Below, one piece after another: positions 1 to 64,000 of a stretch of 64,000 nucleotides of DNA. The DNA comes from an uncultured Clostridia bacterium (lineage in GTDB: Bacteria; Bacillota; Clostridia; Oscillospirales; Ruminococcaceae). Each line of letters starts with the position of its first letter. The stretch's first letter is position 1. Under the pieces are notes generated by a model. That model did not search any database and had not been told where the DNA came from. It saw only the letters and a program-made list of their open reading frames with translations. The stretch spans positions 1-64,000 of the forward strand of contig CANQKD010000008.1 of NCBI GenBank assembly GCA_947624375.1, read 5' to 3'. Made by a program: the position numbers and the translations under genes.

Positions 1-19
1 AAAGAGCTATGCGCTACAA

Positions 20-540
20 CTAGGGAACGCACAGCTGCTAGAGGTTAGAGGTAAGAAGTTAGAGGTTAGAAACGGTTGTGCTCATTTTGAGCAAAGCCGT
101 TCTTTCTGCGGTTTATATCCAGAGGCAAGAAGCAAGAATTTGCTTATATATAGCTTTGCGCTAACTTATCAAAATGCTCGTCTTGCCTCTTGCTTCTAAT
201 CATCTTGCTTCTAATACCTACCCACCACTTTAACAACAGAAAGAATATAGCTGTAAGAATATTCTGCCAGCTATATTCTTTGTGGCGGATTGTGGGAGGG
301 ATATATTCTATTTCAATAATAATCTTATAATTAGCAGTACAGATAAGCCCTAATTTCTTGCCTCTTGCCTCTAGTTTTCTTGCTTCTGATACCCACAAAC
401 CACCCAACTTAAAAGAAATTTGATAGAAGAATATTCTGCCGACGAACTTCTTTGGGAGGCTAGGGTGAGGGGATTAGATTTAAGATTATTAGAGGTAAAA
501 TGTGCGGTATTTTCGCTTCGTTTGGCGTTCCATAATGGAA
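20..540. repeat. Mosaic intergenic repeat locus 1. It holds purine-rich 'agagg(c/t)(a/t)agaag' motifs in both orientations (38-76, 121-137, rc 181-213, rc 351-392) and two ~90-nt units of a 'ccaccc...gaagaatattctgc...ttctttg...gggagggtgagggg' hairpin element (214-305, 392-475)
   Basis: Read directly from the sequence. The same motifs recur at 42358-42840. Unit 1 has nested palindromes: agaatatagctg / cagctatattct around the self-palindromic agaatattct. Confidence 0.6.
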
Positions 541-895
541 CGCGGCAAAAGAGCATAGGTCTTTTTAAAGGAAAATCCCTCTCTTGCAGGGATTTTCCTC
601 TTGTGAAATAGTCCACCGGACTATTTCACAATTCACCTTTTGCGGAGCGCATGCTGTGTTTGTGGGGCTTTGCCCCACACCCCACGACCCTTTTGAAAAA
701 GGGTCGATCGAAAACTTTTAGTTTCTTGACAGGGCTTAATACTTTTGCGTACTGTGGATAGCAAAGGAAAAAAGCCCGTCACACCGTAAGGTGTGCGCCG
801 CCGACCGTTTTTGGCGGCGAGGGATTTTTTCTGCACTTGAACGACTGCTTGCAGGCGTTCAATGTGTGAGCTCCGCAGGCTTGCGCGACAGCGCA
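527..895. repeat. Palindromic-unit block A, copy 1. In order: gcgttccataatggaacgc; aggaaaatccctctcttgcagggattttcct; gtgaaatagtccaccggactatttcac; ggggctttgcccc; gacccttttgaaaaagggtc; then a TTGACA-containing 3' tail
   Basis: All hairpins can be read as perfect inverted repeats. The block is near-identical to 28501-29005, where the first ~105 nt are present as the exact reverse complement. Confidence 0.65.
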
Positions 896-899
896 ACAA

Positions 900-1676
900 T
901 CACGCCAGCTGCTCTTCCTTGTAATTGAGCCGTATCTTATCCGTTATCAGCGCGATGAACTCGCTGTTGGTGGGCTTGCCCTTGTTCGCGTTTATCGTGT
1001 ATCCGAAGTACGTGTTCAGCGTGTCAAGGTCGCCCCTGTCCCATGCTATCTCGATCGCGTGCCGTATCGCCCTCTCAACTCGCGAAGATGTCGTGTTGAA
1101 CTTTTTTGCAACAGTAGGGTAGAGCACTTTGGTTATGCTGTCAAGCATATCAACATCATGAACACTGAGCATTATCGCCTCTCGCAGATAGTGATACCCC
1201 TTTATGTGCGCAGGCACGCCTATTTTGTGTATTATGTCCGTAACTACTATCTCCAGACTGTATACCTTGCCGACTGCCGCCGGGTCTGAAATATCGCCTC
1301 CTGCGGTTGTGCCAAGCAGACTGTGTATCCTGTCACCGAGTATCGCGTAGTCAAACGGCTTGAGCATATACAAAGCCGCGCCCTCCTGCAATACAGACTT
1401 CTCAATAAAAGAATTGGGGTAGCTTGCCGTAACGATAAACATCGGCTTTTTGTAGCCCGAGCGGTTTATTTTCTTCAAAAGCTCAATGGCATCAATACCG
1501 GGCATCGAGGCATCAATTATCGCAACATCGGGCGTTTCGTCCTTTATCGCCTCGTAGATAACGTTGCCGTCGCTCACCCGAGTGATGACATAAAACCCCT
1601 GACTGCGAAGCATATTCGCGCATACGCCGCTTTCACTGCTTTCATCACCGATAAGAATTTTGATCTTACTGTTCAT
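900..1676 (-). CDS. spo0A: Sporulation master regulator Spo0A (receiver domain plus Spo0A C-terminal DNA-binding domain)
   Basis: 258 aa. The N-terminal CheY-like receiver has D-rich phospho-acceptor pockets. The C-terminus carries the Spo0A_C signature [20 protein letters not shown]...[24 protein letters not shown] lies upstream. Confidence 0.85.
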
Positions 1677-2038
1677 AGTTGTCGTCCTCCATTTGTTTTT
1701 TTGAGTGTTTTCAGTCTCTTACCATATATTACCATATTATACCACAAAATGCAATAGCAAAAGCCGTAAACTTTCAAAAAACTTTTCGACAAATATCGAT
1801 CAAGCCGTTATAATGCTTTAGTTCTTGTAATTATTTTATAATACGCCGAAAAAATATTCAAGTACCAAAGATATAACAAAATTCGACAAAATTACTTAAA
1901 AGACACGATAAATCGCCGTTTTAAGCCGTTTCAGCGGTTCTCTCATACAACAAATTGCAGTAAAATAAAACACACCTCACTAAAATAGTGAAGTGCGTTT
2001 TGTGTGGAGCGTGTGTCAGTACATCTATGTCAAGTGCC

Positions 2039-2752
2039 TCAAATGCGTACAACATGTATGCCCGATGCTCCGCAGCTTCCTGCCAGAACCAACGTTTTTG
2101 TGGTAACATCGCTCTCGGGCTTGCCGCTCTCGGTATATTCTCTAAAAACGGTGTGAAGCTCTTTTTTGATGTGCCAGTGGCAGGGTACATACAGCGTTAT
2201 GCCTGCCGCTGTGCTGTTTATGTTCACTACCGCCTCGTTGCCTGCCATATCGGCGTTGTCAAAATAAATCTTAGCGCCCGCGCATGAAACGTTTATGTTC
2301 ACTTCTTTCAGATTTTTTGAACGAATGTACCGCGTGACGCCGTTGCAGCGAGTGTTTATGTTGATTATAGATTCGTCCTCGCTTGTGCTGTCAAAGCTGC
2401 CCACGCCGCCAAAGTGTGCGCTGTTTTTGGTTCTGCTATTGTACCATGAACCTTTCTTCGGAAACAGTATCGTAAAGCCTATCGACAAGAACAGTGCGGT
2501 GAAAAGCGCAGGCCACGGCGTGAATTTTTCAAGACCCAGCACGTCGTCAAACAGTATCACTATTATAGCCAGCGGAAACATAATGCCTGCAAAGTTGCGT
2601 TTTATCGCGCTGCTTATTATAATAGGTATCAGCAGCAGCGAGAATACCGCGCTGAATATGCTTATGCCCTCTATCACGCCCGTGTAGTAGAGTATCAGCA
2701 GAAGACCTGCGGCAATGAACATTGTACCCCAGTAGTATTTTTTTGCTTTCAT
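2039..2752 (-). CDS. Membrane protein with 4-5 N-terminal TM helices and a beta-rich C-terminal domain. It is a putative partner of the adjacent LytTR regulator (LiaF/DUF2154-like)
   Basis: 237 aa ORF with a hydrophobic N-terminus and a repetitive C-terminal domain of the VNINV / ITLYV type. It sits 6 nt from the upstream LytTR gene. Confidence 0.5.
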   Translation of the reverse strand: MKAKKYYWGTMFIAAGLLLILYYTGVIEGISIFSAVFSLLLIPIIISSAIKRNFAGIMFPLAIIVILFDDVLGLEKFTPWPALFTALFLSIGFTILFPKKGSWYNSRTKNSAHFGGVGSFDSTSEDESIININTRCNGVTRYIRSKNLKEVNINVSCAGAKIYFDNADMAGNEAVVNINSTAAGITLYVPCHWHIKKELHTVFREYTESGKPESDVTTKTLVLAGSCGASGIHVVRI

Positions 2753-2758
2753 AAAAAT

Positions 2759-3229
2759 TTACCTGCCTTTCTGAAAATTCTCGTCCAGCCGCTGCTTGAA
2801 TGCCTTGTAGTAGCTGCGAGAAACGTATACCTGCTTGTGCGAGCCCTCAAACTTTACCAGACTTGACGAGGTTATGTTTTTCTCTATTGAGTATATCTTC
2901 GAGGTGTTTATTATCGTGGACTTGGATATCCTGATAAAGTTGTGCGGCAAAACGTCCTCCAGTTCGTAAAGCCGCAGTTTTATCTGAAAAATATCGTCAG
3001 CCGTGTGTGCATCTATCACCGAACCGCTCGTTTCAAAGAAAAGCACCTGATCTAAACCTATGAAAAACTCCGTGTTGTCTTTGAAAAACGACAGCCGCAG
3101 TTTGCCGTCATGCTCAGATATTTTCTTTTGCAGAGCCGTAACGCTCTCGTCAAGCTCGCGGCAGCGTATTATGACTTCGTTTTCCTGCAAGCTGTCATCA
3201 AGCTGTATCGTAACTTTCACGGCGTCCAC
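2759..3229 (-). CDS. LytTR-family DNA-binding protein (stand-alone, no receiver domain)
   Basis: 156 aa. The C-terminal motif FIRISKSTIINTSKI...VYVSRSY is typical of LytTR domains. Confidence 0.7.
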   Translation of the reverse strand: MDAVKVTIQLDDSLQENEVIIRCRELDESVTALQKKISEHDGKLRLSFFKDNTEFFIGLDQVLFFETSGSVIDAHTADDIFQIKLRLYELEDVLPHNFIRISKSTIINTSKIYSIEKNITSSSLVKFEGSHKQVYVSRSYYKAFKQRLDENFQKGR

Positions 3230-3404
3230 TCCCTCGCTCTGATAATAATATACACCAAGCCCTCAAAAAAGTAAATAGCTTTTAACTAACAGGTGAATTT
3301 TTAGACCTAAGAGGTAAATTTTATCTATCTAGATGTTATCATAAAAGTGAAGAAAAATCAAGTGCAAAAAATAAGCGACGGATCTTCTCCGCCGCCTGTG
3401 TTGT

Positions 3405-4001
3405 TTACTTGTCAAAGCTGGGGTTGAATGCATAGAAGTTTTTGGAGTCCAGCATATCCTGCACCATGCGCAAGCCCTCGCCGAAGCGCTGGAAGTGCAC
3501 TACCTCGCGCTCACGCAGAAACTTTATCGGCTCTCTTACGTCCGGGTCGTCAATAAGGCGAAGCAGATTATCATAGGTAAGGCGAGCTTTCTGCTCTGCG
3601 GCAAGGTCTTCTGAAAGATCGGCTATCGCATCGCCCGTAGACTGGAATATGCTTGCCGAGAATGGCACGCCCGTGGCAGCAACAGGGTAAATGCCCGTTG
3701 TGTGGTCTACAAAATATGCGTCAAAACCGCCCTCGCGTATCTCCTTTTCTGAAAGATCTCTCGTCAGCTGGAAAACTATCGCGCTTATCATCTCCATGTG
3801 GCCAAGCTCCTCTGTACCTATGTCGGTAAGTATGCCTTGCACCTCGCGGCAGGGGGCAGAGTAGCGCTGGCTGAGATACCGCAGCGACGCGCCAAGTTCA
3901 CCGTCAGGACCGCCCAGCTGCGTGATAATAAGCTTTGCAAGAGCAGGGTCGGGGTTCTTGATGTTTACAGGGTGTTCAAGCAGCTTCTGATATTTCCACA
4001 T
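3405..4001 (-). CDS. cotJC: Spore coat protein CotJC (manganese-catalase family)
   Basis: The start has been trimmed to MWKYQKLLEHP, which is the typical CotJC N-terminus. Ferritin-like Mn-catalase motifs are present (ELGHMEMI, REVVHF). It immediately follows cotJB. Confidence 0.85.
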   Translation of the reverse strand: MWKYQKLLEHPVNIKNPDPALAKLIITQLGGPDGELGASLRYLSQRYSAPCREVQGILTDIGTEELGHMEMISAIVFQLTRDLSEKEIREGGFDAYFVDHTTGIYPVAATGVPFSASIFQSTGDAIADLSEDLAAEQKARLTYDNLLRLIDDPDVREPIKFLREREVVHFQRFGEGLRMVQDMLDSKNFYAFNPSFDK

Positions 4002-4264
4002 TAGTTTTCGCTCCTTTCCCAAGGGAACGCGGTGGTAGCCCACGTCCACTTTTTCTCGTCATCGCAAACGCCCATAGCGGTGAGCGGACCGTAAGTTTTT
4101 TCGTATTCTGCTACTGCTTTTTCAAGCATAGCCTTGTGCTTGCGGTAGTATTCAAGACCATCGGGGCAGTTGGGGTGGCTGTCAAGATACAGAATAACAT
4201 CTGTCAGAGTAAACTCGCAAGCCTGGATCTTCTTCTGCATAAGCTGTTTGTCAGAGAGTGCCAT
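4001..4264 (-). CDS. cotJB: Spore coat protein CotJB
   Basis: 87 aa starting from MALSDKQLMQKK. It lies between cotJA and cotJC and has the conserved CotJB-like DSHPNCPDGLEYY region. Confidence 0.8.
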   Translation of the reverse strand: MALSDKQLMQKKIQACEFTLTDVILYLDSHPNCPDGLEYYRKHKAMLEKAVAEYEKTYGPLTAMGVCDDEKKWTWATTAFPWERSEN

Positions 4265-4499
4265 GCTTTGCAGCCTCCTTTCCGATGAACGGCAGATCAA
4301 GGCAGGGGAATATCGTGCCCCTCGTCAGCGCAAGATCGTCATCATACGGTGTTTCCCATTTCTGATAAGGCACATACATCATGCCTATAGGTGTGCTTGC
4401 AGGAAACTTCGATACAGGCTCCGGGCAGGGAGCGGCGGCATCTTCGGTGTCCTGCCTGCTAAATAGCTTTTTGGTTATTTCAGCAGCGTTTATGTCCAT
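4251..4499 (-). CDS. cotJA: Spore coat protein CotJA
   Basis: 82 aa starting from MDINAAE. The PYVPYQ...TIFP.LD.PF motif is present. A strong RBS (aaggagga) precedes the ATG; the upstream part of the longer ORF-track call is unsupported. Confidence 0.8.
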   Translation of the reverse strand: MDINAAEITKKLFSRQDTEDAAAPCPEPVSKFPASTPIGMMYVPYQKWETPYDDDLALTRGTIFPCLDLPFIGKEAAKHGTL

Positions 4500-4689
4500 T
4501 GTGTTTCCTCCTTGTGAAATGTTCGCCCTAAATAAGGCTAAAGTATAATATGTCATAAACGGGCGAAACGTGCAGGTGTATATATATTCACATATATAAA
4601 AATATTTTAAAAAGCCCTTGATTTTTGAGAAAGGATATGTTATAATACTGACGTATGTGAATGTTTTAAAGAAACCGGAGGGTAAGTAA

Positions 4690-4947
4690 ATGGGCATAGT
4701 TGAGTTTATAATGGGCGTGCTTCTTTTGATATCATGCCTTATAATAGTTGTTGTAGTCCTCATGCAGGACAGCAAAGACCAGGGGCTCACATCTGCAATA
4801 GGCGGCGGCTCTTCCGATACGTTCTTCAACAAGAACGAGTCGCGCACAAAAGAGGCAAGGCTCAACAGATGGACAAAATTCGCGGCATTTCTGTTTTTTG
4901 CAATAACACTTGCGGTAAACATAATAATACCGTTCTTGCATAAGTAA
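4690..4947 (+). CDS. secG: Preprotein translocase subunit SecG
   Basis: 85 aa with two TM helices and the SecG-type central GGGSS..F motif. Confidence 0.85.
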   Translation: MGIVEFIMGVLLLISCLIIVVVVLMQDSKDQGLTSAIGGGSSDTFFNKNESRTKEARLNRWTKFAAFLFFAITLAVNIIIPFLHK

Positions 4948-4955
4948 AAGATACA

Positions 4956-6251
4956 ATGTCAGACAAGCCCATGCACCTAAGCAGAGGGCTTGTATTTATT
5001 TTAAGGGAGGAAAGCGGCGTGGCTTACAGCGAGCTTATAAAGAATTTTGAGAAAATACGCAGCTACATGAGGGATTTTTATGTTTACGGCTTTAAGAGCC
5101 GCGACGACTATACCCAGAAAAGCGCGCGTTCATATGACGACGAGCGCCGCAGGATAGAGAGCTGGCTGGGCGACTGCATGGGCTTTCGGCAGACATCGGG
5201 CGGCAAAAACGTTTTTATATCTATAGACAGCCGACTGCAAAGGAGCAATCCGCTTTACAGAGCGTGGAAATCATGCAGCTTTACAGACGGCGATATAACG
5301 CTGCATTTTTTTATATTTGATATTCTTTATTCGCCCGAGGTCAGATGCTCTATGGCTGAAATTCACGAGGGCATAGAAAAGCGGCAGCAGCTGTTTTTGC
5401 AGGCAAGAGTGTTCGATGAATCCACCATACGCAAAAAGCTCAAGGAGTACGAAGCGCAAGGTATTGTAAAAAAAGAAAAAGTCGGTCATACGGTGCTTTA
5501 CAGCCGCTGTGAGAGCTGCGACTTTGACTTTCCCGATGCGCTTATGTTCTTCTCCGAGATCGCCCCGTGCGGCGTTATAGGCTCTTTTCTGCTGGATAAG
5601 CTGCCCACGATGCAAACGCCTTTTGCATTCAAGCACCATTATATTACCCATACTCTTGACAGCGATATTCTTTGCAGCCTGTTTGACGCCATAGACCGCC
5701 GATGCAGCGTTACGCTCGAGGTGCTAAACAGAAGAAAAACGCCGTTCACCATAACCACACTGCCGCTGAAGATATTTATAAGCGTGCAAAACGGCAGGCA
5801 GTACCTTATGTCTTACAGCGAGTATAACGGCAGGATTTTTTCCACAAGGCTTGATAATATTTTGTCCGTCAAGCCAGGCGATGTGTGCGAAAATTTTGAA
5901 GAGCACAGACAAAAGCTCGAAGATATGCAGCAGAATCTGTGGGGCGTAAGCACGGGCAGAGGCGGCAAAGTGCATATCGAGTTCACCGTGCGCTGCGTAA
6001 AAGGCGAGGAGTATATATTTGACAGAATGATGCGCGAAAAACGCTGCGGCAATGTTGTGCGGCTCGATGAAAACACCTGCCGCTTTTCAGCAGATGTTTA
6101 CGATGCAGGCGAGCTGGTGCCGTGGATACGCACGTTCATCTGCCGCATAACCCAGCTGAAATGCACGAATGAAGAAATAGTGCAGAGATTCAAAGAAGAC
6201 TTACAGCAGATGTACCGCCTTTACGGCATAAAAGAGGAGGCGCTCGTATGA
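4956..6251 (+). CDS. Putative transcriptional regulator: N-terminal winged HTH, central WYL-like domain and C-terminal WCX-like extension (paralogue A of a pair)
   Basis: 431 aa. The domain order resembles PafB/PafC, BrxR and CapW-type WYL regulators. Its stop overlaps the next gene's start (ATGA), so the two are translationally coupled. Confidence 0.5.
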   Translation: MSDKPMHLSRGLVFILREESGVAYSELIKNFEKIRSYMRDFYVYGFKSRDDYTQKSARSYDDERRRIESWLGDCMGFRQTSGGKNVFISIDSRLQRSNPLYRAWKSCSFTDGDITLHFFIFDILYSPEVRCSMAEIHEGIEKRQQLFLQARVFDESTIRKKLKEYEAQGIVKKEKVGHTVLYSRCESCDFDFPDALMFFSEIAPCGVIGSFLLDKLPTMQTPFAFKHHYITHTLDSDILCSLFDAIDRRCSVTLEVLNRRKTPFTITTLPLKIFISVQNGRQYLMSYSEYNGRIFSTRLDNILSVKPGDVCENFEEHRQKLEDMQQNLWGVSTGRGGKVHIEFTVRCVKGEEYIFDRMMREKRCGNVVRLDENTCRFSADVYDAGELVPWIRTFICRITQLKCTNEEIVQRFKEDLQQMYRLYGIKEEALV

Positions 6252-7156
6252 TTTTCAGCGAACTTTACGGTACATATTATAACGCAGTTGCAAAAATACT
6301 CAGCGCCGCCGTTGAAAGAGATGTGCCGCTTGCACAAATGCGAGAGATAATACGCTCGGCGGCGTTTGAAGAAAGCGTTTTTGAAATTGAGCCTGCAATA
6401 ACATCTCAGCGGTGGAATTTGATCTCAAAAGACGGCAAAACAAACATCGAGCACAAGCCAACCATGCCGCTGACCAGCTTGCAAAAACGCTGGCTGAAAG
6501 CAATATCTCTTGATAAGCGCATAAAGCTTTTTGATGTGAAGTTTGAAGGTCTTGAAGATGTTCAGCCGCTTTTCAGACCGGAAGATATCTGCGTTTTTGA
6601 CAGATATTCGGACGGCGACGACTACGAAAACGAGCAGTATATAAAAAACTTCCGCGTGGTGCTCGATGCCGTTAAAAATAACTACCCTCTTAAAATAAAG
6701 TATGTTGACCGCCGCGGCTATGCAAGCTTTATCGCGGCACGGCCTCTGCGGCTGGAGTATTCGGAAAAGGACGATAAATTCAGGCTGTATATCAGCGGCA
6801 GCAGGGGAATGAGCACTATCAACCTGGGCAGAGCGGAAAAGTGCGAAAGGCTCTCTGAAAATGTAAGCTTTACAGAGAAGAAGACATCGCCTGTTTCAAG
6901 AAATGTGACCATAGAGCTTGTAGATGAGCGCAATGCTCTGGAGAGGGTGATGCTGCACTTTGCGCATTTTGAAAAGCAAGCCGAGCGCATCGACGACACG
7001 CATTACCGCCTTACCATTACTTATGACGGCGACGACGAGAACGAAATGGTGATAAGGCTTTTATCGTTCGGACCGTTTGTAAAGGTAGTGCAGCCCGAAA
7101 GATTTGCAGAGCTTATCAAAGACAGACTATACAGACAACTTGACTGCGGACTGTAA
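6248..7156 (+). CDS. WYL-domain transcriptional regulator (paralogue B)
   Basis: 302 aa. Central KFRLYISGSRG...INLGRAEKCERL resembles the WYL core. The C-terminus RLLSFGPFVKVVQPERFAELIKDRL matches the canonical WCX tail (l.fGp.v.VleP..LRe). Confidence 0.55.
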   Translation: MIFSELYGTYYNAVAKILSAAVERDVPLAQMREIIRSAAFEESVFEIEPAITSQRWNLISKDGKTNIEHKPTMPLTSLQKRWLKAISLDKRIKLFDVKFEGLEDVQPLFRPEDICVFDRYSDGDDYENEQYIKNFRVVLDAVKNNYPLKIKYVDRRGYASFIAARPLRLEYSEKDDKFRLYISGSRGMSTINLGRAEKCERLSENVSFTEKKTSPVSRNVTIELVDERNALERVMLHFAHFEKQAERIDDTHYRLTITYDGDDENEMVIRLLSFGPFVKVVQPERFAELIKDRLYRQLDCGL

Positions 7157-7295
7157 AAAGTTCGCAGCTTTTTTTCCGTGAAAACACTTCTTGAAGATGA
7201 TATACTTATAATTGCTAAAGGGCGTTAAGCTGTAAGCAGGCGATTGAAATTCGCCGCGGTGCGCGTGGCAGTGCCTTTGCGTATGCCGGCTTTCT

Positions 7296-7356
7296 GACCT
7301 GAGGGCTATGGATCAGGGGTCCATCTTTTCGTGAGTTCGAATCTCACTGTATTGCA
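7296..7356 (+). other. tRNA-like fragment. It has a perfect T-arm (gtgag-TTCGAAT-ctcac) and a possible anticodon-like stem (atgga/tccat) but no complementary acceptor stem
   Basis: The GTTCGAATC T-loop consensus lies inside a 5+5 stem. A 6-bp hairpin (gtattg...caatac) follows. The 5' half does not fold as a tRNA. Confidence 0.25.
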
Positions 7357-7620
7357 ATTTAATTACAATACAACCTGTGGCTAGGAATTTATTGGAGCTT
7401 GTCAAAGCAAAACGATCAACAAACGCAGAATTATCGGTCAAAGGTGCAAAACCGCCCAGGGCGGCGCGCCTGAGACAATGTGCGGTAAGCCCTGTACACG
7501 GGCGGATACCGTAAGCGGCGATAAAAGCCAGAGCAAAGTCTTCCGCTTTTATATGCCTCTTGCTGAAACCTATGTCCGCTTGCCGTGCATGATAACTGCA
7601 ACATTTCAAGGAGGAGCATT

Positions 7621-8730
7621 ATGAAAAAAGTAATAATTAACGAAAACGAAAGAGGACTGCTTTTCAAAAACGGCAGATTTGTGGGCGTTCTCAGCGCAGG
7701 CAAATACCATACATACGGCGGAAAAACTATCGAGGTAGTCTCTGCTGATAAGCTGGTATCTTCTGCACACTGCACACTCAACGACCTGCTGAAAAATAAG
7801 CAGCTCGCCCAAATGGTTAAAGTCGTTGAAGTACCTGAGGAGCACATTCTGCTTCACTTTGCTGACGGCAATTTTGCAGGCGCGCTTCTAAGCGGCAGAT
7901 ATGCCTTCTGGGAAAACGGCAGAAAGCGCGAATTTCTTTTAGAAGATATGTCGCAGCCCGAGGTCTCGGATACCGTGCCAGAGTACATATTCCATCTGAA
8001 CAGGCTATCTGCGCAGCTTTACACCAGAGTAGAAGTCGCGCAGTACTGCAAAGCAAGGCTGTACTTTGACAAAAAATTCGTGAGGCTGCTAGAGCCCGGC
8101 ACATACTACTTCTGGCTGAGCAATACGAACGTAGAAGCCGAGCTTGTAGACACCCGTGCCACACAAATGACCATAACCGGTCAGGAAGTGCTGACACAGG
8201 ACAAAGTTTCACTGCGGCTGAATGTGGTCTGCACATACAAAATAACCGACTACATAAAAATACGCACCGAGATAGACGACTACACCGAGCAGATACGCAG
8301 CGCCGCACAGCTTGCCATGCGCGAGTACATCGGCAGAAACAGGCTCGATGATATTCTTGTGAGCAAGGACGACCTTTCAAAGTATGTGTTCGACCGCCTG
8401 AAAGAGCGCGAGAAGGATATGTACGTTGAGTTTTCCGAGGCGGCGGTCAAGGATATCATACTGCCCGGCGAGATACGCGATATAATGAACACCGTGCTCG
8501 TTGCTGAAAAGCGCGCGCAGGCAAACGTTATAACACGCCGTGAGGAAGTTGCTTCGACCAGATCGCTTCTGAACACCGCCAGACTTATGGAGGAGAACCA
8601 GACACTCTACAAGCTCAAAGAGCTGGAGTTTATAGAGCGCATCTGCGAGAACGTTGGCAATATAACCTTAAACGGCAGCGGCGATATCCTCACACAGCTG
8701 GTTTCGCTCACCGGCAAACACAACGGATAA
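7621..8730 (+). CDS. SPFH/band-7 (prohibitin/flotillin-like) domain protein with no obvious TM anchor
   Basis: Start trimmed to MKKVIINE, which has a perfect AAGGAGGAG RBS. The C-terminal 200 aa show the SPFH pattern (QEVLTQDKVSLRLNVVCTYKITD...IRSAAQLAMREYIG). The N-terminal 190 aa look like a duplicated SPFH beta-region. Confidence 0.75.
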   Translation: MKKVIINENERGLLFKNGRFVGVLSAGKYHTYGGKTIEVVSADKLVSSAHCTLNDLLKNKQLAQMVKVVEVPEEHILLHFADGNFAGALLSGRYAFWENGRKREFLLEDMSQPEVSDTVPEYIFHLNRLSAQLYTRVEVAQYCKARLYFDKKFVRLLEPGTYYFWLSNTNVEAELVDTRATQMTITGQEVLTQDKVSLRLNVVCTYKITDYIKIRTEIDDYTEQIRSAAQLAMREYIGRNRLDDILVSKDDLSKYVFDRLKEREKDMYVEFSEAAVKDIILPGEIRDIMNTVLVAEKRAQANVITRREEVASTRSLLNTARLMEENQTLYKLKELEFIERICENVGNITLNGSGDILTQLVSLTGKHNG

Positions 8731-8981
8731 CAAAGCATTTTGCCATAGTTTAATATACCTTCCCTTCTTTGCCTTGCCCGATACCCCCCCTTCGGGCAGG
8801 GCGCTTTTTTGTATATCTGAACGCGTTATCACTTTAGCAGAATGATTATTTGCACAAAAGCGCTTGCAATTTTTGAAAAAGTATGTTACAATATATACAA
8901 CATGAAGTATTTATTTGTTTAAAGAATGAATTATTTCATACACAAAGGCAACAGACAGCCGTGCAGACAGGTGGGGATAAT

Positions 8982-11087
8982 ATGAGCGGCAATAATATCA
9001 CAAGTACAAACAATCGGACAGATTCACTTACGGGACTCAAAAGCTATGCGGCATTCAGGCAGGAAGTTCAGGCGGTAATAGACAGCGACGAGCAGGGCAT
9101 TGTAAACGGCGGGTATGTTCTGATATACTTCGATATAATGCGCTTCAAGGTGATAAATGACCTGTTCGGCACGCAGGAGGGCGATAATTTTCTGGTCTTT
9201 ATGGCGCAGCAGATAACCGCTATCGGCGGCAAGGGCTGCATTGCCACGCGCATAAATTCCGACAGATTCGCGTTGTTTGCAAAAAAGGGCAGAGAAGAGA
9301 CCGATAGGGACGTTCAGACGTTTTTGCAAAATGTTGCAGAATACCCCCTGCCGTATGAGATAATATGCAACATGGGCATATATGTTACAAAGCGCGTTAT
9401 GAAAGCCGAGTTCATGCTGGACAGGGCAATTCTGGCATACTCTATAATCAAAGGCGACTATGTTAAACGCTATAATTATTACGATTCTTCGCAGCGTGAT
9501 GCAATGCTGGGCGAGCAGGAGATAACCAGCATGATGAGAGCCGCGCTGGCAGACAGGCAGTTTGTTGTATACTATCAGCCGCAGTATAATCATACTGACG
9601 GTTCTTTGGTGGGCGCTGAGGCGCTTGTGCGCTGGAAACACCCCAAGAGGGGTATAATACCTCCCGGCGTTTTCATACCCATTTTTGAAAAGAACGGCTT
9701 TATCACCGAGCTTGACCTTTATGTCTTTGATGAGGTGTGCGCTTTCATACGCCGATCGATAGATCATGGCAACAAGACCGTGCCAATATCGGTAAACATA
9801 AGCAGGCGCGATATCTACAAACCCGATATCGTCGGTGTAATGGAGAGCATTCGCCAAAAGTATGATGTGCCCGTTGATCTTTTGCGTATTGAAGTTACCG
9901 AAAGCGCGATAATCGACGGCGTGCAGCAGCTCAACGATGTTATAGACCAGCTGCACAAAAAGCATTATATCATAGAAATGGACGACTTCGGCAGCGCGTA
10001 TTCATCGCTCAATGCGCTGAAAAATATCGACCTTGACATACTGAAACTCGATCTGAAATTCCTTGCCGACGACAAGAAAGAGAGCGATAAAAAGCACGGC
10101 GGCATAATACTCAGCCACGTGGTAAGAATGGCAAAATGGCTGGGCTTTTCGGTAATTGCCGAGGGCGTTGAGCATATGGAGCAGGCGGACTATCTGCTCA
10201 GCATAGGCTGCTGCAATATACAAGGTTTTCTGTATGCCAGACCGATGCCTGAGAGCGATTATACCGACCTTTTGAAGACCGCACAGCTTAGCAAGACCAT
10301 GCCTGCAATGCACCTTATAAGCACTATGGACGCAGACAATTTCTGGGATCCAAAGTCGCTGGAAACGCTTATTTTCAACAACTATGTTGGCGGCGCGGTC
10401 ATATTTGAATACCGCAGCGGAGACATCGAGCCGCTCAGGATAAACAAAAAGTACATCAGAGAGATAGGCGGTCAGTTCACAGAAGATCATATTATGGCAA
10501 GTGAACCGCTGGGTATGCTTGACGATCTGAACAAGAAGATATACATCGATATGCTTGAAAGAGCCATCAAGAGCGAGCAGGAGGAAGAATGTGAAACGTG
10601 GCGCACTTATGAGGGCTGCAAAGAACCGATATGCGTGCGTTCTTCGGTGCAGCTCATAGGCAAAAGCGTTGACAGCTATCTTTTCTATGCGATGATTCGC
10701 AATATAACAGCCGAGAAGAAAGCTATGGAAGAAATAATCCACCGCGAAAAGCTGTTCAGGGCTGCCAGCGAACAGGTGAATATATACTACTGGGAATATG
10801 ATGTAAAGACCAAAAATATGTACCCTTGTTTTCGGTGTATAAGAGATCTGCACCTGCCCGATGTGGTCTGCAACTACCCCGAACCTGCCATAGAAATGGG
10901 TATTTTCCCGATCGAGGTGGCAGATGAGTACCGCGAGATACACAAGCGTATAGAAAACGGCGAAAAGGAGATAGAGACCGTTATGCCCCTTACCGCCGCG
11001 AGAGTGCCTTTCAAGGTGCGCTATACCACAGAATTTGATGAAAACGGCGTACCGATAAGAGCGTATGGCTCTGCGGCGAAGATATGA
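8982..11087 (+). CDS. Degenerate GGDEF (RINSDRFALF) plus EAL (GAEALVRW) domain protein with a ~270-aa C-terminal domain of unknown function
   Basis: Start set at MSGNNITS. The EAL signature and downstream catalytic motifs (DDFG, KLD, EGVE) are intact, while the GGDEF motif is replaced by SDRFA. A sigma-A-like promoter is at 8856-8885: TTGCAA, 17 nt, TACAAT. Confidence 0.8.
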   Translation: MSGNNITSTNNRTDSLTGLKSYAAFRQEVQAVIDSDEQGIVNGGYVLIYFDIMRFKVINDLFGTQEGDNFLVFMAQQITAIGGKGCIATRINSDRFALFAKKGREETDRDVQTFLQNVAEYPLPYEIICNMGIYVTKRVMKAEFMLDRAILAYSIIKGDYVKRYNYYDSSQRDAMLGEQEITSMMRAALADRQFVVYYQPQYNHTDGSLVGAEALVRWKHPKRGIIPPGVFIPIFEKNGFITELDLYVFDEVCAFIRRSIDHGNKTVPISVNISRRDIYKPDIVGVMESIRQKYDVPVDLLRIEVTESAIIDGVQQLNDVIDQLHKKHYIIEMDDFGSAYSSLNALKNIDLDILKLDLKFLADDKKESDKKHGGIILSHVVRMAKWLGFSVIAEGVEHMEQADYLLSIGCCNIQGFLYARPMPESDYTDLLKTAQLSKTMPAMHLISTMDADNFWDPKSLETLIFNNYVGGAVIFEYRSGDIEPLRINKKYIREIGGQFTEDHIMASEPLGMLDDLNKKIYIDMLERAIKSEQEEECETWRTYEGCKEPICVRSSVQLIGKSVDSYLFYAMIRNITAEKKAMEEIIHREKLFRAASEQVNIYYWEYDVKTKNMYPCFRCIRDLHLPDVVCNYPEPAIEMGIFPIEVADEYREIHKRIENGEKEIETVMPLTAARVPFKVRYTTEFDENGVPIRAYGSAAKI

Positions 11088-11129
11088 ATATACGGCGAAC
11101 GGTTTTTGTGACTTTACGGGAGGTGCTTT

Positions 11130-11573
11130 ATGGATAATACCACTATGTCCGGAAAATTTATGCGGTCAAAGCCGGTAAGAATGATCTTTCCGTTTTTAAA
11201 AAAGTATCGTGAAATACTGCTATACATTATCTTCGTGGGAGCAGCGCTCCTTTTGAATAACGCAATGGCTCTTCCTTTTGAAGATGGTATAATATCATTT
11301 TTGTATAGCAGGGCACATGGTTGGATAGTCTGTGTGGTCTTGCAGTTTATTGTGAACAAATACATTGTCTTTCGCAGAGAAGTCAAAGGCAATATATGGC
11401 TTCAGATGCTGAAGTTTGCGTTTTGCTGTCTGCTAACGCTTTCTGTTCAGATAATACTGATAGTGGAGCTGTATTTCACTTTTGTATTTTCGTGGAATAT
11501 GATAAGGCTGATCCTTTGTGCCTTTGCGGTAATAGTGAATTATCTGGTATGCAAGTTTTGGGTCTTCAAGTGA
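11130..11573 (+). CDS. GtrA-family membrane protein
   Basis: 4 TM helices. The C-terminus ...NYLVCKFWVFK is typical of GtrA-like proteins. Confidence 0.6.
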   Translation: MDNTTMSGKFMRSKPVRMIFPFLKKYREILLYIIFVGAALLLNNAMALPFEDGIISFLYSRAHGWIVCVVLQFIVNKYIVFRREVKGNIWLQMLKFAFCCLLTLSVQIILIVELYFTFVFSWNMIRLILCAFAVIVNYLVCKFWVFK

Positions 11574-11721
11574 TCCGCATATAGCAATATATGGGCGCGG
11601 CGGTGTTCGCGTCTGTATTTTTTTGAAAAAATTTTAATAGGCTCTTTACATTTTTATGGAATTACTATATAATATAAATATATGTATATTAAAAGTATTA
11701 AAAGCGCGAAAGGAAATATTT

Positions 11722-12840
11722 ATGCTGATATTAGATGACCTTAAACAAACGCTCGTGTCGTTCGAGCCCAAGCTGAAAGAGCTGTATACCGTTCTTGCTA
11801 TTGAAGATAAAAAGCAGCAGCTGAAAGAGCTTGAAGAGCAGTCGGCAGGGGCGGACTTCTGGAACGATGCGGATAATTCTCACAAGGTGCTCAAAAAGAT
11901 AAGCTCTTTGAAAAGCATCATAACCAAATACGATAAGCTTAAAGAAAAGTTTGACGACATAGGCGTTATGATAGAGCTTGCCGCCGAGGAGGACGACGAG
12001 AGCATACTTGCCGAGATAAAGACCGACCTTGACGAGTTTACCAAAAATGTAGATGAACTCACCTTAGCTACACTGCTTACCGGTCAGTATGATGCGAACA
12101 GCGTTATACTCACTTTGCACGCAGGCGCAGGCGGAACAGAGGCGCAGGACTGGACAGAAATGCTTATGCGTATGTATCAGCATTGGGCAGATGCTCACGG
12201 CTATAAAACGACCGTTTTAGATACCCTTGACGGCAACGATGCAGGCATTAAAATGGCTTCTATGATGATAGAGGGCGAGAACGCTTATGGCTATCTTAAA
12301 AGCGAGGCTGGTATTCACAGGTTGGTAAGGATTTCGCCGTTCGACGCTTCGGGTTCAAGGCATACCTCATTCGCGGCGGTAGACGTTATGCCTGAGATAG
12401 ACGACGATATAGAAGTTGAAATACGCCCCGAGGATATTAAAATGGACGTTTTCCGTTCAAGCGGCGCAGGCGGTCAGCATATAAACAAAACGTCGTCGGC
12501 GGTAAGGCTTACGCATATACCCACGGGAATAGTAACTTCCTGCCAGACACAGCGTTCGCAGGTGCAGAACAGAGATTTTGCGATGAAGATGCTCAAATCA
12601 AAGCTGATGGCTATTAAAGAAGCCGAGCACCTTGCGACTATCGCGGATATAAAGGGCGTTCAGAAAGAGATTGCGTGGGGCTCGCAGATACGTTCGTATG
12701 TGTTCATGCCGTATACGCTTGTTAAAGACCACAGAACAGGCTATGAGCAGGGCAACGTAAACGGCGTTATGGACGGAGACCTTGACGGCTTTATAAATGC
12801 GTACCTCAAAGCGCTTTCTTTGGGACAGATAGAAAAGTAA
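11722..12840 (+). CDS. prfB: Peptide chain release factor 2
   Basis: SPF tripeptide and GGQ motif are present. The ORF is contiguous from MLILDD, so there is no +1 frameshift site. A strong RBS is present. Confidence 0.9.
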   Translation: MLILDDLKQTLVSFEPKLKELYTVLAIEDKKQQLKELEEQSAGADFWNDADNSHKVLKKISSLKSIITKYDKLKEKFDDIGVMIELAAEEDDESILAEIKTDLDEFTKNVDELTLATLLTGQYDANSVILTLHAGAGGTEAQDWTEMLMRMYQHWADAHGYKTTVLDTLDGNDAGIKMASMMIEGENAYGYLKSEAGIHRLVRISPFDASGSRHTSFAAVDVMPEIDDDIEVEIRPEDIKMDVFRSSGAGGQHINKTSSAVRLTHIPTGIVTSCQTQRSQVQNRDFAMKMLKSKLMAIKEAEHLATIADIKGVQKEIAWGSQIRSYVFMPYTLVKDHRTGYEQGNVNGVMDGDLDGFINAYLKALSLGQIEK

Positions 12841-12862
12841 TATATGAAAGGGAGGCTGCATT

Positions 12863-13462
12863 ATGGCAGGCTACGGAGCGATAACTATTGAAAGGCAGTA
12901 TGCCAGCGGAGGCAGCGAGATAGGCAGGCTTATCGGCGAAAAGCTTGGCATACCGTATCACGACCACGAGATACTTGAAATGGCGGCAAAGAACATAGGC
13001 ATAAAAGAGGAAATGGCAGGCTTTGCGGAGGAGACCACCACAAATTCTCTGCTGTTCAATCTGTCGCTGCTGAGAAATAAAAGCGGCGAACTGCCTATCT
13101 CCGAGCGCATTTTCAACGAGGAAGCGGCTATAATCAGCGGTCTTGTTAAAAACGGCCCGTGTGTTATTGTCGGCAGATGCGCAGGATATATACTTAAAAA
13201 CCGCGTAAAAACGCTTAATGTTTATATCTATGCTGAGTATGAAACGCGCTTTGACAGAGCTATAAACAAGTATGGCGTTTCGCCCGATGAGGCAAAGGAC
13301 GTTATAAAGAAGTACGACAAAAAGCGCGGAGATTTCTATAACGCCAACACCAAGCTCAAATGGAGCGATAAGGAATGTTATCATCTGTGCTTAAACAGCG
13401 GCAAACTCGGCACAGAGCGCTGTGCGGACATCATCTGCGCGATATACGATATGGGGAAGTAA
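12863..13462 (+). CDS. Cytidylate-kinase-like family protein
   Basis: 199 aa with an N-terminal P-loop-like GGSEIG. Its length and pattern match the cytidylate kinase-like family. Confidence 0.65.
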   Translation: MAGYGAITIERQYASGGSEIGRLIGEKLGIPYHDHEILEMAAKNIGIKEEMAGFAEETTTNSLLFNLSLLRNKSGELPISERIFNEEAAIISGLVKNGPCVIVGRCAGYILKNRVKTLNVYIYAEYETRFDRAINKYGVSPDEAKDVIKKYDKKRGDFYNANTKLKWSDKECYHLCLNSGKLGTERCADIICAIYDMGK

Positions 13463-13469
13463 AATAAAG

Positions 13470-14081
13470 ATGGATACTAATGTTTTATTTGATCGTATAA
13501 TAAATGCGGTGCATACCGACGGTGTTAGCGTGATAGGTATCGACGGACTTGGAGGCGCAGGAAAGAGTACTATATCCGAAAAGCTGTGCCAGAATTTCTC
13601 AGAGCATGGTTTTCATACTGTTTTGCTTCATATAGACGATTTTATACATATGCGAAAATTAAGATATAATTCGGCATATCCTGATTGGCAGTGTTACTAT
13701 GATCTGCAGTGGAGATTTGATTATTTTTCAAATATAATAAACGAGATCAAGAGCAGACACGATGATCATGTTGATATTGAGTTGTACGATAAAGAGAACG
13801 ATACATATTATCAGCAGCGTTTTTCTGTCCTTGATAAAACTATCGTTATCGTGGAGGGCATATTCCTCCAAAGGGAAGAATACTGTAATATATTCGACTA
13901 TATGATATATATTGATATTCCCGAGCAGATAAGGCTTGATAGGGTGCTGAAAAGAGATACCTATATCGGTGATGAGCGGCAGATCATTGATAAATATAAA
14001 AGCAGATATTTCCCTGCCGAACATAGGTATATGGAGCAATTCTGCCCTCAGAATAATGCCGATCTTGTGATAAGTGAATAA
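13470..14081 (+). CDS. Uridine kinase/phosphoribulokinase-family P-loop kinase, in a low-GC segment
   Basis: Walker A GIDGLGGAGKST. Start set at MDTNV. The gene is visibly AT-rich compared with its flanks. Confidence 0.6.
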   Translation: MDTNVLFDRIINAVHTDGVSVIGIDGLGGAGKSTISEKLCQNFSEHGFHTVLLHIDDFIHMRKLRYNSAYPDWQCYYDLQWRFDYFSNIINEIKSRHDDHVDIELYDKENDTYYQQRFSVLDKTIVIVEGIFLQREEYCNIFDYMIYIDIPEQIRLDRVLKRDTYIGDERQIIDKYKSRYFPAEHRYMEQFCPQNNADLVISE

Positions 14082-14170
14082 TGGTTGTGTTATTTCCAAT
14101 TTATCGGGTTAATAGTGAAGCGGTAAACCGGGATCTACTATACATATTACATGAAAGGAATTGATCGAAC

Positions 14171-15085
14171 ATGGCGCTGCCGGAGTTTAGCAAGCTTACG
14201 CAAAACACAACAGCCGTTCCGCAGTGGGCAAAGTACATGAAAAACGGCGAGTTTATAAGCTATTACACCACATACCATAGCAAGATATATTTTGATCTGT
14301 TTGATAAGTATGTATACCCCTGCGAGAAGTCCGGCGATATTACATATTACGTCTACGACCCCGTAAAGCACGGCGCGCCTGACGATAAAAAATACCCCGT
14401 GCTCATGTGGCTGCACGGCGCAAGCAACGCACTTGACGGCGTGAAATGCATCATGTGCTGCGGCGCTGAGCAGTATGCCTCGCCAAAGTATCAAAGCGAA
14501 ATGGGCGGCGCGTATATCATCGTTCCCCTCGCCAACGAAAAACGCCTTGAAAACGGCAATATCGACGGCACTTGGTCGGAAGTTTATTCCGCACCGATAA
14601 AAGGCATATACGATAAAGTCTGCAAAGAGCACGAGGGAAACATAGGCAAAAAGTTCGTCATGGGCGCATCTTCGGGCGGCTATTTTACATGGCAGCTGCT
14701 GGAGGACTTTGGCGGATATTTTGACGGCGCTATACCTATATCATCGGGGTATGTTCCCGATGACGAAGCTCTTGACAGGATTTCCGACAGCGGCGTAAAC
14801 TTGCTTATCGCCCACGGCAGACATGACGAAATGGCTGACTTTGACGAGTGTATCTCACCGCGTATAGATAAACTTATGGGCATGAAAAACTGCATCTGCT
14901 TCTTCCCCGAGTGGGTGTATAATGGCGACGGCGGCATATCTTCGGTGCACTTCGGCATTGAAATGGGTCAGCACTGTATGATAAACTGGGTGCAGTCAAA
15001 CCTGATGTTCGATAACGGCACACCTGCCGATGAACGTCTCCCAAATGGCATAACCGGCTGGATAAAAAGCGTGTGCGAAAAGTAA
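14171..15085 (+). CDS. Alpha/beta-hydrolase-fold esterase/peptidase
   Basis: GxSxG nucleophile elbow (GASSGG), plus downstream Asp and His candidates (IAHGRHDE). Confidence 0.6.
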   Translation: MALPEFSKLTQNTTAVPQWAKYMKNGEFISYYTTYHSKIYFDLFDKYVYPCEKSGDITYYVYDPVKHGAPDDKKYPVLMWLHGASNALDGVKCIMCCGAEQYASPKYQSEMGGAYIIVPLANEKRLENGNIDGTWSEVYSAPIKGIYDKVCKEHEGNIGKKFVMGASSGGYFTWQLLEDFGGYFDGAIPISSGYVPDDEALDRISDSGVNLLIAHGRHDEMADFDECISPRIDKLMGMKNCICFFPEWVYNGDGGISSVHFGIEMGQHCMINWVQSNLMFDNGTPADERLPNGITGWIKSVCEK

Positions 15086-15095
15086 TAAAAAACAA

Positions 15096-15136
15096 ATAAG
15101 TACGAAAAAAGCCGTGCATCAAAGCGATGTACGGCT
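15096..15136. terminator. Bidirectional intrinsic terminator between the convergent hydrolase and SASP genes
   Basis: A GC-rich hairpin (gccgtgcatc...gatgtacggc) is flanked by an A-run and a T-run. Confidence 0.6.
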
Positions 15137-15152
15137 TTTGCTTGCAGTAAAA

Positions 15153-15341
15153 TTACTGTCTGTTTCCGCTCTTGTAAGCGTCGATCATTTTCTTAACCAT
15201 CTGACCGCCTACGGAACCTGCCTCGCGAGAAGTCAGGTCGCCGTTGTAGCCCTGCTTGAGGTTTACGCCGACTTCGTTGGCAGCCTCCATCTTAAATCTT
15301 TCGAGGGTCTGTCTGCCCTGATCTGTAGTAATACCTTTCAT
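15153..15341 (-). CDS. Small acid-soluble spore protein, alpha/beta type
   Basis: 62 aa. Contains EVGVNL and TSREAGSVGGQMVKKMI, which are the two conserved SASP motifs. Confidence 0.85.
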   Translation of the reverse strand: MKGITTDQGRQTLERFKMEAANEVGVNLKQGYNGDLTSREAGSVGGQMVKKMIDAYKSGNRQ

Positions 15342-15737
15342 TACTTACACTCCTTAAATAGAATCTGTTCGTTAGGGAACATACTGTTATTTTGTAAAAT
15401 ATCCGCGAATTTATTAGTGGAAATGCCTGGGGAAAAGTCTGCCGCAGTCCGGCGAGGCATTTGACCGCAGGCACTGAAGCCTTAAAATACAAACGCGGAA
15501 ATTTTTTGCCGCGCGATATTTCGCACAGCGATACAGTTCATATTTACCCCTGATATATTTGCGGTTTTTGCCGCTGAAAGTATTTTAACCGAAGCTTTCG
15601 CTAATATGTAATTTTCGCGTTGACAAATAATTGAAGATTTTTTGTAAGCAACAAGCATAAAAAACAAACCGAAGGGATTTAACGTTCCTTCGGCTTTTTG
15701 TAAAATGCCGGATCGCTCCGATTCGGCGTAATAAAAG

Positions 15738-18700
15738 TTACTCATCATCATTTTCCGATGCGTTTTTATTACCGTCATCTGATTTTTCTGAGGCTGCAAT
15801 ATCTCCCGATGCTGTGTAGATGCTGTTAAGCAGTTCTAACACACGGATGAACAGGGGATCGTTCTTTATTTCCGGTTTTTCAATAATGGCAATTTCTTTT
15901 TCAAAGCAACGTTTTACAGCGGCAATATCACCTTGCTTTAAAAAGCTCACGATCAGACCTGTAAAGCATATACAAAAACTATTGCAGCAAAGATCAAGCG
16001 CCACCTTGTTTATATTAGAGTCCTCATGTTCTGCCAGTTTCTCCCTGATGGGAATTTCCTTTTCATATAATTCTACTGCGTAAGCGTAGTCTTCCTGCTT
16101 TTGGCAGATGTCGCCAAGATCTCTGTAGCAATCAGCAAGTTTTTTCAGGTTATCGCCGTGATCATCATTTTCTGCCTTTTTTTCTAAAATGGCAATTGCT
16201 TTTTCAAAACAGATCTTAGCCTCGCCGTAGTCTTTCGTTTCTTTGCAGATGCTGCCAAGCACGCTTAACACAGTGATGTACATTGGCTTGTTCTTTATTT
16301 CCGGTTTTTCAATAATGGCAATTTCTTTTTCAAAGCAACGTTTTACAGCGGCAATATCACCTTGCTTTAAAAAGCTCACGATCAGACCTGTAAAGCATAT
16401 ACAAAAACTATTGCAGCAAAGATCAAGCGCCACCTTGTTTATATTAGAGTCCTCATGTTCTGCCAGTTTCTCCCTGATGGGAATTTCCTTTTCATATAAT
16501 TCTACTGCGTAAGCGTAGTCTTCCTGCTTTTGGCAGATGTCGCCAAGATCTCTGTAGCAATCAGCAAGTTTTTTCAGGTTATCGCCGTGATCATCATTTT
16601 CTGCCTTTTTTTCTAAAATGGCAATTGCTTTTTCAAAACAGATCTTAGCCTCGCCGTAGTCTTTCGTTTCTTTGCAGATGCTGCCAAGCACGCTTAACAC
16701 AGTGATGTACATTGGCTTGTTCTTTATTGCCGGTTTTTCAATAATGGCAATTTCTTTTTCATAGCAATTTTTTGCAGCAGCAAGATCACCTTGCTTTACA
16801 AAGCGTATGAGCAGACTAGTAAAGCATAAACAAAAACTATTGCAGCAAAGATCAAGTGCCACCTTGTTTATATAAGGGCCCTCATGTTCTGCCAGTTTTT
16901 CTCTGATGGGAATTTCTTTTTTATATAATTCTACTGCGTAAGCGTAGTCTTCCTGCTTTTGGCAGATGTCGCCAAGATCTCTGTAACAATCAGCAAGTAC
17001 TTTCAGCATTGCATCAGGATCATCAGGTCCCGCTAGTTTTTCTAAAATGGCAATAGCTTTTTCATATCGGTCTTTAGCAGTTATGTAGTCTTCCTGCTTT
17101 TTGCAGATGTCGCCAAGATCGCTGTAACAAACAGCGATATTTTTCTGTGTCTCGTCAGAATCATCATGCTCAGCCAGCCTTTCTAAAATGGCAAGCGCTT
17201 TTTCATAACGTTCTTCAGCGGTGAAGTAGTCTTGTTGTTTTTTGCTGACGTCACCAAGATCGCTGTAACAAACGGCGATATCTCTTTGTATATCGTCAGG
17301 ATCATAATGCTTTGCCGGTTTCTCTAAATATTTAAGCGCTAGTTTATACGATTCTTCAGCGTAGTCGTATTCTTTGTATTTTTTGTAGTACATCTGGGCA
17401 TTACCAACAAGTCGGTAACAAAGAGAGACTGCTTTTTGCGCATATTCACGCTCGTCATCTTTTTTTGATAGTTTTTTTGGAGCTTTGTCAAACCAAATTT
17501 CCGCTGCCCAAATATAGCCTTTTCTCACGCAAATGATACCGATCTCGTAAGCAGTTTTAAAATCATCGTTCAGATGTGAAGTGTCTAAGTTTTCTGTTTT
17601 TGCTATGTCTTCTAAGGTGGATCCTTTTTCTCTTAAAATTGCTTTGCTCTGTAAAAATTCTTTGCCAAGAGATCCATAGGTCATATCCAGAGACTCGATC
17701 CATTCTTTTGCACCAGCAATATCGCCCTGCCTGTCACAGTCGTCGGCATGCCTGAAACAACGTGTAACAAACTTTTCAAAGTGTTTTTCCTCGATCAGCT
17801 TATCGGTTGCAACAGCCTTTTCAAAATAGACTTTTGCAGCGTCATTATCGCCCAGCTTGTGACAGAACACATAAAGCTTTACATAAGTTTCAGAAAGCGT
17901 GAAAAATGACATCTCGGAATTTTTTTCTTCTGCCTCTTTTTCTCTGACTGTGACTACTTTTTCATACCATACTCTGGCATTTGAAATATCTCCGTTCTTC
18001 TCATGAAAATCACCGATATCACTGTACAAATAATAAAACCGATCATTTGCCTTGTCAACATCTTCGGTCGCAGCCAGTTTTTCAGTAGCTTCGGCAGCTC
18101 TTTCATACCACATTATTGCCATGGGCAGATCTTCAAGATGTTTTCGCCAAAAATCGCCGGAAAAATTATAGATGCTATACAGTTCGCGGTATTCTTCAGC
18201 AGTGCCGATATGATCCGGCAGTTTTTCTTTGACCTTGAATGCTTTTTCTGACCACTCTATTGATTCCTGCGTTTTGTTAAGCTGTAAATAAGAAAAGCTT
18301 ATATCTAACAGCGTCTTGAAAAGATGATTTTCAAACCAATCATCAGAAAACCGCTTCATCAGTTCTTCTAAAACAGCAAGTTCTTTTTTGTATAGTTCCA
18401 GCGCATCCCACCAATTTGCATAAATTATTTCCCAATAATCCCATGTTTGTGTGGTATCTGATGCCCATTGACGGTAATCGAGCATCCATTGTCTTGCATC
18501 GCTTTCTGCCCCTGTTTTTTTGTACTGCTCTTCTCTGAGCTGCACAAGGCGTTTTTGCCATTTGATAGCATTCGGGAAATCACGCTCAACGCCCTCGCCT
18601 TCATGATATAAACTTGCCAGCTTTGAAATTGCTTCGGGCAGGTCTTGCTCTGCTGCGGCGGTTATCATCTTCACGGCACGTTCACGGTCTACCTCAACAT

Positions 18701-19643
18701 CTATTCCCGAAAGATATGCCAGCCCTATAAAAAACAGGTGCTGAGGGTCGTTGTTTTCTGTGCTTTCAAGCCCTAGCGCCTGTCTGACAGTCTCGGCGAT
18801 GCATTTCGGGTCACCTGCTGATATGGGCGAGGGTATATCTTTATACTTCTCCTGCAGAGCTTGTTTATCGGTTTCTACAAGTTCTACCGGCATAACGGGC
18901 TTTTGGCTTCTGGCAGCCTCTGGGTATTCCGTCGTCATCACATAGTTGTTGTCTTCCAGCAGATTCGGCGTTACCGCAAGAGCAAAAAGTTCGCTTTTTT
19001 TCATTGCTTCTTCTATTGCCTCGTTAAAGTTTTCGCCCGGCACAAGAAATTCATCATACCATATAGCGATATCGCGGCAAAAATCATTGCTGTGTATCAG
19101 CCGCATAAGCTTCTGCGCATATTCTCTGTCTTTTTTGCGGTAGCTGAGAAACACATATGCATCAAATGCAGCACGTATTTTTTCGATCATTTCATCGCCT
19201 ATAAGCACCGAATCAAGATATTGCTTCAGCTTGTATTCATAGCTTATCTGTGTGCGGTCATGAGAGTTTCGGTTCAGCATTTGCAGATCGCCGCATTTTT
19301 TGTTGAACGCCTCTTCAATATCGCTGTCTTCCTGTATTGGCAGCACGGGGATATGAAGTTTCTGTGCTTTTCTGAACACCTCAGAAAACGCAAAGGTATC
19401 CTGCTTGACAAAATTTGTGGTCACAACAAGCACTATCAGCTGCATGGATCTCAGGTCGCCTTTAAATGTTTTCATGTCCTCGGGGCGCTCGGGGTCGGGG
19501 TCATAAAACACGGCGCAGTTGCTGAATTTCAGCAGGTCGTCGGCTATTTCGTGCAAATACTTTTCAAATCCTGCGCTGTGACCGGTCACATACACTTTGG
19601 GTATGCCCTGCGCACTTATGCCTTTTCTGGTTATATACTGCAT
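15738..19643 (-). CDS. 1301-aa protein: an N-terminal TIR-like domain, a canonical TIR domain (AYVFLSYRKKD...IAIWYDEF), Sel1-like repeats, and then a long TPR array of more than 25 repeats that contains three in-frame 143-aa tandem units
   Basis: The TIR-domain call comes from motifs seen directly (VFLSYR, WYDE..L.PGE, a SELFALAVTPN βD-like strand). The Sel1 repeat is LAYLSGIDVEVDRERAVKMITAAAEQ. The gene is monocistronic and flanked by terminators. Confidence 0.8.
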   Translation of the reverse strand: MQYITRKGISAQGIPKVYVTGHSAGFEKYLHEIADDLLKFSNCAVFYDPDPERPEDMKTFKGDLRSMQLIVLVVTTNFVKQDTFAFSEVFRKAQKLHIPVLPIQEDSDIEEAFNKKCGDLQMLNRNSHDRTQISYEYKLKQYLDSVLIGDEMIEKIRAAFDAYVFLSYRKKDREYAQKLMRLIHSNDFCRDIAIWYDEFLVPGENFNEAIEEAMKKSELFALAVTPNLLEDNNYVMTTEYPEAARSQKPVMPVELVETDKQALQEKYKDIPSPISAGDPKCIAETVRQALGLESTENNDPQHLFFIGLAYLSGIDVEVDRERAVKMITAAAEQDLPEAISKLASLYHEGEGVERDFPNAIKWQKRLVQLREEQYKKTGAESDARQWMLDYRQWASDTTQTWDYWEIIYANWWDALELYKKELAVLEELMKRFSDDWFENHLFKTLLDISFSYLQLNKTQESIEWSEKAFKVKEKLPDHIGTAEEYRELYSIYNFSGDFWRKHLEDLPMAIMWYERAAEATEKLAATEDVDKANDRFYYLYSDIGDFHEKNGDISNARVWYEKVVTVREKEAEEKNSEMSFFTLSETYVKLYVFCHKLGDNDAAKVYFEKAVATDKLIEEKHFEKFVTRCFRHADDCDRQGDIAGAKEWIESLDMTYGSLGKEFLQSKAILREKGSTLEDIAKTENLDTSHLNDDFKTAYEIGIICVRKGYIWAAEIWFDKAPKKLSKKDDEREYAQKAVSLCYRLVGNAQMYYKKYKEYDYAEESYKLALKYLEKPAKHYDPDDIQRDIAVCYSDLGDVSKKQQDYFTAEERYEKALAILERLAEHDDSDETQKNIAVCYSDLGDICKKQEDYITAKDRYEKAIAILEKLAGPDDPDAMLKVLADCYRDLGDICQKQEDYAYAVELYKKEIPIREKLAEHEGPYINKVALDLCCNSFCLCFTSLLIRFVKQGDLAAAKNCYEKEIAIIEKPAIKNKPMYITVLSVLGSICKETKDYGEAKICFEKAIAILEKKAENDDHGDNLKKLADCYRDLGDICQKQEDYAYAVELYEKEIPIREKLAEHEDSNINKVALDLCCNSFCICFTGLIVSFLKQGDIAAVKRCFEKEIAIIEKPEIKNKPMYITVLSVLGSICKETKDYGEAKICFEKAIAILEKKAENDDHGDNLKKLADCYRDLGDICQKQEDYAYAVELYEKEIPIREKLAEHEDSNINKVALDLCCNSFCICFTGLIVSFLKQGDIAAVKRCFEKEIAIIEKPEIKNDPLFIRVLELLNSIYTASGDIAASEKSDDGNKNASENDDE
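15861..17147. repeat. Three tandem 429-bp (143-codon) repeats inside the TIR-TPR gene. Units 15861-16289 and 16290-16718 are essentially identical; unit 3 (16719-17147) is diverged
   Basis: Shown by direct comparison of the sequence. The antisense ORFs 15820-16083 and 16243-16512 are mirror artefacts of these repeats. Confidence 0.85.
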
Positions 19644-19853
19644 ATATGTCCCTCCGTAGATCGAAAGTCTGATATTGCGCCCATATGATGGCGGGCTTTA
19701 TTTTATTGTAACACGATTTTCACAAATTGTCAACCGCGGGCTGCGAAAAATAAGTTTTATAACATTATCTTGTATCACCCTGTCGTATTGTGACATATTA
19801 TGTATCGGGAAATAAATTCCCCACTTATTCCGATACAGAAAGGCAGCGGCATA

Positions 19854-20363
19854 ATGAACGAAAAAACTTCGGGCAAGATGTCCGTCAGGAAAAAGATCCT
19901 TATCGTTATTATCCTGCTGGTGCTCATGCTGATATGCTTTCTGCTTGGTATGTTTACGCAGTCGCTGAAAAAGCCTAGCGGCGGCGGTATGCGCTTTGAG
20001 GCAGGCGTGGGAATTTCCTCAAGCATCGAAACACCTGCACAGCAGCAGGGTATCGCGGTCAAGGGCATGGCGCAGATGTTCATTCCCGCAGGCGAGAAGA
20101 CTGTAGCGGCAAGCTTTGAAAACCCTAAGGAAAACACAGGTCTTTACTACCTCACCTTTGAGCTGAAAGCCGATATAGGCGGCAAAAGCGAGACCCTCTA
20201 CACCTCCGGTCTTGTAAAAGCAGGCGAGCAGGTCAGCAGCATTACCCTTTCGCAGCCGCTTGAAAAAGGCAAGTACAGCGCGGTGCTGCACATACAGCCC
20301 TACAGTATCTCGCTTGCCCCCACAAACAACGCGGATATCCCCATAACACTAATAGTTTCATAG
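19854..20363 (+). CDS. Membrane-anchored (N-terminal TM) beta-rich extracellular protein
   Basis: Start set at MNEKTSG, which has an RBS. A single TM segment (ILIVIILLVLMLICFLL) is followed by a ~130-aa soluble domain. Confidence 0.5.
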   Translation: MNEKTSGKMSVRKKILIVIILLVLMLICFLLGMFTQSLKKPSGGGMRFEAGVGISSSIETPAQQQGIAVKGMAQMFIPAGEKTVAASFENPKENTGLYYLTFELKADIGGKSETLYTSGLVKAGEQVSSITLSQPLEKGKYSAVLHIQPYSISLAPTNNADIPITLIVS

Positions 20364-20369
20364 AAACGG

Positions 20370-20858
20370 GTGATCAATATGATGAAAAAACTTCTGACGG
20401 CTGCCGCAGTGCTGGCTCTTTTGCCGTTCACCGCATCGGCAGAAACGATAGACCAGTCGGCGGCGGACAAAACCGGCACGATAAGCGTAGACCACTATGT
20501 CGATGTTTCATATACGGTCACTATCCCTGCCGGCGTTACTTTTACAGACAGCGAAAAGGTAGTTGAAAGACCGCTTCAGGCAAGCGGCGTTTTTCTGAAT
20601 GAGGGCGAAAAGTTAAGTGTTTATGTCAGCAGCCAAAACGGCTTTAAAATGGTAAACAACAGCGGATATATCGACTATTATATGAAAGTCAATGCCGGTG
20701 AGCCCATAAGCGGCGACAACGTAAAAGTAATGACCGTCACCGCAGGAGATAACTCCGGCTGGGCGCTGCTGGAATTCGGCACGGCGCTGTCAGACGAGCA
20801 TCAGGCGTATGCAGGAATATATTCCGATACGCTTACCTTTACGGTAGCAGTTGAATGA
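20370..20858 (+). CDS. Secreted beta-rich protein, possibly a fimbrial/spore-surface-like fold (DUF4402-like)
   Basis: Signal peptide MMKKLLTAAAVLALLPFTASA. The mature domain is ~135 aa and ends in TLTFTVAVE. It starts 6 nt after the preceding gene. Confidence 0.5.
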   Translation: MINMMKKLLTAAAVLALLPFTASAETIDQSAADKTGTISVDHYVDVSYTVTIPAGVTFTDSEKVVERPLQASGVFLNEGEKLSVYVSSQNGFKMVNNSGYIDYYMKVNAGEPISGDNVKVMTVTAGDNSGWALLEFGTALSDEHQAYAGIYSDTLTFTVAVE

Positions 20859-20961
20859 ATCAAGCCCCGATATTTTGTCGGGGCATTATTTGTGCCCTGA
20901 TATTGACAAGCCGGCGGTAAGTGTGATAAAATTATATTAGTTTTAAGAAAGGGAATTTTTT

Positions 20962-21579
20962 ATGAAGGTACTTATCATAGGCGGCAGCCCGAGAAAGGGC
21001 GGTAACACTAGCATAGCTCTTGGCGAAATGGAGAAAATATTTGTACAGGAGGGCATAGAGTGCGAAACTTTGCAGATAGGCGGCAAGGATATCCGCGGCT
21101 GCATGGCGTGCGGCAGCTGCGCTGATCTCGGCAGATGCGTTTTTGACGATATAGTCAACGAGGCGGCGCAGAAGTTCGAGCAGGCTGACGGTCTTGTAAT
21201 TGCAAGCCCCGTTTACTATGCCTCGGCAAACGGTACGCTCATATCTTTCCTTGACAGACTGTTTTACAGCAGCGGTTTTGACAAGACTATGAAAGTCGGC
21301 GCAAGCGTTGTTTGTGCGCGGCGCGGCGGCTGTACGGCAACTTTTGACGAGCTGAACAAATACTTCACCATAACGGGTATGCCGGTAGCTTCAAGTCAGT
21401 ATTGGAACGATATTCACGGGCGTGAAAAAGGCGATGCCGAAAAAGACGACGAGGGCAAACAGACCATGCGCGCTCTTGCAAGAAACATGGCGTTTCTGAT
21501 AAAGAGCATAGCCCTCGGCAAGGAAAAATACGGTCTGCCCGAAAAAGAGGATTGGACACCAACTCACTTTATAAGATAA
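20962..21579 (+). CDS. NADPH-dependent FMN reductase / iron-sulfur flavoprotein-like
   Basis: MKVLIIGGSPRKGGNTS is a flavodoxin-like fold signature. A CxxC..C cluster follows. Confidence 0.7.
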   Translation: MKVLIIGGSPRKGGNTSIALGEMEKIFVQEGIECETLQIGGKDIRGCMACGSCADLGRCVFDDIVNEAAQKFEQADGLVIASPVYYASANGTLISFLDRLFYSSGFDKTMKVGASVVCARRGGCTATFDELNKYFTITGMPVASSQYWNDIHGREKGDAEKDDEGKQTMRALARNMAFLIKSIALGKEKYGLPEKEDWTPTHFIR

Positions 21580-21620
21580 CAAATAGGGACTGCTAGTAAC
21601 AGTCCCTTTTTATGTACACT

Positions 21621-22985
21621 TTATTCTTCTGTACTATCGTCAGGCTCATCTTCTTCCGCCTGCCGTATATCCAAAACCACGTCAGTCATGCCGCTTTCTT
21701 CTGCCAGCCAGTTTTTCAGCGTCTGCCTCTCATCTTCCGAAAAGTCCCCGTCCGCAGTACACGAAAACAGCAGGTATTGCGCGTTTCCATCGGTCATAAC
21801 ACCGCACTCGCAGCCGCGAAGCTTTGTAAATATGCCGCCTGCCTTCTTGGAAATATTCGCGCAGTCTATGTGATCTTTCAGATCGTTTTCAAGCTTGTCA
21901 ATGGTCTGTTGCTGCTGCTCTAAAATATCTTCAAGACCGTGTATCGTGTTTTCCTGAACCGCAATAGTCACCTTGTCGCTGTCCTCACCCTCGATGCTCT
22001 TGTTCTGCGTTACGTGTATCGTAAATCCGTCAAGGTCGTAATCGTCAAGGCGGCTCTCCAGCTCGGCAATTTTCTCGTCGGATACCTGCATACCCACCAG
22101 CGAGACTGAAATTTTCTTGTCTATCTTGTCAATACTGCTCTGCACCAGCTGCGTGTCAGAGAACACAAATTCGTTTGCAAGATAGTCTTCAATATTTCGC
22201 TCAACTACCGAAGAATATACCGTGTATGCGCCAACAAGTATGCTGGGTATAACTGTTATGATTATCAGCACCGTGATTATGCGGCTTATGCGCTTGTGCT
22301 TTTTCGCATCGAGTTCTTCGCGAACTGGCACGCCTAAAAGCTTTGTAACAATGAACGCCGAAAGCGCGATGAACAGCGTGTTTATAATGAACAAATACCC
22401 CGCGCCAAGCACGAAACTGAGCTGCCATGTGGCAATGCCGTAGCCAGCTGTGCAAAGGGGAGGCATAAGTGCCGTTGCAATAGCCACACCCGGGATAACA
22501 TTGCTTGCCTTTTTGCGCGTGTTGCCTATGCTGCCTGCAATACCGCCGAACAGCGCTATCATAACGTCCCAGAGGGTGGGGCTTGTTCGCGCGATCATCT
22601 CACTTGTCGCAACGGTCAGCGGCGAAAGCTTGAAGTATATCACGGAAGTTATCAGGCTTATTACCACCTGCGTTGCAAAGCGTGATGCGGCGTGCCTGAG
22701 CATAGGCAGGTCGCGTATGGCAAGCGAGTAACCCATTGTAAGTATACCGCTCATCAGCGGTGAAATAAGCATCGCACCGATTATTACCGCCGTTGAGTTG
22801 ACATTAAGACCTATAGATGCAATAAGTATCGCCATCATCAGTATCCACATATTCGCCCCGTGGATAACCGTGTTTTCCTCCATCATGTCGTGCAGCTCAT
22901 CATAATCCAGCATATTGCTGCGCATATCCAGAAGGCTGTGAAAATAGTCTTTCAGTGGGTGTTTTGTTTTGACTTCCTCGTTCAT
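21621..22985 (-). CDS. DUF389-family integral membrane protein with a C-terminal acidic cytoplasmic domain
   Basis: 454 aa. The first 240 aa contain 6-7 TM helices arranged as in DUF389/TIGR00341-like proteins. Confidence 0.65.
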   Translation of the reverse strand: MNEEVKTKHPLKDYFHSLLDMRSNMLDYDELHDMMEENTVIHGANMWILMMAILIASIGLNVNSTAVIIGAMLISPLMSGILTMGYSLAIRDLPMLRHAASRFATQVVISLITSVIYFKLSPLTVATSEMIARTSPTLWDVMIALFGGIAGSIGNTRKKASNVIPGVAIATALMPPLCTAGYGIATWQLSFVLGAGYLFIINTLFIALSAFIVTKLLGVPVREELDAKKHKRISRIITVLIIITVIPSILVGAYTVYSSVVERNIEDYLANEFVFSDTQLVQSSIDKIDKKISVSLVGMQVSDEKIAELESRLDDYDLDGFTIHVTQNKSIEGEDSDKVTIAVQENTIHGLEDILEQQQQTIDKLENDLKDHIDCANISKKAGGIFTKLRGCECGVMTDGNAQYLLFSCTADGDFSEDERQTLKNWLAEESGMTDVVLDIRQAEEDEPDDSTEE

Positions 22986-23131
22986 ATGTATTACCTCTGT
23001 AAAAATTTTTCTATATAATTATAATTATATCACCGCACCGTGCAAAATGCAACATAAATTTGTTTCTCTTGACATTATAAAAACAGGGTGATATAATTAT
23101 ATCAAATATTCAAGACGAAGAGGTGTTGTTT

Positions 23132-24217
23132 ATGAGCATCGGAGAATTTCAGCTCGGTGAGTATCTTTCGGGCGGCGTGCAGAGGCTGATCGCGAGGGCG
23201 ATAGTCATTGCAAAAGGCGACCGCAAAGAAAGCCGTTTTTTCGCAGACTTTCTGGTGTCTTCGGCGGCGGCATCTTTCAAACGCAGCACGCACGCCAAAA
23301 ACGGTGAGAACATACCGCCGTTTCTTATCGCGGCAATATCGGGCAGCTGTAATCTTCACTGCGAGGGCTGCTATTCGCGCAGCAACGGTTATTGCTCCGA
23401 CTGCGCCGCACCCGATGAACTTTCCGCCGAGGACTGGAAGAATATTTTCACGCAAGCCGAGGATCTCGGTATATGTTTTATACTGATCTCGGGCGGCGAA
23501 CCGCTTATGCGCAGAGATGTACTTAAAGTGGCATCGCAGTTTAGAAAAATACTTTTCCCGATATTCACAAACGGCATTCTGATAGATGATAAATACTTGG
23601 AATTGTTTATAAAAAAACGCAATCTTTTGCCTGTTTTCAGTATAGAGGGTGACAGCGCAAAGACCGACAGCCGCCGAGGCGAGGGCGTTTACGAAAACGT
23701 TAAAGAAACGATGAGAAAGCTGTGCGATGCGAGTGTGCCGTTCGGCGCGTCTATTACCGTTACGCATGAAAATCTGCAAGAGGTGACAAGCACGGAATTT
23801 GTGAATTCTTTGCAAGATGACGGATGCAAACTTGTGGTATATGTCGAAGTCGTGCCCGTAACTAAAGATATGCGCGCTTTAGAACTGACTGACAGCGACC
23901 GCGAGTATCTTAAACAGCGCGCTGATAGTTTGCAGGAAAACAACGGCAAGATGATATTTCTCTCTTTCCCCGGCGATGAGGATAAAACAGGCGGCTGTCT
24001 GGCGGCAGGCAGAGGCTTTTTCCATATTGATGCAGGCGGCAGCGCACAACCATGCCCCTTCTCGCCGTATTCTGATACGAACGTGAAAGAAACATCACTG
24101 CTGGGGGTGCTCCGGTCACCGCTGTTTACAAAACTTCGCGAAAGCGGTATGCTTGAAGATGAGAGCGGCGGCTGCGTGCTTTTTCAGAAAAAAGAAGAAG
24201 TTGAAAAAATGCTTTGA
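23132..24217 (+). CDS. Radical SAM protein with a C-terminal SPASM/twitch-like Cys cluster
   Basis: CNLHCEGCY fits the CX3CX2C radical-SAM cluster motif. C-terminal GGCLAAGRGFFHIDAGGSAQPCPFSP looks SPASM-like. The ATG at 23132 has an RBS (gaagagg). Confidence 0.75.
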   Translation: MSIGEFQLGEYLSGGVQRLIARAIVIAKGDRKESRFFADFLVSSAAASFKRSTHAKNGENIPPFLIAAISGSCNLHCEGCYSRSNGYCSDCAAPDELSAEDWKNIFTQAEDLGICFILISGGEPLMRRDVLKVASQFRKILFPIFTNGILIDDKYLELFIKKRNLLPVFSIEGDSAKTDSRRGEGVYENVKETMRKLCDASVPFGASITVTHENLQEVTSTEFVNSLQDDGCKLVVYVEVVPVTKDMRALELTDSDREYLKQRADSLQENNGKMIFLSFPGDEDKTGGCLAAGRGFFHIDAGGSAQPCPFSPYSDTNVKETSLLGVLRSPLFTKLRESGMLEDESGGCVLFQKKEEVEKML

Positions 24218-24313
24218 AAAACTGCGGCCGCTGAAAAATGCGGCTGTTTTTAAAGATAAGTATTGACAATATTTAAAATCCGGTGTATACTATCTTGAAA
24301 GGAGATGAAAAAT

Positions 24314-24856
24314 ATGAATTTTTATATAAGCGATCCGCACTTCGGGCATGAAAACATTATAAGGCTGTGTCAGCGACCTTTTTCAAGCGTTGAAGAAATG
24401 GACAGACAGATGATAGACAACTGGAACACGCGCGTGGGCAGTGAAGATACGGTCTACATCTTGGGCGATATGATGTTTCGCAACAAGGCAAGCGCGAGCA
24501 GCTATCTTGAAAAGCTAAACGGCAAAAAGCACCTGATTGTCGGCAACCACGACCGCACTTGGATGCCCCAGTGCCCTATGGATAAGTATTTTGAAAGTGT
24601 TGATAATCTGCTATATATATCAGACTGCGGCAGACAAATTGTTATGTGCCACTATCCTATGATGTCATGGCCGCATATGGAAAGGGGCAGTTATATGGTC
24701 TACGGGCATATACACAACAGCACGGGGCAGCCCTTCTGGCAGCTGATAAAGGAAAACCCGTATATGCTCAACGCCGGCGCCGATGTAAACAGCTATATGC
24801 CGGTAACTTTTGAAGAAATGGCCGCGTTTAATCAGGCTTTCAAGGCAGAAAGATAG
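24314..24856 (+). CDS. Calcineurin-like metallophosphoesterase
   Basis: DPHFGH, GDM, GNHD and CHYP motifs are present. Start chosen at MNFYISD for correct RBS spacing. Confidence 0.7.
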   Translation: MNFYISDPHFGHENIIRLCQRPFSSVEEMDRQMIDNWNTRVGSEDTVYILGDMMFRNKASASSYLEKLNGKKHLIVGNHDRTWMPQCPMDKYFESVDNLLYISDCGRQIVMCHYPMMSWPHMERGSYMVYGHIHNSTGQPFWQLIKENPYMLNAGADVNSYMPVTFEEMAAFNQAFKAER

Positions 24857-25265
24857 GCTCTCGGCAGTTGGTTATGCTGTCAGTCAGCAAAGCGGCTGCA
24901 AGCTGCGCCATGGCTGCAAGCGGCTGCGAAGTTTTCGGGTACAGCATAAATTCGCAGGGCTCGTAAACTTTTCCGCCAAAGCTTTTTATGCTTCTTTGTA
25001 AAGATACCATTAAACGCTCTTTTTGGCTGCTTGAAAGGCTGAATGTCGCCTTGTCTGTCGTGCCCAGAGTTATAAGCGGCATATTGCCGAGCCGCCGCAT
25101 TTTTTCACAAAGCGCGTGGTGGGGAGCTATCATGACCGCGCCCTCGCTTTTAAGCCGCCGCGGCAGGGAAGTGAGCATAACAGCGTTGCAGCCGCGCAGG
25201 TTTTTGATGTATTTTTGAAGATAAGTAAAACAGCCGCTGTCGTCAAAAAAGTAAATGCAGTTCAT
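24840..25265 (-). CDS. Hypothetical protein
   Basis: 141-aa ORF on the strand opposite the flanking genes. No motif recognised. Confidence 0.35.
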   Translation of the reverse strand: MNCIYFFDDSGCFTYLQKYIKNLRGCNAVMLTSLPRRLKSEGAVMIAPHHALCEKMRRLGNMPLITLGTTDKATFSLSSSQKERLMVSLQRSIKSFGGKVYEPCEFMLYPKTSQPLAAMAQLAAALLTDSITNCREPIFLP

Positions 25266-25394
25266 AATTTACCTCTTATCCGCGGTAATAGCCGCTGAAA
25301 ATATTTTAACCGCACCAAATGGCAATATGTATTTTCCGCGATGACAATATATTCAATTTTAGCTGATATACTCAAATTTTCGGAGGGATCAAAT

Positions 25395-25640
25395 ATGAAA
25401 AACAAAAGAACAGTCGTTACGATAAATGATTACGGAAGAATATCGGTATGTCTGAAAGGGATCATGGAGCAAAAGGGCTTTACAAGAAACAGCCTCGCCC
25501 ACGCGACAAACACGCGGTTCGAGGTCATAAATAAGTGGTATAACGACAACGTTGAGAAAATGGATCTTGACATTTTAGCGAGAATTTGTTATGTTCTTGA
25601 CTGCGCGCCCGATGAGATAATAAAATATATTGAAAAATAG
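25395..25640 (+). CDS. XRE-family helix-turn-helix transcriptional regulator
   Basis: 81 aa. GFTRNSLAHATNTRFEVINKW is a Cro/C1-type HTH. RBS GGAGGGA. Confidence 0.7.
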   Translation: MKNKRTVVTINDYGRISVCLKGIMEQKGFTRNSLAHATNTRFEVINKWYNDNVEKMDLDILARICYVLDCAPDEIIKYIEK

Positions 25641-25689
25641 CTGAAAGTGTGGTATAATATATACAACACAATTTATGGAGGTATGCTTT

Positions 25690-26259
25690 ATGAAAAAGAA
25701 TCTGGGAGTTTTGCCTGCGCTTATGCCTATGCCCGTCGCGATAGTCGCCGCATACGGTGAAGACGGCAATGTGTGCGCCATGAACGCCGCTTGGGCGCAG
25801 ATATGCGACATGGACAAAATTATGCTGTGCATCGATGAGGATCACAAGACCACTAAAAATATTCGGTACAGCAAGGCATTTACCGTAAGCATCGCGGACG
25901 TTGAAAACATGGCTGCTGCCGATTTCTTCGGTATCGCAACAGGCAACAAAATGCCCGATAAGTTTGAAAAGAGCGGCTGTCATGCCGTCAAGAGCGAGTT
26001 CGTAAACGCGCCCGTTATTACCGAGTTCCCCGTTACTATGGAGTGCGAGCTTGCCGAGATAGTAAGTACCGAAAACCTGCACGCAGTTGTAGGCAAGATA
26101 GTTAATGTCGCGGCAGATGAAAAGGTAGTCGGCGAGGACGGCAAGGTCTGCCCCGAAAAGATAAACGCCCTCATCTTCGATCAGTTCCGCTCGGGCTATT
26201 ATGCAGTAGGCGAAAAGGTCGGTCAGGCTTGGAATGCAGGCAAAGATCTGATGAAATAA
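25690..26259 (+). CDS. Flavin-reductase-like (FMN-binding split-barrel) protein
   Basis: The N-terminal P(A)(L)MP..VAIV..YGEDG..N.M..AW pattern is typical of the flavin reductase-like domain. Confidence 0.7.
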   Translation: MKKNLGVLPALMPMPVAIVAAYGEDGNVCAMNAAWAQICDMDKIMLCIDEDHKTTKNIRYSKAFTVSIADVENMAAADFFGIATGNKMPDKFEKSGCHAVKSEFVNAPVITEFPVTMECELAEIVSTENLHAVVGKIVNVAADEKVVGEDGKVCPEKINALIFDQFRSGYYAVGEKVGQAWNAGKDLMK

Positions 26260-26341
26260 TTTTGCAAAAGTGCGCCGCGCGGTCAAAAGCCGTGCGGTTT
26301 TTTGTATGTTAATAAAATGTTCATATATTTACGCGGCAAGT

Positions 26342-26469
26342 ATGTTATAATATAATCATAGATGATTATATTATAATCTTATGTCCTCGTCGATACGCAG
26401 ACCAAAGGGTCTGCTCCCGACGTATCGGACAATTATAACATAACGCTTTCGCTTTTATGTTATAATATA
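26342..26469 (+). promoter_or_regulatory. Two identical extended -10 boxes (ATGTTATAATATA at 26342-26354 and 26457-26469). The first is embedded in a perfect 32-bp palindrome (26345-26376). A stem-loop lies between them (26388-26430)
   Basis: TGnTATAAT motifs are read directly from the sequence, and the second lies 30 nt upstream of the M15 peptidase ATG. The palindrome arms are ttataatataatcat / atgattatattataa. Confidence 0.5.
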
Positions 26470-26499
26470 GGTAAGTATTTTTTTGCGAGGTGACACATC

Positions 26500-27477
26500 A
26501 TGGCGAAAAAGCCGCTTTATAAAAGACTGAAATACGGCAATATCCTTGCCGTGCTGGTCATCGTGGTGTTTGTGGCTGTAATGGTATCGGTCATAAAAAG
26601 CTCAAAAAATGAAGACGATTCTTCAAATGTCAGCGCACCTTCCACTGAAAGCTCTCAGAGCGGCGATGTATCGACCTCTGACGGCAGCAGCACGCTTGAG
26701 GGGCAGAACACTGACACGGTCTTAGGCAAAATAAACTATACTTACGATAAGTATTCAAAAGCTTCTATGTATGACGGCGTTCTTGCCGTTGTAGGTACGC
26801 AGGCGGCGTTTTCGGGCTCGTCTGTCAGCGATTGCGTTTCCTGCTATGATTTCATGTCTGACAGCGAGGGCAATAAGCTTTTTTCTGTACGCGACAACAG
26901 CGTTACCGCGCGCACTGTTACCCTCAATGCCGTAAAAAGCATGATGACCGATTTTTGCAAGCAGTATGGCGAGGCAGGTCTGGTGCTTATGAACGGCTAC
27001 GAAACGGGCGACAGCAGCAGCGATCTTTGCACGGGCTATACCGTAAATTTCCGTATGCTGGCAGCTGACGGCACTTATACCGATTTTTCGCCTATGGGCA
27101 GCTATCAGTGGCTTACAGAAAACGCCTATAAATACGGGCTTATTTTCAGATATCCTCAGGAAAAAGCAGGCGTTACGGGCGTTTCCGATAAAACGGGGTA
27201 TCTGCGATATGTAGGTCAGCCGCACGCGCAGATAATGAAAAACAACGATATGTGCCTTGAAGAATACGTTGAAATGCTGAAAAGCCACTCGTATGAAAAC
27301 GCGATCGGCTATACTACAGAAAACGGCAGCGACTACGCGGTGTATTACTGCCCGTCAGAAGGGGAGAGCACCAACATAAAAGTGCCGACTTCCAGCGATG
27401 GTACAAAATATAATTACGAAATTTCGGGGAATAATACCGATGGGTTTATAGTCACGGCTAAACTTCCCGACAGATAA
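26500..27477 (+). CDS. Membrane-anchored peptidase M15 (VanY-like D-alanyl-D-alanine carboxypeptidase)
   Basis: N-terminal TM anchor and a Ser/Thr/Asp-rich linker. YGLIFRYPQEK...GYLRYVG matches the VanY-family catalytic region. Confidence 0.7.
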   Translation: MAKKPLYKRLKYGNILAVLVIVVFVAVMVSVIKSSKNEDDSSNVSAPSTESSQSGDVSTSDGSSTLEGQNTDTVLGKINYTYDKYSKASMYDGVLAVVGTQAAFSGSSVSDCVSCYDFMSDSEGNKLFSVRDNSVTARTVTLNAVKSMMTDFCKQYGEAGLVLMNGYETGDSSSDLCTGYTVNFRMLAADGTYTDFSPMGSYQWLTENAYKYGLIFRYPQEKAGVTGVSDKTGYLRYVGQPHAQIMKNNDMCLEEYVEMLKSHSYENAIGYTTENGSDYAVYYCPSEGESTNIKVPTSSDGTKYNYEISGNNTDGFIVTAKLPDR

Positions 27478-27501
27478 AATATATAAGGTATGGTGAATAA
27501 A

Positions 27502-28326
27502 ATGAGCGAATGTACACATGATTGCTCCACTTGTTCGAGCAATTGCAGCGAAAGACAAGATTTTCACGAGCCGCCTCACGAGCTTTCAAAGATAAAGAAA
27601 GTTATAGGCGTAGTAAGCGGCAAAGGAGGAGTAGGCAAGTCGATAGTTACCTCAATGCTTGCAACTTTGGTAAACAGAAACGGTTTTGCAACTGCTATTC
27701 TTGATGCCGACGTTACAGGCCCTTCAATACCAAAAGCGTTCGGCGTGCATGAAAGAGCGCAGGGGAATGAAAACAGTATTTTTCCCGTGAAGACCACAAA
27801 GGGCATCGAGATCATGAGCGTAAATCTTTTGCTTGAAAACGAAAACGACCCCGTTGTGTGGCGCGGACCCGTTATAGCAGGCGTGGTAAAGCAGTTCTGG
27901 CAGGACGTTATATGGAACGACGTTGACTTTATGTTTGTAGATATGCCTCCCGGAACGGGTGACGTGCCGCTGACGGTATTTCAGACGATAAAGCTTGACG
28001 GCATAATAATAGTTGCATCGCCGCAGGAGCTTGTTTCGCTGATAGTAGAAAAAGCCGTAAAAATGGCGAATATGATGAATATACCCATTCTCGGAGTAAT
28101 CGAGAATATGAGCTATGTTGAGTGCCCTGACTGCCATAAACAGATAAAGCTCTACGGCGAGAGCAATATTGACAAGATAGCGCAGCAGTACGGTATGCCC
28201 GTGCTTGCAAAGCTGCCCGTAGTGCCCGAGCTTGCAAAGCAGGTCGATGCAGGGCTTATAGAGCTTTTCGAGGGCGACTGGCTTGACGACTGCGTAAACA
28301 GGCTGATCTCAATGCTTGAAGAATGA
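27502..28326 (+). CDS. Mrp/ApbC/NBP35-family iron-sulfur cluster carrier ATPase
   Basis: Deviant Walker A GKGGVGKS, an N-terminal Cys-rich motif and a CPxC-like CPDCHKQ motif. Confidence 0.85.
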   Translation: MSECTHDCSTCSSNCSERQDFHEPPHELSKIKKVIGVVSGKGGVGKSIVTSMLATLVNRNGFATAILDADVTGPSIPKAFGVHERAQGNENSIFPVKTTKGIEIMSVNLLLENENDPVVWRGPVIAGVVKQFWQDVIWNDVDFMFVDMPPGTGDVPLTVFQTIKLDGIIIVASPQELVSLIVEKAVKMANMMNIPILGVIENMSYVECPDCHKQIKLYGESNIDKIAQQYGMPVLAKLPVVPELAKQVDAGLIELFEGDWLDDCVNRLISMLEE

Positions 28327-28500
28327 AAGCTGCTTTTGCACGTAATAATGTCGCTGCTTTCGCAGCAAGCCTGCGGAGCTGTTCGACGACCCACCAAAGT
28401 TGCCTCGCCAAAACGGAAAAGTTTTCGGTCAAGCCTTTTTCAAAAGGCTTGCGGGGAGTGGGGCAGCGCCCCACAAGGACACAGCGTGCGCTCCGAAAAA

Positions 28501-29005
28501 GGTGAATTGTGAAATAGTCCGGTGGACTATTTCACAAGAGGAAAATCCCTGCAAGAGAGGGATTTTCCTGTGAGAAGTTATCGCTCTCTTGTCGCGTTCC
28601 AGAATGGAACGCCGTGCTGTATGTGAAGTTTTAGCTGGCTCATAGGCGCAAACTTTTAACAATGCTGTTGCGCACGCAAGCGCGCGCAGAAAATATAGTC
28701 GGGTCTTTTCAAAGGGAACGCCCTCTCTTGCATGGGCGTAGCGTTCCCTTTGGGAACGCCTGAAGAATTATTTCGCCGCAAAAACTAAAAGCGAAATAAT
28801 TCTTCCCTCGCGGTCGTTTACGACCGCTACACCCATTTGCGGAGCGCCTGCCGCGTTTTCGGGGGCTCTGCCCCCATACCCCCGTGACCCTTTTGAAAAA
28901 GGGTCAATCGAAAACTTTTATTTTCTTGACAAGGCTTAAAACTTTAGTGTACTGGGGAGCGTTGAACAGCTCCACAGGCTGCGCGTAAGCGCAACTATTA
29001 CACTT
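28501..29005. repeat. Palindromic-unit block A, copy 2, in the convergent intergenic region. Positions 28501-28570 are the exact reverse complement of 564-633. Additional hairpin modules occupy 28586-28830. The direct-orientation module 28833-29005 matches 634-895
   Basis: Read directly from the sequence. There are many perfect hairpins, for example gaagaattatttcgc...gcgaaataattcttc and gcggtcgtttacgaccgc. Confidence 0.65.
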
Positions 29006-29059
29006 ATGCATAAGCAAGATAACAAAAAAGCCGTCTTTTTCAAGGCGGTCTTTTCTTTG

Positions 29060-30301
29060 TTAATTTGCCCTTTTTGCGTTTGCAAGCATAAGCTTTATGC
29101 GGTTTTCCTGGTTTACCTTGGTCGCGCCGGGGTCGTAATCTATCGCAACTATGTTTGCCTCGGGGTATGCCTCTTTTATAACGCGCATCATACCCTTTGC
29201 AACAATGTGGTTGGGCAGACACCCGAACGGCTGCGTGCAGATTATATTTTCTGTGCCGCTCTCGGCAAGAGCCGCCATTTCAGCAGTTATCAGCCAGCCC
29301 TCACCCATTTTTACGCCCTGGTTTATGTACTTGTCGGCGTAGCGGCGAAGCTCCTCAAAATCGTGAGGAGGGAAGAACACCCCGTGCTCTTTCACTGCCT
29401 TTATCTGCTGCTTCTGATAAGTGTACAACGCCTTGTAACCCACCGCATAGCCGTAATATCCGCTGTCCTTGCGGTCGTAAAGCTTGCCGTCGTTTATCCT
29501 GTCGGTCGCGCAGTACATTACAAAGTCTAAAAGCCCGGGCACATTCGGCTCGCACCCCTCCGAGATAAGAAACTCATTCAGATGATTGTTAGCCAGCGGC
29601 GAGTATTTTACATAAATCTCGCCCACAATGCCCACACGCGGCTTTTTTTCTTTGGTGCGCTCTATCGAGGCAAAGTCGTTAAGTATAGCTCTGTAGTGCC
29701 GCTTGGTGTCAAAAAACTTGTTCTCCGCGAACATCTTTCCCAGCCGTTTTTCCCACTTTTCAAGCATCTTGTCGGTGTCACCCTTGTTCACCTCATACGG
29801 CACGCACTGGTTGTAAAGCAGCATAAGCAGGTCGCCGTAAAGTACGCCGTATATAAGCTTTACCATTATGGGCACGGTTATCTTGAACGCAGGGTTTTTC
29901 TCCAGTCCGCTGAAATTGAGTGATATAACAGGCACCTGCGGAAACTCAGCTGAGATAGCCTTTCTTATCAGATGGATGTAGTTTGAAGCACGGCAGCCGC
30001 CGCCCGTCTGCGACATAAGCAGAGCCGTTTTGTTCACATCATACTTGCCGCTTTTCAGTGCATCCATAAACTGCCCTATGACCAGCAGAGCAGGGTAGCA
30101 GGTGTCGTTGTGTGTATTTTTCAGACCCTCGTCAACAACATTTCGCGAGGTGTTCGTCAGCAGCTCCATGTGGTAGCCGTAATTTTCAAATATCTGCATT
30201 ATCAGCCGGAAATGAATAGGCAGCATATCGGGCACAAGTATCGTGTAGTCCTTTTTCATTTCCTCGGTAAATACAGTTTGTTCAACTCTTTCAGAAGCCA
30301 T
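29060..30301 (-). CDS. 2-hydroxyacyl-CoA-dehydratase-associated uncharacterised domain protein (DUF2229-like partner of the upstream activase)
   Basis: 413 aa, with conserved pairing to the BadF/BcrAD-type activase gene immediately upstream. Confidence 0.65.
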   Translation of the reverse strand: MASERVEQTVFTEEMKKDYTILVPDMLPIHFRLIMQIFENYGYHMELLTNTSRNVVDEGLKNTHNDTCYPALLVIGQFMDALKSGKYDVNKTALLMSQTGGGCRASNYIHLIRKAISAEFPQVPVISLNFSGLEKNPAFKITVPIMVKLIYGVLYGDLLMLLYNQCVPYEVNKGDTDKMLEKWEKRLGKMFAENKFFDTKRHYRAILNDFASIERTKEKKPRVGIVGEIYVKYSPLANNHLNEFLISEGCEPNVPGLLDFVMYCATDRINDGKLYDRKDSGYYGYAVGYKALYTYQKQQIKAVKEHGVFFPPHDFEELRRYADKYINQGVKMGEGWLITAEMAALAESGTENIICTQPFGCLPNHIVAKGMMRVIKEAYPEANIVAIDYDPGATKVNQENRIKLMLANAKRAN

Positions 30302-30328
30302 ATTCCTCAGTTCCTTAACTTTAATATG

Positions 30329-33280
30329 TTATACAGCCGCGGTCTGGCGCTCTTTTTCTTCCAGAGCAGCCACCAGACTGCGCAGCCTTATCCTTGCCGC
30401 ACCAAGATTATTTATTTCGTCTATCTTCAGCTGCGTGTAAAGCTTGCCTTTTTCCTCTAAGATAGCCCTTACCTCATCGGTAGTTATCGCATCTATGCCG
30501 CAGCCGAACGACACCAGCTGAACCAGCTGCATATCGGGCTGAGTGCATACATATTCTGCCGCCCTGTAAAGCCGCGAGTGGTAAGTCCACTGGTTGAGCA
30601 CATCAAGCGGCGGCACACCCACAAGTTCTGAAACGCTGTCCTCGGTTATGACCGCCAGCCCCAGCGAGGCAATGAGCTTGTGTATACCGTGATTTATCTC
30701 GGGGTCTATGTGGTAAGGTCTGCCTGCCAGCACGATTATTTTCTTGCCGTTTTCGCGCGCGTTCGCAATTATTTCAAGAGCCTTGTTCTTTATGTCTTTT
30801 CTGTATGCCCTCTCCGCCGCGAATGCCTCGTCAAGAACCGCATATATCTGCTTGTAGCCGATGCCGTAGCGCTCCAGCGCCCTTGCAAGAGCTTTAGCAG
30901 TGTGGTTCTTTCTGTTTATATCAATGTAAGGAGCAATGAAGTTTTCGTCATTCAGCAGCTCGTTGTTGGCTTTCAGAAGCTCGGGGTAGTAAGCAACAAC
31001 AGGGCAGTTGTAGTGGTTGTCGCTGCCGCCCTCGTCAATGTTGTAGCTCATGCAGGGGTAGAATATAAAGTCCACGCCCTTTTCAAACAGGCTCTCAATG
31101 TGCCCGTGACAGAGTTTCGCAGGGTAACAAACCGTGTCTGACGGTATAGTCTGCTGACCCTTGTAGTATGTGTCGCGGGTAGATTCTTCCGAGATAACCA
31201 CTTCAAAACCAAGCTTTGTAAACATAGTAGAGAAGTAGGGAAGAAGATCATAAAAACTCAGCGCCAGCGGCAGACCTACTTTCGCTATCGGCTCTCCCTG
31301 CGGCTTTTGCTCTGCGAAGCTGAGAAGTTTTTTGTACTTGTATTCGTAAAGATCTTCATTTTCGGTATCGATCTTTATGCCGGCGCCCTTTTCACATCGA
31401 TTGCCCGAAATAAACTTGTGACCGTCATTGAACCTTATTATCGTAAGATTGCAGTGCGCACCGCAGCCGCCGCATTGTGCCGCAGTAGAGCGGTAACTGA
31501 ACTGCTCCAGCTGCTGAGCCGAAAGCAGAGAGCTTTTATCGCCCTTTGCGTTTTCTTTGGCGTATAAAGCGCAGCCGAACGCACCCATAAGCCCTGCAAT
31601 GGCAGGTCTGATAACGTTTCTGCCAAGCTCTGTTTCAAACGAGCGCAGTACTGCATCATTGAGAAACGTGCCGCCCTGAACGACAATATTCTGCCCCAGC
31701 TCGTCAATGCTCTTTGCCCTTATTACCTTGTATACCGCATTTTTTATGATAGACGACGAAAGTCCTGCCGATATGTCTGCGACCTCCGCACCGTCTTTCT
31801 GCGCCTGCTTTACCGAGCTGTTCATAAACACCGTGCAGCGCGAGCCCAGCTCAACAGGCTTTTTGGCAAACAGACCAAGCCGCGCAAAATCGGCAATGTC
31901 GTAGCCCAGCGCCTGCGCAAACGTCTGTATGAACGAGCCGCAGCCCGATGAGCACGCCTCGTTGAGCATTATGCTGTCAATGGCGTTGTTTTTTATCTTG
32001 AAGCACTTTATATCCTGTCCGCCTATGTCTATAATGAAGTCAACATCGGGGCAGAAGTATGCCGCCGCCTTAAAGTGCGCCACCGTCTCAACAATGCCGA
32101 AATCCACGCCAAGACCGGTGCGTATAAGGTCCTCGCCGTATCCCGTAACAGCCGAAGAAACAATATTCAGCTTCGGTGTTGCAATTCTGTATATTTCCTT
32201 TATCTTGTCGGCAATAATGTCAAGCGGCTGACCCATATTTGAGCAGTAGTGGCGGTACAGAAGTTTTCCGTCAGGCGTTATAAGAACCAGCTTTGTCGTC
32301 GTCGAGCCTGCATCAATGCCAAGATACGCATCACCCTCATAGGTATGTATATCTTCATATTTCAGATCGCTCTGTTTGTGCCTTTCAACAAATTCGTGGT
32401 ATTCATCTTGATTTTGAAAAAGCGGCTTGCCTATCACAATATTATCGTTGGTTTTCGCGTTTTTCAGCTTTTCTATTGCCTCGTCAATGCTCGTATCCTG
32501 CGATATTTCTTTAGCCTGCAATGCGCAGCCGTATGCCATAAACACAGGCGCAAGCTCGGGCAGAACAGCGTGCTGCTCATCTAGCTTCAGCGTTTCTTTG
32601 AAAGCGTTTCTCAAAGCCGGCAAAAACGACAGCGGACCGCCGAGAAACAGCACTTTGCCTTCAATTTTTCTTCCCTGCGCCAAGCCCGAAACAGTCTGGT
32701 CTACCACCGCCTGAAAGATAGAAGCCGCAATGTCCTCTTTTTTCGCGCCCTGATTGAGAAGCGGCTGGATATCAGACTTTGCAAAAACGCCGCAGCGCGA
32801 GGCTATGGGGTATATCTTTTCATGCCGCAGAGCCATGTCGTTGAGCATATCGGGAGTAACTCCGAGAAGCGTTGCCATCTGGTCTATGAATGCGCCCGTG
32901 CCTCCTGCGCATGAGCCGTTCATACGCTGCTCAACGCCGCCCGTCAGAAAGATTATCTTAGCATCTTCGCCGCCGAGTTCAACAACAACATCGGCATCGG
33001 GGTATGTCTTTTCCACCGCCACAAACGCCGAATAAACCTCCTGCACGAACGAAATTCCCGAAGCATCAGCAAGCCCCAGCCCTGCCGAGCCCGTGATAGC
33101 TATGCGAAAATCGCACTCGCCGTAAGAGCGCTTTATCACTTCAAGCTGATCTATAACAGTTTCGCGCACTTTAGAAAAATGCCGTTCATATTTTGTGTAT
33201 ATAATGTCATCGCCGTCTAAAATAACGGTCTTTACCGTAGTAGAGCCTACGTCTATACCCAAGTCATAAATTTTTTTCAT
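30329..33280 (-). CDS. CoA-substrate-specific enzyme activase with two BadF/BadG/BcrA/BcrD-type ATPase domains fused to a dehydratase-like domain
   Basis: 983 aa. Both halves contain the DxGST(T)xK acetate/sugar-kinase-fold signatures (LGIDVGSTTVK and LGIDAGSTTTK). A Cys cluster sits between the ATPase units. Confidence 0.8.
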   Translation of the reverse strand: MKKIYDLGIDVGSTTVKTVILDGDDIIYTKYERHFSKVRETVIDQLEVIKRSYGECDFRIAITGSAGLGLADASGISFVQEVYSAFVAVEKTYPDADVVVELGGEDAKIIFLTGGVEQRMNGSCAGGTGAFIDQMATLLGVTPDMLNDMALRHEKIYPIASRCGVFAKSDIQPLLNQGAKKEDIAASIFQAVVDQTVSGLAQGRKIEGKVLFLGGPLSFLPALRNAFKETLKLDEQHAVLPELAPVFMAYGCALQAKEISQDTSIDEAIEKLKNAKTNDNIVIGKPLFQNQDEYHEFVERHKQSDLKYEDIHTYEGDAYLGIDAGSTTTKLVLITPDGKLLYRHYCSNMGQPLDIIADKIKEIYRIATPKLNIVSSAVTGYGEDLIRTGLGVDFGIVETVAHFKAAAYFCPDVDFIIDIGGQDIKCFKIKNNAIDSIMLNEACSSGCGSFIQTFAQALGYDIADFARLGLFAKKPVELGSRCTVFMNSSVKQAQKDGAEVADISAGLSSSIIKNAVYKVIRAKSIDELGQNIVVQGGTFLNDAVLRSFETELGRNVIRPAIAGLMGAFGCALYAKENAKGDKSSLLSAQQLEQFSYRSTAAQCGGCGAHCNLTIIRFNDGHKFISGNRCEKGAGIKIDTENEDLYEYKYKKLLSFAEQKPQGEPIAKVGLPLALSFYDLLPYFSTMFTKLGFEVVISEESTRDTYYKGQQTIPSDTVCYPAKLCHGHIESLFEKGVDFIFYPCMSYNIDEGGSDNHYNCPVVAYYPELLKANNELLNDENFIAPYIDINRKNHTAKALARALERYGIGYKQIYAVLDEAFAAERAYRKDIKNKALEIIANARENGKKIIVLAGRPYHIDPEINHGIHKLIASLGLAVITEDSVSELVGVPPLDVLNQWTYHSRLYRAAEYVCTQPDMQLVQLVSFGCGIDAITTDEVRAILEEKGKLYTQLKIDEINNLGAARIRLRSLVAALEEKERQTAAV

Positions 33281-33449
33281 TCAATAATACCTCCATCTTG
33301 AGTATAAGAATATCGTCATATCGTCAGATAGAATAATTATAACATATTTTTTATAAAAATGGAAGAGCTTTTGAACAACTTTTTTCAAGAAATTTTAATA
33401 TATAAAGATTTCCTGCAAAAAATATAGTGTAAAGAAAAGCTCTTTCCCT

Positions 33450-33484
33450 TGATTTTTACTGTATGATGTGTTATAATTACCATT
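33450..33484 (+). promoter_or_regulatory. Sigma-A type promoter for rnpB: TTGATT, 17 nt, TATAAT
   Basis: Near-consensus hexamers lie 6-8 nt upstream of the predicted P1 start. Confidence 0.6.
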
Positions 33485-33489
33485 GTGAG

Positions 33490-33838
33490 TATGTGAGCAG
33501 ACTATGCGATAGCGTAAACGTTTAGTTTATGAGGAAAGTCCGGGCATCACAGAGCAGGGTAGCTGATAACGTCAGCCGAGGGTGACCTCAGAGCAAGTGC
33601 AACAGAGATATACCGCCGCTTTATGCGGTAAGGGTGGAAAGGTGCGGTAAGAGCGCACCGGACGGCATGAGAATGCCGTGCCATGTAAACCTTACCCGAT
33701 GCAACTCCAATGGTAGGCAGAAAGCCAATGTCTGCTCGGCAGGCTGATGCCTATAGGGGGCTGGAGCCTTGCGGCGACGCAGGGCGCAGATAGATTATCG
33801 CACACGACAGAACCCGGCTTATCGGTCTGGTCACAGCA
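33490..33838 (+). ncRNA. rnpB: RNase P RNA, bacterial type A
   Basis: P4 strands GAGGAAAGUCCGGGC and ACAGAACCCGGCUUA. Internal segments AGGGUAGCUGAUAACGUCAGCC..., GUGCAACAGAGA, GGUAAGGGUGGAAAGGUGCGGUAAGAGCGCACC and UGUAAACC align with E. coli M1 RNA. P1 pairs ~33490-33510 with ~33818-33838. Confidence 0.85.
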
Positions 33839-34072
33839 AAGCGCATCGACAAAGTCGATGCTTCACGGGGACACCCCGAACTGGTTTCCCTGCGGTTTTA
33901 CCTAAAAGGTAAAACCGTGTTCCTGACGTCGGCTTCGTTACCCTCACGCTAAAAAATTCACATAAAGATGTTCATTTTTTAGCTGCGCCGACAGAGGTGT
34001 TAAATTCTGACATTCTGATGACTGTGGGGAGTTTACGCTCCCCTTTGATTTATATTTTTTGGAGGGATCAAT

Positions 34073-35461
34073 TTGAATTATTCCGAGAAGATAAACAAAT
34101 ATATAGATGAGCATACAGATGATATGCTGCGCGACCTCAAAGGTCTTATGCAGATAAACAGCGCGGCTGAAATAAATGCTGACGGTCTGCCGTTTGGCAA
34201 GGGCTCGGCGCAGGCGCTTGAATATATACGCAAACTTTCGGAAAATATCGGCATGACTACCGAAAACTTTGAAAACTATGCCGTTACCGCAGATTATGGC
34301 AGCGGCGCGCCCACACTTGGCATACTCGCGCACGTTGATGTCGTTCCTAAGGGTGAGGGCTGGACTAAACCGTGCTTTGACCTTACCGTAGAAAACGGCA
34401 AAGTTTACGGCAGGGGAGCGATAGATGACAAAGGCCCTGCGGTAGCTTCTTTGTACGCAGTGAAAGCGATAAAAGAACTCGGCATACCGCTGAAATGCTC
34501 TGTCAGATATATCTTTGGCGGCGGCGAAGAACTTGGCTGCGAGGATATTGAATACTACTGCCAAAGAAAGCAGCTGCCGCAGTGCGTTATCACCCCAGAC
34601 GGCGAATTTCCTATAGTAAACGCCGAGAAAGGCATGGCGCACATCACCGCGAAAAAGTCTTTCACAAAAGATACTGCCGTAAACGCAAAAATAACCTGCA
34701 AAGGCGCGGTAAATGCTGTTCCTGCAAAGGCGCAGGCAACGCTTTGCGGCTATTCGGCAGGCGATATTAACAAGGCAATAGAAGCCGCCCAAACCTCTGC
34801 CGAATTTACCGTTTCTGAAAGCGGCGGCACGGTAGAAATAACATCGCACGGCAAGTCGGCGCACGGATCACGGCCGCAGCTTGGCGTAAATGCCCTTACT
34901 GCTCTTGTAAAGGTGCTGGGTATTCTGGGTATAAAAGAATGTGCAGTGTTATCGTGTCTTTTCCCGTTTGAAGAAACAGACGGCGCGAGCCTTGGCATAA
35001 ACTTTGCAGATGAAGTTTCCGGCAGTACAACGCTTGCTTTCACGGTGTGCGAGATGAACGAAAACGGCTGCGAGATAAGCCTTGACTGCCGCTTCCCTGT
35101 TAGCAGAACGGTGAAAGAAGTAGTCGGCGGCATTGAAAAAGCGCTCTGTGCAAGCGGCTATGAGATAGTACACAAACAGACGATGGAAGCCCACCACGTT
35201 GACGAAAGCACCCCGTTTATCGATGCTCTTAAACGCGCGTATGAAAAAGTCACGGGAGATGCGGCTAAGTGCGTATGCGAAACGGGCGTTACCTATGCGC
35301 ACAATATGCCGCAGGGCGTGGCGTTCGGCGCTGCCCCTGGGGGAGAGGACTGCAATATGCACTCGGCTGATGAATATATAAGCATAGAGCAGCTAAAAAA
35401 TGTTGCAAAAATATATGCAAATGCTATTATAGAGATATGTAAAACGGAGGAAAACTTATGA
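34073..35461 (+). CDS. Peptidase M20 family dipeptidase (PepV/Sapep-like), TTG start
   Basis: Has HVDVVP, GRGAIDDKG and a GGGEE metal-binding motif. RBS GGAGGGA lies 4 nt upstream of TTG. Confidence 0.8.
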   Translation: MNYSEKINKYIDEHTDDMLRDLKGLMQINSAAEINADGLPFGKGSAQALEYIRKLSENIGMTTENFENYAVTADYGSGAPTLGILAHVDVVPKGEGWTKPCFDLTVENGKVYGRGAIDDKGPAVASLYAVKAIKELGIPLKCSVRYIFGGGEELGCEDIEYYCQRKQLPQCVITPDGEFPIVNAEKGMAHITAKKSFTKDTAVNAKITCKGAVNAVPAKAQATLCGYSAGDINKAIEAAQTSAEFTVSESGGTVEITSHGKSAHGSRPQLGVNALTALVKVLGILGIKECAVLSCLFPFEETDGASLGINFADEVSGSTTLAFTVCEMNENGCEISLDCRFPVSRTVKEVVGGIEKALCASGYEIVHKQTMEAHHVDESTPFIDALKRAYEKVTGDAAKCVCETGVTYAHNMPQGVAFGAAPGGEDCNMHSADEYISIEQLKNVAKIYANAIIEICKTEENL

Positions 35462-36312
35462 AAATAGCTGTTGTAGGTCTGGGGCTTATAGGCGGCTCTA
35501 TCGCTAAAACTTTAAAAAAGAACACAAATCACAGCGTATATGCTATAAACCGCAGCCAGCAAACGCTGAAAACAGCCCTTTCGGAAGAAGCGATAGACGG
35601 CGCGATTACCGCAGAAGAAATTAAAGACATGGACGTTGTGTTTATAGGTCTGTATGCAGGGCTGACAATAGATTTTGTTATGAAAAATGCCGATAATTTC
35701 AAAAAAGGCGCGGTGGTTGCCGATACCTGCGGCGTAAAGACTGAGATTGTCAAGGCTCTCACTCAGCCTCTTGCCGAAAAGGGCGTGCATTTTGTGGGCT
35801 GCCACCCAATGGCAGGCAGAGAGTTTTCGGGTTACCGCTATTCACTCGATAACCTTTTTGACAACGCAAGTTTTATAATCACTCCCGATGAAGACACCGA
35901 CCAGGGCGCGGTTCAGCTGCTTTCGGACTTAGCGCACGAGATGCGTTTTCGCAAGACTGTTATAAGCACTCCGCAGGAGCACGACAGAGTGATAGCGTTC
36001 ACATCACAGCTGGCGCATATAGTTTCGGCTTCGTATGTAAAAAGCCCCTCGCTTTTGAAGCAGGCAGGTTTTTCGGCAGGCAGTTTTAAAGATATGACCA
36101 GAGTTGCATACCTTAACGAGGATATGTGGACGGAACTTTTTATGCTGAATAAAGATGCTCTCTCGTTTGAGATAGGCTGCGTAATAAACGCTTTGCAGGA
36201 TTATAAAAATGCCCTTGACAGCGGCGACAGTGAAAAACTTCATGAGCTTTTGAAAGAGAGCCGCGAGCTTAAAGAACGCAGCGACGAAAACACCGCCAAG
36301 CAGGGCGGCTGA
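35458..36312 (+). CDS. tyrA: Prephenate dehydrogenase
   Basis: Rossmann fold MKIAVVGLGLIGGS and a GCHPMAG catalytic-His motif. Confidence 0.8.
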   Translation: MKIAVVGLGLIGGSIAKTLKKNTNHSVYAINRSQQTLKTALSEEAIDGAITAEEIKDMDVVFIGLYAGLTIDFVMKNADNFKKGAVVADTCGVKTEIVKALTQPLAEKGVHFVGCHPMAGREFSGYRYSLDNLFDNASFIITPDEDTDQGAVQLLSDLAHEMRFRKTVISTPQEHDRVIAFTSQLAHIVSASYVKSPSLLKQAGFSAGSFKDMTRVAYLNEDMWTELFMLNKDALSFEIGCVINALQDYKNALDSGDSEKLHELLKESRELKERSDENTAKQGG

Positions 36313-36338
36313 AACATCTGTACGGAGGTATACATATT

Positions 36339-37541
36339 ATGAACATAGCAGTCGCACAGTCAGGCGGCCCAACCTGCGCTATAAACGCATCTTTGGTAGG
36401 CGTGTTCCGCGAGGCGCTGAAAACCCCCGAAATTGATACGGTCTTCGGCTCTATCAACGGCATTGAGGGCATTATAGGCGACGACCTTATTATCCTCAAC
36501 GCCGCTATTTCTACAAATGAAGATATGGAGCTTCTGCGGCAAACACCGTCTACTATTTTAGGTTCTTGCAGATATAAACTGCCCGATGCAGAGACCGATG
36601 AAACGCCGTATATAAAGGCTTTAAAGACTTTTGACAAGCACAGGATACAGAAATTTGTGTATATCGGCGGCAACGATTCTATGGATACCGTTGTAAAGCT
36701 GTCAAAGTATTTTGAAAGCATAGGCAGGAGCGATATAAAAGTAATAGGCGTACCCAAGACCATTGATAACGACCTTTGTGTTACCGACCACACTCCGGGC
36801 TTTGGCTCGGCGGCTAAGTATGTTGCCTCAACCGTGCAGGAAATTATCCGCGACAGCAGAGTTTACAGTATAGAAAGCGTTACAATAATCGAGATAATGG
36901 GCAGAAACGCCGGCTGGCTGGCGGCATCTACCTGTATGCTTCGTGCCAACGGCGAAATTGCGCCGCACCTTATCTATCTGCCCGAGGGCGATTTCAGCGT
37001 GAGCCGTTTTGTAGAAGACGTAAAATGCCAGCAGGCTAAACATCAGGCTGTAATAGTCGCGGTCTCCGAGGGCGTAAAGCTTGACGAGAACGAGCAGGGC
37101 AGCAGCACCGATGCGTTCGGTCACATACAGCTTTCCGGCATAGGCAAACGCTTAGAGCGCATTATCGCAAAGGAGATAAACTGCAAAGTGCGCTCAATTG
37201 AACTGAACGTAATGCAGAGATGCTCCAGCCATATATGCTCAAAAACCGATATTGACGAAGCCGAGCTTATAGGCGCGTGCGGTCTGAAAGCGGCTATGAA
37301 CGGCGAGAGCGGCAGAATGATGTATTTTAAGCGCCTTAGCGATATACCGTATGTTGTCACGGTAGATTCGGTAGATGCAAACGAGGTCGCCAACACCGAA
37401 AAGCCGTTCCCCAAAAAGTGGATAACCGACAGCGGTAATAACGTCTCCGATGAAGCGCTCAGGTATTTTCTTCCGCTTATTCAGGGCGAGGTAAAGATCG
37501 CTATGAAAAACGGTATGCCGCTGCATTTTATGCTAAAATAA
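36339..37541 (+). CDS. 6-phosphofructokinase, long (400 aa) form, possibly PPi-dependent
   Basis: PFK signatures are MNIAVAQSGGPTCAINA, GGNDS, PKTIDND and MGR. Confidence 0.8.
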   Translation: MNIAVAQSGGPTCAINASLVGVFREALKTPEIDTVFGSINGIEGIIGDDLIILNAAISTNEDMELLRQTPSTILGSCRYKLPDAETDETPYIKALKTFDKHRIQKFVYIGGNDSMDTVVKLSKYFESIGRSDIKVIGVPKTIDNDLCVTDHTPGFGSAAKYVASTVQEIIRDSRVYSIESVTIIEIMGRNAGWLAASTCMLRANGEIAPHLIYLPEGDFSVSRFVEDVKCQQAKHQAVIVAVSEGVKLDENEQGSSTDAFGHIQLSGIGKRLERIIAKEINCKVRSIELNVMQRCSSHICSKTDIDEAELIGACGLKAAMNGESGRMMYFKRLSDIPYVVTVDSVDANEVANTEKPFPKKWITDSGNNVSDEALRYFLPLIQGEVKIAMKNGMPLHFMLK

Positions 37542-37553
37542 CAAGGTAATATT

Positions 37554-38717
37554 ATGACAAAACTTTTATTGAAAATGTTTGTCCGCGGCGATGTGAAAGA
37601 AACCGCCAACCGCCGCAAGGTAGGGTATGTAGGCTCTTTTACCGGCATTGCGGTAAATGTTATGCTCTTTCTGGGTAAGCTGCTGGCAGGGCTTGTGGCA
37701 GGCTCTGTATCTGTAATGGCAGATGCCTTCAACAACCTTTCCGATGCAGGCTCATCGCTGCTTACGTTCGTGGGCTTCAAATTTGCGGGCAGACCGGCAG
37801 ATAAAGAGCACCCGTTCGGTCACGGCAGAATGGAGTACGTAACGGGTCTTATCATATCTTTTATAATAATGGTAATGGGCTTAGAGCTTGCCGAAAGCTC
37901 CGTCACAAAAATAATACACGCCGAAAAAACGGCGTTCAGCGCCCTTGCCCTTGCAATACTTATAATATCCGTTGCCGTAAAACTGTGGCTGTTTTTCTTC
38001 TACCGCAGGCTCGGCAGGCTTATAAATTCGGGCACTCTAACAGCCGCCGCCATGGACAGCCTGAGCGACACTGTTTCTACCGCGGCGGTAATAATTTCAA
38101 TGCTTGTTGCAAAATTTGCTGGCATAAATACCGACGGCTATGCAGGCGTGCTGGTCTCGCTGTTTATAATGTATACCGGCGTTATGACCTTTCGCGACAG
38201 CCTTACGCCGCTTCTGGGCACACGCCCCGATAAGCAGCTGGTGTGCGAGATACGAGACAGGGTGTGCAGCTACCCGAATATAAAGGGCGTGCATGATCTT
38301 CTGGTACACGATTACGGCGCAGGCAATATGATGATATCGCTGCACGCCGAAGTGCCCGTGACCATGAATTTTGCAGATGCCCACGAGCTTATTGATATTA
38401 TAGAAGACGATCTGAAAACCGAGTATAATTGCTCCGTCACCATTCATGTTGACCCTATAGCAGATACCGATGAAGAAACAATAGAACTGCGAAAACTGTG
38501 CGAAAAAACGGTCAAAGAGATAGACAGCGAAATATCTATCCACGACTTTCGCATAACAAAAGGCACGCAGCATATAAATCTTATCTTCGATGCCGCCGTG
38601 CCGTATGGGTTTAAGTATTCCAACGAAAAAACCGCAGAGCTTATCAGGGAAAAGCTCCGCGCCGAAGATGAAAAGTATTTTACCGTTGTAAATGTAGAAA
38701 ACGATATGTCAATGTAA
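37554..38717 (+). CDS. Cation diffusion facilitator family transporter
   Basis: 6 TM helices with an ADAFNNLSD motif and an HPFGHGR loop. The C-terminal cytoplasmic domain is CDF-type. Confidence 0.85.
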   Translation: MTKLLLKMFVRGDVKETANRRKVGYVGSFTGIAVNVMLFLGKLLAGLVAGSVSVMADAFNNLSDAGSSLLTFVGFKFAGRPADKEHPFGHGRMEYVTGLIISFIIMVMGLELAESSVTKIIHAEKTAFSALALAILIISVAVKLWLFFFYRRLGRLINSGTLTAAAMDSLSDTVSTAAVIISMLVAKFAGINTDGYAGVLVSLFIMYTGVMTFRDSLTPLLGTRPDKQLVCEIRDRVCSYPNIKGVHDLLVHDYGAGNMMISLHAEVPVTMNFADAHELIDIIEDDLKTEYNCSVTIHVDPIADTDEETIELRKLCEKTVKEIDSEISIHDFRITKGTQHINLIFDAAVPYGFKYSNEKTAELIREKLRAEDEKYFTVVNVENDMSM

Positions 38718-38768
38718 AAAAGGCTGCATGAACTTCTTGCTCATGCAGCCTTGGTTTTTGTAATAAGA

Positions 38769-39185
38769 TCAGAACGGGTGGTCGTCGATGCTGTCATCGT
38801 CCATGTCCGGGTGAGGGTGCGCACCGCCAACCATGTCTCTGCCGCGAATGTTGTACTTGTCGCGCTCGGCGTTCACACTGTCTTCAAGCAGCTTCATAAA
38901 CTGCCTCGGATTTTTTATCGCGTGTACCTCTTTAACAGGGGTGTCGGCATCGTTCTTAACGTGCAGATAAACCGTTCCGCACTTGAAAAGCCTCTGCATA
39001 AACGGCAGTTTCAGCCTCTTGTCGGTAATGCGGTAAAGCTCGCACTCGTCTTCCGAAACGCTGAGAAAACCTCTGCGAGTGATAAACTTATCCTTCGTCA
39101 GAAAATACTTGGTGAACGAAAGCGGCAGTCCAAAAAGTGTCCGCTTCTTGTCAGACCATATATAATCAAAGTCCTCTTTTTTCAT
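38769..39185 (-). CDS. Hypothetical small cytoplasmic protein (possibly a bacterial PH-domain-like fold)
   Basis: Start trimmed to MKKEDFDY, which has a GGAGGAG RBS. No strong motif. Confidence 0.4.
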   Translation of the reverse strand: MKKEDFDYIWSDKKRTLFGLPLSFTKYFLTKDKFITRRGFLSVSEDECELYRITDKRLKLPFMQRLFKCGTVYLHVKNDADTPVKEVHAIKNPRQFMKLLEDSVNAERDKYNIRGRDMVGGAHPHPDMDDDSIDDHPF

Positions 39186-39299
39186 GCTCTTTCTCTCCTC
39201 CGTCAAAGCGAGTGATGAAATCTAACAGTATAATTATATCATATTATGAGAAAATGTCAAGCCGTTTTTTGCACAAAATTGCCTTAGCGTTTTAGCGAT

Positions 39300-42281
39300 T
39301 TAGTGTTTCACGCTGTCTTTTTCGTCAAGTATCTTGCTAAGCTCCGATACCGTCTCCATAGGCGCGGTGCCGTCAGCGATCATATCAAGCATATGCGGCA
39401 CAATTGTCGGGTCAAGCTGGCTGCCGCTCACGCGCTTCAGCTCTTCGGTTATTGCCTCTTGTGTAAGCGCCTTGCGGTAGCACCTTGTGCTGCTCATAGC
39501 ATCGTATGTATCTGCTACACCTATAATACGCGCCTCAAGCGGTATTTCCTCACCAGCCAGCTTTTCGCAGTAGCCGTTGCCGTCAAAGCGCTCGTGGTGG
39601 TAGCGCGCCCCCTGCGAAATGCCGTCTATCGCCGTGAAATTCTCAAGTATCTTGCCGCCGATAGCAGGGTGAGTGCGTATTATGTCCATTTCCTCGTCGG
39701 TAAGCTTGCCCGGCTTTGTAAGAATGTTATCCGGTACGCCTATTTTGCCTATGTCGTGCAGAAGCGCAATGTAGTATATCCTCTCCTGCTCAGCCGCCGA
39801 AAGCCCCATTCTTCGTGATAACTCACGCGAGTATGCCGCAACTCTCAGCGAGTGACCCGTGGTGTACTTGTCTTTTGCATCTATAGTTTCCGCGAATGTC
39901 TTCAGTGACTGCTCAACTATCTTTTTGTATGCTTCCTGTCTGTGCCGTGCAGCCCTCAGCCGCGCCGCCGCGATTATCGAGATTATCACCGCAACAACTA
40001 TCAGCATCAGCACAACTATCAGTATCCAGAAAAGCGGATATTCCCTCAGCCGCTTTGTTTTGTTCACCGTCATCGTGTAGACCTGTGCATTGTCGGGGTC
40101 TTCGGTCGAATATACCCTTACAACAAATCTGTATTCGCCGCCCGGCAGGTTGGTGTAGCTTACAATATCACTGTTAGAGCCCGTCAGCACGGTCTCGCTG
40201 TCTTCAAAGCCTTCAAGACGGTAAGCTACGGTAAAATCGCTTCCGCCAACGTATGAAAGCGCCGCAAAATCTATCGTTATACGCTGCGCACCGCCGGGGA
40301 TAGTCATCTCTTTCGGCTGCTCGTATACCTTGCCGTCGACTGTCACGCTGTTTATTGCTATCCTCGGCAGATCTGCGCTTGCCTCCTCAAAGCCGAAAAC
40401 GCTAATGCCGTGCCGCGTAGAAATATATAGTTTTCCGTCCTCGTCGGTGTAGTTCCATGTGTTAGCGTTGAGCGAGCCCGTAAGTCCGCTGTCAAAACTG
40501 TATACCGAGCTTTTTGCAGTCTCACCGCTCAGAAGCTGCTGTTTGTCAAGCGCAATAAGACCGTTGTTTTGCAATAGCCACAGCTTTCCGCCGCGGTCTA
40601 CAAAATCAAAAATGCTGCCTGCGCCTTTCAGAAAATTCTCCAGCTTGCGAAACTCTTTTTTATCCCAGTAGTACAGGTTGCTGCCCGCGCTTACAAAATA
40701 GCCGTCGCCGTCCTCCTCGGGTATCATTCGCAGAACAACGCCTTCTTCCAGCTTCTGCTCAAAACCGTAGTTGGTTATCTTGCCGTCTTTAAGAGCATAA
40801 ATTCCGCCGCCGTCGCTGCCCATGTAAAGCGTGCCGTCCTTGTCCTGAGCCAGACACAGTATCGCAGAGACCGTCAGCCCGTCCTTCGATTCGTAGCTTT
40901 CATAAGCTTCGCCGTCCTTTATTATGTTTACGCCCTCCTGCGTTGCCACCGCGTATGAGCCGTCAGAGAGCTGTATAACCATTCTGACGCGGTTGCTTAT
41001 CAAGCCGTTTTCGGTGTTGTATGTCGTGATGTCGCCGCTTTCCGGCTCGTACTTCACCAGCCCGAAGTCAGAGTATGTAGATATCCATACATCCCCCGAA
41101 CTGTCGGTCATTATGTGCCTTATCCTTATGCCGTCAAGCATCTGCGTAAGGCCGTTTTGTATGGCATTTCCGCCGCCGTCAACAATAGAAATGCCGTTGT
41201 CGTGCGCCGCGTATATGTTGCCGTCCGCCTTTGTGACAGCATTTATTGCAATATCAGAGATACCCTCTCCGCCAAGCGCAGAAATGCAGCCCACGGTGTA
41301 CTTTATTGCACCGTATGTAGAAGATGCGAACCATATGTTTCCCTCATAGTCTATCACCGCATCATTTGTCGGCAGTGACTGCTCAGTGTCGTCAAGCATA
41401 AGTATCCTGCCGTCTTGATCCATTACCGCAAACCCGTGTTCACCGCATATAACTATCCTGCCGTCAGGGGCTATCTCAATGCTGTTGTGGGTGACTATCG
41501 GGTAGGCAGAGTAAACCTTTGTAACGTAATTTCCGCCCTCGTCAAACGTCAGCACCGCCACCTTGTCTTCCGAAGAACCAAGATAGATTCTGCCGTCTTT
41601 GTCGGACGCCACGCAGTATATCTCAGCCGTTTCAAAAATATCTGTCGGGTCAAGAATTTTTTCAGCAGCGCCGTTTGATACCACCGCGCACTTGCCCGAG
41701 TTCATAGCAGCCCATACTCTGCCCAGAGGGTCGCACGCTATAGAATACACCGTCTCGCCTGCAAGCCCCTCGCCCGAGTATACCTTTATTTCACCGTCTG
41801 CGATCTCGCCAATGCCCGAAGTTGAAGCTATGTAAATCCTGCCGTCCTTGTCCTCGGCAAAATCTCTTATGCATAAAAATGAGTAGTCCCCCGGGCTCTT
41901 TATCGTGCTGAACGAGCCGTTTTCATACAGATAAACGCCTGCATCGTTGGTGCCTATCCACAGCCTGCCCTTGCTGTCCTCAAAAAGCGAGCGTATTGAA
42001 GACGACGAAACAGAGCCGTCGGTGCTGTAATTGCGGAAATTGCTGCCGTCGTAGCGTATAAGTCCGCCGTAGCTGCCTATCCATATGTAGCCGTCGGAAG
42101 TTTGCAAAACAGTGTTCGCCTCGCCAGTGGGCAAGCCATTTTGTTCGTTGTATATGGTCTTTACGTATGTGGTGTCAGCGTCCGCGCGAGTAAAACCGCC
42201 ACAGTCTGTGAAAATTATGCACAAAGACAAACACACAGCCGCCGCAGCAGCGGTCAGCCGCCTGAGTATTGAAACGTTCAT
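39300..42281 (-). CDS. Sensor protein: signal peptide, periplasmic two-component-regulator-propeller (Y_Y_Y-type) repeats, one TM helix and a cytoplasmic HD-GYP phosphodiesterase domain
   Basis: Start set at MNVSILRR (RBS GGAGG). The periplasmic region has repeated GxxxGLxxYDG motifs. TM is LFWILIVVLMLIVVAVIISIIAAA. HD-GYP motifs are HDIGKIGVPD and HHERFDGNGYC, the latter being a GYP-to-GYC variant. Confidence 0.8.
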   Translation of the reverse strand: MNVSILRRLTAAAAAVCLSLCIIFTDCGGFTRADADTTYVKTIYNEQNGLPTGEANTVLQTSDGYIWIGSYGGLIRYDGSNFRNYSTDGSVSSSSIRSLFEDSKGRLWIGTNDAGVYLYENGSFSTIKSPGDYSFLCIRDFAEDKDGRIYIASTSGIGEIADGEIKVYSGEGLAGETVYSIACDPLGRVWAAMNSGKCAVVSNGAAEKILDPTDIFETAEIYCVASDKDGRIYLGSSEDKVAVLTFDEGGNYVTKVYSAYPIVTHNSIEIAPDGRIVICGEHGFAVMDQDGRILMLDDTEQSLPTNDAVIDYEGNIWFASSTYGAIKYTVGCISALGGEGISDIAINAVTKADGNIYAAHDNGISIVDGGGNAIQNGLTQMLDGIRIRHIMTDSSGDVWISTYSDFGLVKYEPESGDITTYNTENGLISNRVRMVIQLSDGSYAVATQEGVNIIKDGEAYESYESKDGLTVSAILCLAQDKDGTLYMGSDGGGIYALKDGKITNYGFEQKLEEGVVLRMIPEEDGDGYFVSAGSNLYYWDKKEFRKLENFLKGAGSIFDFVDRGGKLWLLQNNGLIALDKQQLLSGETAKSSVYSFDSGLTGSLNANTWNYTDEDGKLYISTRHGISVFGFEEASADLPRIAINSVTVDGKVYEQPKEMTIPGGAQRITIDFAALSYVGGSDFTVAYRLEGFEDSETVLTGSNSDIVSYTNLPGGEYRFVVRVYSTEDPDNAQVYTMTVNKTKRLREYPLFWILIVVLMLIVVAVIISIIAAARLRAARHRQEAYKKIVEQSLKTFAETIDAKDKYTTGHSLRVAAYSRELSRRMGLSAAEQERIYYIALLHDIGKIGVPDNILTKPGKLTDEEMDIIRTHPAIGGKILENFTAIDGISQGARYHHERFDGNGYCEKLAGEEIPLEARIIGVADTYDAMSSTRCYRKALTQEAITEELKRVSGSQLDPTIVPHMLDMIADGTAPMETVSELSKILDEKDSVKH

Positions 42282-42357
42282 TATGTTCCTCCGTTCGTAA
42301 TGAGCGAAAATTTCTGTATAAATTATAGCACAAAACGCCCGGCAAGTCAATATAGAT

Positions 42358-42840
42358 GCAAGAAGTAAGAGGTCAGAAGTCAGAAATGTTTATTACGAGC
42401 TTTGCGGCAGTTTTTCATACCTGCGGTTTACAAGAGGCAAGAATGCGCCCCACAGCCTCTGTTCACCGCTCCACATTCTCTGCTTCTCTCTAAAACTCCG
42501 TGCCACCCCCTACATCACTAGAAGAATATACTGTCAGTCGCATTTCTTTGAATGTCCGCAGGGTGGGGGATAGTATTTATTATTTTAGAACAACTAAGTA
42601 TAAGCGGTGAACGCGCTCCTGCGCCGCGCGTAAGCGCAAACCAACAACAGCTGACCGCCGTACTTTTCCGCGCCCCTCACCCAGATAATAGCACATTTCC
42701 CCTCACGTCACCGGAAGAATATTCTGCTAACGCACTTTTTTGAAGACGTGTGGAGGGTGGGGGATAGTATTTATTATTTTAGAACAACTAAGTATAAGCG
42801 GTGAACGCGCTCCTGCGCCGCGCGTAAGCGCAATAAAAAA
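42358..42840. repeat. Mosaic repeat locus 3. Purine-rich agaggcaagaa motifs (42358-42450) are followed by a ~195-bp tandem duplication (42519-42638 and 42712-42833) of the 'gaagaatattctgc...gggtggggg' element, which includes an exact 80-nt duplicate
   Basis: The 80-nt core agggtgggggatagtatttattattttagaacaactaagtataagcggtgaacgcgctcctgcgccgcgcgtaagcgcaa occurs at 42559-42638 and 42754-42833. Confidence 0.7.
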
Positions 42841-42866
42841 GACCCGTGGGGGTCTCTTGATTCATT
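42841..42866 (-). terminator. Intrinsic terminator downstream of tRNA-Arg
   Basis: On the minus strand, gagacccccacgggtc is followed by TTTTTT. Confidence 0.6.
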
Positions 42867-42987
42867 AAAAGCAAAAGTTATTGATAACGTCCATTATTCA
42901 CTGAGCCTTTGCACAAAATTATTTTCACGGGAACAAAAAAGGGACACATCGCTCTGTGTCCCGAAATTGGGTGCAGCGTCACGCTGC

Positions 42988-43064
42988 TGGTGCGCCAGAA
43001 GGGATTCGAACCCCCGACCTTTTGGTTCGTAGCCAAACACTCTATCCAACTGAGCTACTGGCGC
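42988..43064 (-). tRNA. tRNA-Arg (anticodon ACG) with encoded CCA
   Basis: The reverse complement folds as a cloverleaf: GCGCCAG acceptor, AGCUCAGUUGGAUAGAGU D-arm, anticodon loop CUACGAA and GGUUCGAAUCC T-arm. Confidence 0.9.
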
Positions 43065-43122
43065 TTGTTTGTCGAGCCTTCCGCCCGACAATTTCATATT
43101 ATAACACACTCAAAGCGGTTTG

Positions 43123-43593
43123 TCAATAGCTAATTTTGCTTTTGCACAAAAATTCAAGCAGCCCCTCGCAGCCTTCGGTGATGTCGTTGTACGTCAGGTC
43201 AAAATCGCCTGTGTACCATGGGTCTGCAATGTCCTCGCCCGCGCGGTCGGTAAAATCCAGCAGCCTGCATATCTTGCCTTTGGGGTCAGAGCGTATTATC
43301 CTGCGGATATTGCGCATATTATTGCCGTCCATAACTATTATGTAGTCAAACGCGGCGTAGTCGTCAGTGCACACCTGCCGCGCGCTTCGCCTTGTGAAAG
43401 GTATACCTGCCTCGCGCAGGCGCGCCTTGCTGCCGTGGTGCATATCGCTGCCAAGCTCCTCGGTGCTCGTCGCCGCCGATTCAACGTAAATTTCGCGCTC
43501 CAGACCGCTCTTTCTCACCATGTCTTTCATAACAAATTCAGCCATCGGCGAGCGGCATATGTTGCCGTGACATACAAAAAGTATCGAGATCAT
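43123..43593 (-). CDS. Low-molecular-weight protein-tyrosine phosphatase / arsenate-reductase-fold protein
   Basis: Start set at MISILFVCHGNICRSPMAE (a CX5R P-loop), with an AGGAG RBS. The DPWY motif is present. Confidence 0.8.
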   Translation of the reverse strand: MISILFVCHGNICRSPMAEFVMKDMVRKSGLEREIYVESAATSTEELGSDMHHGSKARLREAGIPFTRRSARQVCTDDYAAFDYIIVMDGNNMRNIRRIIRSDPKGKICRLLDFTDRAGEDIADPWYTGDFDLTYNDITEGCEGLLEFLCKSKISY

Positions 43594-43663
43594 GTTGCTT
43601 CTCCTAAGTATATTTATATATAGTATATCACGTTCCGGGCAGTTTTTCAAGCAAAAATATGTG

Positions 43664-44167
43664 TCACCCTGCCGTTACAAGCTTTTTGAAGTACTTGTTT
43701 TTCTCCATTATTGTGAATATCACCACGCCAAGTACCGTTACGCACACTGCCTCGCCTATAGCTACCTCAGCCGCCGATAGCCAGAAAGGCAGATGCACAA
43801 ATACTTTCAGCTCCATGCCAACTATCAGAGCATTGCTTATAACAGGCATAAGCGATGCCGCTATCATCTTCGGCAGACGGTTTTTCTCAGCGTTCCTGCC
43901 TATTAAATACATCGGTATCGCCGCCGCCAGCGTTGCCAGAGTGCCGAATACCATGTCAAGCGCCATAGGGCTGAATATGTTCGCTATAAAGCACCCGACC
44001 GTAAGCGCCGCGCAGTACCTCTTTTTGTAAAAACACAGCATCATCAGCGCCTCCGCTATCCTGAACTGTATGTTACCGTATGATAAACTGCTCAGTGCTA
44101 CCGTCAGTGCCGCGTATGCCGCCGCTACCAATCCTGCCGTCGCTATCGCTTTTGTGTCTATCTTCAT
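43664..44167 (-). CDS. QueT-family (queuosine precursor) transporter-like small membrane protein
   Basis: 167 aa with 5 TM helices. Its size and topology are typical of QueT/ECF-S-like proteins. An AGGAGG RBS is present. Confidence 0.6.
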   Translation of the reverse strand: MKIDTKAIATAGLVAAAYAALTVALSSLSYGNIQFRIAEALMMLCFYKKRYCAALTVGCFIANIFSPMALDMVFGTLATLAAAIPMYLIGRNAEKNRLPKMIAASLMPVISNALIVGMELKVFVHLPFWLSAAEVAIGEAVCVTVLGVVIFTIMEKNKYFKKLVTAG

Positions 44168-44610
44168 CTTCTATTCCTCCTGCTTTTAGTATTTCAGACC
44201 GCAGTTTTGCTTGCTGTTATTACGTTGCTTTTGGGGGAGACCCTTTTGGAAAAGGGTCGTCCCCCAAGCCCCCTCACTAAAACTTCCATATTTTTTGCGA
44301 GGGGTAATTATCATTGAAAAAGAAATTAAAAGCTTGTCTTTTTGCGTTCTTTCTAAAACGAATTACCCCTCGCAAAAAACAATATAAAAGTCTTTGGAAA
44401 GGGGTATGGGGAATAACCTTTCTTCAGAAAGGTTTTCCCCAGAGGCAGTATAGTAACAGCAGGCAGACCGTGATCTGCAAATTACAAAACAGAAAGGCAA
44501 CAAAAAGGTGCGGCTGCAGGGAACAGACGCACCTTGTAAAAACACAGTAATTGCCGTTCCTGTTTTTATTAACGAGTGGTTTCCCGGAATACACTCGGTG
44601 AAGGCTGAAA

Positions 44611-45474
44611 TTACGCCTTATTTACGCTGCCGAACAGTTCCATTTTCTCCTTGACCTTAGCCTTGATAGCCTCAAAGCCGGGAGCGAGGAGCTTTCTCGG
44701 GTCAAAGCCCTTGCCCTGAAGATCCTTGCCTGCCTCGATGTAAGCTCTTGTAGCTTCCTGGAAAACAAGCTGGCACTCGGTGTTTACGTTAATCTTAGCA
44801 ACGCCGAGGGATATAGCTTTCTTTATCATGTCGTCGGGAATGCCCGTGCCGCCGTGCAGAACGAGGGGCATATCACCGACCTTTTCTTTAACAGCCGCAA
44901 GCGTTTCAAAAGACAGACCTGCCCAGTTTTCGGGGTATTTGCCGTGAATGTTGCCGATGCCTGCCGCAAGCATGGTCACGCCGAGGTCAGCAATAGCCTT
45001 GCATTCGTCGGGGTCAGCGCATTCGCCCATGCCTACAACGCCGTCTTCTTCGCCGCCGATAGCGCCTACCTCAGCCTCGAGCGAGATGCCCAGAACGTCG
45101 CAGGTGTTTACCAGAGCGGTAGTTTTGGCGATGTTTTCTTCAATGGGGTAGTGAGAGCCGTCAAACATTATTGACGAGAAGCCTGCGTTGATACAAGCCT
45201 TAGCGCCCTCAAATGTGCCGTGGTCAAGGTGCAGAGCAACGGGAACAGTGATGTTCAGCTCGTTTATCATACCCTTTACCATGCCAACAACAGTTGTGTA
45301 TCCGCACATATACTTTCCCGCACCTTCGGAAACACCGAGAATAACGGGGGAATTGCACTCCTGAGCCGTGAGGAGTATAGCCTTTGTCCATTCGAGATTG
45401 TTGATGTTGAACTGACCTACGGCATACTTGCCCTCTCTTGCCTTGTTGAGCATATCCTTTGCAGAAACTAACAT
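44611..45474 (-). CDS. fba: Fructose-bisphosphate aldolase, class II
   Basis: 287 aa. Has LHLDHG plus the conserved class-II Zn ligands and GGTG. Confidence 0.9.
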   Translation of the reverse strand: MLVSAKDMLNKAREGKYAVGQFNINNLEWTKAILLTAQECNSPVILGVSEGAGKYMCGYTTVVGMVKGMINELNITVPVALHLDHGTFEGAKACINAGFSSIMFDGSHYPIEENIAKTTALVNTCDVLGISLEAEVGAIGGEEDGVVGMGECADPDECKAIADLGVTMLAAGIGNIHGKYPENWAGLSFETLAAVKEKVGDMPLVLHGGTGIPDDMIKKAISLGVAKINVNTECQLVFQEATRAYIEAGKDLQGKGFDPRKLLAPGFEAIKAKVKEKMELFGSVNKA

Positions 45475-45718
45475 AAAAAAACCTCCTGTATGTCTTTTTA
45501 AAAATGTTCATAAATATATTATAACGTATCTTTCTGAAAATTGCAATCCTTTCAGAAGATTTTTTTGTGATAAATTTCTAATATACGACAAATAATTTTG
45601 TACAAGTTTGTTATTTCTTTTATTTAAAAAGCTATTGAAATTTTCAGCAGACTGTGTTATAATCTTATAGTAAACCATATTTAATAGATGAATTTAAACA
45701 ATGTTTGGAGGAAAATTT

Positions 45719-47341
45719 ATGTTTGACAGATATTACCGCCCGTCAAAGCGCTTTTCCGCGTTGGGCATGATAAGCCTTATCGTGGCTTATATCGCGCTGG
45801 GCACCGCGCTTGCGTGGGTCTACCTGTGGATAAACAGAAAATGTACCATAGTTATGCTCAACGTTTTGGCCGCACTCGGCTATGGCGCAGTCATGGGCTT
45901 TGCCGGCAAGATGATAGTCAAGAAATTCAAGCTGCGCAACCCGACTATGGTGCTTTTAGCGCTCATCATCGGCATACTCGGCGCAACTTATGTAAAGTGG
46001 GCTATGTATGACTACTATGATTATAAGATGATAGCCGATCAGTATAATGAATATACAGACAGCGACATAAAATCTGATATGAGATCAGAAAAGGCTTATG
46101 AGCTTTTTGGAATGGCAGTTTTTGAAGAAGAGGGATATACATTTGATGAGAACTGGGATTTCCTCCAAAACAACGCATACGATTATATGAATCTGAAGGC
46201 TTTGTATAGTGGTACTACTTTGGAGGACGACGGATATACTGACGACGATATAAAAGAAATGAAAGACAGCACTCTTTATGAATGGTATTATTTTGACAAG
46301 GTCATGGGAAAAACTAAGGAAGAGTGTAAAAAGAACCTTGAAAAAGGCAAGGAGCTCAACGGTGTTGATTATGTTGAGTATAGAGGACTTGACTTGGACG
46401 ACTTTATTGAAGAATATTTTGGCGCTTACAGCGTGCCTTCATTTATTGAAGTCATTGCACACCCCGGCAATCTGTGGACAGATATAAAGCAGATAAATAA
46501 AGAGGGCAGATGGTCGTATTCTTCTTCGCCATCATATTCATCCACAACCACAAACAGCGAGTCTGTAAAGGGCGTTATGCTGTGGATAGTATGGATAGCC
46601 GAGCTGTTTGTAATAAACTTCTTCGCGCTCACCATAGCATATTCGCAGGCTAAAGAGATATTTATAGAGCAGGATAACGACTGGGCGCAGACCTACGACG
46701 GCAACAGGCTCACATTCAACCCCGTGGGCGGCAATCAGCTCAGATCGATGCTTGAAATGTCGGGCGACAATGTATCGAACCTTGTGCCTGTGGCAGCTTC
46801 CAGCCTCAGCGGCAGACCGTATCTGAAGCTTACCTTCTCGCACGCAAGAGATTTCTCTGAAGTGTACCTCAATGCCTACAGCATGACCTACAACCACAAG
46901 AACAGAAACTATGTGTCTTCCAAGGTGTTCACGGGCTTGAAGATAACCCCCAAGCAGGCAGGAATAGTTTTGTCAATGTTCAATATACCGCCTCAGGGCA
47001 GAATAGCTTCCGACCCCGAGTTTATAGAGTGGCAGAGAAGCGGCGGCGCTTACGGCGGCACTCAGCAGACAAGCGCAGCACCTCAGCAGGCTGCTGCCAA
47101 CATGGACGAAGCTGTAGAGACCTGCGGCAGCTGCGGCGTTCAGATACCTGCCGGCAAGAAGTTCTGCCCCAACTGCGGCGCACCCGTTGAAAGAACAGCA
47201 GCTTCCGAGCTTGACGGCGCACTTGATAAGCAGTCGTTTGAGGCGTGGAAGAAAGCCAGAAGCGGCGGCGTTGTTCACAGCGACGACCCCAATGAAATGG
47301 ACAGCATTTCTACCGACGATATAGATACTACAAATCTTTAA
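45719..47341 (+). CDS. Membrane protein with a C-terminal zinc-ribbon (CxxC...CxxC)
   Basis: 3 N-terminal TM helices, a long acidic D/E/Y-rich soluble region, a further TM helix, and C-terminal CGSCGVQIPAGKKFCPNCG. The ATG at 45719 follows the GGAGGA RBS. Confidence 0.5.
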   Translation: MFDRYYRPSKRFSALGMISLIVAYIALGTALAWVYLWINRKCTIVMLNVLAALGYGAVMGFAGKMIVKKFKLRNPTMVLLALIIGILGATYVKWAMYDYYDYKMIADQYNEYTDSDIKSDMRSEKAYELFGMAVFEEEGYTFDENWDFLQNNAYDYMNLKALYSGTTLEDDGYTDDDIKEMKDSTLYEWYYFDKVMGKTKEECKKNLEKGKELNGVDYVEYRGLDLDDFIEEYFGAYSVPSFIEVIAHPGNLWTDIKQINKEGRWSYSSSPSYSSTTTNSESVKGVMLWIVWIAELFVINFFALTIAYSQAKEIFIEQDNDWAQTYDGNRLTFNPVGGNQLRSMLEMSGDNVSNLVPVAASSLSGRPYLKLTFSHARDFSEVYLNAYSMTYNHKNRNYVSSKVFTGLKITPKQAGIVLSMFNIPPQGRIASDPEFIEWQRSGGAYGGTQQTSAAPQQAAANMDEAVETCGSCGVQIPAGKKFCPNCGAPVERTAASELDGALDKQSFEAWKKARSGGVVHSDDPNEMDSISTDDIDTTNL

Positions 47342-47406
47342 AAAACCACTGTGGCGGTACTGAACGTGCCGTCACTGTCTTTAGTATATTGACAGGAGGT
47401 AAACTT

Positions 47407-48057
47407 ATGGATAACAACGTAAAAACCATCATCAAAAAACGATTGGAGCGCACCGCAGAGGCACTTCGTAAAAACAATATGGCAGCGTATGTGTGCGATA
47501 CCAAAGAAGACGCTCTTAAACTTGTAGAGCAGCTTATGCCTCAGGGCTCGTCTGTCGGCTGCGGCGGCACGATGAGTATGCAGGAATGCGGCGTTACAGA
47601 CCTTGTGAAATCCGGCAAATATAACTTTATTGACCGCACAAAGTGGGAGAATACAGACGATTGCTATAAAGAAATGTACGGCGCCGACTTCTTCATTTCC
47701 TCGTCAAATGCCGTTACTGAGAGCGGCTTGCTCTATAACGTTGACGGCAACTCAAACCGTGTTTCAATGATAGCATACGGTCCTAAAAAAGTCATAATGC
47801 TGGTAGGTTATAATAAAATAGTCCACAGCCTCGATGATGCTGTAAGGCGCGTTAAAGAGATCGCCGCGCCTGCAAACTGCGTAAGGCTGGGCTGCAATAC
47901 ATACTGTGCCGAAAAAGGGGAGTGCATGGGGATAGACGGCGGCATGACCGACGGCTGCAAAGGCGATACCATATGCTGCAACTTCCTTATCAGCGCAAAA
48001 CAAAAGTTCAAAGACCGCATAAACGTTATACTCGTTGCCGAAGAGCTGGGGTATTAA
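47407..48057 (+). CDS. LUD-domain (lactate-utilisation LutC / YkgG-like) protein
   Basis: 217 aa. The overall pattern matches DUF162/LUD proteins. RBS AGGAGG. Confidence 0.65.
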   Translation: MDNNVKTIIKKRLERTAEALRKNNMAAYVCDTKEDALKLVEQLMPQGSSVGCGGTMSMQECGVTDLVKSGKYNFIDRTKWENTDDCYKEMYGADFFISSSNAVTESGLLYNVDGNSNRVSMIAYGPKKVIMLVGYNKIVHSLDDAVRRVKEIAAPANCVRLGCNTYCAEKGECMGIDGGMTDGCKGDTICCNFLISAKQKFKDRINVILVAEELGY

Positions 48058-48227
48058 AACCGCATAAAATAAGAGCCGAGGCTGCTGTGACTATTTAACG
48101 AAAAAGATGAAAATGCAACAAGAATTACGGTTTTGTTTTCCGAAAGGCTTCTGACTTTCAGAAAACAAAATCGCCGACCCAATAAAGTCGGCGAAGTAAT
48201 TTTTGTGCACTACTAACTTTAAAAAAC

Positions 48228-48290
48228 GTGGAAAAAGACCCTTTAGGGTCTTTTTTGGCACTTTGACCGATGAAAGCGGTCAAAGTGTGC
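48228..48290. terminator. Bidirectional terminator: two hairpins (agaccctttagggtct and ggcactttgaccg...cggtcaaagtgtgcc)
   Basis: Perfect stems with flanking T/A runs, sitting between convergent genes. Confidence 0.6.
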
Positions 48291-48305
48291 CGTGGCTCTT
48301 TCTTT

Positions 48306-48629
48306 TTATATTTTTTCAATGTCTTTTGTGAATATGTCGGGCACGCCCCGCGCCGAAAGCTCCGACCGCTGCTGCGGCGTAAGCGGCAGTGTGCACCCTT
48401 TGCCGCTGACAGGGTATTTTCCGCTTTCAATATCTGCGTAAAGACTGCCAACATATTCAAGCCAGCGGCTCGCGTATTTTTCGGGGTCGATCACCTCAAA
48501 AAAATCATATCCGCCTGCGCTGTAAAATGCCGTCAGCGCATCTTCAAGACTGTCAAAGCAGCCGCTCGGAAGTGCAAGATCTTCGTCGTCCCACTGTGCA
48601 TACCCTACTTTATCCGCAGTTTCGAGCAT
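48306..48629 (-). CDS. Hypothetical acidic protein co-transcribed downstream of pepF
   Basis: 107-aa ORF beginning 4 nt after the pepF stop. No motif recognised. Confidence 0.45.
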   Translation of the reverse strand: MLETADKVGYAQWDDEDLALPSGCFDSLEDALTAFYSAGGYDFFEVIDPEKYASRWLEYVGSLYADIESGKYPVSGKGCTLPLTPQQRSELSARGVPDIFTKDIEKI

Positions 48630-48632
48630 TTT

Positions 48633-50435
48633 TTACTCCTCCATAAGGCTTTCCATTTCGTCAAGCAGCTCGCCCATAAGCGCAATTGCCTCGTTTATCG
48701 GCTGCGCCGTAGCCATGTCAACACCTGCACCGCGCAAAAGCTCAATAGGCGTTTTGCTGCACCCACCTTTCAGAAACTCCTTGTAATGCTCTGCCGCCTC
48801 TTTGCCGCCTTGCAGAATCCTTTGCGAAAGCGCAATGGCAGCCGCATAGCCGGTAGAATACTGATACACATAAAAGTTGTAGTAAAAATGCGGAATCCTA
48901 GCCCACTCCATGGCAATTTCTTCGTCGATAACTATGTCGTCGCCAAAGTACAGCTTGTTGAGTTCTCTGTAAATGTCGCGCAGAACTTCTTCTGTCAGGC
49001 TCTCGCCGCGCTGTGTCATCTCGTTTATTTTCAGCTCAAACTCCGCAAACATCGTCTGCCTGAAAAGCGTCGTGCGAAACTGCTCCAGGAAGTAGTTTAT
49101 CAGAAACGCCCTGCGCTTTTTGTCTGTTGACTTTTTCAGAAGATACTGCATAAGCAGCGCCTCGTTGCAGGTAGATGCCACTTCCGCCACAAAAATAACA
49201 TAGTCGCTGTATGTCACAGGCTGATTTTTGTTTGAAAGATATGAGTGTATCGCGTGACCCATTTCGTGCGCCACGGTAAATTCGCTGTCAAGCGTTCCGC
49301 TGTAGTTGAGAAGCACGAACGGGTGAACGCGCGCCCCTGCCGAGTAAGCCCCTGAGCATTTTCCCTCGTTTTCGTAAACATCGCACCAGCCCGAAGAAAA
49401 TCCCTCGTCAAGTATCGCGATATAGTCCTCGCCAAGCACCGATAGCGCATCTTTTATCTCTTTTTTCGCATCTTCGTAAGATATCTTCACATCACACTCG
49501 GGCACGATAGGCGTGTAAAGGTCGTAAAAATGCAGTTCGTCAACGCCAAGCAGCTTCTTTCTCAGCCGCACATATCTGTACATCTGCCCCATATTCGCGT
49601 GTACGGCTTCTATCAGATTTTTGTACACCGAAACAGGTATCTCGTTGCCGTCAAGCGCCGCCTCCAGCGCAGAGGGGTACTTTCTCGCTTTTGCAATAAA
49701 GTCAAGCTTTTTGGTCTGCGCACTAAGCGTTGCAGCCATGGTATTCTTAAAAGAAGTATACGTGCTGTACATTGATTTGAACGCACTTTCGCGCAGCTTT
49801 CTGTCGGGCGACTGCATGAGCGAAATATATGTGCCGTGCGTTACCTGATGCGCCTTGCCCTCGCTGTCTGTAGCATCCGGGAATTTCAGATCGGCATCTG
49901 AGAACATATTGAATATATTTTCGGGCGCCTGCCCAAGCTCAGCTGAAAGCGAAAGTATGCGCTCCTCGGCATCTGAAAGTATGTGCTCTCTCTGCCTGCG
50001 TATGCGTGAGAGCGCCAGCCTGTAAAGCTCCAGCCTCGGCTCTTGCTTGTAAAAGCTTTCAAGCGTTTCATCACTGATAGATACTATCTCCGGCGACATA
50101 AACGAACAGCGGCTATTCAGCTGCACTATCACAGACATCAGTCTGCCGCACAGATCCTGATACTTTGAAACGCGCGTGTCCTCGTCCGATTTCCTTTGCG
50201 CGTAGTTTATCAGCGAATCGGCAACAACGCTTATTTTGTCATCGCACTGCAAACAGTCATATAAAGCCTGTGCACTCTGTGAAAGTTTTCCTTTGTAGCT
50301 TTCAAGCTCCTCGCCGTATGCCGCCAGCTTTTTAAGGTCTTCCTCCCATGCCTCATCAGTGGGGTATAGGTCATTTATCGCCCATTTTGTTTCATCGGGC
50401 AATTCACTTCTCTGCGGTACTCTGTTTTCAGCCAT
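48633..50435 (-). CDS. pepF: Oligoendopeptidase F (M3B)
   Basis: HEMGH zinc motif within VAHEMGHAIHSYL. Length is 600 aa. Confidence 0.9.
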   Translation of the reverse strand: MAENRVPQRSELPDETKWAINDLYPTDEAWEEDLKKLAAYGEELESYKGKLSQSAQALYDCLQCDDKISVVADSLINYAQRKSDEDTRVSKYQDLCGRLMSVIVQLNSRCSFMSPEIVSISDETLESFYKQEPRLELYRLALSRIRRQREHILSDAEERILSLSAELGQAPENIFNMFSDADLKFPDATDSEGKAHQVTHGTYISLMQSPDRKLRESAFKSMYSTYTSFKNTMAATLSAQTKKLDFIAKARKYPSALEAALDGNEIPVSVYKNLIEAVHANMGQMYRYVRLRKKLLGVDELHFYDLYTPIVPECDVKISYEDAKKEIKDALSVLGEDYIAILDEGFSSGWCDVYENEGKCSGAYSAGARVHPFVLLNYSGTLDSEFTVAHEMGHAIHSYLSNKNQPVTYSDYVIFVAEVASTCNEALLMQYLLKKSTDKKRRAFLINYFLEQFRTTLFRQTMFAEFELKINEMTQRGESLTEEVLRDIYRELNKLYFGDDIVIDEEIAMEWARIPHFYYNFYVYQYSTGYAAAIALSQRILQGGKEAAEHYKEFLKGGCSKTPIELLRGAGVDMATAQPINEAIALMGELLDEMESLMEE

Positions 50436-50503
50436 AATATCACTCCTAAAAGGTTACTAATAACAGTATACCACGCTTTTTTCAAAACTTCAATACCGAG
50501 GCG

Positions 50504-50665
50504 TTATTTTTTGTTTTCGTGGCAGGCGGAGCAGTTCGGGCAGCAGCCGCAGTTGCAGCCGCAGCTTTTCTTGCCTTTTTTCTTGTCCTTTACTATTGAT
50601 ATTATTATGCCTATAACTATCGCGGCTATCACGATAAGCACAGCCACAGTTCCTAAGTATTCCAT
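50504..50665 (-). CDS. FeoB-associated Cys-rich small membrane protein
   Basis: 53 aa from MEYLG. One TM helix and a C-terminal CGCNCGCCPNCSACH. RBS GGGAGA. It lies immediately downstream of feoB. Confidence 0.65.
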   Translation of the reverse strand: MEYLGTVAVLIVIAAIVIGIIISIVKDKKKGKKSCGCNCGCCPNCSACHENKK

Positions 50666-50777
50666 AATACGCATCTCCCGTTTGTATAGTGTTATAACGC
50701 CCTCTGCCATTGCGACAGAAGACGTCATAACTGCTGTTTTGTTTTGTATGATGAAGAGATCTTTTAGCTTTATGATG

Positions 50778-53279
50778 TTACGCTTTTACCCTTACGCTTC
50801 TTGTAAGTTTTGTACTTTCTTTGTACGGTCTGAAAAGCATATAGAGCAGTGCAATAATTATCGCGCAGGCGGCTATCATGCCTATAACGCTGCCGTCACC
50901 TGCGATAAGCGAACCTATCTGGTATACGCACAGTGAAATTATGTATGCAAAACCACATTCATAACCAATGGCGAACCAAGTCCACTTTGCGCTGTTCATC
51001 TCACGCTTTATAGCGCCTATCGCAGCAAAGCAGGGTGCGCACAGCAGGTTGAATATCAGAAATGATAGTCCGCTTGCCGCCGTGAAAGCCGCCGCCATGT
51101 TGGTGTAAGCCATTTCGCCGCCGTAAAGTATGCCCATAGTGCCGACGATGTTTTCTTTCGCCACAAGACCTGTTACCGCCGCAACGGTCGCCTGCCATGT
51201 GCCCCAGCCCAAGGGTTTGAATACCCACGCAAACGCGCTGCCTATGTATGCAAGTATGCTGTGCTGCATCTCGTCCTCGCTGAGCATTCTGAAGCTGCCG
51301 TCAACAAAGCCGAAGAACGATGTGAACCATACAAGTATCGTAGAGAGAAGTATTATAGTACCTGCCCTCTTTATGAACGACCAGCCTCTCTCCCACATCG
51401 AGCGAAGAACGTTTGAAACCGTAGGCATATGGTAAGCAGGAAGCTCCATAACAAACGGCGCAGGGTCGCCCGAGAAAGGCTTTGTTTTTTTGAGGATTAT
51501 TCCCGAAATGATTATCGCCGCAACACCTATGAAGTATGAAGAAGTTGCCACCCAGGGTGAGCCGCCGAACAGCGCACCTGCTATCATGCCTATGAACGGC
51601 ACTTTCGCACCGCAGGGGATAAACGTGGTAGTCATTATCGTCATGCGGCGGTCGCGCTCGTTCTCTATTGTGCGGCTTGCCATAATGCCCGGTACGCCGC
51701 AGCCCGTGCCTATCAGCATGGGTATGAAGCTCTTTCCCGAAAGCCCGAATTTTCTGAATATCCTGTCCATTACGAATGCTATTCGCGCCATGTAGCCGCA
51801 CGCTTCCAAAAATGCAAGGAATATGAACAGTACAAGCATTTGCGGCACAAAGCCCAGCACCGCGCCAACACCTGCAACTATTCCGTCCAGTACCAGCCCT
51901 TTCAGCCAGTCTGCGCAGTTTATCGCATCAAGACCGCTTTCTATAAGCACAGGTATTCCCGGTACCCATACGCCGTAGTTGGCAGGGTCTGGCGCGCCGC
52001 CGTATTTTGCGTAAAGCTCTATTGCCCCTGCAAGGTCAGCCCCCGTGAAAGTCGCATCTTCCGTCTGCAAAGTTTCCTCGTCTTGCAGCGTTACTACCGC
52101 CGTGTCAGCTTCTGCGAACATTGCCGACAGATCATTCAGAGCCTTGTTTGCTTCTTCTGTGCTGTAGCCCTCAGCCTCGGCGTCAACCGCGCTTTCTATC
52201 GCAGAAACGTCTTTGCCGTCTTCCTGCGCCTTTGCAATAAATCCGCTTATTATCGCATCACTGTCGCCGTATTCTTCCGCGGCTTCTTCATAAGCGGCAG
52301 AGCCTATGCCCAGCAGATGCCAGCCGTCGCCGAAAAGCCCGTCGTTTGCCCAGTCGGTCGCCGCCGAGCCTACCGTCACCATTGAAACATAGTAAACTAT
52401 GAACATCACAAGCGCAAATATCGGCAGCCCCAGAAACCTGTTGGTAACTATCTTGTCTATCTTGTCAGAGACCGTCGCCGCGCCTGCGCTCTTCTTTTTA
52501 AGGCACGCGCCCGTAATAGATGCTATGTATGTGTATCTCTCGTTTGTTATAATGCTCTGCGAGTCGTCGTCAAGCTGCTGTTCAACGCCCGAAATGCAGC
52601 TCTCTATGCTTTCAAGGTCGGCAGCACTCAGCGACATACTCTCCATTACCTTTTCGTCGCGCTCGAAAAGCTTTACAGCATACCAGCGGCGAATGTTTTC
52701 CTCCATACCGCCTAGGCATATGTTTTCTATCTGCGATATAGCGTTCTCAATGCTTTCAGAAAAATCTTTTGTAGAGGGCTTTGCTTTACCTGTTTGCGCC
52801 TCTTCCACAGCCATATCAGCTGCCGCCGAAACGCCCGTGCCTTTCAGTGCCGATATCTCGACTACCTTGCAGCCAAGCCGCTGTGAGAGCTTTTTTATGT
52901 CGATCTTGTCGCCGTTTTTGCGAACTATGTCTATCATGTTCACCGCCGCCACAACGGGTATGCCAAGTTCCAGCAGCTGCGTTGTAAGATACAGATTTCT
53001 CTCCAGATTCGTGCCGTCTATAATGTTAAGAATAGCATCGGGCTTTTCCTCTATAAGATAATTTCTCGCCACTACCTCCTCCAGAGTGTAAGGGGAGAGC
53101 GAGTAGATCCCCGGAAGGTCGGTCAGAGTTACATCCTCGTGACCTTTCAGCTTGCCCTCTTTTTTCTCTACAGTAACGCCCGGCCAGTTGCCTACGTACT
53201 GATTCATTCCGGTAAGCGCGTTGAAAAGCGTAGTCTTGCCGGTGTTGGGGTTTCCTGCAAGAGCTATTTTTATCGCCAT
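50778..53279 (-). CDS. feoB: Ferrous iron transporter FeoB
   Basis: N-terminal G-domain GNPNTGKTTLFNALTG, followed by a large polytopic membrane domain. Confidence 0.9.
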   Translation of the reverse strand: MAIKIALAGNPNTGKTTLFNALTGMNQYVGNWPGVTVEKKEGKLKGHEDVTLTDLPGIYSLSPYTLEEVVARNYLIEEKPDAILNIIDGTNLERNLYLTTQLLELGIPVVAAVNMIDIVRKNGDKIDIKKLSQRLGCKVVEISALKGTGVSAAADMAVEEAQTGKAKPSTKDFSESIENAISQIENICLGGMEENIRRWYAVKLFERDEKVMESMSLSAADLESIESCISGVEQQLDDDSQSIITNERYTYIASITGACLKKKSAGAATVSDKIDKIVTNRFLGLPIFALVMFIVYYVSMVTVGSAATDWANDGLFGDGWHLLGIGSAAYEEAAEEYGDSDAIISGFIAKAQEDGKDVSAIESAVDAEAEGYSTEEANKALNDLSAMFAEADTAVVTLQDEETLQTEDATFTGADLAGAIELYAKYGGAPDPANYGVWVPGIPVLIESGLDAINCADWLKGLVLDGIVAGVGAVLGFVPQMLVLFIFLAFLEACGYMARIAFVMDRIFRKFGLSGKSFIPMLIGTGCGVPGIMASRTIENERDRRMTIMTTTFIPCGAKVPFIGMIAGALFGGSPWVATSSYFIGVAAIIISGIILKKTKPFSGDPAPFVMELPAYHMPTVSNVLRSMWERGWSFIKRAGTIILLSTILVWFTSFFGFVDGSFRMLSEDEMQHSILAYIGSAFAWVFKPLGWGTWQATVAAVTGLVAKENIVGTMGILYGGEMAYTNMAAAFTAASGLSFLIFNLLCAPCFAAIGAIKREMNSAKWTWFAIGYECGFAYIISLCVYQIGSLIAGDGSVIGMIAACAIIIALLYMLFRPYKESTKLTRSVRVKA

Positions 53280-53340
53280 AATATCAGTCCTTTCAAAAAT
53301 ATTGTTAGCCTATGCTAACTCACACCGCAAAAAAAATAAG

Positions 53341-53562
53341 TCATTCAACTTCAATGCTTTCGGCATCAGCCTTGCGAAGTGAAAGCTCGTATCCGCGCAC
53401 GGTAACTTCAATGGGGTCGCCCAGCGGTGCTACCTTGCGAACATAAACGCTCACGCCTTTGGTTATGCCCATGTCCATTATCCTGCGCTTTACAGCGCCC
53501 TCGCCGCCAAGCTTTTTCACCCTTACGGTGTCGCCTATCTTAGCTTCTTTAAGTGTCGGCAT
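53341..53562 (-). CDS. feoA: FeoA (copy 2)
   Basis: 73 aa with an SH3-like FeoA pattern (G..V.V..L....RR.MDMGI..G..V). Confidence 0.8.
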   Translation of the reverse strand: MPTLKEAKIGDTVRVKKLGGEGAVKRRIMDMGITKGVSVYVRKVAPLGDPIEVTVRGYELSLRKADAESIEVE

Positions 53563-53585
53563 AAAATTACCTCCCTTTATATCTG

Positions 53586-53804
53586 TTATATCATTATCTT
53601 TATCGCCATTTCTTTTGAAACGGCAACGCGGCTGTCCTTAACGCTTACGATGACATTGCCGCCCACTTCGCTCACTATCGTCACCGTGCCGCCCACAACG
53701 AACCCTAAGCTTTCAAGAAACTTTCTCGTCTGAGGGTTTCCGCCTATCTTCTTTATAACGCAGCTTGTGCCTGTCTGTGCAAGCGTAAGAGGCATAAATA
53801 TCAC
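53586..53804 (-). CDS. feoA: FeoA (copy 1)
   Basis: 72 aa with the FeoA pattern (G....I.KI.G...RKFLESLGFV.G..V). Confidence 0.8.
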   Translation of the reverse strand: MIFMPLTLAQTGTSCVIKKIGGNPQTRKFLESLGFVVGGTVTIVSEVGGNVIVSVKDSRVAVSKEMAIKIMI

Positions 53805-53814
53805 TCCTTGTCGT

Positions 53815-53940
53815 TTTGGTTAGCCTTGCCTAACTCTAATATAAATATACACCGCCGCGCCGCCGTTGTCAACAAAAATATGCCGCGTATTCTTAAAAAT
53901 TGTATACGTAAACAAATCTCGGTTAGCTTTTGCTAACTAT
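53815..53940. promoter_or_regulatory. feo promoter region with two GTTAGC-N4-GCTAAC-type palindromes (53818-53833 and 53921-53936). A third sits inside the operon at 53309-53324
   Basis: The three sites are ttagccttgcctaa, ttagcttttgctaa and ttagcctatgctaa. They resemble DtxR/IdeR-type half-sites but with a different spacing. Confidence 0.4.
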
Positions 53941-54047
53941 TTTTGTACATAAGCACAATAGGTGTAAACCTCTCATTTGCTCTTGCAAAATGCCGCGCCC
54001 TGTGTTATAATAGGTATGACAAAATTTTTGCAAAGGGTGTTTTTAAT

Positions 54048-54710
54048 ATGCAAGAGCTTTCTTACAAGGAGAAATTCATAAAGTTTATGGTTGACAGCGG
54101 TGTTCTGATGTTCGGCGAGTTTACGCTCAAAAGCGGAAGGATCGCGCCGTATTTTATGAACGCGGGCAACTATAAAACAGGCGCACAGCTTGCAAGACTG
54201 GGCGAATTTTATGCCGACTGTATACACGAGAACAATATTGAAGTGCAAACACTTTTCGGTCCTGCCTATAAGGGCATACCCCTCGCGACTGCCGCTTCTG
54301 TTGCTCTTTATAATAAGTATGGCATAGATGCTTCCTATTGTTTTGACCGCAAGGAAGTCAAAGATCACGGCGAGGGCGGAATGTTCGTCGGCGCGCAGCT
54401 GGGTGACGGCGATAAGGTAGTTATTATAGAAGACGTTATGACCTCCGGCAAGGCGCTGAGAGAGGTGCTGCCAAAGCTGAAAGGCGCGGCAAATGTTGAT
54501 ATAACCGCCATGATAATTACCGTTGACAGAATGGAAAAAGCCCTCGGCAGCGATAAAAGCGCGGTGCAGGACGCATATGACGAGTTCGGCGTCAAGGTGT
54601 ACCCGATAGTTACCGTAAAGGATATTATAAAAGCTATAGAAGACGGCGTTATAGGGGGCAGGGAATATCTCGGCAAAATGCGCGATTACCTCGATTCCTA
54701 CGGCGCATAA
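54048..54710 (+). CDS. pyrE: Orotate phosphoribosyltransferase
   Basis: PRPP-binding motif VVIIEDVMTSG. Start at MQELSYKE. Confidence 0.9.
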   Translation: MQELSYKEKFIKFMVDSGVLMFGEFTLKSGRIAPYFMNAGNYKTGAQLARLGEFYADCIHENNIEVQTLFGPAYKGIPLATAASVALYNKYGIDASYCFDRKEVKDHGEGGMFVGAQLGDGDKVVIIEDVMTSGKALREVLPKLKGAANVDITAMIITVDRMEKALGSDKSAVQDAYDEFGVKVYPIVTVKDIIKAIEDGVIGGREYLGKMRDYLDSYGA

Positions 54711-55165
54711 TGAAAGTCGAATATGCAAAGCAGGAGTATATCTCCTCTTGGATGAAACTTGTGCAGCAAGTCCGCTTAAGCTTTCCGGGGCTTGAAACGG
54801 ATCAGGGTCTTAACGAATATAAAGATACCGTACTGCGGTTTATGTCTGATGACCGCGCTCTGTGTGTAAGAAAAGGGACGGATATAGTCGGCGTTTTGCT
54901 TTTTTCAAAAAAGCATAATATGATCTGCTGTCTTGCGGTCGCTTCCGATCTTCGCAGACAAGGTATAGCTTCTGCGCTTCTTTCCGAGGCGATAAATAAT
55001 TTGGATAAATCGCAGGATATTACCGTTTCCACTTTCCGCGAGGGCGACCCGAAAGGCATTGCACCGCGCGCTCTGTATCGGGCTTTTGGCTTTGTAGAGG
55101 GTGATCTAATAGAAGAATTCGGTTATCCTAATCAGCGGTTTATTCTGCCGGCAACAATGAAATAA
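54710..55165 (+). CDS. GNAT-family N-acetyltransferase
   Basis: Acetyl-CoA-binding motif RRQGIASALL (Q/RxxGxA/G). Confidence 0.7.
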   Translation: MKVEYAKQEYISSWMKLVQQVRLSFPGLETDQGLNEYKDTVLRFMSDDRALCVRKGTDIVGVLLFSKKHNMICCLAVASDLRRQGIASALLSEAINNLDKSQDITVSTFREGDPKGIAPRALYRAFGFVEGDLIEEFGYPNQRFILPATMK

Positions 55166-55208
55166 AATACGGAGCTGAATCAAAATCAGTATCTGCGGAG
55201 GTTAGCGA

Positions 55209-55766
55209 ATGGGCACGGGCATACTTGTCTGCGGTCTGAACGGCAGCGGTAAAAGTACACTGGGCAAAGCTCTGGCGAAAGCTCTTGAACTTCATTTTAT
55301 AGATAATGAAGATATGTTCTTCCCCAAAACAGACCCCGATCATATCTATGCTTCTCCTCGCCCCAAAAGTGAAGTTGAACGGCTTCTTATGAGCGAGGTC
55401 ACAGCGCATGAAAACTTTGTATTTGCAGCCGTTCATGGTGATTACGGCAAAGATATAATCGCACTTTACGATCTTGCAATACTTGTTGAAGTCCCCAGAG
55501 ATATCAGAATGCAGAGGGTGAGAGACCGCTCTTTTCAAAAGTTCGGCAGCAGAATGCTCAGTAGCGGCGATCTGTATGAGCAGGAGGAGCAGTTTTTTCA
55601 GCTTGTAAGCAGCAGACCCGAAGATATGACCGAAAAATGGCTGCAAACTCTGCAATGCCCCATTATAAAGGTAGACGGCACTAAGCCGGTGGAAGAAAAT
55701 ATAAACATCATTCAAAGGCACTTACACAAAGAAAAAAAGGACTACATAAAGCAGTCCTTTAAATAA
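55209..55766 (+). CDS. P-loop NTPase / kinase-like protein (shikimate/adenylate-kinase fold)
   Basis: Walker A GLNGSGKST. Confidence 0.55.
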   Translation: MGTGILVCGLNGSGKSTLGKALAKALELHFIDNEDMFFPKTDPDHIYASPRPKSEVERLLMSEVTAHENFVFAAVHGDYGKDIIALYDLAILVEVPRDIRMQRVRDRSFQKFGSRMLSSGDLYEQEEQFFQLVSSRPEDMTEKWLQTLQCPIIKVDGTKPVEENINIIQRHLHKEKKDYIKQSFK

Positions 55767-55904
55767 AACAATTTATATTTGGAGAGGATGAAACGAGTAT
55801 AATTACTCTTCACTTATTATTATACTCATTTTTCACCGCAACGCAACAACAATTCCGTTACAATTTATGACAATTTGATTACATTATGAAAAGGGTGATG
55901 AGGC

Positions 55905-56852
55905 ATGGAACTTGCGTGGCTGCTTTTTCAGAAAGTGGTCGTGATGCTGATATTTCTTGCAGCAGGCGTAATAAGCTATAAATGCAAGCTGATTACCGAT
56001 ATCGGCAACAAAAGCATAACCAACGTCGTGATGTATGTATTCACCCCGATGATGATACTTGTTTCCTTCTGCCAGGATTTTTCAATGAAGCTGCTCAAAG
56101 GGCTTTTCATAACGCTCGGCATCAGCTTTCTCGGGTTCGTCATAGTCATCACGCTTGCCTGCCTTTTGATTCGCAAAAAGGGCATTACCGGCAAAGAAGA
56201 CCCCGACTATATAATAGAGAGATTTTCGGCTATATACACAAACTGCGGCTTTATGGGCATACCCCTTGCAGATGCCCTTTTCGGCGCTGAGGGCGTTTTC
56301 TACATAACAGCGTTTCATTCGGCGTTTATGATACTCGTCTGGACGCACGGCGTGTACATGATAACCGGCGACAAAAAAGAGATATCCATAAAAAAAGTTC
56401 TGCTCAATCCCTCAATAATCGCAACATTTCTCGGCATGATACTCTTTACCGTCCGCTTTGAGTACCCTGAAGTCGTCATGAGCGCCATGGTCTCCATGAA
56501 AGAAACGGTCGCGCCCCTTGCCATGATAATAGCAGGCGTTTCAATATCGCAGTCAAATCTTTTAAAGGCAATAAAAAATGTCAGGCTGTACCGCACCTGC
56601 GCCGTAAGGCTTGTGATAATACCTCTCGTGCTGGTGTTCTTCCTGACATGGATATTCCGTTTTCTCGGGGTAAGCGAGACCGCCCTGCTGACAACGATAC
56701 TCGCGTTTTCCTGCCCCACCGCAACAATGGGTACTATGATGTCCATACGTTTTGGCAAGAACGCCGAGGCGGCATCGCAGCTTTTCGCGCTTACTACCGT
56801 TCTTTCGGTAATTACAATGCCGCTGCTTATTTATGTGCAGAGCCTTCTATGA
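55905..56852 (+). CDS. AEC (auxin efflux carrier) family transporter
   Basis: 315 aa with ~10 TM helices in a 5+5 arrangement typical of the AEC/malate-permease-like family. Confidence 0.7.
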   Translation: MELAWLLFQKVVVMLIFLAAGVISYKCKLITDIGNKSITNVVMYVFTPMMILVSFCQDFSMKLLKGLFITLGISFLGFVIVITLACLLIRKKGITGKEDPDYIIERFSAIYTNCGFMGIPLADALFGAEGVFYITAFHSAFMILVWTHGVYMITGDKKEISIKKVLLNPSIIATFLGMILFTVRFEYPEVVMSAMVSMKETVAPLAMIIAGVSISQSNLLKAIKNVRLYRTCAVRLVIIPLVLVFFLTWIFRFLGVSETALLTTILAFSCPTATMGTMMSIRFGKNAEAASQLFALTTVLSVITMPLLIYVQSLL

Positions 56853-57708
56853 TGCTCTCCAGAATAAGGCACTTGTTTCCTCTTTGTTCAAAAATGCGTT
56901 CAAACTTCGGCTTGGCGCATTTTATTATGCCTGCAATCGGGTCGGCAATGGTAACGGTATCTTCGTCATACCCTATAAGCACAGCCCCATGGTCGCTGTG
57001 GCTCCAGTCCATAAAAATCCCGTCATCTCTGTACCAGCCGTATACAGCGCCGCGTTCTGTCATGCTGACTGTTACCCATACCATAACGGGCGTGCCGCTG
57101 CTCACCAGAGCGTAAAGATCCTGTGGAGTGCTGCCGCTTATGTTTTTCGGCTTCATGTCAGCATTTATATCCGAAAGATAGCCGTTCAGTGCCGTCATTA
57201 TCGCAGGCACTCCGCAAATTATTCCGTCACTTGTGGTCGGGTCGCCTATAAAGTAATGCTCCATATCCGCGCCGTATGTCCTGCCGTCACTGCCCGTATG
57301 CAGAGAGGGGCTTGGCAGCGTGGGCAGATACTTCACCGCTAACGTCTTTTTGTCGATTTCAAAACCTGCATATCTGAGCAGCATAGCCGCCGCGGTTATC
57401 TCGCACCCTGTCGGCAGCTCCGGGTCTTGGTATATCAAAGGAAAATTATTTATATAAGCGCTTTCGTGCACCAGCTGATGAATTACTGTATCAGCCGCAG
57501 GCGTTTCAGTCGTCACAGCCGTGCCTGTATCGGTCGTTTCGGGCTTTGCGGCAGTGGCAGGCGAAGTCGTAGGTTTGTCAGCCTGAGCGTACCGCACGCT
57601 TTCTTCGGCTTCGTATTCGACCACTGTGTCAGCCTTCACGCATGAGGTCATCGCTGCCGCCATTACAGCCGCCGCTGCAGCGGTCATTATCTTTTTTGTA
57701 TGTATCAT
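56827..57708 (-). CDS. Secreted or lipoprotein cysteine-peptidase-like protein (C39-like / BtrH-like domain)
   Basis: Start set at MIHTKK. Signal peptide is followed by a Cys. A Thr/Pro/Ala-rich linker precedes a C-terminal domain with conserved Cys...His in a papain-like arrangement. Confidence 0.45.
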   Translation of the reverse strand: MIHTKKIMTAAAAAVMAAAMTSCVKADTVVEYEAEESVRYAQADKPTTSPATAAKPETTDTGTAVTTETPAADTVIHQLVHESAYINNFPLIYQDPELPTGCEITAAAMLLRYAGFEIDKKTLAVKYLPTLPSPSLHTGSDGRTYGADMEHYFIGDPTTSDGIICGVPAIMTALNGYLSDINADMKPKNISGSTPQDLYALVSSGTPVMVWVTVSMTERGAVYGWYRDDGIFMDWSHSDHGAVLIGYDEDTVTIADPIAGIIKCAKPKFERIFEQRGNKCLILESIIEGSAHK

Positions 57709-57743
57709 TAAGCTGCTTATCCTCCCCAAGTTCAGCGTAATGT

Positions 57744-58982
57744 TCATATCCTGTATTCTTCAAATATATATGCCGTTGTGTTGTCTATAAGCGCGTCAAG
57801 CAAAATTCCGCTTTCTGTGTATTCCTGCGAAAATATCTTGCCATCGCAGCTGAGTATCTTGTTTACAAGTCCGCTCTTGTCATAAGGCAGCATAACTTTC
57901 ATTCGCTGCGCCGTCGGTCTCAGAGCCCTTTGCAGAGCGTGCAGCATATTGTCAATGCCCTCGCCCGTTTTTGCGGATATCTTTATTACCTCTGAGCCGC
58001 TTTCAAAACCGCCCTGTTTATCGCACTTGTTAAGCACCGTAACTATCGGTATTCCCTCGCAGCCAAGCTCTTTCAGAAGATTTAAAGTGACCTGCGCTTT
58101 TTCACTCATCGCCTCGTCAGAAGCATCACAAAGATGTATTATCACATCGGCAGAGGCAGCCTCCTCCAGTGTCGAGCGAAACGCCTCGACCAGCTGATGC
58201 GGCAGGCGGCTTATAAGCCCTACCGTGTCTATCAGCGTAACACTTCTGCCGTCGGGCAGTTCTATCGCGCGCGAGGTCGTTTCCAGCGTTGCGAACAGCT
58301 TGTCCTCAGCCAGCACCCCTGCTTGAGTCATGGTGTTAAGTAACGTAGATTTTCCCGCATTTGTGTAGCCCACTATCGCGCAGGTCAGCACGCCGTCTTT
58401 CTTTCTCTTTCCGCGAAGCAAAGCTCTGCGCTTTTCTATTTCTTTAAGCTCCCGTGAAAGAGTCTGTATCCTCGCCCTGATGTGCCTCTTGTCTACTTCC
58501 AGCTTGCTCTCGCCCGGTCCTCGCGTGCCAATGCCGCCGCCCAGACGTGAAAGCTTAACACCCATGCCCGTAAGCCTTGCAAGGCGGTATTTGTTCTGCG
58601 CAAGCTCTACCTGCAAACGCCCCTCGTGTGTTACCGCTCGCTGAGCGAAAATGTCAAGTATCAGCATGGTGCGGTCGATCGTGAAAACGCCGCAAACGCT
58701 CTCTATGTTTCTTATCTGCGTGGCGGTCAGCTCGTGGTCGAATACTATCATGTCAGCATCGAGAGAGCGGCAAAGCTGAGCCATCTCCTCCAGCCTGCCC
58801 GAGCCTATGCAGGTCGCCGCATCAAAAGAGGGTCGCTTTTGTATTATGCTAGCCACTGCCTCTCCGCCTGCGGTGTCAATAAGGCTGCAAAGCTCCTCCA
58901 TCGAGCGCTCGGCATCAAATTCGCCCGTATCAACGCAAACCGCCACTATTTTCGACCTGTTTTCGGTGTTATCATGCATCAC
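57744..58982 (-). CDS. hflX: GTPase HflX
   Basis: HflX N-domain plus G-domain GYTNAGKSTLLN, DTVG and NKCD. Confidence 0.85.
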   Translation of the reverse strand: MMHDNTENRSKIVAVCVDTGEFDAERSMEELCSLIDTAGGEAVASIIQKRPSFDAATCIGSGRLEEMAQLCRSLDADMIVFDHELTATQIRNIESVCGVFTIDRTMLILDIFAQRAVTHEGRLQVELAQNKYRLARLTGMGVKLSRLGGGIGTRGPGESKLEVDKRHIRARIQTLSRELKEIEKRRALLRGKRKKDGVLTCAIVGYTNAGKSTLLNTMTQAGVLAEDKLFATLETTSRAIELPDGRSVTLIDTVGLISRLPHQLVEAFRSTLEEAASADVIIHLCDASDEAMSEKAQVTLNLLKELGCEGIPIVTVLNKCDKQGGFESGSEVIKISAKTGEGIDNMLHALQRALRPTAQRMKVMLPYDKSGLVNKILSCDGKIFSQEYTESGILLDALIDNTTAYIFEEYRI

Positions 58983-59048
58983 TTAAAGAGCTCCTTAAAA
59001 AATAAGACGAGCCGCCATTGTGACAGCGGCCCGTCTATGCCGATCTTT

Positions 59049-59309
59049 TTACTTTAGAAATCTTACCACAGACATTATTATTCCGCCAAGAACGTAGATC
59101 TCAACGAGCGCTCCGATTATGCCGAAGATAATCCCCACAACGGGAATAGAGCTCAGCACGCCTATCAGCACGCCTATTATCGCGCCTACAACAACATAGA
59201 TAACTATCGCTATTACAAGCGACATAACGTTATCTTTAGATATAGGTGCAATGGTATCTCCTATCGGGAACAATTTTTCAAGCTGATCCATGTCTTTCAC
59301 CCTCCGCAA
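59049..59309 (-). CDS. Small membrane protein (2 TM, Gly/Ile-rich)
   Basis: 86-aa ORF with two hydrophobic helices. Confidence 0.45.
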   Translation of the reverse strand: MRRVKDMDQLEKLFPIGDTIAPISKDNVMSLVIAIVIYVVVGAIIGVLIGVLSSIPVVGIIFGIIGALVEIYVLGGIIMSVVRFLK

Positions 59310-59519
59310 AAAATTTACTGCTTTAATTATAAACCATTTTTTTCTTTTTGTAAATAGATTTGTTGACTTTTAGGAGCGTTTTTATATATTCTAAACATAT
59401 TGCGTGAAAATAATTCGTATAAAATATAGCAAAACACTATAGAAATCTTTGAAAAAATGTTGTATAATATAATAAGTATGTTCTTTCAGAAATTCAGCAT
59501 TATGAACGGAGCGGCTTTT

Positions 59520-61010
59520 ATGGAAAAATATGACGTCGTTGTAGTAGGCGCGGGGGCAGCAGGGCTTTCCGCGGTGATAAATCTTTCAAGAGAGCGCAGG
59601 GTGCTTATGATATGCAAAGGCGATCTTGAGCTTTGCAATTCAAACCTCGCGCAGGGCGGTATAGCAGGCGTTTATAATTCGCCCGGCGACAGCCCCGAGC
59701 TTCACGAGCACGATACCTTTGTTGCAGGCGGCTTTGAAAATAACCCTATCACTACCGATATCCTTGTAAACGAAGCGAAGATAGATATAGCAAGGCTTAT
59801 AGAGTACGGCGTGGAGTTTGACAAGACACCCGACGGCGACTACCACAGAACGCTGGAGGGCGGTCACGGCAGGCACAGGATATTCCACCATGCCGATGCC
59901 ACGGGTCATGAGATAGTTATCAAGCTGCAAAAGGTAGTAAAGGGGCTTGAAAATGTTGATATCCTCGATAACGCGCTGCTTTGCGGCATAAAGAGGATAA
60001 ACGGCGGCTTTGTGTTCGATATACTTAAAGACGGCGAGTATAAAACATATGCCTCGCAGTATGCCATACTTGCAACGGGCGGCATAGGCAGGGTTTATGA
60101 ATATACCACCAACTCCGCTATTGCAACGGGTGACGGCATTGCCTTTGCATACGGCATGGGCGCGGTGATAAAGAATTTAAGCTATATACAGTTTCACCCA
60201 ACCGCTTTCAACAACAGGCAGACAAGAGAGTGCTTTCTTATCTCCGAGGCGGTAAGGGGCGAGGGCGCGTATCTGCGCAACTGCCATAAAGAACGCTTTA
60301 TGCAGGACTATGACAAACGTTTAGAGCTCGCGCCGAGAGATGTGGTCTCGCATTCGATAATTTTTGAGGCAAAGAAAACCGGCAGCGACGACTTTTATAT
60401 AGACATCACCCACAAAGACCCAGAGTTTATCAAAAAGCGCTTCCCTATGATATATTCAAATCTGCTTGAAGCAGGCTACGATATGACCAAAGACTTAGTG
60501 CCGATATTCCCCTGCCAGCATTACCTTATGGGCGGCATAAACGTTGACAGCCACTCGCAAACTTCTATAGACGGTCTGTATGCCTGCGGAGAGTGCTCGC
60601 ATACGGGCGTTCACGGCAATAACAGGCTCGCTTCAAATTCTCTGCTTGAAGCGCTGGTGTTCTCTCGCAGAGCGGCTATGCAGATAAACGGCAGAAGATT
60701 TTCTAATTCTTTCGATCCGCAGGACTGCTTTACCCACGACCTTAACGCGCCGCATATCCCGAAAGGTCTGCGTACCGAGATTCGCGCCATTATGCAGAAA
60801 GCTTACTTTGTAATGCCCAACGTAAACGCCATTTTTGAGGGATATGAAAGAGTAAAAGAGATAAAAGAGTTTTTAGATAAGGGCAATTTCAAGGTCGATA
60901 AAGACTACGTTGAGGCAAGGAGCCTTGCAACGGTGGCGTTCATAATTTTGAAAGAAACAAAGGCTATAGCCAGCGAAAACGCCGAGATAACGCGCAATAA
61001 TGTCAGGTAA
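59520..61010 (+). CDS. nadB: L-aspartate oxidase
   Basis: FAD-binding YDVVVVGAGAAGLSA, RAEGG-like NLAQGGIA, and His/Arg active-site residues of the fumarate-reductase flavoprotein family. It lies adjacent to nadC. Confidence 0.8.
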   Translation: MEKYDVVVVGAGAAGLSAVINLSRERRVLMICKGDLELCNSNLAQGGIAGVYNSPGDSPELHEHDTFVAGGFENNPITTDILVNEAKIDIARLIEYGVEFDKTPDGDYHRTLEGGHGRHRIFHHADATGHEIVIKLQKVVKGLENVDILDNALLCGIKRINGGFVFDILKDGEYKTYASQYAILATGGIGRVYEYTTNSAIATGDGIAFAYGMGAVIKNLSYIQFHPTAFNNRQTRECFLISEAVRGEGAYLRNCHKERFMQDYDKRLELAPRDVVSHSIIFEAKKTGSDDFYIDITHKDPEFIKKRFPMIYSNLLEAGYDMTKDLVPIFPCQHYLMGGINVDSHSQTSIDGLYACGECSHTGVHGNNRLASNSLLEALVFSRRAAMQINGRRFSNSFDPQDCFTHDLNAPHIPKGLRTEIRAIMQKAYFVMPNVNAIFEGYERVKEIKEFLDKGNFKVDKDYVEARSLATVAFIILKETKAIASENAEITRNNVR

Positions 61011-61395
61011 GAGAAAATTTTATTACCTCGCCCTGTTCATAATATCCATGTCGTGGTATATACTGTGGGCTTTTGTAATAGAAGCACGGTTTTACGGTCA
61101 GTGGCCTGCCTATGCCCTGGCAGGGTATCTTTCTTGTTTTCTTGAAGTAGGAATAGAGAAGTTTTTCTATGTAAGAACATATAGGAGCGACGAGGTAATA
61201 AGCAAGTTCAGCACCGCGCTTTTCTCTGTAGCAATACCTGCCTATATAGCCGAGTGCTTTGGCAGCATAGCGCGCTTGAACGGCATGATCGACGACCGCA
61301 CATTATGCTTTTGCTGCGTTACAGCGTGTACGCTGTGGATAAGGCTGGTATTCTGGGTAGTAGAAAAACTCATAGACAAACTTAAACGTAAATGA
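61000..61395 (+). CDS. Hypothetical 4-TM membrane protein between nadB and nadC
   Basis: 131-aa hydrophobic ORF overlapping the nadB stop. Confidence 0.45.
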   Translation: MSGKRKFYYLALFIISMSWYILWAFVIEARFYGQWPAYALAGYLSCFLEVGIEKFFYVRTYRSDEVISKFSTALFSVAIPAYIAECFGSIARLNGMIDDRTLCFCCVTACTLWIRLVFWVVEKLIDKLKRK

Positions 61396-61413
61396 TTTTT
61401 GGAGGTATGTTTT

Positions 61414-62253
61414 ATGCGCCTTATGCAGTTCCAGATCGACGATATTATAAAGACCGCCCTTTTGGAAGATATAAATTATGTCGATGTTTCGACAGACTAT
61501 CTTGTTGAAGAAAACAGCGTTTCAACCGCGCGCTATGTCGCCAAGGCAGACGGCGTTCTGTGCGGTGTAGATATCGCCGCAAGAGTGTTTGAGCTGCTTG
61601 ACAGCGAAGCTGAAAGCGAGATATACATCCACGACGGCGAGAGCGTTAAAAAAGGCGATATCATAGCAAGGTTCACGGCAAAAACGCGCGCCCTGCTCAA
61701 AGGCGAAAGAACGGCTCTCAACATAATACAGCATATGTCGGGTATAGCTACCGCAACAAACAGGTGTGTAAAGCTCGTAGAGGGCACAAAGGCAAGTATA
61801 GCAGACACAAGAAAGACACTCCCGGGGCTGAGGGTGCTGCAAAAGTATGCGGTAACTGTAGGCGGCGGCAAGAACCACAGATATAACCTTTCCGATTGTG
61901 CCATGCTGAAAGATACCCATATAGATGCCTACGGCTCGATAACCGCGGCGGTAAACAAGCTGCGCGAAAGCGTGGGTCATACCACCAAGATAGAAGTTGA
62001 GGTAGGAAATTTAGAGCAGCTGAAAGAGGCTTTAGATCTTGATGTAGAGATAATAATGCTCGATAATATGAGCGTTGACGATATGAAAAAAGCCGTTGAA
62101 ATAACAAACGGCAAGAGCCTGCTGGAGGCTTCGGGCAACGTTACCGAGGAGAATATAAAAGAGATAGCGCAAACGGGCGTTGACATAATCTCCCTCGGCG
62201 CGCTTACACATTCGGTAAAGGCTTTTGATATCTCGATGAAAATGGATAAGTAA
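61414..62253 (+). CDS. nadC: Nicotinate-nucleotide pyrophosphorylase (quinolinate phosphoribosyltransferase)
   Basis: Start at MRLMQFQ with a GGAGG RBS. Has a TRKT.PG-type motif and the C-terminal (β/α) barrel pattern of QPRTase. Confidence 0.85.
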   Translation: MRLMQFQIDDIIKTALLEDINYVDVSTDYLVEENSVSTARYVAKADGVLCGVDIAARVFELLDSEAESEIYIHDGESVKKGDIIARFTAKTRALLKGERTALNIIQHMSGIATATNRCVKLVEGTKASIADTRKTLPGLRVLQKYAVTVGGGKNHRYNLSDCAMLKDTHIDAYGSITAAVNKLRESVGHTTKIEVEVGNLEQLKEALDLDVEIIMLDNMSVDDMKKAVEITNGKSLLEASGNVTEENIKEIAQTGVDIISLGALTHSVKAFDISMKMDK

Positions 62254-62264
62254 GAGGTGCTTTT

Positions 62265-63056
62265 ATGGCAAGCATAATGGACGGCGAAAGACAATTCCAT
62301 ATACAAACGCTGCCCGAGGAGGTCGGCAGGTATGTAATACTGCCCGGCGACCCCGGCAGAGTACCCAAGATAGCGCAGTATCTGCAAAACGCAAAGCATG
62401 TGGCGTGCAACCGCGAGTATAACGTGTATACCGGCACGCTTGACGGCGAAAAAGTCACCGTGTGCTCCACCGGCATAGGCGGTCCTTCGGCTGCAATAGC
62501 CGTTGAGGAGCTTATAAAATGCGGCGCTGATACATTTATACGCATAGGCACCAGCGGCGGCATGGATATAGAAGTTTCGGGCGGCGACCTTATAATTGCG
62601 TTAGCTTCCGTCAGGGGAGAGGGCACTTCGTATGAGTATCTTCCCAAAGATTACCCCTGCACCGCAAGTTTTGAGGTGGTAGAGGCTCTCAAACAGGCTG
62701 CCGAGAAAACATCTTCCGAAAAGATCGGCAACAGATATCATATAGGCGTAGTACACTCAAAAGACAGCTTTTACGGCGAGGTAGAGCCGCAGTCATCACC
62801 AATGTCTGCCGATATTACGCAGCGGTGGGACAGCTATCTTCGCTGCGGCTGCCTTACAAGCGAGATGGAAAGCTCGGCGGTGTTCGCGGTGTGTACCGCA
62901 CATAAAAAGCGCAGAGGCGCGGTGTTCACAGCCCTATGGAACGTTGAACGCTCAAAACAGGGGCTTGAAGACAATATAACCTATGATTCTACAAGAGCGA
63001 TAGAATGTGCAGTAGATGCTATAAAAATTCTGATACAGCAGGATAAAAAACGCTGA
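62265..63056 (+). CDS. udp: Uridine phosphorylase (PNP/UDP family 1)
   Basis: YVILPGDPGRV...VCSTGIGGPSAAIAVEELI...FIRIGTSGG aligns closely with E. coli Udp. EMESSAVF corresponds to the EMES motif. Confidence 0.8.
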   Translation: MASIMDGERQFHIQTLPEEVGRYVILPGDPGRVPKIAQYLQNAKHVACNREYNVYTGTLDGEKVTVCSTGIGGPSAAIAVEELIKCGADTFIRIGTSGGMDIEVSGGDLIIALASVRGEGTSYEYLPKDYPCTASFEVVEALKQAAEKTSSEKIGNRYHIGVVHSKDSFYGEVEPQSSPMSADITQRWDSYLRCGCLTSEMESSAVFAVCTAHKKRRGAVFTALWNVERSKQGLEDNITYDSTRAIECAVDAIKILIQQDKKR

Positions 63057-63057
63057 T

Positions 63058-63801
63058 ATGGGCAAAGAAGAATTTGCCAGAGCCTGTGAAAAGGTCATGG
63101 GCGGCGAGAGGGTAACGGGCGGCATTGGCACGCTGGGCGAAAAAACGCTCCATGCAGTGCTTAAAAACTATTATGAACCATACGGCGGCAATCAAGAGGT
63201 TAAAGTCGGCAGCTTTGTAGCAGATATAGTCGGCGAGAGGGGCATAATAGAGATACAGACCGCAAATTTCGGCAATCTTATAAAAAAGCTCGATGTGTTT
63301 TTGGAATACTGCGATGTAACGGTCGTTTACCCTATGGCGGCGGTAAAATATCTTCGCTGGCTCGACTTAGAAACAGGCGAGCTGTCGGATAGAAGAAAGT
63401 CGCCGCAAAAGCTCACTATGTATGACTGCGCAAGAGAGCTTTATGTAATACGCTACGCGCTGGATAATCCACGGTTTCATTTAAGGCTGTGCCTTTTAGA
63501 GCTTGAAGAGATACGCTTTTTAAACGGCAGGCGCAGCAGAAAGAACAAGAAAAAAGGCTCTACGCGGTGTGACAGGATACCAATATCGCTTGTAGACGAG
63601 ATAGAGTTTGACAGCATAGACGACTATAGGCAGTTTATACCGCAGGGGCTGCAAGATGAGTTTACAAACAAAGATTTTGCCGCCCTTGCCCATACAGATA
63701 CTGAAACTTCGCGCAGGATAATAAATATGCTGGTATACTTAGGCATAGCCGAAAATATCGGCAAAAAAGGCAACGCATTCGTTTACAGAATAAACAGGTA
63801 A
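63058..63801 (+). CDS. Hypothetical protein, possibly a PD-(D/E)xK-like nuclease fold
   Basis: 247 aa. The VADIVGERGIIEIQ segment resembles a D...E.K/Q core. The C-terminus is basic. Confidence 0.4.
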   Translation: MGKEEFARACEKVMGGERVTGGIGTLGEKTLHAVLKNYYEPYGGNQEVKVGSFVADIVGERGIIEIQTANFGNLIKKLDVFLEYCDVTVVYPMAAVKYLRWLDLETGELSDRRKSPQKLTMYDCARELYVIRYALDNPRFHLRLCLLELEEIRFLNGRRSRKNKKKGSTRCDRIPISLVDEIEFDSIDDYRQFIPQGLQDEFTNKDFAALAHTDTETSRRIINMLVYLGIAENIGKKGNAFVYRINR

Positions 63802-63823
63802 GGAGACGTAAAATGAAAGTAAA

Positions 63824-64000
63824 GAAAAGAATTTTTTCATTTGTATCGCTGCTGACGGCGGTGGTAATAATTATCGCAATAATGCCAGTGCAGATGACCG
63901 CCGAGGCAATAACCTTTGATAACGACCTCGAGATACATTCCGAGGCGGTGTATATGATAAGCCTTGATACCGATGATGTAGTGTATTCCAAGAATTCCGA
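63824..64000 (+). CDS. D-alanyl-D-alanine carboxypeptidase (PBP5/DacF-like), N-terminal fragment truncated by the window end
   Basis: Signal peptide MKVKKRIFSFVSLLTAVVIIIA, followed by AVYMISLDTDDVVYSKN, which is typical of the S11 N-terminus. Confidence 0.5.

What the first reader, a model, noticed from the sequence alone, without database searches (positions are those of the whole stretch)
15861..17147. Two DNA-identical 429-bp in-frame tandem units plus a third diverged one inside the TPR sensor array
Units 15861-16289 and 16290-16718 are identical at the nucleotide level over essentially their full length. A third unit, 16719-17147, is about 85-90% identical. Each unit encodes 143 aa, roughly four TPRs. 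Perfect identity implies very recent duplication or ongoing unequal crossing-over, which is the behaviour expected of a rapidly evolving or contingency-type ligand-binding array, as in LRR expansion in immune receptors. It is also a classic site for assembly collapse or expansion errors.
Basis: seen in the sequence. Interest (0 to 1): 0.6.

Follow-up and report, generated by a model that had tools for sequence, protein, structure and literature searches.

The report
Fresh repeat duplication in TIR–TPR protein
A gut bacterium's probable anti-phage protein (a TIR enzyme head on a long TPR repeat tail) carries a brand-new, perfectly identical 143-residue duplication in its tail; related strains differ in repeat number, which makes it a typical example of a fast-changing repeat array rather than a new kind of system.

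Summary
Window 15861-16289 and 16290-16718 are identical (429/429 nt), and the exact repeat runs 439 nt.

All units lie in one minus-strand gene (15738-19643, 1301 aa). Its layout is a degenerate TIR-like domain, a TIR with an invariant Glu239, two Sel1 repeats and a long TPR solenoid, with no NTPase. Each 143-aa unit is three helical hairpins (47+54+42 aa), not four TPRs.

The duplication junction is a chimera of two neighbouring repeats joined in a 10-nt microhomology. That is the signature of unequal recombination or slippage, and an assembler working from a 2-unit genome could not invent it.

- A second strain has the same gene, with 0 mismatches, minus exactly one 429-bp unit.
- A third lineage (4 contigs) instead has an extra 141-nt repeat.
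- Family-wide, 141-nt/47-aa arrays are highly homogeneous, and close relatives form 47-aa length ladders.

Short-read collapse cannot be excluded for any single copy count. The gene is a self-contained cassette in a slot that holds a type II restriction-modification (R-M) system in a sister species. The recent-duplication reading is supported, the "contingency locus" reading is not, and the immune-sensor role is inferred.

The parts
15738..19643 (-). Single gene (1301 aa) encoding TIR-like + TIR + Sel1 + TPR solenoid. It contains all the repeat units.
   Evidence: ORF list and translation. Pfam: TPR_12 7.7e-57, TIR_2 7.8e-12 (46.2 bits vs 28 cut-off), Sel1 2.1e-9. AF2 model of the 1158-aa allele, pLDDT 78.5.
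19269..19643 (-). N-terminal degenerate TIR-like (flavodoxin-like alpha/beta) domain, aa 1-125, with no invariant Glu.
   Evidence: AF2 beta-alpha alternation, pLDDT about 90. At the position equivalent to the catalytic Glu, only 43 of 90 sequences have E.
18846..19166 (-). TIR domain, aa 160-266, with an invariant candidate catalytic Glu239.
18549..18746 (-). Two Sel1 repeats, aa about 300-365.
   Evidence: Pfam Sel1, 38 bits vs 30.7 cut-off. The block is conserved across the family.
16638..17066 (-). Older repeat unit A (a1-b1-c1, aa 860-1002), 90% identical to unit B.
   Evidence: 43/429 differences. The c1 vs c2 comparison shows only 2 nt differences. dN/dS is 0.48 for a and 0.53 for b.
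16209..16637 (-). Repeat unit B1 (a2-b2-c2, aa 1003-1145). Its c2 repeat is the chimeric duplication junction.
   Evidence: Segmentation of the array. Junction sequence.
15906..16208 (-). Repeat unit B2 (a2-b2, aa 1146-1246), identical to B1. It is followed by the terminal c3 repeat and acidic tail (15741-15905).
15861..16728 (-). The two exact 439-nt copies (15861-16299 and 16290-16728). They overlap in the 10-nt crossover microhomology GTTCTTTATT (+ strand, 16290-16299).
   Evidence: Exact-run scan. Comparison of the c1, c2 and c3 heads.
19705..19733 (-). Promoter-like site TTGACA-17-TACAAT with a TG extension, 62 nt upstream of the ATG.
   Evidence: Consensus scan, 11/12 matches. Consensus match only.
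15660..15694 (-). Intrinsic-terminator-like hairpin (GCCGAAGG...CCTTCGG followed by a T run) about 45 nt after the stop codon. It reads as a terminator on both strands.
15698..19758 (.). Variable chromosomal slot filled by the gene cassette. In sister species L004 the same slot holds an HTH regulator plus an EcoRI-type methyltransferase and a restriction enzyme.
   Evidence: Synteny breakpoints. ORFs. Pfam and PADLOC hits.

Best explanation
The two identical 429-bp units are a real and very recent in-frame tandem duplication of a three-hairpin higher-order repeat. They sit in the C-terminal TPR solenoid of a stand-alone TIR-effector protein.

How the duplication arose. A 2-unit allele, like the one in strain L001, misaligned its c1 and c3 repeats. 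These two repeats share 45 nt with 2 mismatches. Unequal recombination or replication slippage resolved in the last 10 nt (AATAAAGAAC). The product is a chimeric c2 repeat and a 439-nt exact direct repeat. That long exact repeat can now expand or contract easily by homologous recombination.

Family behaviour. The array belongs to a large family in gut Oscillospiraceae. The N-terminal head (TIR-like domain, catalytic TIR, Sel1 repeats) is conserved. The tail of 47-aa TPR repeats is homogenised and varies in length between close relatives.

Inferred function, not shown. The TPR tail binds a phage-derived or other trigger. Binding releases or assembles the TIR domains, which consume NAD+ or make a nucleotide signal, as in single-protein TIR+TPR defence systems. 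Changes in repeat number alter the binding surface.
For: Shown:
- Exact identity and register of the repeats.
- All units lie in one ORF.
- The c2 junction equals the c3 head plus the c1 tail. The junction k-mers (GAA...AAGCC) cannot occur in a 2-unit genome.
- L001 is a different strain: its flanks differ at 15/9403 and 63/6963 positions. Its gene has 0 mismatches and exactly one 429-bp unit fewer.
- The L002 lineage (4 contigs) has an independent 141-nt duplication with a 100-nt exact run.
- Family-wide, 42 of 122 homologues have at least 80% identity between repeats over 80 aa. Arrays of 141 nt reach 8.5 and 5.7 copies at 87% and 84% DNA identity.
- One 90%-identity cluster forms a ladder of 739/786/833/880/927/974 aa that differs only by 47-aa multiples. 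Two clusters with low internal identity keep a constant length.
- The TIR fold and an invariant Glu239.
- A TPR solenoid with one hairpin per sub-repeat.
- The head module has 1,916 representatives (one per 50%-identity cluster) at E<=1e-30, with total lengths of 423-1903 aa among the 150 best listed.
- The cassette has its own promoter-like site and terminator.
- The same slot holds a type II R-M system in a sister species. The L002 strain has DpnII-type R-M and SLFN-helicase genes next to the gene. The pig-gut relative lies between a TIR-HD gene and a DUF87 gene.

From the literature:
- A single-protein TIR+TPR system (TIR-II) protects E. coli from phage and is widespread (PMC11350192).
Against: - No read-level data are available, so the true copy number in the window strain could be 3 or more. 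The 2-unit L001 allele (6.4x coverage) could be a collapsed assembly.
- In the pig-gut cluster, two assemblies from the same project with 1 mismatch in 6 kb of flank differ by 282 nt. Some of the length ladders may therefore be assembly noise.
- dN/dS between units is about 0.5, which gives no sign of diversifying selection.
- Several family members sit among housekeeping genes rather than in defence islands.
- PADLOC gives only weak hits, to the TPR or TIR region alone.
- No NADase activity, trigger or phage phenotype has been demonstrated.
Confidence: 0.6

Rival explanations
1. Assembly artefact. The source genome has a different number of B units, and the assembler traversed a de Bruijn loop the wrong number of times. 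In that case the perfect identity reflects collapsed or expanded reads rather than biology.
For: - A 439-nt exact tandem repeat exceeds short-read k-mer sizes.
- The related contigs are SPAdes or MEGAHIT metagenome assemblies at 6-20x coverage.
- Two pig-gut assemblies with near-identical flanks disagree by 282 nt in a homologous array.
Against: - The chimeric c2 junction needs k-mers that are absent from a 2-unit genome, so at least one duplication must exist in the DNA.
- The L002 rearrangement involves diverged copies and gives the same protein on 4 contigs.
- Length variation tracks internal repeat identity across clusters. Real recombination predicts this, but so does collapse.
Confidence: 0.12
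2. The duplication is real but functionally neutral. Repeat-number drift is a by-product of repetitive DNA. The protein is a TIR/TPR scaffold or regulator unrelated to phage sensing, for example one involved in signalling or sporulation-linked control.
For: - Many homologues are single genes among housekeeping genes: the ribosomal protein cluster, Spo0A, AddAB and parE/parC.
- dN/dS is about 0.5 between units.
- There is no significant hit to any defined PADLOC system.
Against: - The gene is accessory. It is absent from the same slot in sister species and replaced there by an R-M system.
- Defence genes are adjacent in L002 and L089.
- The invariant TIR Glu argues for enzymatic activity.
- TIR+TPR single proteins have experimentally shown anti-phage activity (PMC11350192).
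Confidence: 0.23
3. Classical contingency (phase-variable) locus. Repeat gain and loss would switch the protein ON and OFF at high frequency.
For: Tandem repeats sit inside a coding region, and strains differ in copy number.
Against: - The units are 429 or 141 nt long, and every observed variant stays in frame and full length.
- There are no homopolymer or short-unit tracts.
- Frameshift switching is impossible with these units.
Confidence: 0.03

Closest known systems
TIR-II single-protein TIR+TPR anti-phage system of E. coli (PMC11350192)
   Same: A TIR domain and a TPR region in one polypeptide. The gene stands alone. The paper describes the class as the most abundant and widespread TIR system.
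   Different: Here the head is a degenerate TIR-like domain, a TIR and two Sel1 repeats. The tail is a homogenised array of 47-aa repeats. The host is a gut Oscillospiraceae bacterium. Sequence relatedness to the tested E. coli protein could not be checked because no sequence was available. No phenotype is known.
Fungal NLRs with internally conserved WD40/ANK/TPR repeats (HET-E/NWD family; PMC4986451)
   Same: Repeats within one protein are at least 85% identical. Repeats evolve in concert, repeat number varies between alleles, and paralogues exchange sequence. An inter-paralogue conversion tract was found here.
   Different: There is no NACHT or NB-ARC NTPase here. The organism is bacterial. 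No evidence was found for positive selection at defined positions, only solvent-exposed variable stripes and dN/dS of about 0.5.
Avs/AVAST and other bacterial STAND NTPases with TPR sensors
   Same: An N-terminal effector followed by a C-terminal TPR-type repeat region that is presumed to bind phage proteins.
   Different: The defining STAND NTPase is absent.
SARM1 (ARM repeats-SAM-TIR NADase)
   Different: The domain order is reversed, there are no SAM domains, and the solenoid is TPR rather than ARM. The comparison is by fold only (19% identity).
Thoeris ThsB
   Different: There is no ThsA-type partner nearby. ThsB has no long fused TPR tail.

Membership tests
TPR repeat proteins (TPR_12/TPR_10 type) | Tandem helix-turn-helix repeats that match TPR profiles and form an alpha-solenoid. 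| tested here: met
   TPR_12 scores 189.9 bits against a 30.1 cut-off, and TPR_10 scores 104 bits. The AF2 model is all-helical hairpins. Foldseek hits are Ski3, Ctr9, consensus TPR and LGN.
TIR domain (NADase-type) | TIR fold. | tested here: met
TIR domain (NADase-type) | Conserved catalytic glutamate. | tested here: met
   E239 is invariant in 90/90 homologues and lies in N-Y-x-x-x-x-E-Y-P. Its identity as the catalytic residue is inferred from position only.
TIR domain (NADase-type) | NAD+ cleavage or signal synthesis. | not testable with these tools
   This needs a biochemical assay.
TIR-II defence system (PMC11350192) | TIR and TPR in one protein or one operon. | tested here: met
TIR-II defence system (PMC11350192) | Sequence homology to the validated E. 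coli TIR-II protein. | not tested
   No sequence or supplement is held for the paper. The E. coli genome collection cannot be searched by protein.
TIR-II defence system (PMC11350192) | Anti-phage activity that depends on the TIR active site. | not testable with these tools
   This needs an experiment.
STAND / NLR-like (Avs, bNACHT) | A central P-loop NTPase (NB-ARC, NACHT or AAA) between the effector and the repeats. | tested here: not met
   There is no NTPase Pfam hit. The AF2 model shows no alpha/beta domain after residue 266.
Thoeris | A TIR protein (ThsB) encoded next to a ThsA-type effector (SIR2, Macro, SLOG or TM). | tested here: not met
   The neighbours are a SASP, an unknown protein, kinases and an FMN reductase. 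The ThsB hit is weak, E 2.6e-4.
Contingency (phase-variable) locus | A short-unit repeat whose copy change shifts the frame or promoter spacing to switch expression. | tested here: not met
   The units are 429 or 141 nt long. All alleles are in frame.
Internally conserved repeat arrays (criterion of PMC4986451) | At least 85% identity between repeats over at least 100 aa. | tested here: met
   Identity is 100% over 146 aa, and 90% at the DNA level to the third unit. Across the family, 12 of 122 proteins reach at least 90% over 80 aa.

The most novel reading that the evidence does not exclude
Gut Oscillospiraceae carry a large, unnamed family of NTPase-less immune receptors with a degenerate TIR, a catalytic TIR, Sel1 repeats and a 47-aa TPR array. 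Genomes hold several paralogues. The sensor tails diversify by concerted evolution, repeat-number ladders and inter-paralogue gene conversion. This would be a bacterial counterpart of the hypervariable repeat regime of fungal NLRs. The window would capture one such event (a 429-bp higher-order duplication) essentially as it happened.
Probability: 0.3. Interest if true: 0.6.

Novelty: new member of a known kind. Interest (0 to 1): 0.4.

Why it matters
If the copy-number differences are real, this locus is a natural pair of otherwise identical alleles, with 0 mismatches and a difference of one three-hairpin unit. Such a pair allows a direct test of whether lengthening a TPR tail changes what a TIR effector responds to.

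It also points to a large, uncharacterised TIR-TPR family in gut anaerobes. The head module alone has about 1,900 representatives (one per 50%-identity cluster) at E<=1e-30. Its tails behave like the rapidly reshuffled repeat sensors of eukaryotic immune receptors.

There is a practical warning as well. Protein lengths for this family in short-read metagenome catalogues are unreliable.

Tried and rejected
- Phage collection, megablast of the gene: no match.
- Species-representative genomes, searched with the N-terminal half of the protein: no relative found. The organism was placed through RF2 instead.
- JGI metagenome scan with a 30-nt conserved stretch: no match.
- Exact look-up of the window protein's encoding contig: not on record.
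- PDB sequence search with the head region: only E 0.2 to the IL-1RAcP TIR domain. The fold search was needed.
- Whole-model Foldseek: only generic TPR solenoids.
- NCBIfam: only sub-threshold TPR noise.
- Boundary repeats or att-like sites around the cassette: none of 9 nt or longer.
- Supplementary data for the TIR-II sequence: not held.
- The idea that the L002 allele must derive from a 3-unit ancestor: dropped. A simple 141-nt tandem duplication explains it equally well.

Full report
**1. The observation**

A direct comparison shows window 15861-16289 and 16290-16718 are identical at 429 of 429 positions. The exact period-429 run extends over 439 nt, so 15861-16299 equals 16290-16728. Tandem Repeats Finder reports period 429, 2.9 copies, 93% matches and no indels over 15818-17064. 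It also finds a nested 141-nt periodicity just upstream.

In the natural register (16638-17066 vs 16209-16637) there are 43 differences, which is 90% identity. An exact repeat of this length cannot be chance.

**2. What the repeats sit in**

Everything lies in one minus-strand ORF, 15738-19643, of 1301 aa. The gene layout is:

- **TIR domain.** Pfam finds TIR_2 at aa 164-259, above its cut-off.
- **Sel1 repeats.** Two repeats lie near aa 300-365.
- **TPR array.** TPR_12 and TPR_10 give very strong matches through the C-terminal half. No NTPase domain is found.
- **Predicted structure.** The 1158-aa allele modelled with AlphaFold2 (pLDDT 78.5) has two flavodoxin-like alpha/beta domains at aa 1-125 and 160-266. 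An uninterrupted helical-hairpin solenoid follows.
- **Active site.** Glu239 is invariant in 90/90 homologues. The equivalent position in the first domain is not conserved. I therefore read domain 1 as a degenerate TIR-like domain and domain 2 as the catalytic TIR. This is an inference.

**3. Anatomy of the unit**

The array segments as a0 a1 b1 c1 | a2 b2 c2 | a2 b2 c3, with a = 47 aa, b = 54 aa and c = 42 aa. Each sub-repeat is one helix-turn-helix hairpin in the model. A 143-aa unit is therefore three hairpins, not four 34-aa TPRs.

A repeat HMM built from the family matches the 'a' repeats in full. It matches only the first 30 positions of 'b' and the last 15 positions of 'c'. The 429-bp unit is thus a higher-order repeat made of one canonical and two degenerate copies of the family's 47-aa/141-nt base repeat.

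**4. How the duplication arose**

The heads of the three c repeats read as follows:

| Repeat | Head sequence |
|---|---|
| c1 | TAT...GCAATAAAGAAC\|AAGCCAATG |
| c3 | TTT...GAAATAAAGAAC\|GATCCCCTG |
| c2 | TTT...GAAATAAAGAAC\|AAGCCAATG |

So c2 is the c3 head fused to the c1 tail. The crossover is confined to the 10 nt AATAAAGAAC, which explains why the exact repeat is 429+10 nt long.

This is what unequal recombination or slippage between c1 and c3 of a 2-unit allele would produce. The k-mers that join GAA to AAGCC cannot exist in a 2-unit genome, so an assembler could not have invented the junction. At least one duplication is physically present. The exact number of B units could still be mis-estimated.

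**5. Comparison across strains**

The 90%-identity protein cluster holds three lengths: 1301 aa (window), 1205 aa and 1158 aa.

- **L001 (1158 aa).** The gene has 0 mismatches to the window gene and a single 429-bp gap. Its flanks differ at 15/9403 and 63/6963 positions, so it is a different strain. Coverage is only 6.4x, so collapse of a 3-unit allele is not excluded.
- **L002 (1205 aa, same protein on 4 contigs).** It has one B unit plus an extra chimeric 47-aa repeat. This is a 141-nt tandem duplication with a 100-nt exact run and 6 mismatches. It is an independent event at the base-repeat level.

**6. Family behaviour**

- Of 122 homologues, 108 have at least five gapless 47-aa repeats.
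- 42 have at least 80% identity between repeats over an 80-aa window, always at periods that are multiples of 47.
- Two relatives examined at the DNA level carry 141-nt arrays of 8.5 and 5.7 copies, at 87% and 84% identity.
- In one 90%-identity cluster, full-length members measure 739, 786 (five proteins), 833 (two), 880, 927 and 974 aa. They are 98.9-100% identical apart from gaps of 47, 94, 141, 188 or 235 aa.
- Three of the four sampled clusters with high internal identity (0.84-0.90) vary by exact 47-aa steps. Two clusters with low internal identity (0.49, 0.53) keep a constant length in all 12 and 14 full-length members listed; three other low-identity clusters vary irregularly.

Homology-driven unequal recombination predicts this pattern. 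Short-read collapse predicts it too. Two pig-gut assemblies from the same project, with 1 mismatch in 6 kb of flank, differ by 282 nt.

The head module (aa 1-370) has 1,916 representatives (one per 50%-identity cluster) at E<=1e-30. Among the 150 best listed, total protein lengths run from 423 to 1903 aa. The pattern is a conserved head with a variable tail.

Within proteins, the most variable repeat positions are 9, 30, 31, 37, 27, 34, 20, 5 and 43. They form i/i+3/i+4 stripes on both helices, strongest on helix A. This fits solvent-exposed, possibly ligand-facing surfaces. I could not map them onto concave or convex faces. Between units A and B, dN/dS is about 0.5, so there is no sign of diversifying selection.

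**7. Genomic context**

The window is ordinary chromosome. It encodes GGDEF/EAL, RF2, kinases, an FMN reductase, FeoB and similar proteins. The closest genomes by RF2 are rabbit-gut MAGs labelled uncultured Clostridia, followed by Ruminococcus and Oscillospiraceae MAGs.

The gene has lower GC than its surroundings (about 40% against 44-49% in the adjacent intervals). It has its own strong promoter-like site and a terminator hairpin.

Synteny with sister species L004 breaks exactly at window 15698 and 19758. There the slot holds an HTH regulator, an EcoRI-type methyltransferase and a type II restriction enzyme. A third species has unrelated membrane proteins in the slot. In L002, DpnII-type R-M and SLFN-helicase genes lie just downstream. 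The pig-gut relative sits between a TIR-HD protein and a DUF87 ATPase.

Against this, other family members lie among ribosomal, Spo0A, AddAB or parE/parC genes. The defence-island signal is therefore suggestive but not uniform.

**8. Comparison with known systems**

- A single-protein TIR+TPR system (TIR-II) gives TIR-dependent phage protection in E. coli. It is described as the most widespread TIR system (PMC11350192). Architecture matches. Homology could not be tested.
- STAND/Avs membership fails because the NTPase is absent.
- Thoeris membership fails because there is no ThsA partner.
- The evolutionary regime matches the 'internal repeat conservation' of fungal NLR repeat domains (PMC4986451), including exchange between paralogues.
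- A paralogue (P0003, 808 aa, beside parE/parC) has donated, or received, a tract of about 100 nt. Gene nt 181-270 of the L002 allele are 96-100% identical to the paralogue but only 70-86% identical to the window allele.

**9. Verdict**

The 'recent duplication / unequal crossing-over' reading is well supported by the junction anatomy and the allele series. The 'contingency locus' reading is not supported. The immune-sensor role is a reasonable inference.

Copy numbers from short-read assemblies remain uncertain. This is a clean, dateable example of a known evolutionary mode, in an uncharacterised member of a known architectural class.

Noticed in passing
window 16806-16862, 16377-16433, 15948-16004 (aa 928-946, 1071-1089, 1214-1232): Each unit's 54-aa 'b' hairpin contains a very hydrophobic, Cys-rich stretch, VALDLCCNSFCICFTGLIV. 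Its Kyte-Doolittle 19-aa mean is 1.9-2.0, which is in the transmembrane range. Only this allele group has it; the 3 other family proteins that exceed 1.8 do so with an unrelated segment. The last 450 aa of the protein are 5.6% Cys, against a whole-protein family median of 1.6%. AF2 confidence is low there. Its meaning is unknown (buried core, metal site or membrane contact).
   Followed up: partly
window ~19374-19463 (gene nt 181-270); L002 6181-6270; L083 ~10181-10280: This is an inter-paralogue gene-conversion tract in the N-terminal TIR-like domain. The L002 allele is 96-100% identical to paralogue P0003 there, but only 70-86% identical to the window allele. Elsewhere in the first 900 nt of the gene the two alleles are almost identical.
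   Followed up: yes
window 15698-19758 vs L004 11092-13775 and L005 12690-15482: The TIR-TPR cassette occupies a variable slot. A sister species has an HTH regulator, an EcoRI-type methyltransferase and a GmrSD_N/HNH type II restriction enzyme at the same place. Another species has FtsX-like membrane proteins. No flanking repeats of 9 nt or longer were found.
   Followed up: yes
L083-L085 (gene at 10001-12427 in L083): A second family member (808 aa, 57% identical) sits beside parE/parC in contigs of the same ENA ERZ272 accession series. Its record lists a longest contig of 116,836 bp, the same length as the contig recorded for the window protein. The genome therefore probably carries at least two paralogues.
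   Followed up: partly
window ~15152-15340 (minus strand): A 62-aa small acid-soluble spore protein (SASP) gene lies just downstream of the TIR-TPR gene, as mapped from the L001 gene calls. The 116-aa plus-strand ORF 15114-15464 is probably its spurious antisense. The host is therefore a spore-former.
   Followed up: no
L088 vs L089 (pig-gut homologue, gene at 3001-): Two assemblies from the same pig-gut project have 1 mismatch in 6 kb of flank, yet differ by 282 nt (two 47-aa repeats) in the homologous array. The longest exact repeat is only 60-120 nt. This is either within-population polymorphism or an assembler artefact. It is a warning for all catalogue lengths in this family.
   Followed up: partly
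L089 1-2399: The pig-gut homologue's upstream neighbour is a 1452-aa TIR_2 + HD_3 protein, and a DUF87 (HerA-like) ATPase lies downstream. This is a defence-island-like neighbourhood with a second TIR gene.
   Followed up: no
window 8810-11625 vs L004: The GGDEF/EAL gene (8883-11087) and the GtrA-like gene (11130-11573) have no counterpart in the aligned region of sister species L004. This is a second strain- or species-variable segment close to the finding.
   Followed up: no
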